The notes under the pieces were generated by a model that ran no database searches, was not told the DNA's origin, and was given only the letters and a program-made list of their open reading frames with translations. A stretch of DNA of 64,000 nucleotides, taken from Candidatus Heimdallarchaeota archaeon. Its GTDB lineage: Archaea; Asgardarchaeota; Heimdallarchaeia; Heimdallarchaeales; Heimdallarchaeaceae. The position numbers and the translations under genes were made by a program. This document shows positions 1 to 64,000 of the stretch, piece by piece (position 1 is the stretch's first letter; every line of letters starts with the position of its first letter). Location of the stretch: NCBI GenBank assembly GCA_021399395.1, contig JAAFKJ010000001.1:1-64000 (forward strand). The letters run 5' to 3'.

Positions 1-1353
1 ATCTATTTTTCTAAAGAACTTCCTACATATTCAGTAAGTGTACAAGATGCAGAATTCATCAACTCGACAACAATTCTACATGGGGACAAAGATGGAGCAA
101 TTCTTTGGAATTTAGAAACAAATAAAACAAAGTATCTTAATTTCGATGGACATCATGAATATGAGAAAAATTATGCAAATGACACCTATTTCTCACTATC
201 TTTGGAACCAATTGAAGTAGATGATAAAACATATCTACATGATAGAATAGTTGAGTATGACGAAAATGGTGTCGAGGTTTGGTCTGCTAGTACTTCGAAC
301 TTTGTTAGTCATACACACTGGTGCCCATACGAGGACATGACAGGTTTTCAGAGAGATTTAACTCATTCAAATTCAATTGTATATGACGATGTAGAAGATG
401 TGATTTACTTAAATGTAAGAAATACTAATACCTTTTATAAAATCGACCATAAGACTGGAGAAGCAATCTGGGGTTTAGGAGAATTTGGCAATTTCACTTT
501 GTATGATATAAATGGTATTGAAAGAGACATACTTTTTTATCACACTCATAGTCTCGAACAGATATCTGATAATAAATTCATTATGTTTGACAATGATGAG
601 CATAATCAAACAGATAACACTAATCATCATTCTAGATTATTAGAAATTACTATAGATGAAGACAAGATGTTTGCAAATATATCATGGGAGTGGATAGCTC
701 CAACAGACTATTTCTCTGCGTGGTATGGAGATTGTGACTTACTACCAAATAACAACTATTTTGGTAATTTTGGTGCTCAAACTCGTTCCGATCCAACTTA
801 TTGTGCAAGGTTAGTTGAAGTAAACACTGAAGGCGAGATTGTTTGGGAATTTTCTTATGAAAGAGTTAGTTTTAACACTTTTGGGATTTATAGAGTGGAA
901 AGATTCAGATTTGAACCTATAGTTTCAGAACCAACATATTACAGTTTAGGTGAAAATGATGGTTATTTAGAATGGGATGTGTGGTACAATTTTAGAACAA
1001 GAACAGAATTCGAAGGTCGATATTATATATCACTAGATAACTCCCTTGTTGAAAATGGAACAATTGAATTCCCAAGGTTTTGGAAAAGCACAAAAGTAAG
1101 ATATAATATCTCACCTACAGATTATGCAGAAAACGAAGTTTCTTTAATTGTCTCTGACGAAGCGGGTCACCTTTCTAATGAGACTGATAGATATGAACCT
1201 ATAGGATCTTTATCATCTGAAAATGTGAAAATAATAGGAATATCTATTATTGGTGTTGCAGCTGGAGTATTAGTTGCTCTTCTATCTTTTGCTGTATATG
1301 TTGTTTGGAGGAAGCTCATCAAGAAAAAACCTTTATTCAAACGTAAAAAATAG
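1..1353 (+). CDS. Arylsulfotransferase (ASST-like beta-propeller), C-terminally membrane-anchored; 5'-truncated by window edge
   Basis: Frame is open from base 1 (IYFSKELPTY...GHHEY). Motifs DLTHSNSI, FYHTH, MFDN and WYGDCDLLPNNN match ASST-type enzymes. C-terminal TM helix followed by a basic tail. Confidence 0.75.
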   Translation: MYFSKELPTYSVSVQDAEFINSTTILHGDKDGAILWNLETNKTKYLNFDGHHEYEKNYANDTYFSLSLEPIEVDDKTYLHDRIVEYDENGVEVWSASTSNFVSHTHWCPYEDMTGFQRDLTHSNSIVYDDVEDVIYLNVRNTNTFYKIDHKTGEAIWGLGEFGNFTLYDINGIERDILFYHTHSLEQISDNKFIMFDNDEHNQTDNTNHHSRLLEITIDEDKMFANISWEWIAPTDYFSAWYGDCDLLPNNNYFGNFGAQTRSDPTYCARLVEVNTEGEIVWEFSYERVSFNTFGIYRVERFRFEPIVSEPTYYSLGENDGYLEWDVWYNFRTRTEFEGRYYISLDNSLVENGTIEFPRFWKSTKVRYNISPTDYAENEVSLIVSDEAGHLSNETDRYEPIGSLSSENVKIIGISIIGVAAGVLVALLSFAVYVVWRKLIKKKPLFKRKK

Positions 1354-1567
1354 TTCACTTTCTGACTTTTTGTTAGTAAGGTAGGGATATTAGAATGGAG
1401 TTTCATGGGATTGATACTGGTTGTTTTTTTACACTTCTTTGTTATTATTGCCATTCCAAAATCAGCTATTTTTATTGGCAATCTAATTCTAGGTAGAAGC
1501 AATTAGTTTCACAATTCTTAAAAGGTTGTTTCACTCCTCAAATTTGTAACTTAACGAAGGTTCTGAA

Positions 1568-2107
1568 ATGGAAAGCTCTGAAGAAGGATTTTTCTCATCC
1601 CAAAGAGGAAAGAGATTCGCTAAATTCTTTATAATAGGTACAATAGGTTACGGACTCAATTTTCTTCTTCTCTATCTATTTAATTTGCTATTAGGAATTA
1701 CCATTGTCAAAGATGTTGATGTGTCATTCTGGATTTTTGCGATAAATCAGGGGGTTATAGCTTCTTTACTATCCATGGCAATAGTTTTTGTCTTTACCTT
1801 TGTAATGAATAAATTTTGGACATTCAGAGGACAAGGTTCAGAATTTCAACCCAATACACTTTTTCAATTCTTTCAATTCACTCTGATTGGATTAGTAGGT
1901 TATGCTATTTACACTGGTATCATGATGATTCTTCATGGATCATTATTATGGAATGAGTATCTAGCTATGACTATCGCATTTTACACTGGTCTAATCAATA
2001 ACTTTGTATGGAATGATATCTGGACTTTCAATCCTAAGCTCATAGAGAAAAGGAAGCAAAAAAGGAAGAAAGATGAACAAGTAGAAATTGAAGAACTGAA
2101 AGTTTAA
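1568..2107 (+). CDS. GtrA family small membrane protein (putative lipid-linked glycan translocase)
   Basis: Four hydrophobic segments; KFFIIG, NKFWTF and NFVWNDIWTF GtrA-like repeats. Confidence 0.8.
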   Translation: MESSEEGFFSSQRGKRFAKFFIIGTIGYGLNFLLLYLFNLLLGITIVKDVDVSFWIFAINQGVIASLLSMAIVFVFTFVMNKFWTFRGQGSEFQPNTLFQFFQFTLIGLVGYAIYTGIMMILHGSLLWNEYLAMTIAFYTGLINNFVWNDIWTFNPKLIEKRKQKRKKDEQVEIEELKV

Positions 2108-3075
2108 TTTTTGTTGTACAAGGGTTTTAACGATTGATTAGGATATCTAGGAGAAAATTTAAGTAATGGATAGTTTTTTGCTGAGAATCTAGCCCATAAG
2201 AATTTTATTTCTTTTTCTTCGAGAGGTCTTCCTATGAACCTTAAAAGAGTCCTTTCATCCAGATTTATTTCCATTTCTTCAAGTTTTGAAGAAAGTACTT
2301 TTGTATTTGAAATATCTATTTCCTCTACTCTCATAGGAAAACTCTGAATATCTTGAAATTTGACATCTACATGATTATGGTCAACATCAATGACTATGAA
2401 GCCTTTTGATTCAATTATTTCCATGAAACTTGTTCTAATCAATGATCCAATGTAGTGGACTTTTTTATTCTGAATTTTCTGAGCTCTGTGTATATGACCT
2501 GACAAAGTAACTATCAGATTATCTGGAAAATCACTTATTTTCAGAGTGTCGGTTCTATTGGTAAATATGTGATTATGAGGTCCAAAACTTGCTCCGTCAA
2601 ACAACTGATGACATAGAACAATATATTTCCTTTTGGGATTTTTAATTAGTCTCGTTCTAACTTTTTCAAAAACACTCCGTGGGTTTTTAGATTCAAATGG
2701 AAAACCTATGACCGACACATCATCAAACTGAACCTCTGTAAATTTATTCATAAAATGAATTCTTTTTGAGAGATGATTCAGAAGTGTTTCTGGGAGATGA
2801 GATCTATCATGATTCCCAGGGATTGCTATGAAATCGATATCGTTTCTTGTGAAATCTTCTATGATATTGTAAGCTCTTGATACTAACCCTTTCTTTGGTT
2901 GTGAGCGATTGAACATGTCTCCTCCATGTAGAACTAAATCAACTTGTTTTTGCTTTGCTACTTCTAATACGTTAGAAAAAACCTCAAAAGTTCTATCTAT
3001 CTGTTCTTTCTTTGTTTGAGATGTCCTACCATACTCATAACCAAAATGAGTATCAGATAAAGCTAGTATTCTCAT
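2104..3075 (-). CDS. Mre11/SbcD-like calcineurin-fold metallophosphoesterase (DNA repair exonuclease)
   Basis: SDTHFG, GGDMFN, PGNHD, LCHQ, SGHIH and YIGS motifs. Start moved to ATG at 3075 (MRILALSD). Confidence 0.8.
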   Translation of the reverse strand: MRILALSDTHFGYEYGRTSQTKKEQIDRTFEVFSNVLEVAKQKQVDLVLHGGDMFNRSQPKKGLVSRAYNIIEDFTRNDIDFIAIPGNHDRSHLPETLLNHLSKRIHFMNKFTEVQFDDVSVIGFPFESKNPRSVFEKVRTRLIKNPKRKYIVLCHQLFDGASFGPHNHIFTNRTDTLKISDFPDNLIVTLSGHIHRAQKIQNKKVHYIGSLIRTSFMEIIESKGFIVIDVDHNHVDVKFQDIQSFPMRVEEIDISNTKVLSSKLEEMEINLDERTLLRFIGRPLEEKEIKFLWARFSAKNYPLLKFSPRYPNQSLKPLYNKN

Positions 3076-3165
3076 TGTTATCACTTGATGTCCAATGAAA
3101 TAAGTATAAAAGCAAACAAAAATTGAGATAGCCCATAAACAATAAGAAGAAGTCATTTCATTTTG

Positions 3166-4653
3166 TTAAGTAACTTCTGTTTCTTTTAAGTTGCATATCC
3201 ACAATGGTTTTCTTTCAATAAACAGGTAGAAATTTTCAGCGAAAGTATCATCGCTATCATAGACTTTGTTCAACTTTTCATTTACAATAAAGACCTTCAT
3301 CTTCTCTTTTATTTCGATTTTCAGGAAAGAATCAACATCTAAAACAAAAGTATTCTTCGCGACTAGATTTTCTAGAAATTCATACACGCTTTGACCTTTC
3401 TTGGTGAAGTGGATTACCCATCTATTATTATCAATGAATGGTCCAGCTACAACATCTACATGCTTTGTATACTGTTTCAGAAATTTTAGAGACTCATTTG
3501 AAGTAATTTCAGGTCCTTCCTTCCGAATTGAAATCTGAGGTCTAACATCCATTAAAGAGATAAAAAGCCCATAATATTCTTCAGAAACGAAAGTTTTAGA
3601 CCTCTCCAAGATGTAATTGTTATTGAAAAGTTCAGCCTGAAAAGCATTCTTGATGGATAATGCTTTTTGCCAGCATATTTCAGGTTCCTTGAAATTACGA
3701 TTGATTGCTAAGATGATAATTTCTCTGCCAGAATTTGCGATTTTTCGAACAAGATCTTCATAAGATGGGATTTCGAAAAACAAATCTTCAAAGAAGCTAA
3801 TATCTGGGCTCATCAAGAAAGTGTTTGCTGCTGCAATTAAAGATGTAAATTGATCAACTGACACATCGGCAGCGACATTGTCTTTAGGATTAAGCGGATC
3901 AGGAACATAAAGTGGATAATATTTCAGTAGCATTTTACTAGTAAGTAGATCTACATCTTCCATTTTCTCTGTATTTCGTTTAAGATCAATGATTGTTCTT
4001 GGATGCCATTTACAGATTCCTTGGATTGCTTCTCTAAAAGTACCATAGAATAGTATTAGAAGCTCACATAGATACCCGTTAAATCCTATTGCACCAATTT
4101 CACTTCTATATACACCAATTGTTTTAACAAATTTTTTGAGAAGAAGGACTTCATTTCTGTTTTCTTCTTTCATGTGAGTGATTACGTATTGTGAGTGCAT
4201 AGGGATTAAATCAAAAATCGATTCGGGTTCTTCACCTGGAGAAACCTCAAATCCAACAAATAGATTAATGAGCTCACCTTCTACATTTAGTCTTAGATAA
4301 GGTAGTTTACCAGTATGTTTGGTAATCTCGATTAGATTATTTTTTATTCGATCTTTTCTTAATCGTTTTTCCAAAGCATCTAAGATTTGATGAACCTTGG
4401 ATTTATCTGATTTTTTAAGGATTAAGAGCAGATCAAAAGAATCATCCTCACTGAGATAGGTTTTTCTAACAAATGACCCTTGATTTTCAACTCGCGCTAC
4501 ATATCCGAGAGCATTTAAGTCCAGCATTATTTTTTCTTTTAAGATTGAAAGCAACTCTCGAATTTCTTCATGGTGTTCCCATTGAACTTGAATAATTTCT
4601 AGAACCTTTTTCTCTATGCTTGCTGAAGCATTTATTAGATCTTTCTTACTCAT
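3166..4653 (-). CDS. cca: Class I (archaeal) CCA-adding enzyme homologue with a degenerate active site
   Basis: GSFVRKTYL, LLKKFVKTIGVY, GFNGYLCELLI, DPLNPKDNVAA and R-x-GP motifs; adjacent to thpR as in the usual archaeal cluster. Confidence 0.8.
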   Translation of the reverse strand: MSKKDLINASASIEKKVLEIIQVQWEHHEEIRELLSILKEKIMLDLNALGYVARVENQGSFVRKTYLSEDDSFDLLLILKKSDKSKVHQILDALEKRLRKDRIKNNLIEITKHTGKLPYLRLNVEGELINLFVGFEVSPGEEPESIFDLIPMHSQYVITHMKEENRNEVLLLKKFVKTIGVYRSEIGAIGFNGYLCELLILFYGTFREAIQGICKWHPRTIIDLKRNTEKMEDVDLLTSKMLLKYYPLYVPDPLNPKDNVAADVSVDQFTSLIAAANTFLMSPDISFFEDLFFEIPSYEDLVRKIANSGREIIILAINRNFKEPEICWQKALSIKNAFQAELFNNNYILERSKTFVSEEYYGLFISLMDVRPQISIRKEGPEITSNESLKFLKQYTKHVDVVAGPFIDNNRWVIHFTKKGQSVYEFLENLVAKNTFVLDVDSFLKIEIKEKMKVFIVNEKLNKVYDSDDTFAENFYLFIERKPLWICNLKETEVT

Positions 4654-4665
4654 TTTATCACCTTT

Positions 4666-5223
4666 TTAATTGGCTCTTGTTTCATATAGAATTGTATATT
4701 GAGGCCCGGAAGGACTTAATTCTGATTTTTTTAGTTTAATAGAGCTAATTTCTTGCTCTCCACATTTGAACTCAGAAAGGTTATTTATAACTTTAATTAG
4801 TTCCGACTTATTTTGAATGGATTTGACTCTTGCTATTGTCAAATGAGGTTTAAACGCCCTTGAATCAACTTTATAGCCAAGATTTTTTAGTTTAGTTCTA
4901 ATTTCTTTCTGAATATTTCTCAATAATTCAACATTCCCTTTCATTTCACAATAAATTACTCTGATGTACTTTTCATTGGGTAGTATACCAGGTTGATTAA
5001 TAGTTAATTTAAATTTGGAAAATTTTGTTTCACTTAAAATCTGTGATACTTGCTGAATCTGCAGTTCTGATATTTCACCCAAAAAATCTAAAGTTGAATG
5101 AAGTATTTTTGGATTAACCATCTTTAGATTTGCACTCAACTCCTGCAGTTGTCGCTGAATAGTAACAATGTTTTCAACTATTTCTTCATTATTGAAATCT
5201 ATAGAAATGAATGTTCTTACCAT
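4666..5223 (-). CDS. thpR: RNA 2',3'-cyclic phosphodiesterase (2H phosphoesterase, LigT/ThpR)
   Basis: RTFISID start, two HxT motifs (HSTLDF, PHLTIAR), SELSPSGPQY. Start moved to 5223. Confidence 0.9.
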   Translation of the reverse strand: MVRTFISIDFNNEEIVENIVTIQRQLQELSANLKMVNPKILHSTLDFLGEISELQIQQVSQILSETKFSKFKLTINQPGILPNEKYIRVIYCEMKGNVELLRNIQKEIRTKLKNLGYKVDSRAFKPHLTIARVKSIQNKSELIKVINNLSEFKCGEQEISSIKLKKSELSPSGPQYTILYETRAN

Positions 5224-5327
5224 TGTAGGATAGAATTTTTTGCCATTTAATAAGTTTTTATTAGAGAACAGTTTGCTAGACATTGACAACATTTTTAACC
5301 ACAAAGGTTCTTTCCCCACTGAATTAC

Positions 5328-5897
5328 ATGACAGAACCCAGAGCCAAAGTACTTGGAGTAACTGGAATGCCAGGTTCAGGAAAGAGCAAATTTGCTCAAT
5401 TTGCTGAGGAACTAGGCTACCATACAGTTATTATGGGTGATGTTGTTAGAGCAAGAGTTGTTGAAGAAGGGTATGAGTCTACTCCAGAAATGAGCAGAAA
5501 GTATATGGTTCAATTGCGTGAAGAAATGGGTGAAACTGCAGTAGCTCATTTGACATGTATAGCGATAGACAAATTGGTTGATGAGGGGAAAAATTTTCTA
5601 GTAATCGATGGGATAAGAAGTCAAGCTGAAGTTGTACATTTCAAAGAACATTTGGGAAATTCTTTCGTAATTATAGCAATTCATGTTGGCCCAGATTTGA
5701 GATTTAAACGTTTAAAAGCAAGAGGGAGAAAGGATGCTCCAGTAACTGAGAGTGATTTTATCAAAAGAGATGAATCTGAGTTAGAACTTGGTTTGGGGGA
5801 AACTATCGCATTTTCAAATCATTTTATTCCTAACAATAAATCTTTAGAAGATTTCAGAGAAAAGTCACTGAGTTTATTGAAAGAATTAGAAGGGTGA
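5328..5897 (+). CDS. UPF0200 P-loop kinase (dephospho-CoA/NMP kinase-like)
   Basis: TGMPGSGKS, MGDVVR, IDGIRS, RGRKD, RDESEL. Start moved to ATG 5328. Confidence 0.8.
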   Translation: MTEPRAKVLGVTGMPGSGKSKFAQFAEELGYHTVIMGDVVRARVVEEGYESTPEMSRKYMVQLREEMGETAVAHLTCIAIDKLVDEGKNFLVIDGIRSQAEVVHFKEHLGNSFVIIAIHVGPDLRFKRLKARGRKDAPVTESDFIKRDESELELGLGETIAFSNHFIPNNKSLEDFREKSLSLLKELEG

Positions 5898-6352
5898 GAG
5901 TTTTGAATCTTAGAATTAGTATTAGAGTACCTTTTTATTCAACAGAAGATAAATCGAAGCTGGAAATCATAATTAGTAATTTGTTAGGTAATCTACCTCC
6001 ACTTACTGAGAAAAAGGAAAATGATGTTGTTTATCTTGTTGCTGATGAAATCAAGATAGATAGCTTGCGTCTGTTTTTCAAAAATATAAGGCAAAATGAG
6101 ATTCTAGATACAGTACGAAAGTATGTTTTGATTTACCCTCAAGAAGGAAAAGTCATTTTTAATATTCACAAACAAGCCTTAACGGCTGATAAAATAGCTG
6201 TTATTACAAAAAACACTACCTCTCCACTTGGAAATGTAGAATTAATTATTCACACCAAAGATACAGAAAAATTCCTAAATTGGTTTGCTCCAGAAACTTT
6301 TGAAGGGAAAATCATTGAACCAAGAAAATTCAATGAAATTTTCAATCTTTAG
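5894..6352 (+). CDS. UPF0201/DUF54 RNA-binding-like protein
   Basis: TEDKSK, IRQNEILDTVR, HKQA, SPLG, WFAPETFEGK; overlaps the UPF0200 stop. Confidence 0.8.
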   Translation: MRVLNLRISIRVPFYSTEDKSKLEIIISNLLGNLPPLTEKKENDVVYLVADEIKIDSLRLFFKNIRQNEILDTVRKYVLIYPQEGKVIFNIHKQALTADKIAVITKNTTSPLGNVELIIHTKDTEKFLNWFAPETFEGKIIEPRKFNEIFNL

Positions 6353-7262
6353 CTTTTATTTTTATTCGTAATCCATCGTGGGCTAAGATACTATTAGGAA
6401 AAATTTTCTTACTCTCAGCTAGCGAATGTTCTAAGTCGGAATGTAACTGTGAGATATGTGTCAAAACAAGTTTCTTTACCTTGGCTTTCTTTGCGATCAA
6501 AGCTGCATCAGTACAAGTAGAATGACTATATTTTGTTGCTCTTTCTGTTTCTTCTGGAGGATAAGTTGCATCATGAATTAACAAATCAGCTTTCTTAGAA
6601 TGCTCAATCACATTTTCATCAAATTCGGTATCCCCAGTTATTACAACTTTCAAGTTTTTCAAAGGAATTTTATCAATTACTTCCTCAGGATTTATTTTTC
6701 TGCCATCAATATCTATCGAATTACCTTCTTGCAGAAGCTTCCATAGTTCTCCCCGTGGTATAGCAAGGGCTTTAGCTTTTTCTGGATTGAATTTACCTGT
6801 TTTAGGTTGAGTTTCTACAATATATCCTACACTTTCAATAGAATGTTTAACTGGAAAAGATTTGACCACCAGATCTTTATTTTCTAGTACAGTACCTCCA
6901 GTAGTCTCTTTAACAGAAATTTCAAACTCGGGTCTAAATCTATAAGCTAAAAATAATATCGATAGAAATTTCGAAGTCCAAGAGGGACCTATAATAGTTA
7001 TTGGGGTTTTGATGTTGAAGAAATTCCTAGTTGTCAGAAGACCCATTAATCCTAATGTATGATCAGAATGCAGATGGGTGAGTAAGATGGTCATTTTTCG
7101 AAGACTTATTTTATTCTTAAGCATCTCAATTTGTGCTCCTTCGCCTAAGTCGACAATCAGCAGGTTTCCTCTATACTTAATTGCTACTGAACTTTGTCTT
7201 CTCTCGATTTGAGGAGGAGCAGAAGAAGTGCCAAGAAATGTTATCGTTATCTCATCAGACAT
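6342..7262 (-). CDS. rnz: Ribonuclease Z
   Basis: FLGTSSAPP, DLGEG, THLHSDH, exosite GELWKLLQEG, TGDT, HDATY, HST, LTHIS. Confidence 0.93.
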   Translation of the reverse strand: MSDEITITFLGTSSAPPQIERRQSSVAIKYRGNLLIVDLGEGAQIEMLKNKISLRKMTILLTHLHSDHTLGLMGLLTTRNFFNIKTPITIIGPSWTSKFLSILFLAYRFRPEFEISVKETTGGTVLENKDLVVKSFPVKHSIESVGYIVETQPKTGKFNPEKAKALAIPRGELWKLLQEGNSIDIDGRKINPEEVIDKIPLKNLKVVITGDTEFDENVIEHSKKADLLIHDATYPPEETERATKYSHSTCTDAALIAKKAKVKKLVLTHISQLHSDLEHSLAESKKIFPNSILAHDGLRIKIKAKD

Positions 7263-7266
7263 TTTA

Positions 7267-8295
7267 TCACCTCAGTACAAGAATTCTCCTTGTTAGAGAT
7301 TTATGAATTACACAATCTATTAATGTTACGAGCTTATAGTCTGTTTTTTCAACTATTTTTTCTGGAGCAACAGCTGCAGGAGCACTAAAAACCAAGAATC
7401 CGTTGGATTTTAGTACTTTTCGAGCGTCAATCAAGAACTCATAAACTAAATCAGATAAATCCGCACCATGAGTAGAAGACTGTAGAGAATACGGAGGATC
7501 TGTTGCTATTGCGTCTACAGCCTTAATAGCTAGATAACGAGAATCACCACGATAGATTGATGTGTTAAAATTCTTAAATTGAGATAAATTCTCTTTAGAA
7601 CCTTGAATTGCAAAACCGTCTAAATCACTCCCAATTGAATAAGCTCCCAGCTCAAATGCTTCTAACAGAAAACCTCCACCTCCACAAAATGGATCAAAGA
7701 AAGTATCACCTTGCTTAACTCTGGAAAGATTAACGATTGCTCTCGCAAAATCTGTTCTCATAGCTCCTGGCCTAAAATAATCTCTCACCCCTGGTTCTCT
7801 TACTGCATATTTTTTTCTATCTTGAGACCAGAGTTCTAATCCTAAAAATAATTTCTTCTTGAGTAAAACAGCTATAAATGAATAATATGGTGCTTTAAGA
7901 TTCGCATCCAATTTAGCTTCCTCAAATTTGTGATAAATATGACCCCCTAGAATTCGTTCAAGGTCAACTGATCGAAGTTTAATCTCTTTTCTACCTATTT
8001 TGCGCACTCTAACTGCAAAAGATTTGTTTGGTTCTATTTCTAGATGATTGTGTTCAGCCTTAAAGTGGACTTTATCTTCAACAACCTCCCCCACATCAGT
8101 AAGAAGTATCAGTGCATGTAAAAACGCACATCTTGCAGCTGCTACCGTTGGATCTTTTTCTGAATCAAAAATAATTATCTGATTTTCCTCGAGGACATTT
8201 TTGCATACAATTCCTTCGGCTTCTAAACAGGCATAGAATTCCTCATAGCCTATAGGAAGAAAGTGTCCACAGATAAAGGCAAGATATTTTTTCAT
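7267..8295 (-). CDS. trm11: tRNA (guanine(10)-N2)-methyltransferase, THUMP plus Rossmann methyltransferase
   Basis: THUMP-like SFAVRV; ARAIVNL, DPFCGGGGF, TDPPY, HKSLTR. Confidence 0.88.
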   Translation of the reverse strand: MKKYLAFICGHFLPIGYEEFYACLEAEGIVCKNVLEENQIIIFDSEKDPTVAAARCAFLHALILLTDVGEVVEDKVHFKAEHNHLEIEPNKSFAVRVRKIGRKEIKLRSVDLERILGGHIYHKFEEAKLDANLKAPYYSFIAVLLKKKLFLGLELWSQDRKKYAVREPGVRDYFRPGAMRTDFARAIVNLSRVKQGDTFFDPFCGGGGFLLEAFELGAYSIGSDLDGFAIQGSKENLSQFKNFNTSIYRGDSRYLAIKAVDAIATDPPYSLQSSTHGADLSDLVYEFLIDARKVLKSNGFLVFSAPAAVAPEKIVEKTDYKLVTLIDCVIHKSLTRRILVLR

Positions 8296-9182
8296 AAGAA
8301 TTTGTCCTTAATAAATTTACTAGCAGCTGAACTAATTTCAATTTGTTCAATATCAGATCGAGTTATTGTATTAGTAGAAATGACCTTATCTACGCCTATT
8401 TCCTTTATCTTGACAAATACATCAGGTTTAGCTATTGCATGTATAACAAGGAAAAATAGAGATTTAGGTTTTCTGCTAAGAATAAGCTTACATGCATCAA
8501 TTGCTGTCCCTCCAGAAGTGATGACATCATCAAGAAGTATGACATTCTTGTCTTCAATATCCAACCCTGTATCCGTCATTGTTATTTCATGTGTCTCTGG
8601 GTCTCTAAATTTATCTAGAGAATTGAAAGGTATTGTCAATTCATCAGAGAAATATTGTAATTCATTAGTGATACCTCTATCTGGTCCTACAATCACAAAA
8701 TTTTCATCAACTATATCCTTGAGATAGTCTCTGATTTCAGGTAAAATACTAATATCATATTTCTCTAATTCTGGAACTAATGAAGTAAAAGCTTCTCTAT
8801 TATGAACATTAAAGGTAAGAACAGAATCCACCCCCGATTTATAGAGCAATTCAAGTGTAACTTTGTGAGAAATGATTTCTTTTGCTATTCTTCTCCTATC
8901 TGCTCTAGCATAACAAAGATAGGGTGCAAAAAGATATACCTTTGATGCTTCAAACTCTTTCAATGTTGAAGCAATTAGCATAATCTCAATAAGGCGCTTC
9001 TCTTGGTTAGGAAAAGTGTTTTGGACAATCATAACCTCTTCATTCTCAACTTCACCATCAATCTGAAGATAAGTTTCACCATCAGTAAATAATTTATTTT
9101 CCAAATTAATCAGAGACAAATTTAGTTCATTTGCAATCTTTTTACCCAGTTCAATTGAAGCAGGACCAGCTAATATTTTCAT
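8292..9182 (-). CDS. prs: Ribose-phosphate pyrophosphokinase
   Basis: FTDGE, PYLCYARADR, GPDRG, DDVITSGGT, STNTI. Confidence 0.92.
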   Translation of the reverse strand: MKILAGPASIELGKKIANELNLSLINLENKLFTDGETYLQIDGEVENEEVMIVQNTFPNQEKRLIEIMLIASTLKEFEASKVYLFAPYLCYARADRRRIAKEIISHKVTLELLYKSGVDSVLTFNVHNREAFTSLVPELEKYDISILPEIRDYLKDIVDENFVIVGPDRGITNELQYFSDELTIPFNSLDKFRDPETHEITMTDTGLDIEDKNVILLDDVITSGGTAIDACKLILSRKPKSLFFLVIHAIAKPDVFVKIKEIGVDKVISTNTITRSDIEQIEISSAASKFIKDKFL

Positions 9183-9344
9183 TGTTAGTAAGAAGTAGAA
9201 GATAACTAAATTAAAGCATTTTCATGCTTATTAAAAGTAAATAGCGCACTTCTGTAACGATAGAATTTTGACCTAAAACATAGCTTTATTAACGCAAGTA
9301 ACCCTTTTCTTTTGAAAATACTACTAGTGTTATTTGTGATAATT

Positions 9345-18132: not shown

Positions 18133-18390
18133 TTGACATTAATCGCTCAACACTTAAAATGTGATTTCAGAGATAGATGTGCGTCATGCAGTAAATATCT
18201 GTGGCCACCTAAACAAAAAGGAAGATACTTCTACTGCCCAGACTGCAAGTCAGACATTCTCTGTGATCGAGGTCTGATACAAAATTTTACTACTGACAAA
18301 GATGGAATCATTCAGAAAAAGAATCTCTGCATGAAATGTAATAATGAAGTAGTAGAAAGAATGTGGCCAGAAGACGCTTTTGAAATATGA
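18133..18390 (+). CDS. Small Cys-rich binuclear zinc-finger protein
   Basis: C...CASC-x15-CPDC-x5-C...CMKC; co-oriented 4 nt after the zinc-ribbon gene. Confidence 0.7.
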   Translation: MTLIAQHLKCDFRDRCASCSKYLWPPKQKGRYFYCPDCKSDILCDRGLIQNFTTDKDGIIQKKNLCMKCNNEVVERMWPEDAFEI

Positions 18391-18402
18391 AAAAATAAAA
18401 TC

Positions 18403-19788
18403 CTATTGGATTATAACATATAATCCAGGATCATCCATGATGTAAATTATTTCATCAGGTTTTTCAGACATGTAATTTGTTATTTCTCTTCTGAGTGCAT
18501 CAACTGGTGATTCTTCTGGTTTTTTAATGGGATTAACTCTGTAGTAATCACGTAATTGATCAGCATCCCAGTCTGCAATCATTTTTAGGTTACCTTCTCC
18601 GATTAATTTGACTATCCTCATAGTATCAACTGGTTTTTGGTTTCCAATTTTGAAGGTTTCAGTTGTACAGTAATTGTCTAAGATATATTCTAAGCCTTCT
18701 TGAAGTGGCATTTCACCTGTTTCTTTCATGACTTGTTCATAATTAGCATTACCGACACCATCTGGAAGAGGTGCTACAGCTATAATTATTCCTGTACCAT
18801 CTTGCTTTACTGCATTCCAAGCTGCATGTATGCCTTTCCCTGCTTGGTATAGGTTGATACCCCAGCTTTGCATTCCACTAACAACAATACCTCCTGCTTT
18901 TGGAAGTTTGACTGTTCTCATTTTTACAATGAGATTTTTAGCTTCATCGTGAAGTTCTACTAGATCTCCAGCATTGAGGTAAACTATTTTACCTTCAGTT
19001 ACAATTGTATCAATTCCGAAAATTGGTACTTTAGTTTTTAAGATATTTACCATGTTCTTAATATCTGAAATCACAGGATTATCTTCTGTACTACCTAACC
19101 TGCATCCTGGAACAAAACCTAGTTTTCTATCAAACATTCTAGGATGATTTTGTCTAACAGTATCTCTGCCTGCTATTCCAGGGCATATTTCTTTTATAGT
19201 CCCAGCAACTCCTGCAAAATAGTGCAATTCACTATCTGTTATGGGAACTATGATAGATGCTTCAAAAACCAATTTATCAAAAGTCATAGGTGTTCCAGCA
19301 TCACTAATTCCAATATTAACTCCTTCATCATCACAATCATGTGATACTATATTTGCTCTATAGTTTTCATAAACAAATTCGCCAACCATCTTTGTTGGAT
19401 ATTCTTCTTCTTTTGGCTCACGATGGGTTCCTGTTGCAATTAAAACCCTAAAATCTTCTTTTGCTACACCAAGAGAAAGGATTTTTTCTATCATTAAAGG
19501 TAATATGATTTTTGTATGAATGTTAGGTCTAGTATAGTCATCAACTGCAAAAACGATCGGTTTTCCTTTTTGATACTTTTGCTTTACTAGTTCTTCAAAA
19601 GAAATATCATAACCAATTGGATTTTCTAATTTCTTCATTAAAGCTTCCTTTACAGTTCCTTCAAACATTGGCTTCTTCGAAAACTCAGGAGGATGTAAGA
19701 ATTTAGTCTGATCCATATATCTGGAGGGAACAAAATTATTTATTGTTTCTGCACCCCAAGATATTGGTGTGTCTAGATATTCTGTCAT
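18403..19788 (-). CDS. larA: Lactate racemase (LarA) family nickel-pincer enzyme
   Basis: DDYTRP, ATGTHR, HDC, HYFAGVAGTIKEICPG, NH, NLYQAGKG. Confidence 0.85.
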   Translation of the reverse strand: MTEYLDTPISWGAETINNFVPSRYMDQTKFLHPPEFSKKPMFEGTVKEALMKKLENPIGYDISFEELVKQKYQKGKPIVFAVDDYTRPNIHTKIILPLMIEKILSLGVAKEDFRVLIATGTHREPKEEEYPTKMVGEFVYENYRANIVSHDCDDEGVNIGISDAGTPMTFDKLVFEASIIVPITDSELHYFAGVAGTIKEICPGIAGRDTVRQNHPRMFDRKLGFVPGCRLGSTEDNPVISDIKNMVNILKTKVPIFGIDTIVTEGKIVYLNAGDLVELHDEAKNLIVKMRTVKLPKAGGIVVSGMQSWGINLYQAGKGIHAAWNAVKQDGTGIIIAVAPLPDGVGNANYEQVMKETGEMPLQEGLEYILDNYCTTETFKIGNQKPVDTMRIVKLIGEGNLKMIADWDADQLRDYYRVNPIKKPEESPVDALRREITNYMSEKPDEIIYIMDDPGLYVIIQ

Positions 19789-19884
19789 AAGCTAACCAAT
19801 TCTAAAGTGTATATAAAATATATCCTTTCGACAAAAAAGCATACCAACAATTAGTTTTTAATCATCTGAGTTTTTTCTCTTTTC

Positions 19885-21396
19885 ATGGCATTACATGAGA
19901 TAGCTCTTCACCCCTCTAGAAAAATAAATATTCGTGTTCTAGTGTTTGCTAACCTCATTAATGGTCTGATTACAGGTTTTTATAACGTTATTCTCCAACC
20001 TTTTATTGTAGAATTAATTCAATTAAATGGCAACAATATCAATCCTGAAGAAACTCTTGGAACTATAATGACCCTAGCTTCACTAATTATGATATTACCA
20101 ATGATTTTTGCAGCTAAGCTTAGTGATAAAATTGGTAGAAAGAGGGTGATTCTTGGAAGTTTCATTTTTCTTCCAATAGCAATGCTCTTTTTAGGAATAG
20201 CAGGGCTACTACCCTTAAAGCAGCCCATGTCTTTCTTTACTTTACCAGATGGGCTCTTAATCGAAATCACGAATTATCCCCATTTCATTAAAAATGGTCT
20301 TTCTATTACATATGCACTTGCTGTTGCATTTCTTGGTCTGAGTTGCTTCTCTTTAGGGATAGGTTTTGGTGATCCAGCAACTGGTGCTTTAACAGCTGAG
20401 AGTGCAGAGAAGAAGAAAACCGCATCTTCTTTCAGCTTGATTAATATGGCTTTTTACGCAACTGGTTTGATTGGTCCTCTTGTTATAAGAATTTTTACTA
20501 ACAAAATAGAAATTTGGGTTTACTTCTTTATTCTTGCAGCTTTAAGACTAATCATGTTTATCTATCAATTGTTTGCGTTAAAGGAACCTCATGTTATCAA
20601 GGATTATAGTTCAAGTATCTTCAAACAATTCATCCAATCCTTGAAAGCCATCTATTTACTGTTTGTTCAGATGTTCAAATCTATATTCCTTTATCTTTCA
20701 GTTCCAGTCTATTTTGTTTTAAGAAGAAACAAAGAAAAAGAAAGAGGTAATTACTATAGAGATGTTGAGACAAATCTGAATCTTCTAAAAGAGATCTTTC
20801 GTAATCCTGGAGTACCTTACGCAATAGGATTTTTCATGTTGGATGCTTTAACCTGGGGATTGAGCATAAGTATATTCTGGGGTAGTTTAGTCACTCAATA
20901 TAATTTTGATGAAGGAAATATAGCTGTACTGAATCTCGTTTTCTATTTGAGCACTCTCATTTTCTTTATTCCAGTAACAAAGATATCAGATAAACTACGT
21001 AAACCACAACTCCTTCTCCTAAGTCAACTTACAGGTGGGTTGTTCTTTGCATCAAACATAATTGCATATTTTACACTTCCACAGTATAGATTATACATAA
21101 TTCTAATAGGATGGATCGGGATGGGTGCTAGTGTTGCTTTTTGGATGCCAGGAATAATGTCCATACTTACAAATTTTGACAAAAAAAGAAGAGCTGAAGC
21201 CTATGGTTTAGTACAGGGATTACATAATCTTGGATGGTTACCAACCTCTTTTCTAGCTGGGATCATAATTTCAAGAGTCAACTTTCTTGCAGTCTTTATC
21301 ATTAGTCTAGTTCTCCTTCCATTTAATCTTCTTATGGCTTGGAAGTTTCCTATAAAAGAAGAGCAGGAAGAAGAGAAATTGAAAGTTGAAAGTTAA
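19885..21396 (+). CDS. MFS transporter
   Basis: About 12 TM segments, LSDKIGRK motif A, long central loop. Confidence 0.88.
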   Translation: MALHEIALHPSRKINIRVLVFANLINGLITGFYNVILQPFIVELIQLNGNNINPEETLGTIMTLASLIMILPMIFAAKLSDKIGRKRVILGSFIFLPIAMLFLGIAGLLPLKQPMSFFTLPDGLLIEITNYPHFIKNGLSITYALAVAFLGLSCFSLGIGFGDPATGALTAESAEKKKTASSFSLINMAFYATGLIGPLVIRIFTNKIEIWVYFFILAALRLIMFIYQLFALKEPHVIKDYSSSIFKQFIQSLKAIYLLFVQMFKSIFLYLSVPVYFVLRRNKEKERGNYYRDVETNLNLLKEIFRNPGVPYAIGFFMLDALTWGLSISIFWGSLVTQYNFDEGNIAVLNLVFYLSTLIFFIPVTKISDKLRKPQLLLLSQLTGGLFFASNIIAYFTLPQYRLYIILIGWIGMGASVAFWMPGIMSILTNFDKKRRAEAYGLVQGLHNLGWLPTSFLAGIIISRVNFLAVFIISLVLLPFNLLMAWKFPIKEEQEEEKLKVES

Positions 21397-21411
21397 ATAA
21401 TATCTGTTTAA

Positions 21412-22260
21412 TCAGAATGGTCTCTTTCCTACTTCGAGATGAAGAATTTCTGAGAGTTCATCTCCAATTTCATCTAACATAAGATGAATTTGCTCCTCTG
21501 CAGTTGGTTTGTAGTAGAAGTATCCGACTAACCAGAAATCGCTCTCTCTACCTGCTAATTGTTTCAAATACCATCCTTCATTAATCCCTAAAGTATCAAT
21601 TTGAGAACTTACTAACCTTGTTTTTTCTTTTTCAGTTAAAGAAGACCTCACGAAAATATTGCTATCTATTGAAAATGCTGTTAAAAGTTCAGAAAATAAT
21701 GTGAGACTATTTTTCTCTCGCAATTCATTTTTATTTACTAAACTTAGAACCTTACCTTGATCAATGTCACCTATGAATAGATCAGCAATAAATAATTTCT
21801 CCTCATCTTCCATGTATTTGATTTTTCTGAGGATTTTTTCTAAAAATTCTTGTTTTATACTATCCGTTGGGAAATTTTGTGTATATTTTGTGATATCTTG
21901 TACTCTAAAGCTAACATCTGTAGGTGGATTATAAAGTTCAAATGATATAAATGGTGATAGAACTTCAAAGATAGCTTGTCCTTTAGTTTCTAAATAGGAG
22001 TTATTGTCATAAAGGTCAGTAAAGAATACAAATCGTAAAGGATTATTTTCACCTAATGGTGAGTAGAGATATATTTTGATATCCTCTAGGGCAGCATTTA
22101 CTAATGATCTTTCACTTCCTGTACATTCGCTAACAAAGTTGTTCAAGGCACTAATCATCGGCCAAATAAGTTCTTCACTTATTTGTATTGAATTATCGTC
22201 ATAGATGGTTCTACCTAATCCAGTTTCAATATCCATGAAAGCTGCTAAATGTATCATCAA
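21412..22260 (-). CDS. Hypothetical protein with an N-terminal longin-like domain
   Basis: MIHLAAFMDIETGL...EELIWPMISALNNFVSE...SLVNAALEDIKIY resembles the Asgard longin pattern (beta-hairpin, SAL-x-x-F helix, beta strands). Confidence 0.55.
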   Translation of the reverse strand: MMIHLAAFMDIETGLGRTIYDDNSIQISEELIWPMISALNNFVSECTGSERSLVNAALEDIKIYLYSPLGENNPLRFVFFTDLYDNNSYLETKGQAIFEVLSPFISFELYNPPTDVSFRVQDITKYTQNFPTDSIKQEFLEKILRKIKYMEDEEKLFIADLFIGDIDQGKVLSLVNKNELREKNSLTLFSELLTAFSIDSNIFVRSSLTEKEKTRLVSSQIDTLGINEGWYLKQLAGRESDFWLVGYFYYKPTAEEQIHLMLDEIGDELSEILHLEVGKRPF

Positions 22261-22363
22261 GTATCCGAAAGTCTTATTCTAAATAAAACTATTCCCTCGT
22301 ATCAGATTAAACCATAAGCTTATTAATTAAGTTTAAAACTTTAATAAAAATGCCGATGATATT

Positions 22364-22813
22364 ATGCAACTAGAGACTTCTGCGGGGATTGTCGTTTACA
22401 ATTCTGGTCATTATCTACTACTTAACTACGGACGAAGTCGCATAACAGAGAACCGATGGGGTTTGACAAAAGGTCGTATTGAAGAGAATGAAACTGTTAT
22501 GCAAGCAGCACTAAGAGAGACTTTTGAAGAAACAGGTATTTCAGACATATCCATCTTAGAAGAATTTCAGCATAAGATAATTTACTATTTTTCCCGAGGA
22601 TCACACAGAATAAAGAAAACTGTAATTTATCTAATCGGGATATCTCCTGTTAAAGAAATAACGATATCTAAAGAACATATAGGTTTTCACTGGGCGAAGT
22701 ACGAAGATGCTTTGGAAATGTTAACTTTTGAAAATACTCGAAAGGTTATAAGAGCCGCAGAAAGGTATCTGCGAGATAACGAATTAGCGAAAGAACCTTC
22801 AGAGGAGAATTGA
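22364..22813 (+). CDS. NUDIX hydrolase, asymmetrical Ap4A hydrolase-like
   Basis: SAGIV, YLLL, W-x-x-x-KG Nudix box (KGRIEENETVMQAALRETFEETGI), SKEH. Confidence 0.88.
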   Translation: MQLETSAGIVVYNSGHYLLLNYGRSRITENRWGLTKGRIEENETVMQAALRETFEETGISDISILEEFQHKIIYYFSRGSHRIKKTVIYLIGISPVKEITISKEHIGFHWAKYEDALEMLTFENTRKVIRAAERYLRDNELAKEPSEEN

Positions 22814-23380
22814 TTGGCACTTACAGAAGAAGATCTTATATCTAAAACTCCAACTATCAAAAAACCAAAAACCTTGAATCCTCTAGGAGCAGTAATTTTT
22901 GGTTTGCTATTAGGAATTGGTCATACTCTTATCTATTCTAGTTTGCTTAGAATAAGGTACTATTGGTATTTCAGTATCTTTGGATTTCTACTAATCGCAT
23001 TGTCAGTTCTTGTTATAATTGTAGTCATATCTTTAACATCAAAGTCCATATTATTCACTCTTAAAATCGAAAAAGTGAAGACTCCTCCAGCACTATCAGT
23101 ATTACAAATTCTACTATTCTACCTAGGATTCGTACCCATATATGGGTTCAGTATTATGTATCTAGAACAAACAATCGAGTTCTGGGAAATTATGGTTACT
23201 ACTGCAATCGTAGTCGTTCTTTTTGCACTTGCTCTTTTATTGAACATCTTTCTAATCAAGAAGGAAAAAGCCAGCCTAGGTCATTTAAAGAAATTTTTCT
23301 ATCAACCAAAAAAATTACTACTAATAGGTATAGGTATAATGATCTCTTCAATTGTTACAGCAATTATTTTCTTGTTTTAG
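22814..23380 (+). CDS. Hypothetical membrane protein (about 5 TM)
   Basis: Multiple hydrophobic segments; TTG start immediately after the NUDIX stop. Confidence 0.7.
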   Translation: MALTEEDLISKTPTIKKPKTLNPLGAVIFGLLLGIGHTLIYSSLLRIRYYWYFSIFGFLLIALSVLVIIVVISLTSKSILFTLKIEKVKTPPALSVLQILLFYLGFVPIYGFSIMYLEQTIEFWEIMVTTAIVVVLFALALLLNIFLIKKEKASLGHLKKFFYQPKKLLLIGIGIMISSIVTAIIFLF

Positions 23381-23387
23381 CACATTA

Positions 23388-23768
23388 TCATTGCATAATT
23401 CGAAAACCTTCAGCTGTAATTTCTTCTTTGAGCCTTTGAAAAGTTTTAATCGATTCATCAAAGTCTACTTTGTTTGAAATAGTTTCAACTCCCTTTAAAG
23501 TAGAACCTTTGAATTTCCACATTTCCACGCTATATACGTAAGTGTCAGGTTCTGGTATGTGTAAACCACTTCTGTCATAGACATATCCTGATCTTTGTCC
23601 AAAAGAGAGCATTAGAATGAACCAATAGTGTGGTCTAGGGTCATCATCATCATCTGATGGTTTCTCTAGAGTTATTGTCTCTTCGACAGTTCCACTTTTA
23701 GTGTCCGCAGACAGTTTAAGTTTTTGTAAATTCTTATACACATCTGGGTGTAATCTTTTCGATGACAT
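23388..23768 (-). CDS. Hypothetical protein
   Basis: 126-aa ORF with ATG filling the gap; globular-looking composition. Confidence 0.7.
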   Translation of the reverse strand: MSSKRLHPDVYKNLQKLKLSADTKSGTVEETITLEKPSDDDDDPRPHYWFILMLSFGQRSGYVYDRSGLHIPEPDTYVYSVEMWKFKGSTLKGVETISNKVDFDESIKTFQRLKEEITAEGFRIMQ

Positions 23769-23955
23769 CTATCAACAGTATCAAAATACACTAATCAGTT
23801 AAAAATTTAACTCTTAATTTTAACGAATTTATATATAAAAAACCATTTGCTTAAGTAAGTGTTATCAAAAAATGGCTGTTAGTATTTAAAAAGGGTTTAA
23901 ATAATACGGAAGGAATAATCTTCTACATACGGCTCATTACAAGTGTGATTTAGAG

Positions 23956-26577
23956 ATGTCTGAACAACCTTCTCCACTGAAATGCGTCATAATTGATATA
24001 GATTTTTTTATTCAAGAGAAGGAAAAAGAGATTGAAGAACCTATTATACGAATTCGTGGTAAAACAAAAGAGAATCAACCCCTAATTGTTCATATCTCCG
24101 GATTTTACCCTTATTTCTTCATTGATGACATTCCAACTACTACAGATGCAATACAGAGTTTGCTATATACAGAAAAAGAGTTTGGAAGTTGGATTAAAGA
24201 TCACTATCCTCTAACTAAAAACAAATACTATCAACACAAACCAATTTATCTGCATAAAATCCTTGGAAGAAATCCGTGGAGGATTCTTAGATATAGTAAG
24301 AAATTGAAAGATATAGGTATTAAGAGCTATGAGAACGATATTTCTTATGTATCAAGATTCTTAATTGACAACAATATCAAGGGTTTGAACTGGATAGAAA
24401 TATCTAATTTTAAAGAGAAAACCGATAAAAATGGTGTAAGAGTAGTAGAAACAAACATAGAAAACATAAAACCTATAGAAGATGAAATAGAATTTCCACT
24501 CAATATCCTTTCTCTAAGCATAGTGATTAATTCTATCACAAAAGAAGGTAAGAAAATAAAGAATTTTTCTAGTGTCTTTGAGGAGAAAGAAAATCGAATA
24601 GTTTGTGCAAGTATCGCTTGGGGGAAAAACATAGAAGAAACTAAGAGCAAAAGCTTTATTCTTGAGAAAGACGATGCAGAAAGTGAGCGTAAGCTTCTTT
24701 TTGATTTGATTAAAGAGATTCACGCAATTTCCCCTGAAGTTATAGTAACATTCAATGGTAATCAAATTACATTACCTTATTTGATTGCAAGGATGGAAAG
24801 ATTAGGCTTAAATCCAGCTACTTTAGGACCATATCAAGATGTAAAAATTAAATCGCCTATTGGCTATCTTGGTTATAGAATACCTGGGTACATAGTTTAT
24901 GATTTAGTAAAGAGCACCAGATGGCTAAGAACAAGAACAGGAAGAAAGAGACTTTCTGATTTTGCTAGGGAACTTCTAAATATTGAGAGAGAAGGAGGAT
25001 ATGATAAAGCAAATAATATGTGGTTTAATTCGGTTATAAGGGGAGAAGAAAAACTTAGTAAGAAACTTAAAAAATTATGTGATCTTGACGCGATAATCGT
25101 TCATAATCTATTCTTTGAGATGGGTTTAGAAGAGTATTTGCAAATCGTAAAACTAGTTGGTATTCGACCCTCTGAAGGCATCTACTCCACTCCAAGACAC
25201 ATTGGAGAGTTTCAACTTTTCAGAGTTCTGCATCACAAAAACACCCTAATTCCCGCTGAACCTACACGAGAAGAATTAGCTTTTCGTAGGAGTACAAGAT
25301 CTCAAGCAATTGGAGGTTTTGTTCTTGTTCCTAAAGGAACACTCCATGAAGCCGTTCTTATTGCTGATTTTCGTTCAATGTTTCCTTCAGTGATGGTTGC
25401 ATTCAATGTTGGTGGAGAAGGTTACAATGGCGCTGTTGCCCTTCCCGAAAAGAAGTTTCGAGATGAACCAGATTCAGGTTTAAGAATAATGATGAGAGGA
25501 TTACTGAAAGAGAGAAAGAAAATCAAACAACAAATTTATGATTTAGAGACATATCTTCGTACTTTTGAAGACTCAAAGAAGAAAACAGAACTAGGTATTA
25601 AGCTTCATAAGTTGAAGACAAAGTCAAGTGCACTAAAGATAACTGCAAATTCTCTATATGGCAGTCACAACTATGTTGGGAGCCGTTTTTACGATACAGA
25701 AATCTCAAATGCCATTACAAGCATTGCTAAAGATTACATTAAGAAAGTAGACAAATGGACTCAAGAGTTCTCAAGTAACCGTTGTCAAGCAATCTATGGT
25801 GATACTGATAGTATCTTCATTAAACTATCAGACAAGGATAAAGTCTTTGAAATAGCACAGAAAGTAAAAGATGGTGGAGTATTTTCTTTAGAAGAAGTAC
25901 CTGAAGCTGTTGCTCTATTTGACTTTTTTGAAACAAAATTACCTAAAGAGATGGAGCTAGAATTTGTTGATTTAGCAACAAGAATCGTTTTTGCTCCTGA
26001 AACCAAAAAGAGGTACAGTTACATAAGCGCTGTTACTGGAGAATTAACTATCACAGGTTTTGAAGCTATCAGAAGTGACACTTCTCCATTTGCTAAAGAG
26101 GTTCAGACCGAAGCTCTACAATGCGTTTTAGCTGATGGAAATGTCGACAAAGCAAGAAAAAGAGTTATTGAGTTGGGATTAGAATTCAAACAAATATCAG
26201 AGCAAGAATTACTTGATAAAACCACTATTTTAGGTCCAATTAGAAGGAATCCAAAAGACTATAAATCGAAGACTCCTGCAGTTGGAGCACTTGAGCATTT
26301 TACCATCAGAATGGGTTTGAATATTAATGAAATTTGGAAAGATTATGAAAGATTTCCATATGTAATTATGGAAGGAGATTCAGCACTGTATAAACGTGCA
26401 CAACATCCTTCTTTAGCAGATTCTTCTAAAATTGATAAAAACCATTATCTTTTGGAAGCAGTACGTGATGTTCAGAGAATAGGAGTCAAAGTAGAATTAA
26501 GAGATCTTCAATCCTCAAGTCAAAAAACACTTGATTTTTCGTCATTACATGCTAATGGAAAAAATGAAGAAGATTAG
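23956..26577 (+). CDS. polB: Family B DNA polymerase (delta-like N-terminus) with degenerate 3'-5' exonuclease
   Basis: DFRSMFPS, KITANSLYG, YGDTDS, KKRY, GFEAIRSD; C-terminal PIP-like QKTLDF. Confidence 0.93.
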   Translation: MSEQPSPLKCVIIDIDFFIQEKEKEIEEPIIRIRGKTKENQPLIVHISGFYPYFFIDDIPTTTDAIQSLLYTEKEFGSWIKDHYPLTKNKYYQHKPIYLHKILGRNPWRILRYSKKLKDIGIKSYENDISYVSRFLIDNNIKGLNWIEISNFKEKTDKNGVRVVETNIENIKPIEDEIEFPLNILSLSIVINSITKEGKKIKNFSSVFEEKENRIVCASIAWGKNIEETKSKSFILEKDDAESERKLLFDLIKEIHAISPEVIVTFNGNQITLPYLIARMERLGLNPATLGPYQDVKIKSPIGYLGYRIPGYIVYDLVKSTRWLRTRTGRKRLSDFARELLNIEREGGYDKANNMWFNSVIRGEEKLSKKLKKLCDLDAIIVHNLFFEMGLEEYLQIVKLVGIRPSEGIYSTPRHIGEFQLFRVLHHKNTLIPAEPTREELAFRRSTRSQAIGGFVLVPKGTLHEAVLIADFRSMFPSVMVAFNVGGEGYNGAVALPEKKFRDEPDSGLRIMMRGLLKERKKIKQQIYDLETYLRTFEDSKKKTELGIKLHKLKTKSSALKITANSLYGSHNYVGSRFYDTEISNAITSIAKDYIKKVDKWTQEFSSNRCQAIYGDTDSIFIKLSDKDKVFEIAQKVKDGGVFSLEEVPEAVALFDFFETKLPKEMELEFVDLATRIVFAPETKKRYSYISAVTGELTITGFEAIRSDTSPFAKEVQTEALQCVLADGNVDKARKRVIELGLEFKQISEQELLDKTTILGPIRRNPKDYKSKTPAVGALEHFTIRMGLNINEIWKDYERFPYVIMEGDSALYKRAQHPSLADSSKIDKNHYLLEAVRDVQRIGVKVELRDLQSSSQKTLDFSSLHANGKNEED

Positions 26578-26580
26578 TGC

Positions 26581-27267
26581 TTACAATTCGTGAAGCTCTT
26601 CATGAAGGAGTGAGAGTAAATCTCCAGCTCTTTCTCTTGATTTTTCGTTTTCAGACATTTTTTTGACAGAATTTAGAATTGAAAGATTAGAGAAAAGTAC
26701 TATTAAATTCCAAAGTTTTTCATCTATTTCCAATCCATAATCATCTTTCAAAGAGTTCATGGATTCATGAGCAAAGTCAATCATATCCTTAACAACAGAG
26801 GTTAGAAGCTCGATCTTGAATTCATTTACATCTTTAAAGATTTTATCAGCCATTTTTCTTACAATTCTCTGAATAGGACGTTCGGGTAGTGGAACTCTTG
26901 ATTGTAATTCTGTAGGTTCAATTTCATCGAGAGGAGCCCATAGAAGTAAGTTAATAGCATCAGGTTTATAACTAGCACGATAGTATTTTATTGTCTTAGC
27001 CATGTTTTTAATGCTCTCTTCTCTAACTACGACTATCAATTTTGATTTTTCTAAAATTTGGAGATGATGATAAACAGCTTGAGGAGTACTATCGATTTTT
27101 TCAGCAATTTCAGAGAGGTTCAACTCATTTTCAGAAAGGTGTTGTAAAATGGTTAATCGTTTGGTTGAACCTAAAGCCTTGCTGATATTAACAGTTTCGC
27201 CTTTTTTCAACTTGATAATATTCACATCTTTTATGCCACTTTCATCTGAACTTGGTTTTTCTGTCAT
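26581..27267 (-). CDS. ArsR-family winged-HTH transcriptional regulator
   Basis: KALGSTKRLTIL...LSEIAEKIDSTPQAVYHHLQILEKSKLI...KYY. Confidence 0.85.
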   Translation of the reverse strand: MTEKPSSDESGIKDVNIIKLKKGETVNISKALGSTKRLTILQHLSENELNLSEIAEKIDSTPQAVYHHLQILEKSKLIVVVREESIKNMAKTIKYYRASYKPDAINLLLWAPLDEIEPTELQSRVPLPERPIQRIVRKMADKIFKDVNEFKIELLTSVVKDMIDFAHESMNSLKDDYGLEIDEKLWNLIVLFSNLSILNSVKKMSENEKSRERAGDLLSLLHEELHEL

Positions 27268-27387
27268 TTACGACTTTACCACACCTAAAAACCGTATTTC
27301 TGCCTTTTTTATCTTTTGGTAGAAGTTAATCGAATTTGAGTAACAGAAATATGAGAATTGTTCAAAAAAAAGAGTAAGATAAACCAA

Positions 27388-27762
27388 TTAATCTATCTTA
27401 ATTGATTCAGTTTGTTTGAAAGGATCTTCACCGATAATTGGAATATGAACAACTAATAACCCTTCATTATAATGCGCAACAGTTTCTTCTGGATCAGCAT
27501 CCATTAAGAATGGGTATTCATTGACAAATTCGGAATATTGATCCCTTCTTGCATTTAGTCGCAATCCATTTTTTACTACTTTGATGGAGATATTTTCCTT
27601 CTTAACTCCAGGAAGTTCGTATATCAACCGATACTCATCTTTAGTATCTGCACATCCTTCTTCATGATTCTTTGTTTCTGTTCCACAATCACAACCACAG
27701 TGAACGTGGGGATTGATCCAATACTTTCTACTTCTAATTTCATTAGTTTTACTTTTTGCCAT
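27388..27762 (-). CDS. Small heat-shock protein (Hsp20/alpha-crystallin)
   Basis: ELPGVKKENI and AHYNEGLLVVHIP motifs. Confidence 0.85.
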   Translation of the reverse strand: MAKSKTNEIRSRKYWINPHVHCGCDCGTETKNHEEGCADTKDEYRLIYELPGVKKENISIKVVKNGLRLNARRDQYSEFVNEYPFLMDADPEETVAHYNEGLLVVHIPIIGEDPFKQTESIKID

Positions 27763-27975
27763 TTTAATTCCTCTAAAAATTGAATAGAATTCAAAACAAA
27801 TTAGTGTTAAATATAAGTAGATTGATTTATCCTTTTAAGACTACTCTTCTACCAAAAATAATTCTAAATTGAATGTATTTGAAGATTGGCCATTAATTTT
27901 AATAAAGCCAACCATCGACATGTTTATAGTTAAATATACTTCCTTCTTCTTGCTTATCGGTATTTGATTCACTGA

Positions 27976-29001
27976 GTGATTTATTTGACATTGTATGAAG
28001 CAGAATACTATGAAAGACGAGAGGGAAAAGATGTTCAATGTTTATTATGTCCAAGAAAATGTATCATTAAATCTGAGGATTTAAGTGACTGCAAAGCTAG
28101 AAAGAACATAGACGGTAAACTCTATGCTCTTGGATATAATCGGTTTACATCTGTCCATGCTGATCCAATTGAAAAAAAACCTGTCTATCATTTTAAACCA
28201 GGAACTAATTCCATGAGTTTTGGTGCAGCAGGTTGTAATCTTCATTGTGCTCATTGTCAAAATTGGAGTATCAGTCAGATTTCTGCTGAGAGTAATAATC
28301 TCATAACTGTAACCCCCCAAAATGCAATGGATATCATTCGCAAAAACAACTGTGATACTATCGCTTACACATATAATGAACCACTCATTAACTTTGAATG
28401 GATAAAAGATACAGGAAAACTTGCTCATCAAAATGGCTATGCCAATATTCTGGTCTCCAATGGTTTGATAAATGCTAAACCGTTGCAAGAATTGTTACCT
28501 ATTATTGACGCAGCAAATATTGACATCAAAGCTTTTACAGAAGATTTCTATAAAGATGTAACTGGTTTTCCAGGATTAAAACATATTAAGAAAAATGTAG
28601 TCACGATGCTGCAAGAAGGTATTCACATTGAACTTACAATGTTATTAATCCCTACACTCAATGACAGCCCAGAAGAGATAGAAGCTTTTGCAAACTGGGT
28701 AAAAGAAACATTGAACTCCAAAGTACCTATACACTTCAGTAGGTTCTACCCTCATTATAAGATGCAACATCTTCCCCCAACCCCCGTAGAAACAGTTTTG
28801 AATGCAAAGAAAATTGCTGAGAAAGTGGGTTTGAGATATGTTTATACAGGAAATTTACCTTATTCTGAGATAAATACAACTACATGTCAGAACTGTGGAT
28901 CTACATTAGTTGAACGTGTTAATTATACTGTGAAAATAATTGAATTAGGGATAGATGGTAATTGTAGAAAATGTGGAGAACCATCTGATTTTCATCTTTA
29001 A
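27976..29001 (+). CDS. amrS: AmmeMemoRadiSam system radical SAM enzyme
   Basis: CLLCPRKC, DPIEKKPVYHFKPG, GCNLHCAHCQNWSISQ, AYTYNEP, HFSRFYP, YVYTGN. True start probably a TTG a few codons downstream. Confidence 0.9.
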   Translation: MIYLTLYEAEYYERREGKDVQCLLCPRKCIIKSEDLSDCKARKNIDGKLYALGYNRFTSVHADPIEKKPVYHFKPGTNSMSFGAAGCNLHCAHCQNWSISQISAESNNLITVTPQNAMDIIRKNNCDTIAYTYNEPLINFEWIKDTGKLAHQNGYANILVSNGLINAKPLQELLPIIDAANIDIKAFTEDFYKDVTGFPGLKHIKKNVVTMLQEGIHIELTMLLIPTLNDSPEEIEAFANWVKETLNSKVPIHFSRFYPHYKMQHLPPTPVETVLNAKKIAEKVGLRYVYTGNLPYSEINTTTCQNCGSTLVERVNYTVKIIELGIDGNCRKCGEPSDFHL

Positions 29002-29066
29002 ATCCTTCTAGTTTGAATATTGTGCTACAATTATCCTTATATGTTTATAGAAAAACGAAGGAGCGT

Positions 29067-30464
29067 ATGTTAGACACCTTAGAGGAAATAATAAATGGTG
29101 TATCTCTATCGAACAAAGATTTTCTAGATATACGCTATGCATATGCTATGGGAGAATCTTTTACTGTTCGAAATGGACGTTTTGATAGTATCAGCAATCA
29201 AACTACTGGAGGGATAGCTATTAGAGCTTTAATAGATAATGCTTGGGGTTTCACCACAATAGTCGATACTGATAAAGAATCAATTCTCAAGGCAATTAAG
29301 AAAGCAATAAAGATGGCTAAAGCTGGATCTAAATACACCAAGCAAGAAAGAACAATCAGCGATAATTGGGTATTTGAAGGAAGTGGAACAACTAAACTTG
29401 AAATAGATCCGAGAGAGATAGATAAAGAGACAAAATTCAATAAAATAATTCAAACAGAAAAGACTGCTAGGGAATACTCAGATACAATTGCCGAAGCTTC
29501 TTCAACCTATCAAGAATCTCATGGTAAAGAATTTATTGTAAACAATAAAGGAACAAAAGTTAGCAATGAAGAACATGTTATTCGGTTGATGAAAAATATT
29601 GTAGGGAGACAGGGGACAAAAATGCAAAGTGTTTTTGACTCTATTGGAGGTGCCGGTGGTTGGGAATTAGTTGAAAAATGGGATCCTGAAAAGGAAGGAT
29701 TGAAAGCTGCAGTTCTAGTTGAAAAATTATTACTGGCTAGAGAGCCTCCATCAGGAAAAATGAATGTAATCATGGATCCCTCACTAACCGGAGTTTTCAT
29801 CCATGAAGCATTTGGGCATGCTTGTGAGGCTGATGGAATTATCGCTAAAAATTCTATTCTGGAAGGGAAGATAAACAAACGTGTTGGTGTTGAAGGAATT
29901 AACGTTTATGATGATCCTACCATTCCCCAATTGCGAGGTTCATTCGAGTATGACTCCGAAGGAACAAAAGCTCGTAAGAGGGTTTTGGTAGAAGATGGAA
30001 TTCTAAAAGAATATTTCCATACTCTAGAAACTGCAACAGCATTAGGAATGGAACCAAATGGTGCTGGGAGGGCTATGAATTTTAATGTTACACCTCAAGC
30101 TCGTATGGGGAATACATATGTTGCTAGTGGTGACATGAAACTTGAAGAAATAGCAGAAAAGGTAAAAGATGGAGTATATCTCAAAGACTCATATGGGGGG
30201 TATGTTGTACCTGCTAAAGGTCAATTTTACTTCACATGCCAACTAGGCTATTTTATCGAAAATGGTGAGATAACTGACATGATGGGTAATGTCGGGATGT
30301 CAGGTATGACTCTAGAAGTATTGCAAAACACTTTCGCAATTGGTGAGAAGTGGGAACCAGCTTTTGAGGGAACGTGTGGCAAAGGTGGACAATGGGTTCC
30401 AGTAATTGGTGGAGGTCCAAATCTAGGGGTTTCAGATTTAGTTGTTGGAGGAACAGAACAATGA
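29067..30464 (+). CDS. tldD: TldD metalloprotease subunit
   Basis: HEAFGHACEAD, DSEG, RMGNT, GTCGKGGQ. Start moved to ATG 29067. Confidence 0.92.
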   Translation: MLDTLEEIINGVSLSNKDFLDIRYAYAMGESFTVRNGRFDSISNQTTGGIAIRALIDNAWGFTTIVDTDKESILKAIKKAIKMAKAGSKYTKQERTISDNWVFEGSGTTKLEIDPREIDKETKFNKIIQTEKTAREYSDTIAEASSTYQESHGKEFIVNNKGTKVSNEEHVIRLMKNIVGRQGTKMQSVFDSIGGAGGWELVEKWDPEKEGLKAAVLVEKLLLAREPPSGKMNVIMDPSLTGVFIHEAFGHACEADGIIAKNSILEGKINKRVGVEGINVYDDPTIPQLRGSFEYDSEGTKARKRVLVEDGILKEYFHTLETATALGMEPNGAGRAMNFNVTPQARMGNTYVASGDMKLEEIAEKVKDGVYLKDSYGGYVVPAKGQFYFTCQLGYFIENGEITDMMGNVGMSGMTLEVLQNTFAIGEKWEPAFEGTCGKGGQWVPVIGGGPNLGVSDLVVGGTEQ

Positions 30465-31810
30465 CATCAAAAGAAGATTTACATGAACTAGCAGAATTCA
30501 TCATAAAACAAGGGTTGAAACTAGGAGCAGATCAAGTAGAAGCTTATACATTATATGGTTCAGCTAAGAGCGTTCAAGTTGAAAGAGGCTCAATTAGAAA
30601 GTTTACCGACATTAGCAACTCTGGTTTAGGAATCCGCATCATTAAGGACAAATCTATAGGTATGGCTTCAACAACAATTTTTACCAAAGATAGCATAGAA
30701 AATTGCGTTAATAATGCATATGCTTTAGCTAAAGTAAGTCCGCCTGATCCAAATTTTGATTCTTTACCTGTAGATGAAACACCTACACCAGAGATACAGG
30801 ACAGATATGATCAATCTGTTATCGATTTAGATGTTGAAGAATTTACTGAAATTATCTTACAATCCATTCAAGAAGCACAAAAGTATGAAAAAGCTATAAT
30901 TGGAGGGAACTTCACAGCTGGTTATGGTGAAAGGTTTATCGTTAATTCACAAGGTATTGATCGAACATCTTCTCAAACATCCGTCAGTGGATATCTGAGC
31001 GTTAAGCTAGAAGAAGGAGAAGATATCGGTAATGCGTATTATTATGATGCTTCAACAGTTCTTTCTAAGTTTAAGTATGAGCAAATTGGAAAAGTAGCTG
31101 GGGAAAGAGCTAAAAACATGTTAGGATCTAAGAAAATAGAAACTACATCTTTGCCAATTCTACTTGACCCCGACAGCACATATGGAACAATCGAACCTAT
31201 CCTTTCGAACGGTATTAATGCTTTTAGCGTGTTTAACAGAACTGCATTCTTTGTTGACAAAATTGGAGATGCAATAGCAAATGAGAAATTGAACATCACA
31301 GATGATCCTTTCTATCCAGGTGGGACAGATTCAGCCCCCTTTGATGATGAGGGTGTTGTTCCCAAAAAACTGAAATTGGTTGAAAATGGAATACTGCAGA
31401 CCTATATCACTGACTCATATTCTGCGCCATTAGTTGGTTTAGAAAATACCGGTCATGCTTCAAGAGGTTCATTCGCTTCTAGACCTAGACCAGCGCCTTA
31501 TACACTCAGTATCGAACCTGGAACCATTTCTAAAGATAATCTAATAGCTGATATGAAAGAAGGAATCTTAATGATTGGTTCACCTCTCCATTCAAGAGGT
31601 AATAATCCTCAAATCTCAGCACAAATCAATCAAGGTTTTCTTGTTAAGGATGGAGAGATACAATACCCAATTAAAAATGCTGTAATTGGTTGTACTGTTT
31701 TCGATGTTTATCAAAAAATAGATAAACTAAGTAAAGAAATAGAAAACCGTAATGGCCATAAAGCACCTTGGATGTTATTAAAAGCATTACAAGTAAGTGG
31801 AGGCAAGTAA
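30461..31810 (+). CDS. pmbA: PmbA/TldE subunit
   Basis: GLGIRII, FDDEG, TGHASR; no HExxH; ATGA overlap with the tldD stop. Confidence 0.9.
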   Translation: MTSKEDLHELAEFIIKQGLKLGADQVEAYTLYGSAKSVQVERGSIRKFTDISNSGLGIRIIKDKSIGMASTTIFTKDSIENCVNNAYALAKVSPPDPNFDSLPVDETPTPEIQDRYDQSVIDLDVEEFTEIILQSIQEAQKYEKAIIGGNFTAGYGERFIVNSQGIDRTSSQTSVSGYLSVKLEEGEDIGNAYYYDASTVLSKFKYEQIGKVAGERAKNMLGSKKIETTSLPILLDPDSTYGTIEPILSNGINAFSVFNRTAFFVDKIGDAIANEKLNITDDPFYPGGTDSAPFDDEGVVPKKLKLVENGILQTYITDSYSAPLVGLENTGHASRGSFASRPRPAPYTLSIEPGTISKDNLIADMKEGILMIGSPLHSRGNNPQISAQINQGFLVKDGEIQYPIKNAVIGCTVFDVYQKIDKLSKEIENRNGHKAPWMLLKALQVSGGK

Positions 31811-31877
31811 CCTCCCAACCCACTATTTTTTGAAATTTAATCAAAAACTTTATTGGTATAGTATAAAGAATCTAACT

Positions 31878-32759
31878 ATGCCTAAAATCAGTTTGACTTC
31901 GATTGCGAATATTCTTTCAATTGGAGTAAATTCTTTACTTATTATTCTTAAACTGGTAATAGGATTTCTATTTAATTCAATCAGTCTAATAGCTGACGGA
32001 TTTGATTCTGTTATGGATGTAGTCTCAGCTTCTATTGCTGGGGTTGGTGAAAGGATAAGTAGAAAACCTCCTGATCGAGATCATCCATTTGGTCACCAGA
32101 AATTTCAACTTATCTCAAGTCTCGTAATTGTTCTTACAATGTTTATCTCATCTTATTTTATTGCACAAGAATCAATTAATCGACTAATTGAAGCAACATC
32201 TTACGATTTAGAAATTTGGATATTAGTAGCTGCAAGTGTATCATTGGTCACTAAATTATCAATTTCCATAGCTTTAATGAAAATAGGAAAAAAACTCAAG
32301 TCTACTGTCTATATAGCAAACGCAAAAAACTACAGAACAGATGCTATTTCGTCAATTTTTGTAATTATTGCATATATTGGAGGTAGATTTGATGTGTGGT
32401 GGTTAGATCCAGCGTGTGCATTTGTTATTGTTGCATTGATTCTCTTTACAGGTTTTGAGATAGCCAAAATGTCTCTTCCAGAACTTCTCGATAAAGGTCC
32501 ATCTTTGGAAATTGTTGAGGAACTAAAATCTACTGCACTTGCATGTCCTGAAATTAAAGAAGTGCACGTAATACGACTGAGATCAATTTTAGGTTCTTAT
32601 ACAGGAGATTTCCACATACTTGTAGACCCCGAGTTATCCATTCTTGAAGCACATGAAATCTCAGAAAGAGTTAAAGCGAAACTTGAATCTACAGGACACT
32701 TTAGAGACTTGTTAATTCATATAGAACCGTATATTCCTGAAGAAAGTTTGGAAGGTTGA
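31878..32759 (+). CDS. Cation diffusion facilitator family transporter
   Basis: SISLIADGFDSVMD, PDRDHPFGH, NYRTD, LIHIEP. Start moved to ATG 31878. Confidence 0.9.
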   Translation: MPKISLTSIANILSIGVNSLLIILKLVIGFLFNSISLIADGFDSVMDVVSASIAGVGERISRKPPDRDHPFGHQKFQLISSLVIVLTMFISSYFIAQESINRLIEATSYDLEIWILVAASVSLVTKLSISIALMKIGKKLKSTVYIANAKNYRTDAISSIFVIIAYIGGRFDVWWLDPACAFVIVALILFTGFEIAKMSLPELLDKGPSLEIVEELKSTALACPEIKEVHVIRLRSILGSYTGDFHILVDPELSILEAHEISERVKAKLESTGHFRDLLIHIEPYIPEESLEG

Positions 32760-33227
32760 TTATTCTTCAACAAGAGATCTGTTCTTTCTCTTCCAAGCAG
32801 TTAAAATGAAACCTAGTTCTCCTCCATGTTGATTAAGATGATGAATATACTCGAATAACCAATCTTCGACAGAGATGCTATATTCTTTATATGTTCTCAT
32901 CTCACTCAGCTGTTTATCAACAATATTTGCTAGTTCCTGTTCTACTTTGGAAACCATTTCATCATACCCTTCAATCAAATCATCCAAAGTTAATCCCTCA
33001 GGTTTTTCCTCGAAATGATACCCTTCTTCATCATTATTTAGAATGACATTTACAATCCAGATCTGATCATGAATTAGATGCTCTATTATCCATCCAGAGG
33101 TATACATTGTATCATGTACTTTCCAAGCTAGAATGTCTTCAGGTAGATGAGTTAAATATTCTCGGAACGCTTCGTGTGATCTTTTTATAATTTCAAGATA
33201 GAACTGTGATTTTTGATTTAGAGTCAT
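32760..33227 (-). CDS. DinB/YfiT family protein
   Basis: GWIIEHL...HHLNQHGGEL His triad. Start moved to MTLNQ. Confidence 0.8.
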   Translation of the reverse strand: MTLNQKSQFYLEIIKRSHEAFREYLTHLPEDILAWKVHDTMYTSGWIIEHLIHDQIWIVNVILNNDEEGYHFEEKPEGLTLDDLIEGYDEMVSKVEQELANIVDKQLSEMRTYKEYSISVEDWLFEYIHHLNQHGGELGFILTAWKRKNRSLVEE

Positions 33228-33331
33228 GATTATGAACCAAAAACCCATCTTCTATTTAAGATGTAGGTTTTGTAGAAATTTTCTGGGTTCTGATGAAAGA
33301 TTTTTATTTATCATCGAATAGAGAATGTTGA

Positions 33332-34687
33332 ATGAGAAGTTTAAGCATAAATACCGATGTTCTAATTGTTGGTGCTGGTCCAGCTGGTGTGAGTTTAGCA
33401 ATTAATCTTGGTAAAAGAGATATCTCAACTATCGTTGTCGATCAAAAACAGAAAAAGAACATAGGTTACAAAGCTTGTGGAGATGCGTTATCACCAAATT
33501 CAACACGGAAACTATATGAATTTTCAGGGATTAAACAACCTTATGGAGATGAAATAGCTGAAAATTTGAAGACAGCTCATTTTCGACCAGTTAGTGATTT
33601 TGAATTATCTCTTGATTTCGTTTCACAAACAGTTGACCGTTTAAAATATGGTCAACGTCTTTTAGAATCCCTAAAAGAATATTCTTCAATAGATGTGAAA
33701 ACAGAACACAAAGTTGTAGGAACAATAGTTGAAGAAAACCAGGTAATTGGGTGTAAAGTAAGACAAAAAGATGGTAAAAAGTTCAATATTTATGCAAAAA
33801 TTGTTGTTGATTGTTCGGGTATTACTGGTATTGTACGAAGAGGAATCCCAGTTTCAGTTTGTGACAAATTCCCAAATAAACTCAAGAAAGAAGAAACCAT
33901 TGTTTCCTACCGAGAGATTATAGAAACTTCTGAACCTCACGAATATCAATATCAGATGAGGATAGAATATCATGATGAAATGCCTCCTCCAGGTTATTTT
34001 TGGATTTTTTCCAAAGGTGAAAAGAAGCTAAATGTGGGTGTTGGTTGGTTACTTAATGATAATAATAAGAAAGCAAATGTGAAAACCATACATGAAACTA
34101 TCAGAAAGAAAATTTTTCCCAGCGCAAAAGTTTTGGATGCTGTTGGAGACACTTTACCAGGTCGTTTACCATTGTATTCAATGGTCTGTAATGGTTTTCT
34201 GACTTGTGGAGATGCTGCTACACTTGTTAATCCTATTAGTGGAGAAGGGCATGGTCCAGCTTTGTTGAGTGCGTATCATGCTGCGGATATCGTGGAAAAA
34301 GCCATTAGAAATAACGATAACAGCGAAGAAGCTCTATGGGAGTATAACATTAAGATTTGGAATTACTATGGATATGAGGGCGGATTAGGTATAGCTGTCC
34401 ATAAACTTCTAGCTGCTGTTCCCTTCAGCGATTTCTCTTTTCTCTTCGAAAAAGGGATAATAACACAAGAAGATGTAGATGCAATAATGGGATCTACAGC
34501 TGTTAAATTGCCAATATTCCAAAAAGTAATCAAAGGGATGAGGAAGCCAAAATTGCTAATCAAAGTAGCAAAAGGATTGTTACTAGCTGAGAGAATAAAG
34601 AAACTATCCACGAAATATCCTTCTAAACCAAATAGATTTTACAGGTGGAAAAAGAAGATAGAAAAAATTGAAAGGAAAAGAATCTAA
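33332..34687 (+). CDS. Geranylgeranyl reductase family FAD oxidoreductase
   Basis: GAGPAG, KACGD, PPGYFWIF, GDAA...NPISGEG. Confidence 0.88.
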   Translation: MRSLSINTDVLIVGAGPAGVSLAINLGKRDISTIVVDQKQKKNIGYKACGDALSPNSTRKLYEFSGIKQPYGDEIAENLKTAHFRPVSDFELSLDFVSQTVDRLKYGQRLLESLKEYSSIDVKTEHKVVGTIVEENQVIGCKVRQKDGKKFNIYAKIVVDCSGITGIVRRGIPVSVCDKFPNKLKKEETIVSYREIIETSEPHEYQYQMRIEYHDEMPPPGYFWIFSKGEKKLNVGVGWLLNDNNKKANVKTIHETIRKKIFPSAKVLDAVGDTLPGRLPLYSMVCNGFLTCGDAATLVNPISGEGHGPALLSAYHAADIVEKAIRNNDNSEEALWEYNIKIWNYYGYEGGLGIAVHKLLAAVPFSDFSFLFEKGIITQEDVDAIMGSTAVKLPIFQKVIKGMRKPKLLIKVAKGLLLAERIKKLSTKYPSKPNRFYRWKKKIEKIERKRI

Positions 34688-36555
34688 GTAACAACTACTT
34701 TTCCGTCACCTATTCTAATCATCCTATCACATATTTTTGCAACTTCAAGATCATGGGTAACTAGAATAACTGCCGTACCTTGTTCTTTGGCAAATCTATT
34801 GATTAAATCAATTACAACTTTTCCTGTTTGAGAATCAAGATCTCCAGTTGGTTCATCTGCGAAAAGAACTGCAGGATTGTTAATCATGGCCCTGGCTATG
34901 GTTACGCGTTGCATTTGCCCCCCAGATAGTTTGATAGGATATTGATTCTGAAATCGTTCAAGTCCTACTTCCCTAATGAGTTCTAATGCACGCTTTTTAA
35001 CATCTCTTCTAGGGTTTCCAATCATCAAACCCGGAAACATTACATTTTCAAGTACTGTCAATTGAGGTACTAGATTATAGTATTGGAAGATGAAACCCAT
35101 ATTTCTTCTTCTGAACATGGAAACTGCAGAATCAGTCATAGTGTCAATGTTTGTACCTAATAGAAAAACTGCACCTCGATTAGGTGTATCTAACCCTGAA
35201 AGTAAATTTAGAAGTGTTGTCTTTCCACTTCCGGAAGGTCCAATAATTGCTACCATCTCACCCTTCTTGATTTCCATATCTACTCCTCTGAGTGCATAAA
35301 CAGTTGATCCCACCAAACGATAGGTTTTGAAAAGCGAAACCCCTTTTAGAATAGTTTCTTCTTCAACGTCAATTGTTCGCCGGTTTTCAATTCCGATATC
35401 TGTAGGTATGGATTGAAAATAAGCTACATCCCTGAATTTGTCTGCAAAATATTTCAGTAGTTGAATCTCTGTCAATGTTTGAGTGAAAATATTGGCTAGA
35501 AAGTCAATTTGCTCAATTTCCTTTTCTGGAAGATCTTTATATTTGTTGATTATATTCAGTAGGGACTGATAGACTTTCTTAACATTTACTTGCAGATGAT
35601 TCAAACGCGAAGTTGTATCTTCACAGTTTGTCATCGTTTCAACCATCATCAAATAATCCATTAGTGTACCATATTCTAGCTTTTCTACCTCTATTTTTAG
35701 TTCTTTGTTAACCTCTGAAACTCGTTTTAATTGTTTTAGTAGAACAGAGATAGCTTGTTGTGTTGATGATAATAGACCAAATACAACACGCAAAGTTCTC
35801 CATAATTTATCACTCATTTGATCTTCTAGAAGCCTCACATTTTCTTCTATGAGTATTAATTCTTCTAACTTATGGATTGCTACTTCATTTGATGCTAAGA
35901 TTGAATTGAGATTATTGGAGCAGGCTTTTCCAAATTGAGCAATTAGAAGATGTTCTGCGATTAATCTTAGAGGCACGTTAGAGGTCTTATCTTCAACTTC
36001 TCGCTTCAATATAAAATCAGGAAACATTATAATATCTGGATAATCATCTGGAAAATCCCATATAATTAAGAATGTTTTCAGTAGAACATCACTTACTCTT
36101 TCAATGACTTGATCATCTATTGTTTTTGCTTTTTGTACAATTCCTTCTATTATACCTGAACTATTTTGAGCGCCAGAACTTTTTACAAGATTAGTAAGCA
36201 TTTGTGTAATATCTTTAATCTCAACATTTTTTCTTATTTCTTTGGAATAATTTGCACACTCACCTTTACAATAATTTTGAACAATACTTTCTAATTTTTG
36301 TATAACCTCTTTTCTTTGTTCACCAGATTCTACTGAAGCTAAAGGAATGCTACATTTCACGAAAAGAAAAGTATTAACCTCAAGGACATCAAAGGAGCTC
36401 AGAGAGGAAGATGGTGTAAGTTTGGATACAAACTTTTTTAATTTTCGAATCAGAAGATTCAGAGAATCTCTGTTTAATTTGTTTATGAGTACTCCCATCG
36501 TCATCTCTACGAATTTTTCTTGTGTTGGAAATTCTGTTGGTGTTTTTTCACTCAT
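34684..36555 (-). CDS. LolD/MacB-type ABC ATPase with a ~390-aa N-terminal extension
   Basis: C-terminal GPSGSGKT, LSGGQMQR, ADEPTGDLD, VTHD; the N-terminal part is helical and unrecognised. Confidence 0.85.
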   Translation of the reverse strand: MSEKTPTEFPTQEKFVEMTMGVLINKLNRDSLNLLIRKLKKFVSKLTPSSSLSSFDVLEVNTFLFVKCSIPLASVESGEQRKEVIQKLESIVQNYCKGECANYSKEIRKNVEIKDITQMLTNLVKSSGAQNSSGIIEGIVQKAKTIDDQVIERVSDVLLKTFLIIWDFPDDYPDIIMFPDFILKREVEDKTSNVPLRLIAEHLLIAQFGKACSNNLNSILASNEVAIHKLEELILIEENVRLLEDQMSDKLWRTLRVVFGLLSSTQQAISVLLKQLKRVSEVNKELKIEVEKLEYGTLMDYLMMVETMTNCEDTTSRLNHLQVNVKKVYQSLLNIINKYKDLPEKEIEQIDFLANIFTQTLTEIQLLKYFADKFRDVAYFQSIPTDIGIENRRTIDVEEETILKGVSLFKTYRLVGSTVYALRGVDMEIKKGEMVAIIGPSGSGKTTLLNLLSGLDTPNRGAVFLLGTNIDTMTDSAVSMFRRRNMGFIFQYYNLVPQLTVLENVMFPGLMIGNPRRDVKKRALELIREVGLERFQNQYPIKLSGGQMQRVTIARAMINNPAVLFADEPTGDLDSQTGKVVIDLINRFAKEQGTAVILVTHDLEVAKICDRMIRIGDGKVVVT

Positions 36556-37253
36556 TTCTGCTCATCTCCTTTATCAACAATTTCACCATCTACAATTCTA
36601 ATTATCCTATGACAGAATGAAGCGATATATTCGGAATGCGTTACAACAAGAAATGTTTGTTCGTAGTTTTCGTTTATTGAAACGAATAAATTCATTATTT
36701 CAGTTGAAGTATCTTGATCTAAATCTCCTGTGGGTTCATCTCCAAGTATAATAGCAGGATTCATCAGCAGTGCTCTGGACACTGCAACTCGTTGTTGTTC
36801 TCCTCCACTTAGCTGATTTGGTAAGTGAAAGATTTTATCTCCCAAACCCATTTGACGAAGCATCATTTTAGCTTCTTCCTCTGCTTCTAAACGGGATATA
36901 TTGGTTAGCAATAAAGGTAAAACTGTGTTATCTAGAGCTGATATGAATTCAAATAGATTGAATAATTGAAAGATATAACCTATATTGTGCAGTCGAAATT
37001 CTGTCATTTCAATATCAGCTAATTCACTTACATCTTGACCTTGGATGAAAATCTCTCCTTCTGTGGGTTGATCTATTCCTCCTAGAAGATTTAATAGAGT
37101 AGTTTTACCGCAACCTGAAGGACCCATGATAGCGACCATTTCACCTTTCTTAATCTCAATATCAAGTCCTTTAAGAGCATGAACCTCTAGGTCTGTACCT
37201 TCAGCGTATGTTTTGTGTAGATTTGTTGTCTTTAGTATAATTTCTTCGTTCAT
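36552..37253 (-). CDS. LolD/MacB-type ABC transporter ATP-binding protein
   Basis: GPSGCGKT, LSGGEQQR, GDEPTGDLD, VTH. Start moved to MNEEII. Confidence 0.92.
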   Translation of the reverse strand: MNEEIILKTTNLHKTYAEGTDLEVHALKGLDIEIKKGEMVAIMGPSGCGKTTLLNLLGGIDQPTEGEIFIQGQDVSELADIEMTEFRLHNIGYIFQLFNLFEFISALDNTVLPLLLTNISRLEAEEEAKMMLRQMGLGDKIFHLPNQLSGGEQQRVAVSRALLMNPAIILGDEPTGDLDQDTSTEIMNLFVSINENYEQTFLVVTHSEYIASFCHRIIRIVDGEIVDKGDEQK

Positions 37254-37257
37254 GTTA

Positions 37258-40200
37258 TCATCCCACATATCTTATTGCTTCAGCTGGAGTTATCTGACTC
37301 GCTCTTATTCCTGGTATTATCGACGCTATGAGTGCTATTCCGAGCATTATACCCGTATAGAGTAACAATTTAAGTAATGGAATTACCAATCTCCAGTCAT
37401 AAATATTCGAGAACGACCATCCTAGAATGAGACTGTTTATGAATCCCATTACTAAGCCTAAAATTGCCAGAATAAATAATTCCAGCATTATTGACCCAAT
37501 TATTTGTCGTTTCTTAAAGCCTATTGCTCTCATCATTCCTATTTCTCTTCTTCTTTCTGATACATTCCTCACGGCAATAATTATCATCCCAAGCGCACCA
37601 ACAACCAAACCAAAACCAACGAAATATTCTAGAAAGGCAAATGTTTTCACTTGGAAGTCAACTAATTGAAGCATTTCATTCCAATAAGAATCTGCATCAG
37701 CAGCAACAAAATCTTCACTCAGTACAAGTAATGATTCATTACCGTTGAAGTATTCTTCAATTCTTTCAGCAAGTTCATAGTTTTCATCAGTTCTGAAATT
37801 TAGAGATGTTTGTACTAGAAACCTTGTATACTTTGGATATAAAACAAAATTATCTCTTAATATTGGATAAAAGTCAGGTGTAATAATTAAACTTGGTAAT
37901 CGTGATTCGAATGCAAATGGATACTGCATAACAGATGCAATTACTATTACCTGTCTTGGGGAATATCCTAGTCCGTGTAAGTTAAAAACAAATCCTGGTC
38001 TAAGAAGAGGTGTAGTTGAAATTACTGTTTCGAAACCATTGTCATTATCTACATATCCTTCTGCATTGAATTTTGTTCGGTTATAGAAGAAATCCCAGAT
38101 TTCGTGACTATATTCTCGTTGATACTCTTCTGAAGCTCCTGGTTTGTATTTTTTTGTAAATTGACTGATAGATTGTTCAAAAATGAAATCAAATGTATAA
38201 TCACTGCCATTTTTGAAAGTATCTTCATAAATCATATCCACTCCAGCAGGTAGGATTTCTGACGGTATCTCGAACTCATACCCTTCTACTTGCGTGATGT
38301 AAATAATCGTAGAATTTATTCCTTTTACGTAGGTGATTGCTTCATCCACCGAATAGAGATCTTTCTCTACTTCAACTAAAGATGAGTTTGCGATAGGTGT
38401 ATCCAATTCGATAAATATTGGAGCACCACCACTAAAGAACTCCGCTGATTCTAACGTATTGTAGGAATATGTTGATTGGTAAATACCAGCGAAGATATTC
38501 ATTGTTAGAACAAGTGCGAAAATACCGAATGTTAATGTACTCCGAATAGATTTTGATGTCATATATTTACTTGAAATCAAAGAAACTCCTTTTTTCAATC
38601 TAGTTCTATATAGCATGTTTCTGAGAGAATTTGTAACAGCTGAAAGATTGACACCTACAACTATTATTGACCCCAGTGCCAAAACGACAGCGAGAGTTGC
38701 CAAAATTTTAGTGTTTTCTGTAACTTCCTTTAGCGCGGGTAGTGAGGTTAGCAACATAACAATAGCTACTCCCATAAAAGTAAGACCAATACCATTCCCC
38801 ATTATTTTCTTAGAAAATAGATATCCTAGAATTATACTTACTCCAATTAGAACAGCCGCACTAGCTCCCATAAACATCCATTGTTCCAATGATGTATCCC
38901 AGCCTTCAGGTACAAAGAATGATCCATATAGTAGATACTGTGAGACAAAAATTCCTATCCCACCTACGATAAATGTTAGACCTAAACCTAGAGAGAATGT
39001 TCCAGTCCTTTTTGGTTTTACTTTCTTAATTCCTCTAATTACTTCTATAACATCTACTCTTGCAGCTCTTATCGCTGGAAATACACCTGCACCTACAGAG
39101 AGGATCAGTCCTAATACTATTGAATAAATGACAGCTCCACTCGTAACTGTTGGTTGAAGTATAATTGCACCTTCAAAAAATGTCTGTCCTATTTGGTACA
39201 CTAAGAAAACGGACATACCATATCCCCCCGCTACACCCATAAACGAGCCAAAAATACCTAGTACTGTTGATTCAATTAAGAACAGTTGAACAATCTCTCT
39301 TCGTTTTGATCCAATTGCTCTTAGAATTCCCAATTGCTGAATCCTATCTTCTACTTGAATAAGTTGAATATTCACCAATAGGAGAACACCAGCAAAGATA
39401 ATTAGTGCCCCAAACAGGTTGAAAGCGATTAAAACATCAGCAAGAATTTCTTCAGAAACCTCAAGTATCAATGCACGAAAAGCTATGATAATCAACCCAT
39501 TGGATCCTGTTGGATCTAGAAGTTCTTTAAGTTCTAATTCTACTTGTTTAGCATATTCATTATCTACTGGATTTTCTTCGTGATTAGCACTTAGTGCAAT
39601 ATTAATATCAGTACAAACATCAGGATCTAAACCAAGAATTGACCTTATATTGTCAATACTTGTCCAGAGAGCTCTTCCTCCGAGCTCCTTTCCCTTACCT
39701 AAATCTGATAAGAAGTCTACTACTTTCAAATCATAGGTTTTGTATTCATATCTCAGGGTGCCAGTTTGATTGAGTTCGCCTATTCTTATTTTAATAATGG
39801 ACCCAACAGTAACGTTTAGGTCTTCTTGTAAATCAGATCCAAGAAGAACATGAGATTCATTTGAAAATATGTCTGAGAGTTGAACTTGAGAGATTTTTGT
39901 TTCATTCTCGAAATGAAATTGCCCAAACACTGGATCTTCATCCAGTTCAACACCGACAAAACTTACACCCTTTTCTAAATCTCCCGTTTCTAAATTGTAA
40001 ACAGCAACGTCCTGCGTTACTCTCGCATTTATAGCTGCGAATTCGATATCCGAAGCATATATCTGATCAATAATGCCTTCATAATCTTGAATTGGAAAAC
40101 CAAATCCACTAATAATTATGTCATTTTCTCCTATAGCATCTGCAAAAAACTTCAATGCTTCAGTTGAAAAACTTGTGATAGTAATCTGAACTCCCACCAT

Positions 40201-40296
40201 TAAAGAAACGCCAAGGGAGATAGCAATCAAAGTACCGATGTTCTTTCCAAGTCTTCGTTTGAATGTTTTTTGGAAAAGATTTGTAATATAACTCAT
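37258..40296 (-). CDS. FtsX/MacB-type ABC permease (duplicated)
   Basis: Two FtsX repeats (EDRIQQLGILRAIG; ERRREIGMMRAIG) with large extracytoplasmic domains. Confidence 0.92.
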   Translation of the reverse strand: MSYITNLFQKTFKRRLGKNIGTLIAISLGVSLMVGVQITITSFSTEALKFFADAIGENDIIISGFGFPIQDYEGIIDQIYASDIEFAAINARVTQDVAVYNLETGDLEKGVSFVGVELDEDPVFGQFHFENETKISQVQLSDIFSNESHVLLGSDLQEDLNVTVGSIIKIRIGELNQTGTLRYEYKTYDLKVVDFLSDLGKGKELGGRALWTSIDNIRSILGLDPDVCTDINIALSANHEENPVDNEYAKQVELELKELLDPTGSNGLIIIAFRALILEVSEEILADVLIAFNLFGALIIFAGVLLLVNIQLIQVEDRIQQLGILRAIGSKRREIVQLFLIESTVLGIFGSFMGVAGGYGMSVFLVYQIGQTFFEGAIILQPTVTSGAVIYSIVLGLILSVGAGVFPAIRAARVDVIEVIRGIKKVKPKRTGTFSLGLGLTFIVGGIGIFVSQYLLYGSFFVPEGWDTSLEQWMFMGASAAVLIGVSIILGYLFSKKIMGNGIGLTFMGVAIVMLLTSLPALKEVTENTKILATLAVVLALGSIIVVGVNLSAVTNSLRNMLYRTRLKKGVSLISSKYMTSKSIRSTLTFGIFALVLTMNIFAGIYQSTYSYNTLESAEFFSGGAPIFIELDTPIANSSLVEVEKDLYSVDEAITYVKGINSTIIYITQVEGYEFEIPSEILPAGVDMIYEDTFKNGSDYTFDFIFEQSISQFTKKYKPGASEEYQREYSHEIWDFFYNRTKFNAEGYVDNDNGFETVISTTPLLRPGFVFNLHGLGYSPRQVIVIASVMQYPFAFESRLPSLIITPDFYPILRDNFVLYPKYTRFLVQTSLNFRTDENYELAERIEEYFNGNESLLVLSEDFVAADADSYWNEMLQLVDFQVKTFAFLEYFVGFGLVVGALGMIIIAVRNVSERRREIGMMRAIGFKKRQIIGSIMLELFILAILGLVMGFINSLILGWSFSNIYDWRLVIPLLKLLLYTGIMLGIALIASIIPGIRASQITPAEAIRYVG

Positions 40297-40428
40297 AGTT
40301 TTAACCTTAACTTACGTAAATCAATGAATTTACTATATTTTCTAACTATATAAATGGTTATTTTTGTAAAAAATAGATATCATATGTAACTGTTTTAGAT
40401 ACTGCTCAATATTCAGATACTTTTAAAA

Positions 40429-42063
40429 ATGCCACAGATGGTTGTTCATAAATTGGTGAATTTTGACATGTTTGGAAAAAGAGAATCCTCTTTAATGGAA
40501 CTTGGCAAGAGCTCAAAGTTCGCTATAGCATTTTTTGTTTCTTTTGCACTTGCAAAATTGATAGGTCTTGCTTTTACTAAGATATTCACCAACACATTAT
40601 CTGAAGCTGATATGGGTCAATATACTGTTATCGCTTCAGCAATTGCACTATTAATTGGATTCTCATCGTTTGGTTTTACTTCTTCAGTCAACCGATATAC
40701 CATTAAGTATAAGATTTCGAAAGAACTTGATACTTTCAAGAATTTCATTTTCACAGGAATTCTAATTTATATTATTGCAGAAGTGGTTGTAATTGTATCA
40801 ATTCTTATAGTGTTTTTTGTTACAGGACAAGGACCGTGGTTTCTTCAAGTAGAAAATTACCTTATTATCATTCTGTTGATAGCTCTCATTGTATTTGCCC
40901 AAATTTTTAGTACAATATGTTACACAATAGCCACATCATTACAAAACAGTCGATATTATGCTAACATCATTATAGCAAGAGTCTTACTCCAAATACCCTT
41001 CGGCATTATCTTTGTAATTTTCTTTGATTTAGGATTATTTGGTTTAGTTATTGGTTTAGCAGTGTCCGAAACAATTGTAGCCATTTATAGCATTTTTCAT
41101 ATTTTCAAGGATATTGGTATTGGTAGATTTTCCCTTACTGAGTTCAAGAAGATAATGATTTTCTCACTTCCTTCATACTATGTTGGTATTGTTTGGCAAG
41201 GCTTCAACATATTAGTCTTATTGCTTGTTGAATACTTCTTCCCCCTGACTGGAACTGAGACAATTGCTCTTTATAGGTATGGTGCTTTACTTGTAACAAA
41301 TTTAATCTTAGTTGCAGGTAATATGGTTACTATGGTGTATAGACCTGTGATTTACAGATTATTTGAGCGAGAAGAACATGATCGAATTCAACTTGTTTCT
41401 CAAAAAATCCTCAAGATATTCCTTATTATATTAGCTGTTTTGAGTATAGCTTTGTATGCATTTTCTCCTATTCTAATAATATATTTCACTAATAGCAATT
41501 ATCTTCCAAGTATATTCATTATTCCTTTCCTACTTGGAGCCGTTGTTTTCAAATATCTTCAGGGTATACTGGCTTTTGGTCACAGTTTGTACTTCAAGCT
41601 ATATTGGAATGCTATTTTTGTAACGATTGCATTTGGAGCTGCATTTGTTATTGCTTGGTTTGTTATTCCTTTGAACCCATTACTTGGATTAGCAGCTGCT
41701 TTCTTTGTAATCAGAGCGGTTTACTCTGCAGGAACGATTCTTATATCCCGACGATATTACAAACTGAAATATGACATAAAGGGGTTGATTCATTTAGTTG
41801 TTATTTTCTTGATCTCAGCTGGTGTTGGAGTAGTTTGCTATTATCTTGCTTTTGATTTCTTGGGGATTTACAACGTTACTCTATCTTTCTCAATCTCACT
41901 AGTTCTATTTGTTGCTGGTATTTTGTTAACTAAGCAAATAAGAAGAGATGATATAACCTTCTTTACTACCTTATTCAAGGAATATTTCAAGAAATATAAA
42001 AAGCCTAAAGATAAAACTGAAAAAGTTTCTGATACAATCGAAGAGGCAACAGATCTTGATTAA
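40429..42063 (+). CDS. Wzx/MOP-family oligosaccharide flippase
   Basis: About 14 TM; LSEADMGQY, FSLP, ALYRYG, YRP signatures. Confidence 0.8.
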   Translation: MPQMVVHKLVNFDMFGKRESSLMELGKSSKFAIAFFVSFALAKLIGLAFTKIFTNTLSEADMGQYTVIASAIALLIGFSSFGFTSSVNRYTIKYKISKELDTFKNFIFTGILIYIIAEVVVIVSILIVFFVTGQGPWFLQVENYLIIILLIALIVFAQIFSTICYTIATSLQNSRYYANIIIARVLLQIPFGIIFVIFFDLGLFGLVIGLAVSETIVAIYSIFHIFKDIGIGRFSLTEFKKIMIFSLPSYYVGIVWQGFNILVLLLVEYFFPLTGTETIALYRYGALLVTNLILVAGNMVTMVYRPVIYRLFEREEHDRIQLVSQKILKIFLIILAVLSIALYAFSPILIIYFTNSNYLPSIFIIPFLLGAVVFKYLQGILAFGHSLYFKLYWNAIFVTIAFGAAFVIAWFVIPLNPLLGLAAAFFVIRAVYSAGTILISRRYYKLKYDIKGLIHLVVIFLISAGVGVVCYYLAFDFLGIYNVTLSFSISLVLFVAGILLTKQIRRDDITFFTTLFKEYFKKYKKPKDKTEKVSDTIEEATDLD

Positions 42064-42065
42064 TT

Positions 42066-42893
42066 TCACTTATTTTTATCCCAAATCGAAACATCTAATC
42101 CTGTTAGGTCTGCTAGTTTCCTATTATGATCTATGAAGTAATGTTTCAATTCCTCTTTTATTTCAGGAGAGATTTTAGTGTATCCAGGTTTTTTTCTCTT
42201 GATTGCAAGAAATTGTATTCCTTTATGAATTAGAGATTTTTCATGAAAGATTTCTGAAGACTTTCTCAATAAACGAGGTATTCTAGGTATTATTGTTATG
42301 TTCCTTATCTCATCTTGATATTCAAAATTATTGAATGATACTCTTAGAAATTTGAATAATCCTTTCATATTCTCTACTGGATTCCTTACAAAGTCTTCAA
42401 AGATCATAAAATACATCTGTTTCTTATCAAAGAAATTTAGGTATCTTTCAATCTGTTCAGCGTAGATGCTTCTCTTTAGATATCCTTTCCAAACATCTTT
42501 CTTTAGACGTTCAGGTTCTTTTCTCACTGCTTTATCAAAACTATAATTTTCTCGCCCAGACTTGACAGCATGCCAATAGTTTGAATAAGATCTACTTAAA
42601 GGGTTCCGAAAAATCCATACTAATTTTATATCAGATTTATACTCATAAATTCTTTCAGGAACTTTTTCTAAATAACTGTATGTTGGAGTCTTTTCACCGA
42701 TTATGTTCTCTGGATTGCAGTCTTTGAAAATACCCTCATACCACTGTATACCTTTGTTGTAGTTTTCTTCATTGTTAAAATAATGTACTTCTTTCAAAGG
42801 GATACAAATCTGTGGATTGTGTTTGAGTTGAAATGCCAGACTTGATGTACCAGCTTTCATAGCGCCTACTATTATGAAATCAAGTTTTTTCAT
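42066..42893 (-). CDS. PAPS-dependent sulfotransferase (heparan-sulfate sulfotransferase-like)
   Basis: 5'-PSB GAMKAGTSSL, KEVHYF, GEKTPTY, 3'-PB RNPLSRSYSNY. Confidence 0.9.
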   Translation of the reverse strand: MKKLDFIIVGAMKAGTSSLAFQLKHNPQICIPLKEVHYFNNEENYNKGIQWYEGIFKDCNPENIIGEKTPTYSYLEKVPERIYEYKSDIKLVWIFRNPLSRSYSNYWHAVKSGRENYSFDKAVRKEPERLKKDVWKGYLKRSIYAEQIERYLNFFDKKQMYFMIFEDFVRNPVENMKGLFKFLRVSFNNFEYQDEIRNITIIPRIPRLLRKSSEIFHEKSLIHKGIQFLAIKRKKPGYTKISPEIKEELKHYFIDHNRKLADLTGLDVSIWDKNK

Positions 42894-42903
42894 GATTATC
42901 GCT

Positions 42904-43419
42904 CTAATGGAATTTTTTCTCTTCCTTCAATTTGTAGTAGTGATCTTTATCACGATACTTGAAGGTTTTAGCAGGATGTCCTCCTGCGATTCCACAAGCT
43001 GGTATATCTTTTATCACTACACTGCCAGCTTGAATAATTGCACCTTCACCTATTGTCACACCACCAGCAATAATACATCTAGCTCCAATCCACACATTGT
43101 CTTCGATTACGATTTTCTTTCGTATATAGGTCTCATCATATGGTATCTTTGTACTTTCATAGTTGTGATTTCGAGTGAGAAAGAGTATATCAGGACCACT
43201 GTGAAAATTGTCACCAATGACAACCTCACCATCACCTCTGATTGCTACTCCGTTAAAAGTTACATTGTTACCCAATGTTGTATTTTTATTAACATTTGAT
43301 TTGAAATTGACACTAAGTCCATCACCAACTTCTAGTGCAACCTTCTTCACTTGAGATCGATACATTCGGCGCTTAGTATTTCTTAGGACTGTTTTGACTA
43401 CCCCATAGATATTAACCAT
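42904..43419 (-). CDS. Hexapeptide-repeat O-acetyltransferase
   Basis: [29 protein letters not shown]. Confidence 0.88.
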
Positions 43420-43535
43420 ATATAAACACTCAAACTATTTATTATTCCTAGATATTTAAGCCTTTTTTCTTTTGATTACACTATGATAAAAGACAAAGAA
43501 GTTTATATATATATGTAGATGAGTATCTCACAATT

Positions 43536-44213
43536 ATGAAAGATAGATTGCTAAAAAAAATACGAACCCTTCCTAAGAAGCTTAGAGAGAAATTATTTTT
43601 TAGTAAATTAACTCATAAGCAAGCTCTAACATATTGGTCTGAACCCAATGATGGTTCTAATAAACCTGAAGGATATTTACAACTAGAAAAAACAAAAAGA
43701 TCTCAACTACTTCTGAAGCTTCTTGAAATTGCTGACATTCCCAAGAACGCTAAGATTCTAGAATTAGGACCAAATGCATGTAGAAATCTAAATTTCTTGT
43801 ACAACAATGAGTATGTAAACTTATTTGGTATTGAAATATCAGAAAACGCTTTAGACTTAGCTAAGAAGAGCTTTCCAAGTCAAATTAATAAAATTACTTT
43901 ATTAAATGCACCAGTTGAATCAATTCTACCACTATTTTTTACAAAGTTTGATGTAATTTTTACAATGGCGGTATTAGAGCATATTCACACTAAAGCCTCA
44001 AAAGAAATATTCAAACATATTTCTAAATTGACTAATATTCTAATTACAATTGAAGATGAATTTGGGGTTTCAGAACGGCATTTCCCTCGCAATTATCAAA
44101 AAATATTTGAGTCCTTGGGTTTTAACCAAATTCATGTAGAAGAAGATGTAACAAACCACCATTTTAACAAAAGTTTCAGAGCTAGGATTTTTGTAAAAAA
44201 AGAACATACTTAA
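43536..44213 (+). CDS. Class I SAM-dependent methyltransferase
   Basis: ILELGPNACRNL, GIEIS, FDVIFTMAVLEHI. Confidence 0.85.
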   Translation: MKDRLLKKIRTLPKKLREKLFFSKLTHKQALTYWSEPNDGSNKPEGYLQLEKTKRSQLLLKLLEIADIPKNAKILELGPNACRNLNFLYNNEYVNLFGIEISENALDLAKKSFPSQINKITLLNAPVESILPLFFTKFDVIFTMAVLEHIHTKASKEIFKHISKLTNILITIEDEFGVSERHFPRNYQKIFESLGFNQIHVEEDVTNHHFNKSFRARIFVKKEHT

Positions 44214-44393
44214 GATCTTTGCCGACAGAGAATAAGAGAAGGAATTTATGATAATTTTTTTCGCATTTACTTCTCAAAATTTCATTTTAGTTATTTTAGC
44301 ATGTTTTTGGTTTTAATTACACAAATTGACTACCTCTATCAGTTATATCCTCTTTATCCAAAAATTCTTAAGATAAGAAAACAAAAATTGCCT

Positions 44394-44966
44394 ATGTCCG
44401 ACATTTACCATACTAAATCACCTTTTATCGGAGAAAAAGTGAAATTACGTCCTTTAGAAAAAGAGGATTTAGATGACATTATGGAACATTGGAACACATA
44501 TGAATCTAGAATAGGTTTAGGTTTGTTAATACCTATGTCCTCAATGATGGAAGCTGAATTTATTGAAAGTGCTCATAGTATGGCAAAAAGCGGAAAAGAG
44601 TATGTTTTGGCAATTGAAGAAATTTCAACTGGAAATTTCCTTGGAACTTGTGGAGTAGGTAAGATCAATTCTGTAAGCAGATCTGCTGAACTAGGTATTA
44701 CCATTCACAATCCAGCTAATCACAGCAAAGGTTATGGTACTGATGCTATGAAGTGCCTTCTGAAATTCGGATTCAATATTCTCAATTTCCATCGTATAGA
44801 ACTCTGGGTTATGGAGTATAATGAACGAGCTATCCATGTTTATAAGAAAGTTGGATTTAAGGAAGTTGGAAGAAAAAGAGAAGCACATTACTTACAAGGT
44901 AGTTATCACAATGTAGTGGTAATGGACATCTTAGAAGAGGAGTTTAGGGAGAAGTACAAGGACTAG
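44394..44966 (+). CDS. GNAT acetyltransferase (RimJ/RimL/SpeG-like)
   Basis: LRPLE, AELGI, KGYGT, NERAIHVYKKVGF. Start moved to ATG 44394. Confidence 0.88.
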   Translation: MSDIYHTKSPFIGEKVKLRPLEKEDLDDIMEHWNTYESRIGLGLLIPMSSMMEAEFIESAHSMAKSGKEYVLAIEEISTGNFLGTCGVGKINSVSRSAELGITIHNPANHSKGYGTDAMKCLLKFGFNILNFHRIELWVMEYNERAIHVYKKVGFKEVGRKREAHYLQGSYHNVVVMDILEEEFREKYKD

Positions 44967-45019
44967 CCGAAACTTACACAAATCTTATAATTAACTAGTT
45001 TAGACACATCCTATCTCAA

Positions 45020-46585
45020 ATGAATGAAACTGTCAGTGAAAAAGCAGAAGAAAAGGATTCTATCAAAGTTTGGGTGCTTATTTCTGCAACAGGAATTGGA
45101 GCATTTTTAGCTTCTCTCGATGGGACCATTGTAAATATTAGCTTACCTCAAATGATGGAGAGTTTAGATGTAGCACAGCATCAAGTACAGTGGATTGTTC
45201 TAAGCTATCTACTAACCATGATTGCATTTACAACAGTTTCTGGAGACTTGGGTGACAGAATTTCAAATAAACTGATCTTCCAGATTGGGATGGTCATTTT
45301 TTCAGTAGCATCACTATTATGTTTCTTTGCGAGATCTCTAGGTGTTTTAGTCTTGTTTAGAATCTTACAAGGGATTGGAGCCACAGGATTAGTTGCCAAT
45401 GGAATGGCAATAATTACCAGGTTCACATCAAGAGAAAACAGAGGGTTAGCAATAGGTTTGAATTCTTTACTTATTGCATTAGGGATTTCATTAGGACCTA
45501 TTCTCGGAGGTGCGCTAACCGAATTTCTTGATGGTGTTCTTAATGGATATTCAGGTTGGCCTTTTATATTTCTCATCAATGTACCAGTTGGTTTAATTGG
45601 CTTTTTCTGGGTTCAGTACATTATTCCTCCAACTCCCCCTCTTACAGATAGTCGTCGTAAAGCTGATATACTTGGATCATTATTCTTGTCCGGTTTTCTG
45701 TTCTTGCTGGTATTTTGTTTCAGTGTTTTTGCTAGTATATTCGATCACACATATTTTGGACCGAATAAATCACATTGGCCTGGAGGTGTAGTAGTTCCAT
45801 ACTTTAAAACGGAAGTTGGTACGTTTGGACCTTTTGCAAAGCTTCTATCAGGATTAAGTTTGGGATTTAGTATTATCTTTTTGATAGCTTTTATCTTCTG
45901 GGAAAAACATACCAAACATCCTGTTATTGATTTATCTATGTTCAAAAATAGAAGGTTTACAGTAGGTATTTTCTCTGGGGTGTTAGCTTATCTTGGTCTA
46001 TGTGTAATCATATATCAACTTCCATTCTTTGTTCAACAAATTTTGCACTATACTACATTTCAAACAGGAGTTGCTATCATGGGTACGCCTATAGGAATGG
46101 CTCTTGCAGCAGTCCTTTCGGGTGCGGTATCAAACAAGATTGATGTTAAATATCTTTCCACGGCTGGCATAGGTATCATGATGTTATCACTCGTGTTGGG
46201 TGCATTGTTTATTACCGAACAAGTACCAATTTATGTAATTATAATTATAGCAACAATCATTGGGATATCACTGGGCATATTTATTGCACCAAATAATACT
46301 TCTGTAATGTCATCAGCACCCGAAAAGAAACTTGGTATAGCAAACAGTATGTTAAGTCTCTCTACCAATGTCGGTTTCAGCTTAGGGACAGCATTAGCAA
46401 CAGCTGTTTTTGTTTTTTCACAAAATAAATATCAAAGTATCAATGGTGGAAGAATAGAAGATGTTATCAATTATGTACCAGCAATGAGGGTGTTATTTGG
46501 CGTGTTCGCAGGATTCATGCTGTTCTCAACAATATTCTCTTATTTTAGAGGACCAAAACCAAAAATAGAAATAAACAAAACTTGA
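45020..46585 (+). CDS. MFS drug:H+ antiporter (DHA2, 14 TM)
   Basis: LDGTIVNISLP, RILQGIG, GPILGG, WPFIFLINVPVG, PVIDLSMFKN. Confidence 0.92.
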   Translation: MNETVSEKAEEKDSIKVWVLISATGIGAFLASLDGTIVNISLPQMMESLDVAQHQVQWIVLSYLLTMIAFTTVSGDLGDRISNKLIFQIGMVIFSVASLLCFFARSLGVLVLFRILQGIGATGLVANGMAIITRFTSRENRGLAIGLNSLLIALGISLGPILGGALTEFLDGVLNGYSGWPFIFLINVPVGLIGFFWVQYIIPPTPPLTDSRRKADILGSLFLSGFLFLLVFCFSVFASIFDHTYFGPNKSHWPGGVVVPYFKTEVGTFGPFAKLLSGLSLGFSIIFLIAFIFWEKHTKHPVIDLSMFKNRRFTVGIFSGVLAYLGLCVIIYQLPFFVQQILHYTTFQTGVAIMGTPIGMALAAVLSGAVSNKIDVKYLSTAGIGIMMLSLVLGALFITEQVPIYVIIIIATIIGISLGIFIAPNNTSVMSSAPEKKLGIANSMLSLSTNVGFSLGTALATAVFVFSQNKYQSINGGRIEDVINYVPAMRVLFGVFAGFMLFSTIFSYFRGPKPKIEINKT

Positions 46586-46587
46586 AA

Positions 46588-47643
46588 TCAAATCTTACAG
46601 AAATTGGTTACAAGCTTTATTGTTTTGAGAATATCATCGATTAACAGTAATCCTGCGTTAGCATGTATGTATCTACATGGAACAGAAACAACTCCCGAAG
46701 GAACACCTGCACGTGTTTTAGATATTGAACCAGCATCAGTCCCACCATAAGTTGGTTTTTTGTATTGCCATTTGATATCGCCCATTACTGCCGCTTGCTT
46801 AATCCTTTCAAGTATTTTCTTAGGCACAATTAACGATCTATCTGCAGCTGTAACAGCTGGTCCATCACCAAGGCTTGTAACTATTTTTTGGCTCGGAACA
46901 CCAGGAACATCACTTGCGATAGTATTTTCAAGAGCTAGAGCTATACTTGGTTCTAAAGTATAACCGGCAACTATTGCACCTCTTGTACCTACTTCTTCTT
47001 GTACTGCGAAATTTATCAGTAATGTATGTGGTATCTCTACTTCTTTTAGCTCTTCAAGTACATGCAAAATCACATTACAAGCTGTTCTATCATCAAAAGC
47101 TTTACCAAGAATTGTTTCCTCATTTAGCAGGATACACTCAGTATAAAAAGTACCAACAGAACCTATGTCCAAACCCAAAGCTAATACTTCTGCCCGATTC
47201 TTACATCCTATATCAACGAACATTTCATTAATTTCAGGAACTTTATCTCGCTCATCAGGTTTTGTTACATGTGGAGGAGCTGCCCCTACTACACCTATAA
47301 TTCTTTCACGAAAATCATTTTGGAATTGTAGTAAAGCTCCTAACATGAGTCTTTTATCAATTCCTCCCAGGTTTTCTATTGTAAGAAAACCTTCTTCGTG
47401 AACATGTGATATCATAAATCCTACTTCGTCTACGTGAGCATCAAGCATTATTCTTAATCCGTTTGGATTTGTTCCCTCTTTTATAGCTAAAACATTTCCT
47501 AGGGGATCAATCCATGCTTTATCGACACCAAGTTTTTCTAACTTCACTAAAACATAATCAGTAACTTCTTCCTCATGTCCTGGGACACCAATAAGGTTAC
47601 TTAACTCAATTTGAGTTTTAATAACACTGTCTCTATTGACCAT
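46588..47643 (-). CDS. M42 family (TET-like) aminopeptidase
   Basis: AHVDEVG, KAFDDR, QEEVG, GGTDAG, RYIH. Confidence 0.92.
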   Translation of the reverse strand: MVNRDSVIKTQIELSNLIGVPGHEEEVTDYVLVKLEKLGVDKAWIDPLGNVLAIKEGTNPNGLRIMLDAHVDEVGFMISHVHEEGFLTIENLGGIDKRLMLGALLQFQNDFRERIIGVVGAAPPHVTKPDERDKVPEINEMFVDIGCKNRAEVLALGLDIGSVGTFYTECILLNEETILGKAFDDRTACNVILHVLEELKEVEIPHTLLINFAVQEEVGTRGAIVAGYTLEPSIALALENTIASDVPGVPSQKIVTSLGDGPAVTAADRSLIVPKKILERIKQAAVMGDIKWQYKKPTYGGTDAGSISKTRAGVPSGVVSVPCRYIHANAGLLLIDDILKTIKLVTNFCKI

Positions 47644-47768
47644 TTTAATTCCAAAAATACTATGAGAGATTTTTATTAAATGTTTCCGTCCAAATGTGGA
47701 TTATGAACGTATATATTTGATAAGTAGTAAACTTTATTTAATCCAACCTTTCAGTTTCGTTGAGTACT

Positions 47769-48596
47769 ATGAAGATTATTGTGTTTATAGACCAAATCGT
47801 AAGCACACAAGTCAAGCTTCAAGGTGTGGATTTCTTTGATCCCTCCAAGGTTGACGATGTTGACTTGGTTATTAATCCTACAAGCAAAAATGCTATTGAA
47901 GGAGCACTGAAACTCAAAAACACTTTCGATGCTGAGAAAGAAGAAGAGGAAGAAGGTGCTAAAGTAACCGCAGTGTGTGTAAGAGGTTTGAAACCAATCA
48001 AAGCTTTAAGAGAAGCTATTGCAATGGGGTGCACTGATGCAATTGAAATTGCAGATGATACACTCTATACAGAAGATCCTTTGCTTTTAGCGAAAATTTA
48101 CGTTGGAGCATTGGAGAAAATTGGTGATTTTGATTTAGTTTTCCTAAGTGCTGAAGAACAGTCTTCTAGTTCCTATGCAGTAGGAGCTATGTTAGCAGAA
48201 AAACTTGGCCTCCCAAGTGTTCTTTATGCAGAAGAAATAGAAAACATTGACGGTGGATTTAGAGTTGGACATGTTCTAGAAGGTGGAAGAAAAATAGTTG
48301 AGGTACCACAAAAGGCTTTGATTAGCACAAGTGATAGCCAATACTTCACTCCTAGATATACATCCATGAAAGGTATTCTAAACGCTAAACGAGCAGTAAT
48401 ACCTACTTGGACAGCAACAGATTTGGGATTGAGTGCAAATGTTGTTGGTAAAGAAGCCGCATCGTTACAACAAGTTTCCCTAACCAATATTGTGATTGAA
48501 AAGGAAAGCTATATCATTACTGAAGGAGAACCTGAGGAAATGGTAGACAATCTTCTTTCGAAATTAAAAGAAGATGAGGTAAAACTAGGAGCGTGA
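47769..48596 (+). CDS. fixA: Electron transfer flavoprotein beta subunit
   Basis: INP, AIEGALKL, ALREAIAMG, LAEKLGLP, PRYTSMKGI. Start moved to ATG 47769. Confidence 0.88.
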   Translation: MKIIVFIDQIVSTQVKLQGVDFFDPSKVDDVDLVINPTSKNAIEGALKLKNTFDAEKEEEEEGAKVTAVCVRGLKPIKALREAIAMGCTDAIEIADDTLYTEDPLLLAKIYVGALEKIGDFDLVFLSAEEQSSSSYAVGAMLAEKLGLPSVLYAEEIENIDGGFRVGHVLEGGRKIVEVPQKALISTSDSQYFTPRYTSMKGILNAKRAVIPTWTATDLGLSANVVGKEAASLQQVSLTNIVIEKESYIITEGEPEEMVDNLLSKLKEDEVKLGA

Positions 48597-48601
48597 AATA
48601 A

Positions 48602-49558
48602 ATGAAAATATTAGTATTTGGACAAATTAGAGATAATGCAATTGAAGAAAACGTTCTAGGTATTCTCAACAAATTATCTGAAGTTTTTGCAGATAGTGAA
48701 ATCAGTTTAGCACTCCTAGCTAATCAAATTAATAATGATTGGGTTGAAGAACTTGGAAAACATGGAGCTAAGAAAGTTTATACTGTCGAAGCATCAGAAT
48801 TAGAGAATTATCTCAGTTACCCTTATGTAAAATCTATGCTTGAGATTATTGAAAAAACTGAACCTTCTTTGGTTCTAGCAGCTGGAACTGTCTTTGGAGA
48901 GGATCTTATTCCAAGACTTGCTGTTCATCATGGAATATCCTGTGCCCAAAGAATTGTTGACATCTCTTTAGATATCGATAACATTCTTTTCCACACTCCA
49001 GTTAGAGATGATCAAGCCATGAGAGTTACTAAGCTAGTAGGAGCAATTAAATTCGCTACTACAAGAACTGGAGCCTTCTTCATAAATGAAAATCCATCAG
49101 GTAAATCTCCAGAAGTAGAAAAGGTAGAAGTTACTTTTGAAGCAGAAGATATGTTAGTAAAACACATTGAGATTAAGAAAGCAGAACGAACTGTAAATCT
49201 TAAAGACGCTAAACTCATTGTCGCTGGAGGTAGAGGAGTGGGAGGAAAAGATAATTTTCAGATTTTAAAGGATCTTGCTACACTGCTAAATGGAGAAATT
49301 GGTGCAACAAGAGCTTGTACTGATCTTCATTGGATTGAAGAAACTTATGAAATCGGGCAAACTGGTCAATCAGTATCTCCTGACATTTACATCGCTGCCG
49401 GGATTTCTGGTGCTCCACAACATTTGAGTGGAGTTAAAGCTAAGACTTTAATTTCTATCAACAAAGATGAAGGTGCTCCAATATTCAATTATTCTGATTA
49501 TGGGATTGTTGGAGACTTACATGAAATTCTACCAATACTTAAGAAGAAGTTAGAGTAA
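48602..49558 (+). CDS. fixB: Electron transfer flavoprotein alpha subunit
   Basis: VAGGRGVG, GATRA, IGQTG, GISGAPQH, INKD, DYGIVGD. Confidence 0.92.
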   Translation: MKILVFGQIRDNAIEENVLGILNKLSEVFADSEISLALLANQINNDWVEELGKHGAKKVYTVEASELENYLSYPYVKSMLEIIEKTEPSLVLAAGTVFGEDLIPRLAVHHGISCAQRIVDISLDIDNILFHTPVRDDQAMRVTKLVGAIKFATTRTGAFFINENPSGKSPEVEKVEVTFEAEDMLVKHIEIKKAERTVNLKDAKLIVAGGRGVGGKDNFQILKDLATLLNGEIGATRACTDLHWIEETYEIGQTGQSVSPDIYIAAGISGAPQHLSGVKAKTLISINKDEGAPIFNYSDYGIVGDLHEILPILKKKLE

Positions 49559-49631
49559 AACTTCTCTTTCTATTTTATTTTTTATGTTCTAAATCCCCAA
49601 TACTTATAAAATTAAAATTTGCTATCTATTT

Positions 49632-50318
49632 GTGAAGGGAATATTCAGAAACGAAAGAGCTACAGAAATAGCAAACGGTAGAACTCCTATCAAATTCTTA
49701 GATAATGCTAAACTTATTCTTCACTTAATTGCAGGAGAATCTTCTACAATAGATAAGAATTACAACATCGAGATTATTTCTAGAAATCCTAAATTCCTTA
49801 AACCTATCAAATATATGGGGATGGAACTTAGTCATACGTTTGATGGGTTCCTTACTTATACAACTGATTTATCTGGTGTAGCTAGATCATATGTCCATCT
49901 TTACAGAAAAGGTATTATTGAAGCAGTGGAAGGAAGTCTCTTGAAACCTATTGCATCAAAATTAGAAATCCCAAGTGTTTCGTTCGAAGAAGAAATTCTT
50001 AAAGCTCTCCCCGATTACATTGAAGTGTTCAAAAGAATTTCAGTGAATCCTCCTTTCAGTCTATATTTGACTCTAGTTCAAGTTAGAGATTATGAGATGA
50101 AGTTAAACAAAGATATTCTTGGTGTTAATCCAGTTCCAATCGATAGAGATGAATTGAAGTTTCAAGAGATTTTTATTGAGGATTACTCACAAACCGAAAA
50201 CATTCCTCTACTTGTTCAACCCTGGTTTGACGAAATATGGACTGCGTGTGGAATGTTTAAATCATTCAATTATGATGAAGATGGTAATTGGGGATATGGC
50301 TTAAATTCAGATAAATAG
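49632..50318 (+). CDS. Hypothetical protein resembling the C-terminal domain of AlbA_2/Schlafen-like ATP-binding proteins
   Basis: HLI...FDGFLTY...SYVHLYRKGIIEAV...PPF..LTL...IDRD...FDEIWTACG...NYDEDGNW pattern; no N-terminal AlbA_2 domain. Confidence 0.55.
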   Translation: MKGIFRNERATEIANGRTPIKFLDNAKLILHLIAGESSTIDKNYNIEIISRNPKFLKPIKYMGMELSHTFDGFLTYTTDLSGVARSYVHLYRKGIIEAVEGSLLKPIASKLEIPSVSFEEEILKALPDYIEVFKRISVNPPFSLYLTLVQVRDYEMKLNKDILGVNPVPIDRDELKFQEIFIEDYSQTENIPLLVQPWFDEIWTACGMFKSFNYDEDGNWGYGLNSDK

Positions 50319-50376
50319 TGTCTGTAATTTGCCAAGTAGCATTATTTATAAAGCGATATTTTGAACTCATTTCATA

Positions 50377-51672
50377 ATGTCAGAAGAATATGATTTCGAT
50401 GTTGCAATCATAGGAGCTGGTCCAGCAGGTATTGCAGCAGCTTTAACACTAGCAAGAGCTGGTATAGAAACTGTTGTTCTTGAAAGAGGTCAATATCCTG
50501 GTTCAAAGAACGTTAGTGGAGCCGCACTTTATGGTCCTGTATTGCATAAATTAGTCCCAAATTACTGGGAAGATGACAAATCATTTGAAAGATATCTAAC
50601 AACAAAAAAAATTACTCTTCTTTCTGAAACACGTTCAGTTACAATTGATGCTGATCTGAGGAATTTTGCTCAAACCCCATACAATGGTGTAACTGTCATA
50701 AGACCAAAATTCGACAGATGGTTAGCTGAAAAAGCAGAAGAAGCAGGTGCAATGATTCTTCCAGATACAATGGTTGAGGATTTGGTTTGGAAAGATAAAC
50801 AAGTTGTTGGAGTTAAATCAGGTGATGAGGAACTTAAAGCTAAATTGATAATTATTGCTGAAGGAGCTAATAACCTCTTAGTTGAAAAAGCTAATTTAAT
50901 GAAAAAACCCAAAGCCAAACATTATGCCTTAGGTATGAAGGAGACCTATGAATTATCAAAAGGTAAAATCGAAGAGAGATTTCATCTAGATGAGAACGAA
51001 GGTATAAGTAACGAAATTCTTGGTCATACTAAAGGTATTCCAGGTGGAGGTTTCTACTATACTAATAAAGAAACTGTCTCTTTCGGTTTGATACTCAACA
51101 TGGATGTCTTAGCTAAGAAAAAACTTGAAGCACCAGCTGTTTTTGAAGAATTTAAAAACCATTCATATATCAGGAAACTTCTCAAAGATGCAAAAATGAT
51201 TGAATACTCTGCCCACATCATTCTAGAAGGCGGATTTAAATATATGCCAAAATTATTCGGTAATGGAGTATTAGTTGTTGGTGATGCCGCGGGTATGACT
51301 CTTAATGCAGGTCTTTACATAGAAGGAATAAATTTTGCCCTACAATCTGGAATAGTTGCTGCTGAATCAGCAATTGACATTCTTAAATCTAATACATACA
51401 CCAAACGAAGCACAAAGATTTATAAGAAGAATCTAAAGAAAAGCTTTGTTTACAAAGATTTGAAGACATTTAGAAGAGCAGGTCATTTTCTAGAAAATGA
51501 GCACATGTATACAACTGCCCCAGATCTTGTTACTGTATTAATGGAAAAATTACTGAGAAATAATGGACAACCAAGAAAAAGAATTGTTATGACAGCTATT
51601 TGGCACATACTCCGAAAAACACCTCTTTGGGCTATGTTCAAATTGTTAATAGGAGCGGTGAGATCACTATGA
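50377..51672 (+). CDS. fixC: ETF:quinone oxidoreductase flavoprotein FixC
   Basis: GAGPAG, ERGQYPGSKNVSG, FDRWLA, GGGFYYTN, EYSAH, GDAAG. Confidence 0.92.
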   Translation: MSEEYDFDVAIIGAGPAGIAAALTLARAGIETVVLERGQYPGSKNVSGAALYGPVLHKLVPNYWEDDKSFERYLTTKKITLLSETRSVTIDADLRNFAQTPYNGVTVIRPKFDRWLAEKAEEAGAMILPDTMVEDLVWKDKQVVGVKSGDEELKAKLIIIAEGANNLLVEKANLMKKPKAKHYALGMKETYELSKGKIEERFHLDENEGISNEILGHTKGIPGGGFYYTNKETVSFGLILNMDVLAKKKLEAPAVFEEFKNHSYIRKLLKDAKMIEYSAHIILEGGFKYMPKLFGNGVLVVGDAAGMTLNAGLYIEGINFALQSGIVAAESAIDILKSNTYTKRSTKIYKKNLKKSFVYKDLKTFRRAGHFLENEHMYTTAPDLVTVLMEKLLRNNGQPRKRIVMTAIWHILRKTPLWAMFKLLIGAVRSL

Positions 51673-51980
51673 GTAAAGCAAAACAATCCAAATCTATAGA
51701 AGAGAAATTAGATCTAACAAAGTTTACATCAGATCAAAATTATGCACACATAACTATCAATCCAGAAATATGTAAATCAAAATGTACAACATACCAATGT
51801 GTATACGGATGTCCAGCTAGTTGCTACAAATTTACCGAAGGTGACGAAGCAGAAGGACCAGTTTCTTTTGATTATATTTCTTGTCTTGAGTGTGGTACTT
51901 GTAAACTTGTCTGTCCCCATGAGAGTGTTGATTGGCATTATCCTAAAGGTGGATTTGGCGTAGAGTTCAAACATAGTTAA
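51669..51980 (+). CDS. fixX: Ferredoxin-like FixX
   Basis: C...C...CVYGCPASCY, CLECGTCKLVCP, WHYPKGGFGV; ATGA overlap with fixC. Confidence 0.92.
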   Translation: MSKAKQSKSIEEKLDLTKFTSDQNYAHITINPEICKSKCTTYQCVYGCPASCYKFTEGDEAEGPVSFDYISCLECGTCKLVCPHESVDWHYPKGGFGVEFKHS

Positions 51981-52050
51981 TGCTATTATTCTTTCTTTTT
52001 TTCCATCCTTAAATATTCAAAAATATCCATTTTCTCAACGAATCCTATAA

Positions 52051-53298
52051 GTGATGAATATGAAGGTTGAGAAGATTCAAGCAAAAACTCTTGTTAGAAC
52101 AAGTAATAGAAGCCCTCACCATATCCACATGAATCTCTATCAAGGTTGTTATCACAATTGTGCTTATTGTAATGGAACTTCAGATAACTATCATATGCAT
52201 GATGATTTTGGTGTGACCATTAAGGCAAAAATCAATGCACCTGAACTATTCGAAGAATATCTTGTTAAGAAAGGATTAGTCCCTTTCAACAGAAACGGAA
52301 CAACAACCTTGGATGAATTTATTGAATCCAAGAACAACTCTCTAACTAAGTATCAGACACCAAAATTCTTACTCAGCCTATTTGGCAATGTATGTGACAT
52401 CTACCAACCAGCTGAAGAGGAACTGCAGCTTACGAGACAATTATTGCTAATAGCCTACGATTATGGAATACCAGTTAGGTTGCTGACAAAGAGCGATTTA
52501 GCCTTAAGAGATCTTGATATCATCAAGAAGATACATGAAACCTCTTTTGCTCGTGTTGCTTTCACTGTTACTCTCATGAACGAAAATGATCAAAAAAATA
52601 TCGAACCAAATGCTAGCTCTACTTTTTCAAGAATTCAAGCAATCAAAGAATTTCGGAATGCAAGCATACCTTCTGGAGCATATATTACCCCAGTTATTCC
52701 TTTCATAGGTGACACTGAGGAAAATCTTGAAAATATTTTTGCTGAACTACACAGAGTCAATGCAGAATTTGTCATAACAGGCGGTCTAACCCTTAAACCC
52801 CGAAGAAATAAAGATGTTTTTATGCAAGTTATTCACGAAAACTATCCCTCCATCTTTAACAAAATGCTTGAACTTTATTCTAACAATATCTCATACGGAC
52901 AACCTGATCCTGAAATTGCACACAATTATCAACTTCTCAAACCTGTTTCAGAAGGTTATCATCTTGCAAAAAAGCATAGAATAAACTTTTTTGAACCGAG
53001 ATACATTCCAAATGTTAAATTCCGAAAGAATCTAGAAACAGCAACTTATCTGGCAAGAATAGGTTTTCTCATGAGAGAAGTGTTCTTTGAAAGAATATCA
53101 ATAGCTCATCAATTCCGACAAGCTGCAGCTGAACTAGAGTGTCTGGAATCAGATATTTTAAAGATGTCAGATTCACAATTACAGAAACTGCCCATATCTC
53201 AAGCTGTTATCCCAACTATTAGGGAGATATTGGTTGAGGGAAAAAGTACATATCTTGAAGACAAAGGAGATTTTGGTGAACTTTTGTATAGCAAATAA
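52051..53298 (+). CDS. SplB/Rv2578c-like radical SAM protein with a C-terminal PolX-type HhH-like domain
   Basis: YQGCYHNCAYC, DIYQPAE, LTKS, RDLD, EP, PVIPFIGD; C-terminal FRQAA...IREILVEGKSTYLE. Confidence 0.85.
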   Translation: MMNMKVEKIQAKTLVRTSNRSPHHIHMNLYQGCYHNCAYCNGTSDNYHMHDDFGVTIKAKINAPELFEEYLVKKGLVPFNRNGTTTLDEFIESKNNSLTKYQTPKFLLSLFGNVCDIYQPAEEELQLTRQLLLIAYDYGIPVRLLTKSDLALRDLDIIKKIHETSFARVAFTVTLMNENDQKNIEPNASSTFSRIQAIKEFRNASIPSGAYITPVIPFIGDTEENLENIFAELHRVNAEFVITGGLTLKPRRNKDVFMQVIHENYPSIFNKMLELYSNNISYGQPDPEIAHNYQLLKPVSEGYHLAKKHRINFFEPRYIPNVKFRKNLETATYLARIGFLMREVFFERISIAHQFRQAAAELECLESDILKMSDSQLQKLPISQAVIPTIREILVEGKSTYLEDKGDFGELLYSK

Positions 53299-53365
53299 CA
53301 CCCTTACTTACTCAATCGGCCATTTCTTTGCGATAGATTTTTGAATAAAGATAATTTATACATTC

Positions 53366-54235
53366 TTGAGTTTAATGAGCGGGATTGAACAACTTAAAGA
53401 AATTATTCCAGATGTTATTGCAGGTTTTGTTCGTTATGCTGATTTTAGCATGATACCTGAAATTTCTCCTCTTAAAAATAAAAATACACTCTTGCCTATA
53501 CTTAAACGTATGAAAGAAGGAGGAGCTAATGGATGTTTATTCTATCTTTATGATGAAGATATGGCTCAATTTCTAAATACCGTAAATGCAGAAATCAAAG
53601 ACTTTCCCATTATGATTGTAGTTCGTTCTGCAGAAATAGGAAAAACCACTACTTTATTGCAAAACTTAGAATTCAAACCACTTGTTATTTTCTTAGATTA
53701 TGCTATTGCAGATCAAAGAGATAATGAGATTGTTAACAAGTACTTACACACTTTAGCAAAATATACCGAACATTTTGGTCTTTTCAGTATAGAACCTATT
53801 GGAACAGTGTCTTTTTTCATTACGCAGAATCCACTTATCAACATCTATCTAATTCCCTTCAACATGTTAGGATTTGGTGTTCAAAACAGAAGTTTGCTTG
53901 AAATGATTGTAAACTCATCAGAGAATGTCTACTTGACAATGAATCCTCTTGCTCAAGGTAGAATTAAACCAAGACAAGCCTTCGATTATATAACTACTCA
54001 TAAAATCCATGGATCGATGGTTGAGATTGCAAATGTAGATATTAATTTAGAAGCAATCAAGTTTGCAAAATACTTCTTCGAAACACATGATTTCTTACAA
54101 ATAGCTTTAGAGTTTGAGGATCACGCAGAAGTATGTGAAAACTGTGGGATAGGTATGTATAGATATTTTCCACCTTCTGGTGGTAGTGGGTTCTACTGCC
54201 CTCAGTGTCAAGCAACAAGAAATCTACCAAAATAA
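53366..54235 (+). CDS. Aldo/keto-reductase-like TIM barrel (degenerate) fused to a C-terminal zinc ribbon
   Basis: IPFNMLGF and MNPLAQGRIKP..AFDY resemble archaeal AKR-related proteins; CENCG...CPQC at the C-terminus. Confidence 0.55.
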   Translation: MSLMSGIEQLKEIIPDVIAGFVRYADFSMIPEISPLKNKNTLLPILKRMKEGGANGCLFYLYDEDMAQFLNTVNAEIKDFPIMIVVRSAEIGKTTTLLQNLEFKPLVIFLDYAIADQRDNEIVNKYLHTLAKYTEHFGLFSIEPIGTVSFFITQNPLINIYLIPFNMLGFGVQNRSLLEMIVNSSENVYLTMNPLAQGRIKPRQAFDYITTHKIHGSMVEIANVDINLEAIKFAKYFFETHDFLQIALEFEDHAEVCENCGIGMYRYFPPSGGSGFYCPQCQATRNLPK

Positions 54236-54246
54236 TTATCTAACGG

Positions 54247-54819
54247 GTGAGTAAGATGAAATCATGTCCTTTCTGTGAAAGGTCTATTCCAGAAATTTCT
54301 GTTTTTTGTGCTTATTGTGGTAAAAAGGTTAAAGATATTGAAGTAAGCGAATCAAAACAATCTAATTTTGAATCAGGCTTTCAAAAATCTTTGAAGAAAA
54401 TGAAGAAGCAAGTATCAACCTTTGTTTCAGGTTTAAACACCAAAGTTGAGAATTCTGAATCTCTCTCTTTTGTTAATAAACAAAGGATTCTTGGCATTCT
54501 CAATCAGCTTCAGATTCAAGACCAAAGAGAACTAAGTGAAGATAAAGAAGAACTAGCTATTTGGGTTGAGAAAGTAGAAGAAGCTATATCAGGAGACAAA
54601 TGCATTATTTGCTTGCAAGAATTCGAAGTTAAAGAAAATGAAGAGCTAAATGTTATTTTATGTCCTTCATGCAATTATGCTGGCCATCCAAACCATTTCA
54701 TAACTTGGTTAGACACAAAAAACAACTGTCCTATGTGTAGAAGCGAGTTAACTAAAAAGAGCTTATTACGTGGTCATTTAACAATCAAAGAAGAGCAATT
54801 GACTTTCATACAAGATTGA
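54247..54819 (+). CDS. Zinc-ribbon plus RING-H2-like domain protein (putative E3 ubiquitin ligase)
   Basis: N-terminal CPFC...CAYC; C-terminal CIIC...CPSC-x4-H-x2-H-x3-W...CPMCR. Confidence 0.82.
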   Translation: MSKMKSCPFCERSIPEISVFCAYCGKKVKDIEVSESKQSNFESGFQKSLKKMKKQVSTFVSGLNTKVENSESLSFVNKQRILGILNQLQIQDQRELSEDKEELAIWVEKVEEAISGDKCIICLQEFEVKENEELNVILCPSCNYAGHPNHFITWLDTKNNCPMCRSELTKKSLLRGHLTIKEEQLTFIQD

Positions 54820-54833
54820 ACCTTCAAGAATTA

Positions 54834-55637
54834 TCATTGGGAGTTTTTCTTTTCTCTCATTTCCAATTTGTATTTTTTCAGGAGATTTTTATATTCTTCT
54901 GCTTTTTGTCCCGGATCATCAGAATAAACAATTGGACCTCCAACACAGATCATTGCATTGTCATCAAAATTGTAAATTACACTTTTTACGATCAGGTGTT
55001 CGCTCCCATAAATAGGTGTTAAGGCAAGGATTTTCGATCCTATTGTTTCTTTCATTTTCCTAACATCTTTAACATCGATATGCTCTGCATTCCCTATCCA
55101 AAATCCATCTACTTGAGCTTTCTTACATCTCTCAGCGACATATAGATAGAGAGGTTGTTCACTTATGGTAGCAATCTTATAGAACATAGATTCTGGATTC
55201 GATAACAAGGTAAGAACAATTATTCCTAGTTTTCTTTGTTGAGCAAGAAGTGATGCCTTAGCTATATTAGCACTAAAAGGAGAAAATGTAAATGCATCAA
55301 AATTCTCTTCTTTGAACCAAAAAATCGCGGAATCATTTGAGGTGTCAATGTCACCTAGTTTATGGTCAATTATTGAAAGCATATTATTCTGGTGAATCAG
55401 AATATTGATTGATCTTATTTCATCAGATGTTAATCCGATTAAATATTGTCTATTAAGCTTGATTGCACAACTGTAAGGAGCAACATTTTTGATTATCCTT
55501 TTCATGAAATTAACTCTATCATCATCTAACATTACAGACCTTGAACGTTGAGATGGTAGAGCTGGATCTAAACTCACACAGAGCAAACTATCTTTGCTCT
55601 TAGAGATTGCAAGATATTGCTGGAGAAACTGTGACAT
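54834..55637 (-). CDS. pyrF: Orotidine-5'-phosphate decarboxylase homologue (degenerate phosphate-binding loops)
   Basis: LCVSLDP, AIKLN, DHKLGDI, SNP; divergent from pyrBI. Confidence 0.8.
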   Translation of the reverse strand: MSQFLQQYLAISKSKDSLLCVSLDPALPSQRSRSVMLDDDRVNFMKRIIKNVAPYSCAIKLNRQYLIGLTSDEIRSINILIHQNNMLSIIDHKLGDIDTSNDSAIFWFKEENFDAFTFSPFSANIAKASLLAQQRKLGIIVLTLLSNPESMFYKIATISEQPLYLYVAERCKKAQVDGFWIGNAEHIDVKDVRKMKETIGSKILALTPIYGSEHLIVKSVIYNFDDNAMICVGGPIVYSDDPGQKAEEYKNLLKKYKLEMREKKNSQ

Positions 55638-55798
55638 CTATTAATTCCCATGGAGTTCATAGGAATCAACGTTTATAATTTTTATTTTTGTTTTCTCCAT
55701 CATTTTTTTGCAGTGAAATGCAATAAAAACCCCTTTTTTCCTAAGAAATCGCATGATTTATAACTGAAAATTTCTTTACTGAATTGGAAGATACGAGA

Positions 55799-56716
55799 AT
55801 GAATCTCGAACACTTATTTACAATAAGAAGAATGTCCAAAAATCTTATGGAGGACATTTTCGATTTAGCTTCTTCTATAGAAGAAAAACCGGATTCTTTT
55901 GCTGAAAAATGCAAAGGAAAAATACTAGCTGCTCTCTTTTTTGAACCAAGTACCAGAACAAGATTATCCTTTGAAAGCGCTATGTTAAGACTTGGAGGAC
56001 AAATTCTTGGGTTCTCAAGTGCAAAAGTAAGTAGTTCATCTAAAGGAGAGAGTATCGCTGATACCTTTAGAATGTTAAATCACTACGCGCACATAGCAGT
56101 AATTCGGCATTACATCGAAGGGATTGGAGAGATTGCTAAGGAATTTGCTACAATCCCAATGATATCTGGAGGTACAGGAACACAAGAACATCCGACTCAA
56201 GCACTGCTTGATCTTTATACCATAAGGAAGGAACTAGGAAAGGTAGACGATATAACGATTGGAATCATGGGAGATTTACTCTATGGAAGAACAATACCCT
56301 CTCTTCTTTTTGGTTTAGCTAAATATGATAATGTGAAAGTTCATCTAATTTCTCCACCAGCACTACATATACGTAAAAATGTAAAACTGCGCCTGGAAGA
56401 AAATGGTCTTGCTTTCAGAGTAACAGAAAATCACAAAGAAGTAATAGATGAACTAGATGTGCTGTATGTGACACGCTTACAGAAAGAACGATTTCCTGAC
56501 CCAACAGATTATGAGAGACTAAAAGGAGCATATCAGATCCGTAAATCTGATTTGAGAAAAGCAAAAGATAGCATGATAATTTTGCACCCTCTTCCAAGAG
56601 TAAGTGAGATTCCTTTTGAATTGGATGAACTAAAATATGCTAAGTATTTTGACCAAGCAAAAAATGGAGTATGGGTACGAATGGCTCTAATTCTTAAATA
56701 TCTAGGAGTGGATTAA
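55799..56716 (+). CDS. pyrB: Aspartate carbamoyltransferase catalytic subunit
   Basis: FFEPSTRTRLSF, HPTQALLD, TRLQKERF, HPLPR. Confidence 0.96.
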   Translation: MNLEHLFTIRRMSKNLMEDIFDLASSIEEKPDSFAEKCKGKILAALFFEPSTRTRLSFESAMLRLGGQILGFSSAKVSSSSKGESIADTFRMLNHYAHIAVIRHYIEGIGEIAKEFATIPMISGGTGTQEHPTQALLDLYTIRKELGKVDDITIGIMGDLLYGRTIPSLLFGLAKYDNVKVHLISPPALHIRKNVKLRLEENGLAFRVTENHKEVIDELDVLYVTRLQKERFPDPTDYERLKGAYQIRKSDLRKAKDSMIILHPLPRVSEIPFELDELKYAKYFDQAKNGVWVRMALILKYLGVD

Positions 56717-57187
56717 ATGAATGAAGATAAGAATAAATTGATTGTAAGAAAAATAGAGAATGGAACAGTGATTGACAGAATTCCTCCAGGTAAAGCTTTG
56801 CGCATACTCGAGGTTTTAGGAATAGATGCAAATTACCCATATACAGTTGCACTCGCTATACGTGTTCTTTCCAAAAAAATGTCTCTTAAAGATGTAGTAA
56901 AAATCAAAGGTAAGGAATTAACAGAAAATGAAGTTCATAAGCTCTCATTTATTGCTCCAGGAGCATCTGTAAATATCATTCAGAATTTCGAGGTTCAGAG
57001 AAAAATACAGTTAGAAATTCCTGACCATGTTGAAGAATTTATCAAGTGTCTTAATCCAAATTGTGTTTCTAATTCCCATGAACCCATAACCTCATCATTT
57101 GATATAATTTCTAAAAAACCTTTGATTCTTAGATGTATCTACTGTGATAGAGTTATGGAGGACAAATATCTAAGTGGAAAACTATAG
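56717..57187 (+). CDS. pyrI: Aspartate carbamoyltransferase regulatory subunit
   Basis: IENGTVID, KDVVK, CLNPNCVS, CIYC. Confidence 0.95.
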   Translation: MNEDKNKLIVRKIENGTVIDRIPPGKALRILEVLGIDANYPYTVALAIRVLSKKMSLKDVVKIKGKELTENEVHKLSFIAPGASVNIIQNFEVQRKIQLEIPDHVEEFIKCLNPNCVSNSHEPITSSFDIISKKPLILRCIYCDRVMEDKYLSGKL

Positions 57188-58435
57188 GTAGGTACCAATG
57201 TCTTTTCTGTAGAAAAGATTCCCTTTTATTTGTGTAATCTTCCTATCATTTTCAATTTTAGCAGATTCCAGGTCATCTCCCTTTGTTACAAGAGCTATAG
57301 CTCTACTGGATGTTGTTCTGATGGTGCTTTTATCTCGATAAACTGAAGCATAAAAAATATCCTTATTTATGGCTGGATCAACCTCCACCGGTTCCTCTTT
57401 TACAGGATTTTGTGGATATCCTTGAGGAACTAGATAAGTACATACGGTAGCTTGTTTCTGAAACTCTGCTTTTGATAAATTCCCGTCTATTATTTGAGAA
57501 GCAATTTGCAGGAAATCAGTTTGTAATAATTTTAGAACATTTAGTGCTTCTGGGTCACCAAATCTTACATTATATTCAATTAAAAATATACTATCTTCCG
57601 TTTTCATAAATTGTCCATACAGAATCCCTTTGAATTTTTCACCTGTGTTCTGATTTAATGCTTTCAGGGTTTTCTTTATTATATTCAGCGCATCCTTGTA
57701 ATCCTTCTTTGAAAGGAATGGTAAATTGTGATCAGGAAGACTATATGATCCCATGCTTCCAGTCAAGGGTCCTTCCTCATTCTCGTATGCTCTTTTATAA
57801 TCTCTTACCAAAGGCATAGGTAGAATGTTTGAACCATCTGTAAAAACCTGTAAGGAGAATTCTTTACCCTTCTTCTTCTCTTCAATCAAGTATTCACCTT
57901 CGCGGTTAATTAAGGTTTTAACGTACTTTGTTGCTTCATGAATATTTGTTAAATGATCACCATAAACTTTTACACCCTTACCCCCAGTTAATCCATCGGG
58001 TTTGATGACAAAATCAGTTCCAAATTCATCTACAGCAACATCAAGATCCTCAACTGATTTACCAATCATATAAGATACATTTCCAGGAACATTATAAATG
58101 TCCATCAAGTAACGAGTAAAAATCTTGCTACTTTCAATTTTTGCTACATTCTGTCGAGGACCACATGTTGGAATCCCTAGTTTATCTTCTAGATAATCAG
58201 TAATGCCATTTGCAAGAGGATTTTCAGGACCAATGATCGCAAAGTCTACATTTCTGTATTTCTTTAATTTCTCAAAATTATTTAGATCTCCAATACTAAA
58301 TTTTTTTGATAAATCTGCAATACCAGGATTCTCTCTAGACATATATGAAAAAAGTTTGGCATCATTCTCTACAATCTTCATTGCAATGGAGTGTTCTCTT
58401 GCCCCATTTCCTACAAGTAATACTTTTAACCCCAT
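57182..58435 (-). CDS. purD: Phosphoribosylamine--glycine ligase
   Basis: GNGAREH, GPENPL, GLTGGKGV, TGSMGS, EYNVRFGDPE, YRKDIG. Confidence 0.95.
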   Translation of the reverse strand: MGLKVLLVGNGAREHSIAMKIVENDAKLFSYMSRENPGIADLSKKFSIGDLNNFEKLKKYRNVDFAIIGPENPLANGITDYLEDKLGIPTCGPRQNVAKIESSKIFTRYLMDIYNVPGNVSYMIGKSVEDLDVAVDEFGTDFVIKPDGLTGGKGVKVYGDHLTNIHEATKYVKTLINREGEYLIEEKKKGKEFSLQVFTDGSNILPMPLVRDYKRAYENEEGPLTGSMGSYSLPDHNLPFLSKKDYKDALNIIKKTLKALNQNTGEKFKGILYGQFMKTEDSIFLIEYNVRFGDPEALNVLKLLQTDFLQIASQIIDGNLSKAEFQKQATVCTYLVPQGYPQNPVKEEPVEVDPAINKDIFYASVYRDKSTIRTTSSRAIALVTKGDDLESAKIENDRKITQIKGNLFYRKDIGTYL

Positions 58436-58437
58436 GT

Positions 58438-59835
58438 TTAGACCTCTTCATAGTGGCTTCTGCTTACTAATTCTCCATTCAAGTATCTTATCCGTATTTC
58501 TTGTGCATGTTCAGTAGGATAACTACCTGAAAGACATGCAGTACATAAGTCAGAAAATCCGATAGATTTTTTCAAAGATTCAATGTTTTGATAGTATAAT
58601 TCATCCACATCCAGAATTTGTTTCATTTCTTCAATTTTGTATCCGGAAGCGATCAGTTCATCATCAGTAGGAAAATCAATTCCATAATAACAGGCAAATC
58701 TAATAGCAGGACAAGTGACAGCTAGATAGATCTTTTTTGCACCTAGTTTTCTAAGGTCCTTAATGATTTTCTGGCTTGTTAATCCTCTTACAATGGAATC
58801 ATCTACAACAAGGATATTTCTATCTTTAATGAAAGTTGGAGTGTAGAGATATTTTCTCTTAGCTACGCTTGTTCTCTCTTCCTTACTTTTCATAATGAAA
58901 GTTCTCTGAAGATATCTGTTTTTGATAATTGCTTCTCTAACCGGGATGTTGAGAACCTCTGATAGACCTTGGCTTGCAGGTCTAGATGTATCTGGAACAG
59001 GTACAATGAAATCAATTTCAAGTTCAGATTTCTGAATTCTATGTCCTAACTCTCTACCAAGTTCTAACCTTACATCATACACTAACCTCTGTTCAATATA
59101 TGAACATGGATGTGCAAAATAAACAAACTCAAACATACAATGAGCATGATCACGTTGAACTATACTGGTATGTTTAACATCGTTTTTATTGATAAAAACT
59201 AATTCACCAGGTTTAACATCTTCGAATTTCTCTATTCCTAAATTTTGAAGAACGACGCTTTCTGATGTAACTAGAGACACATTTTCAAACTTCCCCATTA
59301 CTAGAGGTCTCAAACCTCTTGGATCTCTAAATGCAAACAATTGATCATTAAGAATACCAATAATTGAATAACTTCCATCTATTGATTCCATAAATGCTCT
59401 TACTGCCGCTTCAATATCTCCTTTCATTTTATTAATTTGCATCCCTAAGAAATCAACAACAAATCTAGCATCTGATTCGTATGATTGTTGTGTTAGAGAG
59501 GAGAGATTGGTAACATTTCCATTATGTACAATCGACAAGCTTCCAGATTCTGTTTCAAATGAGAATGGTTGTGCATATGTTTCTATATTGGAACTATCGG
59601 TTCTTGTACCAAAAGTAGGATATCGTGTTGCACCAAGTAGAGATCTAGTTTCTATTTTCTCATCTATTTCAAGTAAATCGGGATAACTATCTGATTTAGA
59701 AGTAATCAGACTAGCTGTGGATTCATCATACCAAGCTAAACCACTGGCATCCTGACCTCTGTGTGTGAGCATCTGAAGCAGTATTCGGCCTTGTCCCAAG
59801 GTTGTTAATCCTTTGATTCCTAAAACTCCACACAT
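58438..59835 (-). CDS. purF: Amidophosphoribosyltransferase
   Basis: N-terminal MCG, HRGQD, HNGN, CMFEFVYFA, DDSIVRG, CYYGID, CTAC. Confidence 0.96.
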   Translation of the reverse strand: MCGVLGIKGLTTLGQGRILLQMLTHRGQDASGLAWYDESTASLITSKSDSYPDLLEIDEKIETRSLLGATRYPTFGTRTDSSNIETYAQPFSFETESGSLSIVHNGNVTNLSSLTQQSYESDARFVVDFLGMQINKMKGDIEAAVRAFMESIDGSYSIIGILNDQLFAFRDPRGLRPLVMGKFENVSLVTSESVVLQNLGIEKFEDVKPGELVFINKNDVKHTSIVQRDHAHCMFEFVYFAHPCSYIEQRLVYDVRLELGRELGHRIQKSELEIDFIVPVPDTSRPASQGLSEVLNIPVREAIIKNRYLQRTFIMKSKEERTSVAKRKYLYTPTFIKDRNILVVDDSIVRGLTSQKIIKDLRKLGAKKIYLAVTCPAIRFACYYGIDFPTDDELIASGYKIEEMKQILDVDELYYQNIESLKKSIGFSDLCTACLSGSYPTEHAQEIRIRYLNGELVSRSHYEEV

Positions 59836-60441
59836 TTATTCCACTATCCTAGCTTTATTACTATATACCTGTATTTTCCCTAAAGAGAAGAGTGAAATTG
59901 CTTTAGGTAGTAACACATGTTCTTCTCTCAAAATCCTATCAGCAAGTTCTTTCTCTGAATCCTCACTGTATACCTCAACACATTTCTGCAGAATAATGGG
60001 TCCTTCATCAACTGTTTCAGTTACAATATGAACAGTACAGCCTGAGATTTTCACACCAAAGTCTAATGCTTGTTTTTGCGCTTTTAGCCCAGGAAAAGAA
60101 GGAAGTAGGGAGGGATGTATATTGATGATTTTGTTCTTATACTTAGATATAAAATTCGAGGATAAGATCTGCATGAATCCTGCGAGAACTATGAACTCAA
60201 TTTTATTGTGTTCAAGTATTTCTAAAATTTCGCTCTCTTGTTCACAATAATCAAGATTCTTTTTATCGACAATAGCTGTTTGTTTGTGACTTCTTTGAGC
60301 AATTTCTAATCCTTTTGCTTCAGGATTGTTTGATAGTACTAAAACAATTTTAGTTTTCCCCAAGCTCTTCTCTTCTTCTGCTTTCAGAATAGCTTCAAGG
60401 TTTGTTCCTCTTCCAGATATTAAAACAGCTGTTCTCATCAT
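59836..60441 (-). CDS. purN: Phosphoribosylglycinamide formyltransferase (folate-dependent)
   Basis: SGRGTN, LAGFM, NIHPSLLP, GCTVH, DEGPII, EH. Confidence 0.95.
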   Translation of the reverse strand: MMRTAVLISGRGTNLEAILKAEEEKSLGKTKIVLVLSNNPEAKGLEIAQRSHKQTAIVDKKNLDYCEQESEILEILEHNKIEFIVLAGFMQILSSNFISKYKNKIINIHPSLLPSFPGLKAQKQALDFGVKISGCTVHIVTETVDEGPIILQKCVEVYSEDSEKELADRILREEHVLLPKAISLFSLGKIQVYSNKARIVE

Positions 60442-60442
60442 C

Positions 60443-61477
60443 TCACCTCGTAAATATCACATTATAGTCTTGAATTTTAACAATAGGATCCGTGATAATC
60501 TCACCGATTATTAGCGAATCAAAGTGTTTTGAAAGAGTTTCGAGAGCTTTTTGAGCATTATTTTTGGAAACAATGACAACGAAGCCTATACCCATGTTGA
60601 ATATGGAGAACATTTCTTGGTAGTCTATATTCCCTACAGATTGAATCTCATGAAATATTTGTGGGATGTTGCACCATTTGTCGATTTGAAAACCAAGATT
60701 TGTTATTCGAAATAGTTTCTTAAAACCTCCACCTGTGATATGAGCAAGTCCATTTATTTCGCAATTTTCTGATAAGTCTTTAATTGCTTCAGTGTATATT
60801 CTTGTAGGAATTAGCAATTCCTCTCCTACATTTGTTCCCCATGGAAAACTTTCATTGTATTCATATTTAATAGATAAAACTTTTCGAAGTATAGTAAAAC
60901 CATTAGAATGAATCCCACTACTTGTTATCCCTATGATTACATCTCCAACTTTTATTTTAGAACCATCTACAATTTCTTTGATATCAACTATTCCGAGTGC
61001 AGTACCAGCAAGATCAAAAGAATTGATGTTAGTTGATAGAAGCTCTGGTATTTTCGCCAGCTCACCTCCTATCAGAGGTATTTTTGCCAGCTCACAACCT
61101 TTCAAAATTCCTTGCATGATACCATCTATAACATCTTCTTGAAAGTCTGAAACTGCTAGATAATCAACAAAAGCACTTGGTTGAATTCCCATTGCTAGAA
61201 GATCATTAACATTCATTGCAACACAATCTATACCCACAGTATCAAACTTTCCAGTTTTTTGGGCTATAAGCAGTTTAGTTCCAACTCCATCAGTTGCTAA
61301 GGCCAGTCCATAATCTCCAAATTTAATCAGATTAGCATAATGACCTTCTTTAGATACAACATTTCCAAGTTCAAAGCTACTTTTCACATACTTGTTGATA
61401 TTCTTCAAAATCCTAGCTTCTTTAGATAAATCTATTCCAGCCTCAGCATAAGTATTAGGTATATTCTTTTCAGTCAT
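60443..61477 (-). CDS. purM: Phosphoribosylformylglycinamidine cyclo-ligase (AIR synthetase)
   Basis: YAEAG, TDGVGTK, AMNVND, SSGIHSNG, HITGGG, FNMGIG. Confidence 0.96.
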   Translation of the reverse strand: MTEKNIPNTYAEAGIDLSKEARILKNINKYVKSSFELGNVVSKEGHYANLIKFGDYGLALATDGVGTKLLIAQKTGKFDTVGIDCVAMNVNDLLAMGIQPSAFVDYLAVSDFQEDVIDGIMQGILKGCELAKIPLIGGELAKIPELLSTNINSFDLAGTALGIVDIKEIVDGSKIKVGDVIIGITSSGIHSNGFTILRKVLSIKYEYNESFPWGTNVGEELLIPTRIYTEAIKDLSENCEINGLAHITGGGFKKLFRITNLGFQIDKWCNIPQIFHEIQSVGNIDYQEMFSIFNMGIGFVVIVSKNNAQKALETLSKHFDSLIIGEIITDPIVKIQDYNVIFTR

Positions 61478-61496
61478 TGAATTCCATCTCCCATAA

Positions 61497-61895
61497 TTAT
61501 CTTACATTATTGAAATTGATAAGCTTAAGAATTCGAATCGATAGATATGCAGCATTTTCTCCGTTATCAATCCCTACTGTTGCAACAGGTACCCCTTTAG
61601 GCATCTGAACCATGGACAATAGTGCATCCATCCCATTCAATGCTGCCGACACTGGAACCCCTATTACTGGTTTTTTTGTCAAAGATGCTACAACTCCAGG
61701 TAGAGCTGCTGCTAAACCAGCTATGCAAACGAAAATATGTGCTTTAGAATTTTCTACTTTAACTACTAATTTATCGTGATCTCTATGAGCAGAAATATAG
61801 CTCACTTTGAAATCGATTGAGTGTTTTTCCAAAACACTTGTAACTTTTTTAACTATTTTTTCATCACTTTTGCTTCCCGCAATTATTTCTATCAT
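61497..61895 (-). CDS. purE: PurE (AIR carboxylase / N5-CAIR mutase family)
   Basis: [29 protein letters not shown]. Confidence 0.94.
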
Positions 61896-61896
61896 A

Positions 61897-64000
61897 TTAT
61901 TCCTCCATAAATCTTGAAATCGCTTTTGACCAGCTTTCCCTTAGTTCTTTCAGATCAATACTAATCTCATCATCAATTCTAATTTCAGGTGTAGAAATTG
62001 TTTTTCCGAGAATCTTATAATCGTCATCTTTCTTCAAATTCTCTTTAATATACTCTAGTTTTGATTGTGATATTTCTACAACATATCTAGTTGGAGCTTC
62101 TGCAAAAATAAACTCTTCAATGGATAGATTCTCCTCTTCTAGAACATTGTTTAAAGATAATTCCACACCAATATTTTTATCAAAAGCCATTTCAATGAGA
62201 GATGTAATTAGCCCCCCATTTGATATATCGTGGCAACTTAAAATGAGTTTTTCATTATTTAATTTCTCGATAATCTGCCTTGATTTCATTTCTTTATCGA
62301 AATCATAAGTTGAGATTTTTCCCTCTATTTTACCATGATTATATCTCAGATATTCAGAACCATTCAAGTTTCCATCATTAAATCCAATCGAGATAATTAT
62401 GCTATCTTCACTCTGAAAACTGTTCTTGATAAGTTGATTTGGCTCTTCAATTATTCCAATCATACCTATTGTGGGTGACGGATTAATGCGATCCTTCTTT
62501 CCAGCAATTGAAGATTCATTATAGAATGAGACATTCCCACCAACTATCGGTAATGAAAAATCCTTAGAAAATTGTCCCAATCCTTTTACAGCTTCTACAA
62601 ATTGCCAATACGAATCTGGGTTTTCTGGATTACCAAAATTTAAGCAATCGACAATAGCTAATGGTTTGGCACCTACACATACGAGATTCCGCATCGCTTC
62701 TGCTGCATTGTTTGCAGTTCCATTGAATGGGTCTAGATAAGTCATGAAAGAATTACAATCCAAAGATAGGGCTATGTATTTTTCATTTTCCAATTTTAAC
62801 ACAGCAGAATCAGATCCTGCAGCGATTACTGTCTGAGTCTGTACATGTTGGTCATATTGTTGATAAACCCAGGATTTATCTCCAATATTTGGTGAAGACA
62901 ATAGCTTCAAAATCTCTTCTTTGATATTTGGAGAGATTGGCACAGTGTATGATATCTCATCAGACACATAATCAGGAATTTCAAGAAGTCTTTCAGGTTC
63001 TGGGCAACCTTCAACAACTAGATCTACTGGCAATTCCACGACTTTATTTCCCTCAAAGAATGCGATATAATGACTATTGTCTGTAACCTCTCCTATTACT
63101 GAAGATTGTAAATCATATTTATCCAAGATTTCGCACACTTTTGATAGTTTCTCAGAATCTACAATTGCAAGCATTCTTTCCTGAGATTCAGAAACAAGGA
63201 TTTCCCAAGGTTCCATGTTTTTCGCTCTTAAGGGAATATCTTCTAATCGTATTATTGCACCAGTTCCTCCTCGAGAACACATTTCAGTTACACCGCAACT
63301 CAATCCACCTCCACCTAAATCCTGCAAACCAGCAAGTAGTTCTTCTTCTACTAGCTCAAGCGTAGCATCAATGAGGATTTTTTCCATTAGTGGATCCCCG
63401 ATTTGAACTGCAGGTCTATCTTTCTCGCTTTTATCACTTAGATCCTTTGATGCAAAAGAAACACCATGAATTCCATCTCTTCCAGTTGACGAACCATACA
63501 GAACGAGGAAACTTCCAGGTTTTGATGCAATACTTCTAACTACTTTTTTCTTATCTATTACTCCCACACACATTGCATTAACTAAACAGTTTTCTTCAAA
63601 AGGTTGAGCAAATTCAACTTCTCCTCCTAAAGTTGGTATTCCGCAACAATTTCCATAAAATGAAATTCCTCTCACTACATTTTCAAATAGATGTTGAGAC
63701 CTCTTAGATTCTAATTCTCCAAATCGAATAGAATCTAATAGTGCTACTGGTCGACATCCTTGAGAAAGTATATCTCTAATTATTCCACCTACACCTGTTG
63801 CAGCACCATCATAAGGTGAAATTGCTGATGGGTGATTGTGACTCTCCAAACCCAAACCAACTAAAAATCCATCTCCAATATCAATTAAACCTGCACCTTC
63901 ACCAATTCCCAGTTCTAAGTATGGAGCTTCTGTATTGAATAAATGAAACCACCTCTTAGATGATTTATAGGAGCAATGCTCAGACCACATTGCTTCAAAT
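61897..64000 (-). CDS. purL: Phosphoribosylformylglycinamidine synthase subunit PurL; 5'-truncated by window edge
   Basis: (FEA)[49 protein letters not shown]. The frame stays open to the window end. Confidence 0.96.

Follow-up and report, generated by a model that had tools for sequence, protein, structure and literature searches.

A predicted catalytically dead class I CCA-adding enzyme homologue retained beside thpR in Heimdallarchaeaceae

Why would an archaeon keep a class I CCA-adding enzyme homologue that has lost catalytic residues? The question is raised by a gene, denoted CCA1* (Table 1), in the first 64,000 nucleotides of contig JAAFKJ010000001.1 (assembly GCA_021399395.1; hereafter, the window) from an archaeon of the family Heimdallarchaeaceae. 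The original prediction, made from the DNA letters and the translated open reading frames, described the product as a CCA-adding enzyme homologue missing two of the three catalytic carboxylates, and offered three roles for it: a tRNA-binding scaffold, an inactive partner of a second CCA paralogue, or an enzyme of altered chemistry.

Table 1. Coordinates of the CCA1* gene, its diagnostic codons, and the associated features of the window (AfCCA, CCA-adding enzyme of Archaeoglobus fulgidus)
Feature	Position	Strand	Description
CCA1* gene	3166..4653	-	catalytically degenerate class I CCA-adding enzyme homologue; 495 aa, ATG to TAA
Ser72 codon	4438..4440	-	first catalytic carboxylate position (AfCCA Glu59)
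Asp74 codon	4432..4434	-	second carboxylate, kept (AfCCA Asp61)
Asn130 codon	4264..4266	-	position of AfCCA Asp110
Leu149 codon	4207..4209	-	position of AfCCA Arg129, DRTPFH motif
Asp258 codon	3880..3882	-	position of base-selecting Arg224 of AfCCA
thpR	4666..5223	-	RNA 2',3'-cyclic phosphodiesterase; putative upstream operon partner; start probably an internal ATG
tRNA-Gly(CCC)	17725..17798	+	gene-encoded 3' CCA; sole tRNA in the window

Fold and catalytic site of CCA1*

The Pfam profile search of the 495-aa protein yielded matches to PF09249 (1.8e-31) and PF21133 (8.1e-6), and none to PF01909. The score against the archaeal CCA enzyme profile TIGR03671 (cca_archaeal), 239 bits, is below the curated equivalog cut-off of 281.3. 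The predicted structural model (pLDDT 88.8, pTM 0.83) retains the head-neck-body-tail four-domain fold, and its best 12 PDB matches were all to AfCCA, with 455-491 aligned columns, a best E-value of 4.6e-32, and TM values reaching 0.76. Both scaffold motifs named in the original prediction, GFNGYLCELLI and DP..NVAA, are present, and the assignment of the gene as a CCA enzyme homologue holds.

Eukaryotic Utp22, which is homologous to class I CCA enzymes (PMC3794860), also appeared among the structure matches, and the host lineage is close to eukaryotes, so that CCA1* might be seen as an archaeal forerunner of the ribosome-assembly factor Utp22/NOL6. This origin appears barely credible: Utp22 ranked only 16 in the fold search (E 2.6e-12, TMq 0.49, 13% identity), on a par with the poly(A) polymerases and far behind AfCCA (TMq 0.67 at the best E-value above), CCA1* consists of a single module, and the Nrap family gave no Pfam match to it at E up to 0.01.

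Residue equivalences between CCA1* and AfCCA were counted along a HMMER alignment to the A. fulgidus enzyme, and 93 active-type class I sequences were compared with 42 members of the Heimdallarchaeaceae clade. Of the AfCCA residues with described catalytic roles, Glu59, Asp61, Asp110, and Arg224 (PMC3925840), the first is replaced by Ser72, as originally proposed, and strand 2 of CCA1* reads Ser72-Phe-Asp74 in place of (D/E)-x-D. This column is acidic in 92 of the 93 active-type sequences, the remaining one being gapped at this point, and in none of the 42 clade members, where it is occupied by Thr (16), Ser (15), Val (8), Ile (2), or Ala (1). The second carboxylate is Asp throughout the clade (42/42). 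The third position is different: the Asp110 column contains Asn in 48, Asp in 31, and Glu in 14 active-type sequences, and Asn (32) or His (10) in the clade. Because Asn is normal at this position in active-type enzymes, Ser72 alone is diagnostic among the two 'missing carboxylates'; Asn130, although present as described, carries no such information, and the original count of two in three was overstated. The same correction applies to other sequence-based calls of enzyme death: an Asn in place of the third 'carboxylate' is a normal feature of active-type class I enzymes.

Further substitutions affect arginines that are invariant in the active-type set. The described FDLIPMH stretch indeed replaces DRTPFH, with Leu149-Ile150 aligned with Arg129-Thr130, and the Arg129 column is Arg in 93 of the 93 active-type sequences and in 0 of the 42 clade members. 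The Arg224 column is likewise Arg in all 93, compared to Asp (27), Glu (9), Asn (4), Met (1), and Ser (1) in the clade. Altogether, 54 columns are conserved in at least 90% of the active-type sequences; 34 of these are retained in the clade, 4 are retained in part, and 16 are lost, Arg129, Arg224, Asp221, and Pro113 (AfCCA numbering) among them. Given that the first metal-binding carboxylate and two invariant arginines are missing, CCA1* is predicted to be catalytically dead and unable to add CCA.

The replacement of the base-selecting arginine by Asp258 was not on the original list of changes.

Could CCA1* still be an enzyme? The protein retains Asp74, Asp148, Gly59-Ser60, His153, Lys173, and Tyr182, all of which, with the exception of Asp74, we take to correspond to the triphosphate-binding residues of AfCCA. 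In addition, Glu69-Asp70-Asp71 directly precede the strand that carries Ser72 and Asp74, the Asp70 position is acidic in 42/42 clade members compared to 55/93 active-type sequences, and the clade has its own fixed residues and two fixed insertions (Asp101-Arg102 and Asp233-Val234-Asp235). Conceivably, then, metal binding might be restored by Glu69, Asp70, and Asp71, or by the Asn/His at position 130, in support of CCA addition or some other nucleotidyl transfer. We consider this highly unlikely. The predicted model shows a loop at residues 64-71, with the strand beginning only at residue 72, and the clade tolerates free variation at the former sites of catalysis (S/T/V/I/A, L/S/Y/F/I/K, and D/E/N/M/S), which also makes the originally suggested altered chemistry improbable. 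Furthermore, an orthologue has been reported to be completely inactive in CCA addition (bioRxiv 10.64898/2026.05.29.728689), and both single-contig genomes of the family share the Glu-Asp-Asp stretch and have at the Arg224 position the Asn that the preprint describes.

Selection, charge, and the thpR neighbourhood

CCA1* is 54-87% identical to the other members of the clade. A class I match, one per genome, was detected in 28 of the 31 Heimdallarchaeaceae genomes, none of the 31 having a match above the TIGR03671 cut-off, and no internal stops were found in the 28 matches. In a quick IQ-TREE tree, for which 30 of the 77 non-Heimdall active-type sequences were taken at random, the 10 genome-derived Heimdallarchaeaceae sequences are monophyletic (SH-aLRT 100), with a placement among the other class I enzymes supported at only 74. 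The stem of this clade, at 1.93 substitutions per site, is the longest internal branch of the tree, and the branches within the clade are short. The dN/dS values of the three closest clade pairs are 0.032, 0.044, and 0.091, compared to 0.10-0.21 in pairs of active enzymes from family f7, and 87 positions are invariant across the 42 clade sequences. The dead class I gene is under strong purifying selection following a long stem branch. The puzzle is that a disabled enzyme is more tightly conserved than the working class I enzymes of a sister family.

Loss of catalytic residues and a score below the family cut-off are also what a decaying, functionless pseudogene would present. This explanation is effectively refuted by the low dN/dS (0.03-0.09), the frame that is intact in 28 of 28 genomes, the invariant positions, and the short crown that follows the long stem.

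The proteins of the clade are net acidic, with median charges of -5.5 to -8, as opposed to +8 and +10 for the active enzymes of families f7 and f3, respectively; ThpR, unlike the dead class I clade, underwent no acidic shift. This charge argues against an RNA-binding role, including the tRNA-binding scaffold of the original prediction, and the acidic surface shift of the dead enzyme provides a testable lead.

The position beside thpR, noted originally, is confirmed: the two genes share a strand, with thpR 12 nt upstream. Its product scores 142.3 bits against TIGR02258 (cut-off 65.7), and its two HxT motifs, His42-x-Thr44 and His127-x-Thr129, are invariant in 18/18 aligned orthologues. In the window and at all 17 loci scanned in other genomes, thpR adjoins the class I gene, and in the window as well as at 9/9 other Heimdallarchaeaceae loci it is directly upstream on the same strand, with spacing that varies between an overlap of 38 nt and a gap of 29 nt; at five loci, stop and start overlap or abut.

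This arrangement might indicate that the dead class I protein is an adaptor or regulator of a putatively co-translated ThpR in the healing of damaged RNA 3' ends. Apart from the constant upstream position of thpR, the intact HxT motifs and the opposite charges of the two proteins, a basic ThpR (+1 to +9) beside an acidic CCA1*, would fit such a partnership. However, the same adjacency is found around the active class I genes of families f7, f2, and f3, and therefore may reflect inherited gene order only. ThpR also persists in the two families without class I (11/12 genomes in f4 and 19/22 in f5), and co-loss of ThpR with class I, looked for in f4 and f5, was not found. We therefore regard the adaptor role as possible but rather doubtful.

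The Pfam scan of the neighbouring genes covered 90 of the 125 ORFs, leaving out those of loci L004, L006, L007, and L010-L014 as well as two overlapping ORFs (in L027 and L032). RNase Z and THUMP methyltransferase genes are located nearby, the RNase Z orthologue being assigned by Pfam. A metallophosphoesterase gene (2104-3156) was weighed as a possible third member of the operon and rejected: it is directly downstream of the class I gene only in the window and in genome G022, is displaced in G013, and does not occupy this place at the other scanned loci.

The class II enzyme and gene-encoded CCA

The class II, bacterial-type CCA enzyme (PF01743) is encoded in 27 of the 31 Heimdallarchaeaceae genomes, including both single-contig ones, in 11/12 and 19/22 genomes of the families that lack class I (f4 and f5, respectively), and in none of the 18 genomes of the class I-only families (f2, f3, f6, and f7). 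These class II ORFs carry the GGxVRD, DxD, RRD, and EDxxR motifs. In the host assembly, which is 81.8% complete, the gene is absent, and a tblastn search with the proteins of two relatives gave a best E of 0.81. This null result is probably due to an assembly gap and is no evidence of loss: the expected site falls between contigs C116 and C181, and public contigs 99.9% identical to C116 bridge it. One of them (10,766 nt) covers C116, differing at 3 of 3,413 bases, and continues into sequence that is colinear, in pieces 77-84% identical, with a class II gene known from a relative. Of the suggestion that CCA1* is an inactive partner of a second CCA paralogue, the coexistence of a second CCA enzyme within the family is thus upheld, and the paralogy is not, as the second enzyme belongs to class II.

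Very probably, CCA1* is a dead class I enzyme whose function passed to the class II enzyme and which has been kept for a non-catalytic job. Under this scenario, the class II enzyme would have taken over CCA addition and repair, the old class I enzyme would have lost its chemistry in the ancestor of Heimdallarchaeaceae, and the dead copy would have been kept in a non-catalytic capacity. The weakest step concerns the nature of the job, most likely the binding of an RNA 3' end or of a partner protein in tRNA end maintenance, a suggestion based on the putative co-transcription of the class I gene with thpR that still persists. Several observations weigh against parts of this reading. The assay in the preprint (bioRxiv 10.64898/2026.05.29.728689) involved one orthologue on one heterologous tRNA, the host's own class II gene is represented only by the bridging contig with its 77-84% identical pieces, the Glu69-Asp70-Asp71 stretch lies beside the Ser72/Asp74 strand with its uniformly acidic Asp70 position, the acidic charge speaks against RNA binding, and the persistence of ThpR in f4 and f5 together with the ancestral thpR-cca adjacency speaks against dependence on ThpR.

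The single tRNA gene of the window encodes its own CCA, as had been pointed out (the Gly-CCC gene ends in CCA), and this hint generalises across the genome: all 37 of the 37 evaluable host tRNA genes do so, and therefore CCA addition would be needed for repair rather than for synthesis. Among other genomes with a dead class I gene (Heimdallarchaeaceae, family f1), the counts are 30/30 in G005 and 6/6 in G001; with a live class I gene, 25/30 in G072, 6/6 in G034, 5/6 in G031, and 6/6 in G069; and where class I is absent, 0/28 in G057, 0/22 in G045, and 0/6 in G037. A T-loop pattern proxy across 83 genomes, defined as the share of motif matches followed by CCA at the right distance, with a denominator that includes chance matches, gave 0.75, 0.50, 0.87, 0.76, and 0.77 in the families with class I (f1, f2, f3, f6, and f7, respectively) and 0.06 and 0.14 in those without it (f4 and f5). 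Thus, in Heimdallarchaeia, encoded CCA persists where the class I gene is present, live or dead, and is nearly absent after class I loss. Eukaryotic tRNA genes are not known to encode CCA, and the two class I-less families, in which encoded CCA is almost gone, are therefore eukaryote-like in that respect. That encoded CCA covaries with the retention of class I is a testable lead.

Such joint persistence, seen in both the tRNA gene counts and the proxy, would be explained if the dead class I protein read or protected encoded CCA ends without catalysis, for instance by fixing the site of the 3' trailer cut or by shielding the CCA. The retained four-domain fold and the nearby RNase Z and THUMP methyltransferase genes are in line with this possibility. 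However, the correlation spans only about two independent losses, the proxy includes chance motif matches in its denominator, and the dead proteins have lost the net positive charge. Moreover, many bacteria retain encoded CCA together with an active class II enzyme, so that no reader is required. We consider a reader function unlikely.

Comparison with known systems

The closest known system is the 'Heim12' CCA1 (e.g. of Ca. Heimdallarchaeum aukensis) from the work of Cassidy, Doktor, Betat, Morl, and Prohaska (bioRxiv 10.64898/2026.05.29.728689), who report that a CCA1 orthologue from Heimdallarchaeaceae is inactive in vitro and that complete CCA is added by the class II enzyme found in that species. 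CCA1* belongs to the same family and the same clade, and shares with the Heim12 protein the replaced base-selecting Arg, insertions relative to the canonical enzymes, and a class II enzyme that coexists in the family. Unlike the Heim12 protein, which has Asn at the Arg224 position (as do 4 of the 42 clade members), CCA1* has Asp. The enzyme swap is already known from this 2026 preprint in a sister species, and what is left is the remaining role of the dead copy. The main text of the preprint is silent on carboxylates, thpR, operon, synteny, and tRNA genes, and uses the word 'purifying' once, in the Introduction, with regard to CCA-adding enzymes generally. New here are the association between encoded CCA and the class I gene, the acidic turn of the dead copies, and the survival of ThpR without class I. 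The exchange of the archaeal CCA enzyme for one of bacterial type, in the archaea most closely related to eukaryotes, is relevant to the assembly of the eukaryotic translation apparatus (bioRxiv 10.64898/2026.05.29.728689).

Compared to AfCCA (PDB 1R89, 3OVA, and others), CCA1* retains the four-domain fold, the GS motif, the second carboxylate, the core motif of the neck domain, and the equivalents of His133, Lys152, and Tyr161. It differs in the replacement of Glu59 by Ser, Arg129 by Leu, Thr130 by Ile, Asp221 by Asn, and Arg224 by Asp, in the two clade-specific insertions, and in its net acidic charge, at an overall identity of 23%.

Like Utp22/NOL6, a eukaryotic 90S pre-ribosome factor, CCA1* has the class I CCA-enzyme fold without the catalytic residues and has probably been reused in a non-catalytic role; unlike CCA1*, Utp22 joins two modules in tandem and has a length of about 1,100 aa.

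In E. coli, CCA is encoded in every known tRNA gene, and repair is the only known task of the CCA enzyme. The host resembles E. coli in that every evaluable tRNA gene encodes CCA and, unlike E. coli, comes from a family with two CCA enzymes of unrelated classes, the ancestral one of which is predicted to be dead.

Catalytic residues and constraint in the class I homologue

Pfam searches with CCA1*, the degenerate class I CCA-adding enzyme homologue of the window, recovered the neck domain PF09249 (1.8e-31) and the C-terminal domain PF21133 (8.1e-6); with E up to 0.01 admitted, they gave no match to PF01909, the head domain of nucleotidyltransferases. The match to the NCBIfam archaeal CCA-adding equivalog covers the model from one end to the other (positions 1-405 of 410) and, at 239 bits, lies below the curated cut-off of 281.3. 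CCA1* was aligned with the Archaeoglobus fulgidus enzyme (AfCCA) by HMMER at E 1.3e-27. An AlphaFold2 model built from a 43-row alignment (pLDDT 88.8, pTM 0.83) keeps all four domains, and its best 12 PDB fold matches are AfCCA chains (E down to 4.6e-32, TM up to 0.76). The domain and fold searches did not support a link to Utp22, the eukaryotic ribosome-assembly factor.

[quoted passage not shown] Counted along the HMMER alignment, where all motif strings quoted in the original prediction were found, Glu59 is replaced by Ser72, Asp61 is retained as Asp74, Asp110 becomes Asn130, Arg129-Thr130 becomes Leu149-Ile150, and Arg224 becomes Asp258, a change that the prediction had overlooked. The model places residues 64-71, with Glu69-Asp70-Asp71 among them, in a loop and starts the strand at Ser72.

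These positions were compared between the 42 members of the Heimdallarchaeaceae clade of CCA1* and 93 active-type class I sequences, of which 16 come from other Heimdallarchaeia families and 77 are matches (P0038-P0120, at least 430 aa); active-type denotes position outside the clade only, not an activity assay. In the first-carboxylate column, one active-type sequence has a gap and the other 92 all hold D or E; the clade reads T16 S15 V8 I2 A1. Arginine occupies both the Arg129 and the Arg224 columns in 93/93 active-type sequences and in 0/42 clade members, which have L/S/Y/F/I/K and D/E/N/M/S, respectively; the Asp221 column is Asp in 93/93 and mostly Asn in the clade. The Asp110 column of the active-type set reads N48 D31 E14. 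Judging from this alignment, Asn at the Asp110 position is ordinary among active-type enzymes, and the textbook catalytic triad of class I CCA enzymes is not universal. The observation on CCA1* is thus confirmed with one residue over-interpreted: of the two catalytic carboxylates predicted to be missing, the first is lost, Asn130 is unexceptional, and the corrected count is one carboxylate plus two invariant arginines. The Asn carriers include the matches P0042, P0084, P0088, P0095 and P0097, and one carrier, from a Nitrososphaerota archaeon, is named CCA tRNA nucleotidyltransferase.

The active-type set has 54 columns with conservation of 90% or more; 34 of them are retained by the clade, 4 are retained in part and 16 are lost. 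The lost columns differ from one clade member to another, which marks a relaxed constraint and not the re-tooling of a site. The substitution pattern indicates that CCA1* is not a decaying gene. The three closest family pairs gave dN/dS of 0.032, 0.044 and 0.091 (Nei-Gojobori; dS is 0.8-1.8, so that the middle value is near saturation), and the ten closest active pairs of f7, another family of the class, 0.10-0.21 by the same method. Conservation within the clade equals or exceeds that within f7 for all four domains, with 87 positions invariant across the 42 sequences. In a quick tree, the clade stem (1.93 substitutions per site) is the longest internal branch, and branches inside the clade are short. 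Clade-specific states shared by 40 or more of the 42 members include the insertions Asp101-Arg102 and Asp233-Val234-Asp235, and Gly115, Val133, Gly187 and Asn192, which replace residues near-invariant in the active-type set.

Distribution of class I and class II enzymes

The proteins closest to CCA1* are assigned to Heimdallarchaeota or Heimdallarchaeaceae by their source names. Identity to CCA1* is 54-100% in the best 37 matches (P0001-P0037), all without PF01909 annotation, and drops to 29-30% in the next ones. In a library clustered at 50% identity, the clade forms one full-length cluster and four fragments.

In Heimdallarchaeaceae (f1), 28 of the 31 species genomes have one class I match each, none of the 31 exceeding the cut-off, and PF01743, the head domain of the bacterial-type class II enzyme, occurs once in 27 genomes, both single-contig ones among them. 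Among the other families, class I exceeds the cut-off in 12/12 f7 genomes (class II, 0/12) and scores 277-323 bits in 4/4 genomes of f2 and f3 (class II, 0/4); f6 has a partial class I match (172 bits) in one of two genomes and class II in neither. Class II is present in 11/12 f4 genomes, with no class I above 31 bits among the 12, and in 19/22 f5 genomes, with one full class I match (G047). The distribution of the two classes across Heimdallarchaeia is complementary, and only f1 has both, its class I gene being the degenerate copy. The core of the prediction, a presumably inactive enzyme that coexists with another CCA-adding enzyme, was right, with class II in 27 of the 31 family genomes.

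The G047 class I gene (361 bits), the only full one in f5, comes from a genome with no class II match and nests inside the f7 clade, so that it is probably foreign to G047, its contig being mis-binned or transferred.

Class II ORFs of two relatives carry the GGxVRD, DxD, RRD and EDxxR motifs, and their alignment with class II enzymes of solved structure has an E of 2e-32. The family class II enzymes of the relatives G022 and G005 fall far under every NCBIfam CCA equivalog cut-off (e.g., 141.9 vs 438.8); their best solved relatives, 4WBY, 1VFG and 4WBZ, are chains deposited as poly A polymerase, which we take to be the Aquifex aeolicus A-adding enzyme. Despite these A-adding-like relatives, full CCA addition is reported for one family class II orthologue (bioRxiv 10.64898/2026.05.29.728689).

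The window's own assembly, 81.8% complete, yielded no match to PF01743 and none to the class II proteins of relatives (tblastn). In three relatives, class I and class II lie about 90-100 kb apart. Along the G022 region, the counterparts in the window's assembly follow one another as the end of C174, the contig that holds the window, then C119, C178 and C116, a gap and C181; this gap spans the position of the G022 class II gene. A 10,766-nt contig from the public sequencing run X2 spans C116 in full, with 3 differences in 3,413 bases, and extends 3,393 bases further; a contig of identical length and depth is colinear with the G022 class II region, with one piece within the class II ORF, as is a 3,814-nt contig from run X1, with two pieces within the ORF (pieces 77-84% identical to G022). 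The assembly may itself derive from the samples of X1 and X2, so that the colinearity demonstrates a gap in the assembly and does not count as independent confirmation; the class II gene of this genome is a candidate represented by the colinear pieces.

Features discussed in the text, with their coordinates
Feature	Sequence	Coordinates	Strand	Remarks
CCA1* ORF	window	3166-4653	(-)	intact, 495 codons, ATG start, TAA stop
P-loop kinase-like gene (AAA_17) and PF01877 RNA-binding gene	window	5283-6352	(+)	divergent from thpR
RNase Z-like metallo-beta-lactamase gene and putative THUMP-type methyltransferase gene	window	6342-8295	(-)	
Second ThpR-like ORF	G022, C14	143175-143642		
Second ThpR-like ORF	G016, C105	41820-42287		
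Class I gene	G047, C101 (L009)	1097-2476		
Class II ORF	G022 (L015)	1039-2469	(-)	
Class II ORF	G005 (L016)	1183-2574	(+)	
tRNA gene, anticodon TTA	G000, C37	6458-6533	(-)	76 nt, outside the window

Gene-encoded CCA and the thpR neighbourhood

In the window's genome, 37 of 40 aragorn tRNA predictions end in CCA; the exceptions are two implausible intron-bearing predictions without an Rfam match and one gene truncated where its contig stops. CCA directly follows 35 of the 37 evaluable Rfam matches and lies 3-4 nt further on in the other two, which are truncated model alignments. Every tRNA gene that could be evaluated in this genome has an encoded CCA, extending genome-wide what had been noted for the window's one tRNA gene.

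Gene-encoded CCA in checked tRNA genes of other genomes
Genome	Family	Class I	Encoded CCA
G005	f1	dead	30/30
G001	f1	dead	6/6
G072	f7	live	25/30
G034	f3	live	6/6
G031	f2	live	5/6
G069	f6	partial match	6/6
G057	f5	none	0/28
G045	f4	none	0/22
G037	f4	none	0/6

None of the 56 tRNA genes checked in f4 and f5 (genomes G057, G045 and G037; loci L094-L121 and L124-L145) encodes CCA, a state matching that of eukaryotic tRNA genes. For all 83 genomes of the class we calculated a proxy, the fraction of T-loop motif matches with CCA at the right distance, which is cruder than the gene check and includes a few chance matches per genome in its denominators. It was 0.75, 0.50, 0.87, 0.76 and 0.77 in f1, f2, f3, f6 and f7, which have a class I gene, and 0.06 and 0.14 in f4 and f5. 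Taken together, gene checks and proxy indicate that encoded CCA follows the presence of class I, whether live or dead, and does not follow that of class II. This co-variation is new; it rests on about two independent losses and may be coincidental, and for this reason we consider it unlikely that CCA1* acts as a reader of the CCA end.

The product of the TTA-anticodon tRNA gene (Rfam 49.2 bits) would decode UAA, a stop codon. The acceptor end resembles that of Gln-tRNA, CCA is encoded and position 37 is an unusual U; the gene is clustered with tRNA-Gln(CTG) and tRNA-Gln(TTG). TAA is the commonest stop of long window ORFs (18/37), so there is no sign of genome-wide UAA reassignment.

In the window and in 9/9 other family loci, the gene immediately upstream of class I, on its strand, is thpR (RNA 2',3'-cyclic phosphodiesterase). 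Spacing in the family ranges between a 38-nt overlap and a 29-nt gap, and the ThpR HxT motifs are intact. It also adjoins active class I genes in f7 (4/4 loci scanned), f2 (1/1) and f3 (3/3, two of them divergent), and ThpR is kept without class I in 11/12 f4 and 19/22 f5 genomes; the operon thus appears inherited, with no sign of dependence. Median net charge is -5.5 in 10 genome-derived and -8 in 32 database sequences of the clade, and +8 (f7) and +10 (f3) in active enzymes; ThpR charge has no lineage shift. The acidic shift of the clade speaks against simple retention of tRNA binding, the scaffold role originally proposed as one alternative.

Beyond the kinase-like and PF01877 genes lie an RNase Z-like metallo-beta-lactamase gene and, read from translation, a putative THUMP-type methyltransferase gene. 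Next to thpR-cca, both the kinase-like gene and PF01877 are found again in f1 and f3, and PF01877 in f7 as well. Seventeen family genomes, 16 of them in the window's genus, have an additional, divergent ThpR-like ORF (40-59 bits, below cut-off; 190-238 aa frames), which was not detected in the window's own assembly.

Relation to characterized enzymes

A preprint (bioRxiv 10.64898/2026.05.29.728689) reports that Heimdallarchaeaceae encode both CCA enzyme classes, that Ca. Heimdallarchaeum aukensis has a class 1 enzyme which, with the essential arginine changed to asparagine, is completely inactive on yeast tRNA-Phe, that key substitutions are common to other family members, and that the class 2 enzyme adds the complete CCA. 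Term searches of its main text gave no mention of tRNA genes, thpR, operon or synteny, on which the supplements could bear. An inactive class I enzyme beside class II is already known; CCA1* differs from the Ca. Heimdallarchaeum aukensis enzyme in having Asp258, instead of asparagine, at the arginine position.
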